From the NCBI GenBank assembly GCA_963715195.1, contig CAVQRT010000012.1:1-11800 (forward strand): a stretch of DNA of 11,800 nt, given 5' to 3'. Both the position numbers and the translations under genes were made by a program. The notes beneath the pieces are model-generated. The model saw only the letters and a list, made by a program, of their open reading frames with translations. It was not told where the DNA came from and did no database searches. Origin of the DNA: Thermodesulfovibrionales bacterium (lineage in GTDB: Bacteria > Nitrospirota > Thermodesulfovibrionia > Thermodesulfovibrionales > SM23-35). Below are positions 1 through 11,800 of the stretch, piece by piece. Each line of letters begins with the position of its first letter. Position 1 is the first letter of the stretch.

Positions 1-32
1 CTGTCAGATGAGCAAATATGATAATTTCCATT

Positions 33-58
33 TGAGCTTGCCCCGAAAAAGTGGACAC
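33..58 (+). repeat. IS terminal inverted repeat downstream of orfB (IRR)
   Basis: TGAGCTTGCCCCGAAAAAGTGGACAC versus TGACCTTACCCCGAATTGATGGACAC (reverse complement of 1257-1282): 20/26 match. Confidence 0.93.
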
Positions 59-62
59 GTAG

Positions 63-920
63 TTAAGTTTCATTAAGGAGTTTTTCATACTGCTCTGGAC
101 TCCTGTACCCTAAGGCAGAATGCCTCCTCTGACGATTATAGAACACTTCTACATACTCAAAAATACTAAGCCTCGCTTCCAGCCTTGAACGTTAACGCTC
201 ACCATGGACCAATTCCGTCTTGAGAGTCCCAAAGAACGACTCCATATAAGCGTTATCGTAGCAATTGCTACTTCTGCTCATGCTCGGGGTAATGCCGTAT
301 TCTCCGAGAAGCTCCTGATAAGCATAGCTTGCATACTGCCTACCTCGATCAGAATGGTGAACTAATCCTTCAGAAGGGCTTTGTCTGCCAACTGCATCCT
401 TGAGTGCTGCAGAAGCCAAATCCTGTGAGAGTTTATCGCTCATGGTCAATCCAATGATCTTTCTGCTTTGCACATTCATCACTGCTACCACGTAAAGCCA
501 TTCTTCTGATGTCTGGACATATGTCATATCGGAGGCCCATACCCCCTCTGTCCGTCGATGGTCAATCAGCAAGTTTGCAGCCAAGGCATAGTTATGCCGT
601 GAATCGGTGGTCCGCCTGAATCGCCCTTTCTTTACATCTGCCCTTATGGAATGGTCCTTCATGATCCGGGCCACACGGTTTTTCCCACATCTGACACCAT
701 CGTCATTCAGTTCCGCCGCGATCCGCGGACTTCCATAAAGCCTTCTATTTTGACAGTGAACTTTCCGTATGCGTTGCAACAACTCCTCATTGGCTTTCTG
801 TCGTATGCTCGGCCGACGAGTACTCCACGCATAATAACCACTTCTGGATACCTTCAGTACTTCGCACATGCTTCTTACCTTATAGGTCTCTCTGTGTTCT
901 TCCATAAACTCATACTTCAT
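63..920 (-). pseudogene. IS3-family transposase OrfB (DDE catalytic domain), interrupted by in-frame TAA at 192-194
   Basis: Motifs YG-SPRI, WASDMTY, HHSDRGRQY and DNAYMESFF (D-D-E triad). After TAA at 194-192 the same frame continues [42 protein letters not shown] to TAA at 65-63, which is the typical IS3 C-terminus (YN..R.HS.LGY.SP). Confidence 0.92.
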
Positions 921-1219
921 CTGTTTTGTTTGGAGAATACGGCCAAAGCTTTTTTTAAAATATCCCTCTCTTCCCTCGCCCGTTCTAATTCCTTCCGAAG
1001 CTTCCTGATTTCTGCGTTCTCCGGCTTAACACATCCCTTACCTGTAAAGGCCTTCTCACCATCTTTCAGAAATTCCCTCCTCCACAAATGAAGCAGATTC
1101 GGATGGATATCAAGATCCCGAGCTACCTTGCCTACTGGCATTCCCCTTTCCGTGACTAGCTGTACCGCGTCTCTCTTGAACTCACGAGCAAAATGGCGGC
1201 GCTTATCCTCTTTCCCCAT
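917..1219 (-). CDS. IS3-family transposase OrfA (HTH + coiled coil)
   Basis: RRHFAREFKRDAV...VARDLDIHPNLLHLWRRE...EIRKLRKELERAREERDILKKA. SD GAGGAGG lies upstream; its stop overlaps the orfB ATG (ATGA). Confidence 0.95.
   Translation of the reverse strand: MGKEDKRRHFAREFKRDAVQLVTERGMPVGKVARDLDIHPNLLHLWRREFLKDGEKAFTGKGCVKPENAEIRKLRKELERAREERDILKKALAVFSKQNR
949..956 (-). promoter_or_regulatory. Programmed -1 ribosomal frameshift site (A7G) producing the OrfAB fusion
   Basis: Minus strand TTA AAA AAA GCT. The -1 frame (AGC TTT GGC CGT ATT CTC CAA ACA AAA CAG ATG) runs open into orfB. A small TTTGG/CCAAA hairpin follows. Confidence 0.8.
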
Positions 1220-1256
1220 TCACACACCTCCTCTGTCATCTTACAAATCTTTAGGT

Positions 1257-1282
1257 GTGTCCATCAATTCGGGGTAAGGTCA
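1257..1282 (-). repeat. IS terminal inverted repeat upstream of orfA (IRL)
   Basis: Reverse complement TGACCTTACCCCGAATTGATGGACAC; pairs with 33-58. Confidence 0.93.
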
Positions 1283-1509
1283 ACTTGTACTGTTCTGCAT
1301 ATTCGAAAAGGCGGCTGAAAAACTCCTTCATCAAATACGCAGAGTTCATTCTTCGATTGATGTGAGACGTTCAAAAGATAATCAGCAAAGAATTACCCCT
1401 CCAAGAATGAGCACCTCGTTCTGATTGTCTCCTAGTTTTTAGGACCTTGAGAAGCATTTAAAGCTTTTGATTTCGAAGGTACAAATAAAATAATTGATTT
1501 ACTGCGCAG

Positions 1510-1541
1510 AAAAAAGGCAGAGCCATTGCCGACTCTGCCTT
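1510..1541 (-). terminator. Rho-independent terminator of the large secreted-protein gene
   Basis: AAGGCAGAG (1514-1522) / CTCTGCCTT (1533-1541) stem followed on the minus strand by a U-run, about 25 bp after the stop codon at 1567. Confidence 0.85.
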
Positions 1542-1566
1542 ATATATCTAGTGTGTGAATATGCGC

Positions 1567-4500
1567 CTACTTGACTGTCTCGAAATTAAAGCTTCCTACC
1601 AAGAAATTATTCGTTGCTCTCCATATCTCTACAAGATATTTTTCAGGTTTTTTATCAGTCTTGAAGTTGGTAATGTATAGCTCTCCGCTAAGATCAATCC
1701 GGTAATCTGTAGCTGTATTGCCAAAACTTGATGTTTGCATGATAGTCTTGGAACTGCAGCTGTCGTTTTGGCATTCGTAAATTCTGATCTCAAGATGCTC
1801 GTTATAGACAAATGGCATACTCGGATCAACGCTTTCAGATATTCTCAGGGAGAATTTAACCGGCATGGTGCGTCCTGCTTTGTTATCAGGAGTTGAAGGT
1901 AACAGTTCTAAGACAGCCCAGTTGCGAATGCTGAATGCCCTGACTTGGCTCCATCCCTCATTGCCTGCATTGTCTATCGCTTTAGCCAGTATCACATAGT
2001 AGCCATCCTGAAGCAGTGTGGTTTCAAAGGGATATTCCCATAATCCAGTAGAGGCATTAAATGTTGCTTCAAGGTCCTCATATCCTATGGGGATATCATT
2101 GCCATCGCCAGGTTCACGCACGAAGAAATACATCTTGTCTATGCCGCTTAGATCAGTCGCATCCGCCTTGAAGATAACCCCATCCTGAAGGGCATTATTG
2201 GGTAAAGGAGTGACAATGGTCACTTCGGGTGGTGTTAAATCTATAGCTGGGCCTCCGGGGTCCTGAATGGAACCGGCATTCATATCAAGATCCCCGAACT
2301 GATTGTCTATGAAATTCAGATATATTCTGTTTAGATTTGAGTCAATGATTGCACACGAAGAATATTGACTACCCCTGCATGTGAAATCGAAACATGGCTG
2401 CTCAGAATTACCAGGATTGTATTTCAAGTACTGATTGATAGAACTGGTATCAGCATGTGTATACATGACAACTGTGATCGGTTCTGGATCAATTGGGAAG
2501 GCAGGCAGTCCTGTCAGGGTAATCCTGAAGAATCCAAATGGGTATTGTGCGGTTTGACAGAGCTGGCTCTCGGTGGGCGGCGCTATTGGTTCAACTGTCA
2601 GGCCTGTTCCTTGCGGCGCTGCAAAGGTTACATAGTATGCGCTGTCATACGTATATTGAGACTTCACATGGGGCTGCAATCTGTCAGGGACCGTATCATC
2701 ATCACCGCTATAGTAAGGGTCGTCACCGCCTGGTCCCATTTCTGCAACATCGGGAAGACCGTCAGCATCTGCGTCTGAATTACAAACATCGCCTACGCCG
2801 TTTCCATCTTCATCTAATTGATCCGGATTATAAGTATAGGGACAGTTGTCAAAGCAATCTGCAACACCGTCGTTGTCAGCGTCAAGCCCTTCGTCTATCA
2901 ACCCGTTGGGCGGACAACTATTATCTAGTCCGTCACATATCTCGAGATTTGGTGCTCCAGGGTAAATATTTGGATTAAGAGGGTCACAATCTGCATAATC
3001 AGGTGATCCGTCATTGTCGTCATCGTCATCAACGTCATCTGTGAAACCATCTCCATCTGTATCCGGATATTGAACTGCAACCTGAGGACCAACCATGCAA
3101 TTGTTATCTTCATCCGTCTCGAAAACATTTCCTGTGGCATCGGCACAGGCATGCAGATAATAGGTCCCTGATGAGATTCCGTGTGGGACCCTAACCGAGA
3201 TGGTACCCTCAGAGATTGAGCCGGGACCTAAAGATTCTACTGTCCTCTCGCCTATTGGTATCGCTCTGCCCGATTCTATGTCGTCTCTGGTTATAGTGCT
3301 GGCATGATTGATAAAGAACACCGTGGAGGAAGCAACCTCGGTAGCGAGTCCGGAGGAGGCATTGGAGGTTATATCCGATACAGAAATGCTCTCCCCAGCA
3401 GAAACAGTCGAGGTGCCCAGCGATGTGGTAAAGTCAGCGATAGAAAGGTCTGCTCCGTTGCCCGTCTCAAGATGGTTTTCGTGGTAGATTTCGGAGATTC
3501 TATTTATTTTGTCCGGATAAAGTAATTGGAATCCAGCGTAGATATGATCTATGGTAACTGGATGCCTGGGTTCAAAGAGATCTATTTCAATACCAACAGG
3601 AATCTCGAAGGGGAAATCTCCTAGGGTATCCCAGCGTACATTAAAGTAACTGCCCGGGGGGTCATAGTTTTTTATCACATTCCAAATATCGCTGAAAGGT
3701 AAACGCAGATGATCTGCTGACAAGTCGCTGTCATGATTATCGTGTCCATTATGAACAATAAAACCCCCTCCAAAAGTGGCATGCGCCCAATGACCAACAG
3801 CAAAGATGTCAGTTTCTGAGGTACCCCAAATCCCATCCATTGCACAATTAGCATAGGGAGCAGGTGCCATTGCATCACTGGAGCAGCTCTCACCGTCATA
3901 ACGGAGTATTGAGCAACCTGGCCTGAGAATAAGTAAGGAACCTGATAGAGTCCCTTCACCGTAAACAATAAATAAATCAGTCCCTGAACTGCCCCAAATA
4001 CCAAAATACTGATTGTTTGGATTACCGCCATCCATAGGTATCCAGCTTTGGCCGTCATATCGGAGGATAGTGTTTTGCAAACCGACAACAAAAACTTTTC
4101 CCCATTTATCTCCCCAGATTCCATTTAGATGGTTTGGAGAACCACTGTTCATCGATGACCAGGTCTGGCCGTCGTAGTGGAGGACTGTACCGCCGTTCCC
4201 CACGGCAAATACGTCCGTCCCGGAACTTCCCCATACACCGTTAAGCGTGGTTGTAGTGCCACTGTTCATCGATGACCAGGCCTGACCGTCGTAGTGAAGG
4301 ATTGTGCCATTACTACCAACGGCAAAAACGTCTGCCTTGTAACTTCCCCAAATACCATGTAGTGTGGTTGTAATACCACTGTCCATGGGAGACCAACTCT
4401 GACCGTCGAAGCGAAGGATTGTGCCATTACTGCCAACGGCGAAAACATTTGCCCTTGAACTCCCCCAAATACTTTGCAGATCATTAGAGGTGTTACTTTG

Positions 4501-6327
4501 CATTGGAGTCCATCCCTGACTGTAGTGATGAAGGATTGTGCCATTATCCCCAACAGCATACACGTCTCTTCCAGAACTTCCCCACACACCATTCAAAGAA
4601 TTTAATGTTCCGCTTACCATTGTAGACCAGCCTGTATCATCATAAATATCCCATAACACAGCAGCAGAAATGCCCTCAACAAATCTTGGGTCTTCGTCAG
4701 GCTGCGGACATCCATCACAATTTCCATCATCATCTGATCCCAACCAACAAGGATTTGTGTCATCAAAACTATAAAAAGTATAAGGATATTCATAGCTTTC
4801 AGCAGTATATCCTAGAGAAGCAGATACTACAGCAGCGAAAAAATCCGCCCAACCTTCTGTGAAATGCGTGGTATTTTCGCATGTTCCTCGAGGACCATCT
4901 GGGCACCCATCTTCAGGTCTCCAAGTACTATGACCATATATAGGGTCATGATCACAAATGCCGTTCCAATAATAGTCTTTCATATTTAAATCTAAAAGCA
5001 TGTGTTGCACTTTGTGTCCGTATTCATGATACAGTGTCTCACGATTCCATCCTTTGTTAGGATGGATATGGATACCAAATGGGCCTGCATAACTGTGCTG
5101 ATCTTCTTTAGCATTCGAAGAAGGCCAGATTACGTCAACTGGATGAAGGTTACTTTCGTAATCCTTAATAAACGTAAAAGCTTCGTACAGTCTGGTTTGT
5201 AAGTGCCAAGCAGCATCCTCAGTGGAAACGTCTATGTCGCCGCAAACATCAAACGGACAAGTATCGAGTTCAACACCGCACGGATCACAACAGGACAATG
5301 AGTTATCCGGTTTAATATCTCCATTGACATCTCCGAAATTGATTGTCCGTTGGCACAATAATCCGCTGCAGTTAGTGCCATTCTCTCTGGATTGTTCATG
5401 TCGAGGAGTTCTGAGACAGTAAGTCAAACCACCGAATTCGAGGAATTGTGTCTTTATCGCACCTGCGTCAGAAACAGCCTCCACCTGTACATAGGGATCG
5501 GGATAGTCAAGATCATACAATCCGGCCCAGCATTCCATATGATCTTCATACCAATCGCCTGAGGCAACCAATGGAATCGGATCACAATTATGACCTATGG
5601 GGCGGGTAATCCCAATACATTCTGAATGTGGAGGGTACGTATCTCCATTGCACCAACAACCAGTCCAATCGCAACGAATATCTAAAGGTTGACAACAACC
5701 CTCGCTAGTATTTTGATCGAGGCCATTACAGAGCCCGGTGTTATAAACCCCTATGCAACATTGGTTATTTCCATACGGGGTCTTTTCAAGACCCTCACAG
5801 TCCTCAAATGAATAAAGACCGTCACAACATTGTCCCATTCCTTCAACGTACTGATCCCCTAAATCACAAGCATGTTCCTGATAGCCTAAACAACACTTAT
5901 CCCCCATCACATGACAACATTGATCAACCAAACCAGGGAAGGCCTCAGTAATAGCGCTGCATTGATCATTGACATAACATGGGGCACAAAGAACATCCAA
6001 ATCACTGCCCGAACATCCATCAATTTCAAATGTCCCGTCATCTTTAGTAATGTCTGAACACATTTCAGTGCGGCACAATTCTATCGGCGTGCCAGGAACC
6101 ATACAAGTGGCTTTCTCTCCGAAGTCATAGTCATACACGGTCACCTTAGCACCCTTGACCGGCTCATCCTGGCCATCATGTGTGTACACTACGCGACCTG
6201 TTGCAGTAATGTTAGCATCCGCAGCGATAGAAACTGATGGCAACGTGAGAATGCAAAACAGCATTAATAGGCTCAACATAAATGCATAGTATCTTTGAGT
6301 TAATCGAAGTTGTTTTTCGTGAATCAT
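1567..6327 (-). CDS. Large secreted multidomain putative Zn-metallopeptidase/adhesin (1,586 aa)
   Basis: SD GAGGGGG. Sec-type signal peptide (...LPSVSIAA). Cys-rich N-terminal region. HEYGH (5014-5028) plus downstream EGWADF. Seven ~39-aa GxWGSS..DVFAVG repeats. CARDB-like domain (ADLSI...YYLHACAD..VFETDEDNN). DxDxDG / DNCP..NPDQ.D.D Ca-binding repeats. DCDP.NP.IYPGA..ICDGLDNSC motif. PFGFF...DNQFGDLD..IQDPGGP (choice-of-anchor-U-like). Ig-like AxDxAGN domain. C-terminal KAGRTMPVKF (PxKF-like). Confidence 0.93.
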   Translation of the reverse strand: MIHEKQLRLTQRYYAFMLSLLMLFCILTLPSVSIAADANITATGRVVYTHDGQDEPVKGAKVTVYDYDFGEKATCMVPGTPIELCRTEMCSDITKDDGTFEIDGCSGSDLDVLCAPCYVNDQCSAITEAFPGLVDQCCHVMGDKCCLGYQEHACDLGDQYVEGMGQCCDGLYSFEDCEGLEKTPYGNNQCCIGVYNTGLCNGLDQNTSEGCCQPLDIRCDWTGCWCNGDTYPPHSECIGITRPIGHNCDPIPLVASGDWYEDHMECWAGLYDLDYPDPYVQVEAVSDAGAIKTQFLEFGGLTYCLRTPRHEQSRENGTNCSGLLCQRTINFGDVNGDIKPDNSLSCCDPCGVELDTCPFDVCGDIDVSTEDAAWHLQTRLYEAFTFIKDYESNLHPVDVIWPSSNAKEDQHSYAGPFGIHIHPNKGWNRETLYHEYGHKVQHMLLDLNMKDYYWNGICDHDPIYGHSTWRPEDGCPDGPRGTCENTTHFTEGWADFFAAVVSASLGYTAESYEYPYTFYSFDDTNPCWLGSDDDGNCDGCPQPDEDPRFVEGISAAVLWDIYDDTGWSTMVSGTLNSLNGVWGSSGRDVYAVGDNGTILHHYSQGWTPMQSNTSNDLQSIWGSSRANVFAVGSNGTILRFDGQSWSPMDSGITTTLHGIWGSYKADVFAVGSNGTILHYDGQAWSSMNSGTTTTLNGVWGSSGTDVFAVGNGGTVLHYDGQTWSSMNSGSPNHLNGIWGDKWGKVFVVGLQNTILRYDGQSWIPMDGGNPNNQYFGIWGSSGTDLFIVYGEGTLSGSLLILRPGCSILRYDGESCSSDAMAPAPYANCAMDGIWGTSETDIFAVGHWAHATFGGGFIVHNGHDNHDSDLSADHLRLPFSDIWNVIKNYDPPGSYFNVRWDTLGDFPFEIPVGIEIDLFEPRHPVTIDHIYAGFQLLYPDKINRISEIYHENHLETGNGADLSIADFTTSLGTSTVSAGESISVSDITSNASSGLATEVASSTVFFINHASTITRDDIESGRAIPIGERTVESLGPGSISEGTISVRVPHGISSGTYYLHACADATGNVFETDEDNNCMVGPQVAVQYPDTDGDGFTDDVDDDDDNDGSPDYADCDPLNPNIYPGAPNLEICDGLDNSCPPNGLIDEGLDADNDGVADCFDNCPYTYNPDQLDEDGNGVGDVCNSDADADGLPDVAEMGPGGDDPYYSGDDDTVPDRLQPHVKSQYTYDSAYYVTFAAPQGTGLTVEPIAPPTESQLCQTAQYPFGFFRITLTGLPAFPIDPEPITVVMYTHADTSSINQYLKYNPGNSEQPCFDFTCRGSQYSSCAIIDSNLNRIYLNFIDNQFGDLDMNAGSIQDPGGPAIDLTPPEVTIVTPLPNNALQDGVIFKADATDLSGIDKMYFFVREPGDGNDIPIGYEDLEATFNASTGLWEYPFETTLLQDGYYVILAKAIDNAGNEGWSQVRAFSIRNWAVLELLPSTPDNKAGRTMPVKFSLRISESVDPSMPFVYNEHLEIRIYECQNDSCSSKTIMQTSSFGNTATDYRIDLSGELYITNFKTDKKPEKYLVEIWRATNNFLVGSFNFETVK
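3745..4629 (-). repeat. Intragenic tandem repeat: seven ~39-aa (117-bp) units, predicted beta-propeller blades
   Basis: Units W-x-x-M-x-S-G...L-x-G-[VI]-W-G-S-S...V-F-A-V-G...G-T-I-L-x-Y-D-G. DNA-level identity, e.g. CCACTGTTCATCGATGACCAGG at 4142 and 4259 (117 bp apart). Confidence 0.9.
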
Positions 6328-6598
6328 ATTCCCCCCTCTTTAATTTTGTTCTTAAGTGTGCTCTCTATACCTCTTTTGTATGACTTGCTGATATTGTTAT
6401 TGCTGCCTGTGCCAGAACCTTTAGAGTTTATGGCGCTACTATGCGAACTTTCATAAGAAATGCAGATCTCTTGGTTAGTGCGAAAGTAAAAGTTCCCGCA
6501 GTGCTACCCCCTCATTCCTTCAGGAACCCTATTGCTGCAGATAAAACATTGCAGCATAATCAGAGCTATTTATATCATAGGAATAGCCAAAGAATCAA

Positions 6599-6629
6599 AT
6601 ACTTCCCGAATTATACTTCCCGAATTATA
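6599..6629. repeat. Perfect 14-bp tandem duplication (ATACTTCCCGAATT x2 + ATA)
   Basis: 6599-6612 is identical to 6613-6626. Confidence 0.9.
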
Positions 6630-6646
6630 AGCATATATTATGCCCA
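6630..6646 (-). promoter_or_regulatory. Candidate sigma-54 (-24/-12) promoter for the large secreted-protein gene
   Basis: Minus strand TGGGCATAATATATGCT: GG (6644-6643)-N10-GC (6632-6631), close to TGGCAY-N5-TTGCW. Oriented toward the 6327 ATG, with an inverted repeat about 90-130 bp upstream of the implied start site. Confidence 0.55.
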
Positions 6647-6705
6647 TATATAACATATCGATATTACACATTTTATTTCTAAGAGACATGGTTTCCATCG
6701 TGATT

Positions 6706-6746
6706 GTGTAAAGTTTTCCGACATTTTTTTATGGAAAACTTTACAC
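6706..6746. promoter_or_regulatory. Perfect 14-bp inverted repeat; candidate enhancer-binding-protein (UAS) or other transcription factor site
   Basis: GTGTAAAGTTTTCC (6706-6719)-13 bp-GGAAAACTTTACAC (6733-6746). The left arm also forms TGT-N11-ACA (TGTAAAGTTTTCCGACA). Confidence 0.65.
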
Positions 6747-6837
6747 TCGGAGTGAAAAAGCAACAATTTCTGATTTGGTTATTTTCAGGCGTACTTTGCT
6801 TATTTGTTGAGGATTCACGTTATGCGGATATCAGGAA

Positions 6838-7056
6838 GTCATCCTCCCTGGGTATTTTCAAAGATAGTCTTGATCGGTCAGAAAAGCAATAGCGTGTGAA
6901 TATTTGAATAGGAAATAAACGATATCGACAAATTGCAGGGTTGAGGACTGCTATGTGTATCCCTGACTATCAATGACCACGCCGGTGGTGTTGAGTATAG
7001 GGAGGCATCTTCCCTGAGTCTTTCCAAAGGTACTCTTGATCAGCCAAAAAAGCAAT
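6838..7056. repeat. Degenerate direct repeat with 166-bp offset
   Basis: 6838-6890 versus 7004-7056 align without gaps at 43/53 identity. Weaker similarity continues downstream (TTTGAA..GGAAAT, CTATGTG). Confidence 0.75.
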
Positions 7057-7222
7057 CAGGTATGCTTCTTTGAAATGGAAATGATAATTTGCAAAAGCTG
7101 GAGGGGTAATCACTCCTATGTGCACTCTTGCCCTCTATCGGAATCTTGCGAGGTTTTTGTAACAGGGAGAATTGTAACCTGAGAAGAACAATAAAAGGAG
7201 TTCCGACAGACAGCATAATTAT

Positions 7223-7951
7223 CTAAAGTCCTCCCACTGAAGAATCAGATTCCAAGTTCTGAAGTAACTGAATAGTCTCTTCCAATCTTTTAATGTTATC
7301 CTCTGAAATACTTTCAAATGCTATCCCAATATCGTAGGTTTCTGGTTTTTCTCCTGCTATAACATTGCAGGATGCTACCCTTCCTGTAATATAGATATGT
7401 TCATCTCCGAGAAGAAACAGTTCCATCTGAATACTTTTTCCCACTTCTAATGCACGTTGGCTTTCAATAAGCATACCGCCTAAACTTAAATTTTTTGTCC
7501 TATATTTCTCATGGAAAAATACTGTAGCTTCCTTTTCCTGAATGCTGCTGAATCTGACATATAATCTTGTTCCGGTCTTTTTGTAGGCCTCAACTTTTTC
7601 CTCTTCCTCTTCACAATTAGTTTCAATAAAAGCAGATATCTCTTTTATCTTTTCATCTGTGAGATCCATAAATTGCATGCCTGCAGTATATATCGGAATA
7701 ACATTTCCAAGATTGTCTTTCTCAGTTTTCGTTAGAAAAGACCACATTATTTTGCCTTTTACCGTAAAAGACGTGTTTTGACCATTTATTGTCAATAGAG
7801 ATTGACTACCTACAGACAATTGTTTGTCAGTTTTTAATGCTAACCCACCAAGGCTGATGTTGAGTATCCTCACATGTTTGGCCAGCACCATTTTGCCAGT
7901 AATTTTGAGAGCATCAACTTTATACCGCTTATGTCGTCTTTCAGCATGCAT
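7223..7951 (-). CDS. Tandem double PilZ-domain protein (putative c-di-GMP receptor)
   Basis: Domain 1: RRHKR + NISLGG...G.I.W...AGMQF. Domain 2: RLYVR + NLSLGG...GRV...IGIAF. Both have the RxxxR and [D/N]xSxxG PilZ motifs. Confidence 0.92.
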   Translation of the reverse strand: MHAERRHKRYKVDALKITGKMVLAKHVRILNISLGGLALKTDKQLSVGSQSLLTINGQNTSFTVKGKIMWSFLTKTEKDNLGNVIPIYTAGMQFMDLTDEKIKEISAFIETNCEEEEEKVEAYKKTGTRLYVRFSSIQEKEATVFFHEKYRTKNLSLGGMLIESQRALEVGKSIQMELFLLGDEHIYITGRVASCNVIAGEKPETYDIGIAFESISEDNIKRLEETIQLLQNLESDSSVGGL

Positions 7952-8022
7952 AGATGTTCTAAGAAATGGAGATTATAATATCTTATCTTATAACATAGCT
8001 AAATGTGAGACTACTTATAAAC

Positions 8023-8058
8023 AAAAAAAATAGGGGCGAGATTTCGATCTCGTCCCTT
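8023..8058 (-). terminator. Rho-independent terminator after the NHL-repeat gene
   Basis: Minus strand AGGGACGAGAT-CGAA-ATCTCGCCCCT followed by ATTTTTTTT. Confidence 0.85.
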
Positions 8059-8168
8059 TATTACTCCGTTTTTTGGAAAGCATTGACTAATTCAGATATA
8101 CCAAGGTTCATCAAAAAATCATTCGCATCATCAATTCTGCCTGATCAATATAATATAGTTCTCCGCAC

Positions 8169-9672
8169 CTATTTCCTCTTGTCATGTGGCACAACTACCG
8201 TAGCACTGAGTTTATGTGGTCCTGAACAATCTTCAACTGTGACATTGATGATGTAACTTCTCCCTTGAGAGTTACCTGCTCTTTTGCTCCGAAGATTCAC
8301 GCTTAGCGCATCCGTGATCTGATAGTCTGGCTCAAGAATATTTTCTTCATATATATCCCGGCCTTTCTTATCCATCTCGATTACATTCACAGAGTCTATC
8401 TGCATTATCGCAAACGGGCTTGATGAAACGATATTCGAAACATCGATTGTAACGGGAATCATGCGATTATCAGGCGGCCACAGTATTGCTTTCGAGGGCA
8501 ATATGCTCCCGGTTATGCCTTTACTATTACATTCATCGCAAACGTCTCCAATACCATCATTATCCATATCTGCCTGATCCTTGTTTGGGTATTCTGGACA
8601 GTTATCTTCATTGCCACACACTCCATCTTTATCAAGATCGTTGGATGGATCATCTGGGCAGGTATCGCAGACGTTACCGATATTGTCCTCATCGGTGTCC
8701 TCCTGTGACGGATTAAAAACATCGACGCAATTGTCCTCTGAGTCTGCGATGTCGTCACCGTCAGCGTCTTCGAGAGCTGATTTAAATATCTGGATGCGAC
8801 TATTGCCCGTGTCCGAGACGAGTATTTCCCCCAAAGGTCCCGTGTTAACGCGGACAGGATAGTCGAATGCGCCTTCCTCGGTGCCTGGTTTTCCCCATTC
8901 TGTGAGGAGGTCACCTTCAGGAGTGAATTTCATGATGGTGCTTGTCTGTGGAAAAATGGCGTAGACATTATCTGAAGAGTCTGTTGCGAGGCTGTATACC
9001 GTCCCCGTGGGCCATGCCGCGAGGGGAATTCCGTCTCCGTCGAATTTCTGGATGCGAAGATTCAATGTGTCGGCCACATAGACGTTTCCTTTGCCATCAA
9101 CCGCCACGTCAAAGGGTGATCTGAACTGCCCCCGATCCGAACCTGTACCGCCCCATTCCGTGACGGGGATCCCCTCTGAAGTTAATTTTTGAACGGTGTT
9201 ATCCACAGAATTGGTGACATACACATATGTGATAACGCTTCCGTCGGAATCGATATCCGAGTGTGTCGCGATTCCAATTGGGATGAACGGAGAACTGCTG
9301 TTGCCAAACTGCAAGAGGAGATTCCCATCCTGATCGAACTTTGTTACCCCTGCCGCGTCTGCCACATACACATTATTTGAAGAGTCAGTCGCGATATCCC
9401 ATGCAGTGGGGCACGCTGATGAGTCCTCTGCCCCGCAGCTCGTCCATTCGTCGAGAAACGAACCAGTTTTGTTGAATTTTCTTATTTGCATAGAGTAGCC
9501 GTCAACCACGTATATGTTTCCGAGTGTATCCTGTGCAACTCCCCAAGGAAAGGGGGTTGACCACTGCCTGTCAAAAACAGGCGGATCTTCAATGGCATAA
9601 GCTACGCTTGCCGACTGTTAAAACCATGCATACAAACACTGCGTTATATACGATGCTCTTTGCCTGGTACAT
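8169..9672 (-). pseudogene. Secreted NHL-repeat (beta-propeller) + TSP3-like Ca-binding protein, ~500 aa when repaired; 1-bp frameshift in the signal peptide (annotated ORF 8169-9509 is the N-truncated part)
   Basis: SD AAAGGGAGG and ATG at 9672 give MYQAKSIVYNAVFVCMVLTV. Removing one base near 9612 continues ASVAYA/IEDPPVFDRQWSTPFPWGVAQDTLGNIYVVDG into the 446-aa ORF. NHL motifs GQFRSPFDVAVDGKGNVYVADTLNLRIQKF and GAFDYPVRV..GEILVSDTGNSRIQIF. DNC..NP.Q.D.D.D.IGDVC repeats. C-terminal LWPP...LRSKR.G..GRSY...VPHD domain. Product call is confident; a real frameshift cannot be told from a sequencing error here. Confidence 0.8.
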
Positions 9673-9762
9673 CTTTTCCTCCCTTTAGGTAGATATGTCT
9701 CGTTGACATACCTTCGTGACAAAATGACCGGACTAATACTCAGTTCCGATCCCCCTTTAAAT

Positions 9763-9795
9763 AAAAAAAGCCTACCCCGAAAGGTAGACTTTTTT
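9763..9795 (-). terminator. Intrinsic terminator forming the riboswitch expression platform
   Basis: Minus strand AAGTCTACCT-TTCG-GGGTAGGCTT followed by a U-run. Starts a few nt after the aptamer and ends about 90 nt before the ATG at 9672. Confidence 0.88.
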
Positions 9796-9798
9796 ACC

Positions 9799-9888
9799 GC
9801 CACTTCGATAACCCCTCTTTCCCTTTTTCAACCCCAGGAAAGGTGGCTTTGTGTCGCTTGATCGCTCAAGCTTTACCTTTTCGGTGGC
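9799..9888 (-). ncRNA. GEMM-I / c-di-GMP-I-type riboswitch aptamer (variant pocket G20/A47/U92)
   Basis: Minus strand GCCAC-CGAAAAG-GTAAA-GCTTGA-GCGA-TCAAGC-GACAC-AAAGCCACC-TTTCCT...AGGGAAAG-AGGGGTTATCGAA-GTGGC. Has the GYAAA / GACRCAAAGCC / GGGUUAYCGAA landmarks, a GNRA-capped P2, a covarying GU/AC pair (Vc2 has GC/GC) and a closing GCCAC/GTGGC P1. Sits in a 5' leader followed by a terminator. Confidence 0.87.
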
Positions 9889-10410
9889 ATTAGCTAGTAT
9901 GTCATGTATCTTAAATCATCTTAAAAACCGCTCCAGCATAAAATAAGTTCTTTGGTCCTTAATGATATTAATACCACACCGTTATCAAGTAATCGGTGTT
10001 TTGAATCACATCGAGTAAAAGAATTGTCGTGATAACTATTTGCTAATTCCTGTATAAATAACGGGACCTGATTGAATATAAGTTCCAGGAAGTTTTTTTA
10101 CCTGTGTGGTTCTTAATAATAGCGTTGACTGCTCATGGCGGCTGTCTATGTTTTCTTGGGAAATAGGTAAACCTCGAAAATGTCAGATTTGCGTATTCCT
10201 ATGTGCAGGTGAGAAAAAAGGTATGCACAGTATGGGACGAATGTAACAAAACAATGATTGAGAACCTAAGAGGCAAAATAACTTCCTGTAATGTTGTATA
10301 AATAGAACCTAGTTAATCAACAACAGTCCTTTTGAAAATCAATATGCTCACATTTGTTGTGATATGCTAAGCTGGTCTAATAACCGCGGCAGCATTTTTA
10401 AAGGGGCGCA

Positions 10411-11064
10411 ATGAAATCAAGAATTTCAAAACTTGCATCTGCTTGGGATAATGAATACCTTAGCAATGAACTGGGACTGATCTATGAACCATTATGGAGA
10501 ACTGTTTCGGATTGTTTATTATCTGTATCCACTGGGCAAATCATTGATTTCGGATGTGGTGACGGAAGATACTCATTTCTTTTAAACGACATGGGATTCG
10601 ATGTGATCGGAATTGACCTTTCATCCAAGGCTATAAAATTAGCTGAGAAAATACAAAACGAGCGAAGCATTGAGGGAATACAGTTCACTGTGAATGACGG
10701 TATCTCTAATCAAATTCTGGACAATTCCATTAATGCGGTAATGCTCAATACTTATCACTGTCTGACATCTTCCTTACGCAAAATTGTCATGAATTCTGTT
10801 AGCCGAGTATTGACTCAGCAAGGTTTATTGATATTGAGCGCCCTGACACTTGAAGATGAATCTTACCCCCGCAATAAATGGATTGAAATAGCATCGAACA
10901 CTTATAACGATAGGACAGGAAAGCTCTTCCATTTTTTCTCCAAAGATGAACTTGTCTCAGAGCTTCATTCATTTAAAATCACTAGTATTGAAAAGCTTGA
11001 GAATATTGTTCCCTCCGTGGGGAAAAAGAGTTCACTTTATGTTGTATTTGCCATGAAAAAGTAA
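10411..11064 (+). CDS. Class I SAM-dependent methyltransferase
   Basis: Motif I IIDFGCGDG, VIGIDLS, and later RVLTQQGLLIL (motif-III-like). SD AAAGGGG upstream. Confidence 0.9.
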   Translation: MKSRISKLASAWDNEYLSNELGLIYEPLWRTVSDCLLSVSTGQIIDFGCGDGRYSFLLNDMGFDVIGIDLSSKAIKLAEKIQNERSIEGIQFTVNDGISNQILDNSINAVMLNTYHCLTSSLRKIVMNSVSRVLTQQGLLILSALTLEDESYPRNKWIEIASNTYNDRTGKLFHFFSKDELVSELHSFKITSIEKLENIVPSVGKKSSLYVVFAMKK

Positions 11065-11112
11065 TGCAAATGAAAGGCATTCTTCTTTCTGAACTCTTTA
11101 CTATTAGATGTT

Positions 11113-11121
11113 TGCTATAAT
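11113..11121 (+). promoter_or_regulatory. Extended -10 sigma-70-type promoter element
   Basis: TGCTATAAT (TGn-TATAAT) about 40 bp upstream of the 11163 ATG, in an intergenic gap. Confidence 0.5.
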
Positions 11122-11162
11122 TATCAAAATTTCAGTTTTAATCAACATCCCCGGCAAAGTGC

Positions 11163-11549
11163 ATGGTTATCAAACGTCACATAAAAAATCCACTTCAAAA
11201 GAAGGCCAAGAAAGGATTTCGCGGTTACCCCGTAGCGACCATTGCCTATTATGGTTCAAATAACGAAACAGCTTCAAAAGTAGCGGTCGGCATTATATTT
11301 GAGGAAGGTGCTGAGCCCACATACATGGAGAGGTGGGTTTCGGAGCACACAGATGTTCGAACTGATCTTACGATCAACAAAGAAATTCTGCAATTTATCG
11401 AAAAACATCCTGTGCGAAGCGTTGTAATTACAGATAGGATTATCGGTTGTCCTCACGAAGAAGGCGTTGATTATCCAGAAGGTGATGTCTGTCCAAAATG
11501 TCCTTATTGGGCTCACCGCGATCGCTGGACTGGTAGTACTATTCATTGA
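11163..11549 (+). CDS. Hypothetical protein with C-terminal Cys/His cluster (putative metal-binding)
   Basis: 128-aa ORF with a basic N-terminus, RGYPVATIAYYG...ASKVAVGI and GCPHEEGVDYPEGDVCPKCPYW. Upstream -10 element. Confidence 0.8.
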   Translation: MVIKRHIKNPLQKKAKKGFRGYPVATIAYYGSNNETASKVAVGIIFEEGAEPTYMERWVSEHTDVRTDLTINKEILQFIEKHPVRSVVITDRIIGCPHEEGVDYPEGDVCPKCPYWAHRDRWTGSTIH

Positions 11550-11800
11550 TGTTCAATTGTTCTTCCTGAAGCAAAGATTTTATTAATGAGCCTCGCGATA
11601 GCGGATTGTTCCTGAAAATCATGAGATTTAAGTCTTGTACCTCAAAAATATTTTCAAAAAGCAATATTGCCAAGAAAAAAAGCAATAATCTTATAGACAA
11701 GTATCACATAAAGGGGTAAGCTATTTTATATATTCCAAAATCGTTAATCCTTCTATTTGATGTATGCTCAAAAGATATCTATCAAATATTTTTTGATATG

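Follow-up and report, generated by a model that had tools for sequence, protein, structure and literature searches.

What does a GEMM-I riboswitch sense when uridine occupies a ligand-pairing position that both Vc2 and the Rfam consensus fill with cytidine? The question is raised by a leader on the minus strand of the window analysed here, an 11,800-nt stretch that makes up the entire contig C12 of genome G000, a Thermodesulfovibrionales bacterium. Pocket positions 20, 47 and 92 of this leader read G, A and U, and position 92 is the one that pairs with the beta base of the ligand. A first-pass annotation, made from the letters alone, had regarded the pocket as non-canonical and had proposed either a reader of the hybrid 3′,3′-cGAMP or a detuned c-di-GMP sensor.

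A cmscan search of the whole window returned a single match, to RF01051 (c-di-GMP-I), at 9887–9804 (−); it covers the full model (1–87 of 87) and scores 54.6 bits against a gathering threshold of 35 (E = 1.2e-08), bearing out the Vc2-like fold first assigned by eye. With P1 included, the aptamer spans 9799..9888 (−). Posterior probability is in the top class across its 3′ strand, where the alignment puts U9808 in the C92 column and C9807 at position 93. The proposed register, with G20 at 9877 and U92 at 9808, is thereby upheld, and the alternative in which C9807 would be position 92 is ruled out. The remaining key positions are A47 at 9850, the stacking adenine of J2/3 (GAC AC AAA), C44 at 9853 and G83 at 9817, and the consensus G14–C93 pair is kept. 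The role of G20 follows PMC6140456, and G9877 also takes part in the predicted antiterminator pairing described below; G20 and C92 are termed less conserved than A47 in the available portion of PMC9049102.

In the minimum free energy (MFE) fold of the leader (z = −2.4; 5 of 200 shuffled sequences were equally stable), P1 pairs 9888–9882 with 9807–9799, leaving A9805 and A9804 bulged, and the terminator is detached. P2 (9852..9876, −) consists of G21–C46, a compensated U22–A45 pair and a 6-bp stem (9871–9866/9861–9856) capped by a GCGA loop of the GNRA type (9865–9862). P3 (9810..9848, −) contains C54–G86, C55–G85, U56–A84 and an A82/G83 bulge; its distal part aligns with low probability and has gaps in the tetraloop-receptor columns, and no clear canonical receptor was seen there. 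The aptamer thus has in common with Vc2 the P1/P2/P3 three-way junction, the GNRA loop, C44/G83, G20, A47 and G14–C93, and departs from it in U92 for C92, U22–A45 for C22–G45, U56–A84 in P3 and the want of a clear receptor. A terminator at 9789–9763 and a gene start at 9672 lie downstream, as befits a leader with an expression platform. Judged by its sequence, the element is a member of the structural family c-di-GMP-I; because C92 is absent from the pocket, it is filed at family level and not as a proven c-di-GMP-selective member. The window gave no reported match to the Rfam variants c-di-GMP-I-UAU (RF03168) and c-di-GMP-I-GGC (RF03167), and its pocket is G-A-U; we take the names of these variants to be the letters at positions 20/47/92. 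For many G-A-U aptamers elsewhere (L121, L136, L147, L158 and others) the UAU and GGC models give the higher score, which makes the label of a variant no guide to its pocket letters.

U92 is neither a sequencing error nor private to this contig. Within the assembly, the sister contig C11 aligns at 99.4% identity over 4.9 kb and carries an identical aptamer, U92 included. Position 9808 is covered by contigs of 4 public runs from 4 studies with no other letter listed; run X1 is possibly the source sample, and one X7 contig, whose end lies 10 nt from 9808, gives no reading at that position. In a diverged strain, represented by X7 record 12 and almost unchanged in X8 record 14, 17 positions differ within 9653–10050 and none within 9742–9889, an interval picked post hoc for which the chance is about 4e-4.

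The regulated gene (8169..9672, −) encodes, by Pfam, a secreted protein with an NHL beta-propeller and thrombospondin type 3 (TSP3) repeats. The C11 copy is in frame over 500 aa and has, as judged by eye, a signal peptide, whereas in the window one additional base at 9613 causes a frameshift within that peptide. Since C11 is in frame and the base is also absent from the X1, X2 and X7 contigs, the frameshift most likely stems from the assembly. Searching 57 family genomes with the protein located the gene in G000 and in two genomes of another genus (G022 and G649; 48–52% identity). Both orthologous leaders have G20/A47/U92 with the same terminator and arrangement, so that U92 is present in 3 of 3 leaders of this locus, without alternation. 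The earlier view that fold and terminator are intact, which spoke against decay, agrees with the MFE fold and with the retention of both elements in these leaders.

The NHL/TSP3 gene is followed by a tandem PilZ-domain gene (7223..7951, −; two stretches matching Pfam PF07238). The window also encodes a secreted-looking protein of 1586 aa with CARDB, TSP3 and Ig domains (1567–6327, −); C11 aligns on either side of this interval and not across it, which suggests a variable cassette. An IS3-type transposase pair lies at 192–1219 (−) and has close copies on C11, C16 and C23. The third GEMM-I match of the genome (L003; G000:C22:1934–2010, +) reads G20/C21-C22/A47/C92; its terminator overlaps position 92 (ON-type), and the downstream frame ends after 67 codons.

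The intrinsic terminator (9763..9789, −), found in MFE folds and conserved in G022 and G649, has an 8-bp core (9789–9782/9777–9770), a UUCG loop and a U tract (9769–9763), and does not overlap P1; a simple terminator scanner reported this hairpin on the plus strand only. When transcripts ending at 9775 or 9770 were folded, a predicted antiterminator strand (9777..9786, −) paired with the 5′ strand of the aptamer (9884–9874) in a computed 10 bp with one bulge, and in the full leader the combination of aptamer and terminator was best (−45.8 versus −42.7 kcal/mol). Covariation within subtype A, the P3-defined group described below, supports the same pairing, with matched substitutions at positions 19 and 22. 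The 5′ strand is complementary to downstream sequence in 56 of 82 subtype A aptamers (p ≤ 0.05, 100 shuffles), and the antiterminator could be anchored in 46 of 81 cases. Among these 46, position 22 faces the antiterminator as C-G in 23, U-A in 9, C-A in 9 and otherwise in 5; position 19 does so as A-U in 23, G-U in 9, U-A in 4, G-C in 3 and otherwise in 7; and G20 stands opposite C in 43. The folding model makes this a predicted OFF switch under kinetic control, comparable to Cd1, the c-di-GMP OFF switch of C. difficile, in which an antiterminator competes with an aptamer and a terminator that are able to form side by side (PMC9262584, in the part available). The Cd1 antiterminator takes the 3′ aptamer strand, whereas that of the window is predicted to take the 5′ strand, G20 included. 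The predicted apo fold further contains an A9881–U9808 pair (p = 0.71), which is a possible reason for U92 unrelated to the ligand.

Where the first-pass annotation saw an unusual pocket, U92 proved to be a recurring natural variant of the GEMM-I pocket. The G20/A47/U92 pattern occurs at at least 120 loci in GTDB, and the matches listed come from Geobacterales, Desulfuromonadales, Nitrospirota, Bacillota, Myxococcota, Alphaproteobacteria, Actinomycetota and Planctomycetota; 75 of 80 of these loci put through an Rfam scan fell in clan CL00126 above gathering. The comparison of homologues and copies that had been suggested thus found U92 again in C11, in orthologous leaders and in other phyla. 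Among metagenome aptamers collected with a pattern open at position 92, U was present in 5 of 122 (125 matches in 121 loci, less 2 duplicates and 1 fold failure). In relatives, RF01051 gave 87 matches in 24 of 41 genomes, of which 84 were unique; removal of 3 that were unreadable at the 3′ end left 81, and 10 of these have U92, after three position-20 letters and one false U had been corrected by eye. A loose phylum-wide pattern, mostly noise, was excluded from the counts. Among the 52 natural GEMM-I aptamers screened by Wang et al. 2016 (PMC5041473) is Oi-125 of O. iheyensis, which by our reading of Table S2 also has G20/A47/U92, so that work on natural U92 aptamers has a precedent; Oi-125 is not of subtype A, and according to the legend the screen used c-di-GMP only. 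Our literature search, the scope of which lay short of key primary papers, returned nothing on the ligand of natural G20/U92 aptamers and no paper on subtype A; tested ones may appear in the supplementary data of Kellenberger 2015 and Weinberg 2017. A distinct GEMM-I variant with A20 and G48 (L013, L019, L027, L067, L071, L099) was seen in five genomes of the window's order.

Subtype A, a label from this analysis, comprises aptamers in which C54 C55 U56 face A84 G85 G86 in P3 (U56–A84), the form found in the window. It accounts for 8 of the 10 U92 aptamers of the relatives; the 81 divide into 8 U and 14 C in subtype A and 2 U and 57 C in the remaining GEMM-I. With positions 20 and 92 left open, a subtype A pattern matched 33 rows spread over 19 of the 161 genomes of the window's order, 18 with U and 15 with C (including two duplicate pairs, the U rows coming from 13 genomes), with A20 in 5 of the 33, all C92. 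Applied to Desulfuromonadia, the class around a Geobacterales genome, the same pattern again matched 33 rows, from 27 of 121 genomes and likewise 18 U and 15 C; 4 of the U rows belong to two genomes that had first come to notice for their U92. U92 is accordingly present in 36 of 66 subtype A rows versus 5 of 122 metagenome aptamers, an approximately 13-fold enrichment that is descriptive, kin being not independent. These counts, together with the folding, point to a U56–A84 subtype of predicted transcriptional OFF switches, new here, that occurs both in the window's order and in Desulfuromonadia. OFF logic by itself is not enough to account for the enrichment, since another OFF type among the relatives mostly keeps C92. 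That U92 goes with OFF platforms was not established: none of 109 listed GTDB U92 aptamers has a terminator overlapping position 92, in a scan that found no terminator for 55 of the 109 and only 4 overlapping cases among the relatives.

C92 and U92 alternate upstream of orthologous genes in four gene groups (69–83% identity). These are Rec-HD-domain orthologues (L132 and L174 with U92 versus L401 with C92; 75–78%), HD-domain orthologues (L403 with U92 versus L393 with C92; 76%) and two clades of a 110-aa protein (L176, L187 and L400 with U92 versus L391 and L396 with C92, 69–83%; L392 with U92 versus L406 with C92, 76%). Near-identical natural C92/U92 pairs before orthologous genes occur among them, for example L401/L132 and L391/L176. 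The 110-aa protein follows a subtype A switch at each of its seven loci, and the 2 of 7 that were scanned had no Pfam match. On an aptamer tree built with column 92 masked, position 92 changed 16 times among 61 subtype A aptamers, against 20.5 ± 2.1 changes for shuffled labels (19 of 500 shuffles were as low), a weak phylogenetic grouping on a poorly resolved tree. Genes downstream of both states encode surface proteins or cyclic-dinucleotide turnover or receptor functions, and do not name the ligand.

G000 contains about 18 GGDEF domains (20 rows), 11 HD_5 matches and one DAC-domain gene; no SMODS-type CD-NTase was found in it. The suggested survey for Hypr and CD-NTase genes did yield a Hypr-type GGDEF, 1 of 14 GGDEF sequences examined, at C7:147648–149186. 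This GAF and GGDEF protein has Ser at the 348-equivalent (the Hypr position), a GGDEF motif and Ser at the cross-dimer position, the signature being taken from the available part of PMC6456294, and its best PDB match is GacA (6D9M, E = 4e-51), far ahead of canonical cyclases. On this signature, the window's bacterium appears able to make cGAMP. The Hypr DNA pattern, an exact match that may miss true enzymes, was present in 34 of 41 relatives; all 24 genomes with RF01051 were Hypr-positive and all 7 Hypr-negative genomes were without it, kin again being not independent. It was also present in G000 and in 38 of 39 further subtype A genomes, those with C92 members among them. Among 50 U92-holding GTDB genomes, taken from the matches listed, the motif was not found in 29, Bacillota isolates included; by class, it was present in 12 of 13 subtype A holders versus 9 of 37 other U92 holders.

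The reading we favour, with confidence about evenly divided, is that of a working transcriptional OFF switch of the GEMM-I family that would still respond chiefly to c-di-GMP, detuned by a G–U wobble at U92. G20 would read G-alpha as usual and A47 would stack, while U92 would hold G-beta through a wobble that replaces the G–C pair, and the switch would then trip at a higher c-di-GMP level. With ligand absent, the aptamer 5′ strand (9884–9874) would pair with the 5′ arm of the terminator and the NHL/TSP3 gene would be read through; with ligand bound, P1 would be locked, the terminator freed and transcription stopped. Some cGAMP cross-binding would be allowed, which we take as secondary. The sequence, family membership, conservation and covariation were observed directly, the OFF logic comes from folding, and ligand and affinity go by analogy to engineered Vc2 C92U. 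For this construct Smith in 2010 and Shanahan in 2011 reportedly found a structure with a G–U wobble and Kd values for c-di-GMP and cGAMP in a similar nanomolar range. It has the same pocket letters as the window (Smith 2009/2010; Shanahan 2011), whereas the window aptamer is natural and conserved, on a different scaffold and with its own terminator. In vivo, Vc2 C92U gave a partial response to raised c-di-GMP, according to the available part of bioRxiv 10.1101/617340.

Alternation of C92 and U92 before orthologous genes favours a ligand that both can read, and we infer that only G pairs with both. This alternation, the recurrence of U92 in at least 120 GTDB matches and its presence in genomes where the Hypr motif was not found (29 of 50) make a c-di-GMP sensor that is detuned or relaxed more likely than one dedicated to cGAMP in the opposite register, though both readings of the original proposal keep some probability. 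The GGDEF and HD_5 repertoire of G000 and the downstream PilZ gene also count for c-di-GMP. Counted against this reading are the concentration of U92 in subtype A and the confinement of that subtype almost entirely to Hypr-positive genomes, the GacA-like enzyme of G000, the retention of U92 in all three orthologous leaders, and the binding of 3′,3′-cGAMP by Vc2 C92U, as stated in a review citing Shanahan 2011 (PMC12032345, in the part available). The alternation could also represent repeated rewiring between signals.

A bispecific switch is possible, if somewhat unlikely. U92 would read G by wobble and A by Watson–Crick pairing, and c-di-GMP and 3′,3′-cGAMP would both shut the gene off in vivo; U92 would be a one-step gain of cGAMP input, with the A of cGAMP on U92, that leaves untouched a G20 also serving as antiterminator base, as its position opposite C in nearly all anchored antiterminators would suggest. 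Engineered C92U, which binds cGAMP (PMC12032345) and keeps some c-di-GMP response (bioRxiv 10.1101/617340), is a precedent as far as the available parts of these sources go, and natural bispecific GEMM-I switches of the A20 type exist (PMC6140456). The Hypr GGDEF of G000 and the enrichment of U92 in a subtype found in Hypr-positive genomes point the same way, but nearly all genomes of the window's order are Hypr-positive, which leaves the co-occurrence uninformative, and subtype A aptamers with C92 share such genomes. Moreover, U92 is present in 2 of 59 other GEMM-I types of the same genomes (hand-corrected), and it arises also where the Hypr motif was not found.

It is improbable that the switch prefers cGAMP in the opposite register, with G-alpha on G20 and A-beta on U92, as a cGAMP-OFF element beside the known cGAMP-ON switches and a natural counterpart of A20/C92 GEMM-Ib. 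The subtype A scaffold does occur with A20/C92, the known cGAMP pocket, in 5 of 33 rows, A20/U92 was never seen (0 of 16 A20 aptamers among relatives, hand-corrected), and both the Hypr enzyme and the constancy of U92 at this locus would fit. Against this, C/U alternation before orthologous genes would require repeated regulon switching, U92 occurs in Hypr-negative genomes, and U, which pairs with G by wobble, is unable to exclude G. The GEMM-Ib cGAMP riboswitches of Geobacter (Gs1761, Gm0970, pilM) share the fold, and their hosts encode GacA-type Hypr GGDEFs, as G000 does by the signature of its putative enzyme at C7:147648–149186. They are, however, defined by A20 with C92 kept (PMC6140456), whereas the window has G9877 at position 20 and U92, and they act as ON switches, whereas the window platform is predicted to be OFF. 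Subtype A aptamers with A20/C92 on an OFF-type platform, at L009, L065, L069, L076 (G038) and L420 (G508), are candidate cGAMP-OFF switches; in the G038 copies the antiterminator still pairs with the A20 region.

A c-di-AMP sensor is highly improbable: G000 has its one DAC-domain gene and the G20A/C92U double mutant binds c-di-AMP (PMC9049102 and PMC7288161, in the parts available), but that mutant requires A20, position 20 here is G, and A20/U92 occurred in 0 of 81 readable relatives' aptamers and 0 of 66 subtype A rows. Just as slight is the chance of a sequencing error or of a decaying element upstream of a pseudogene, a reading that the frameshifted gene copy, the near-duplicate contigs and 6.6% contamination of the assembly would allow and that is largely refuted by the lack of the extra base in C11 and three runs, by U92 in C11, four runs and two orthologues, and by the unchanged aptamer region of the diverged strain.

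The leader in the window is therefore a real and conserved member of GEMM-I; its U92 pocket is a recurring one, and the subtype to which it belongs has U92 unusually often. More tentatively, and with rather less than even confidence, subtype A may be an undescribed GEMM-I OFF family of Hypr-encoding Nitrospirota and Desulfuromonadia, its pocket toggling among G20/C92, G20/U92 and A20/C92, whose U92 members would read 3′,3′-cGAMP in the opposite register, alone or with c-di-GMP; they would form a cGAMP-OFF regulon arm of HD-domain, GGDEF, PilZ and surface-protein genes now annotated as plain c-di-GMP. If U92 merely lowers affinity, it would be natural tuning of a known switch, with little import outside annotation. 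Should U92 admit cGAMP, about 4% of G20-type GEMM-I and about half of subtype A would be misread as c-di-GMP-only, and cGAMP signalling would reach Nitrospirota, with an OFF arm.
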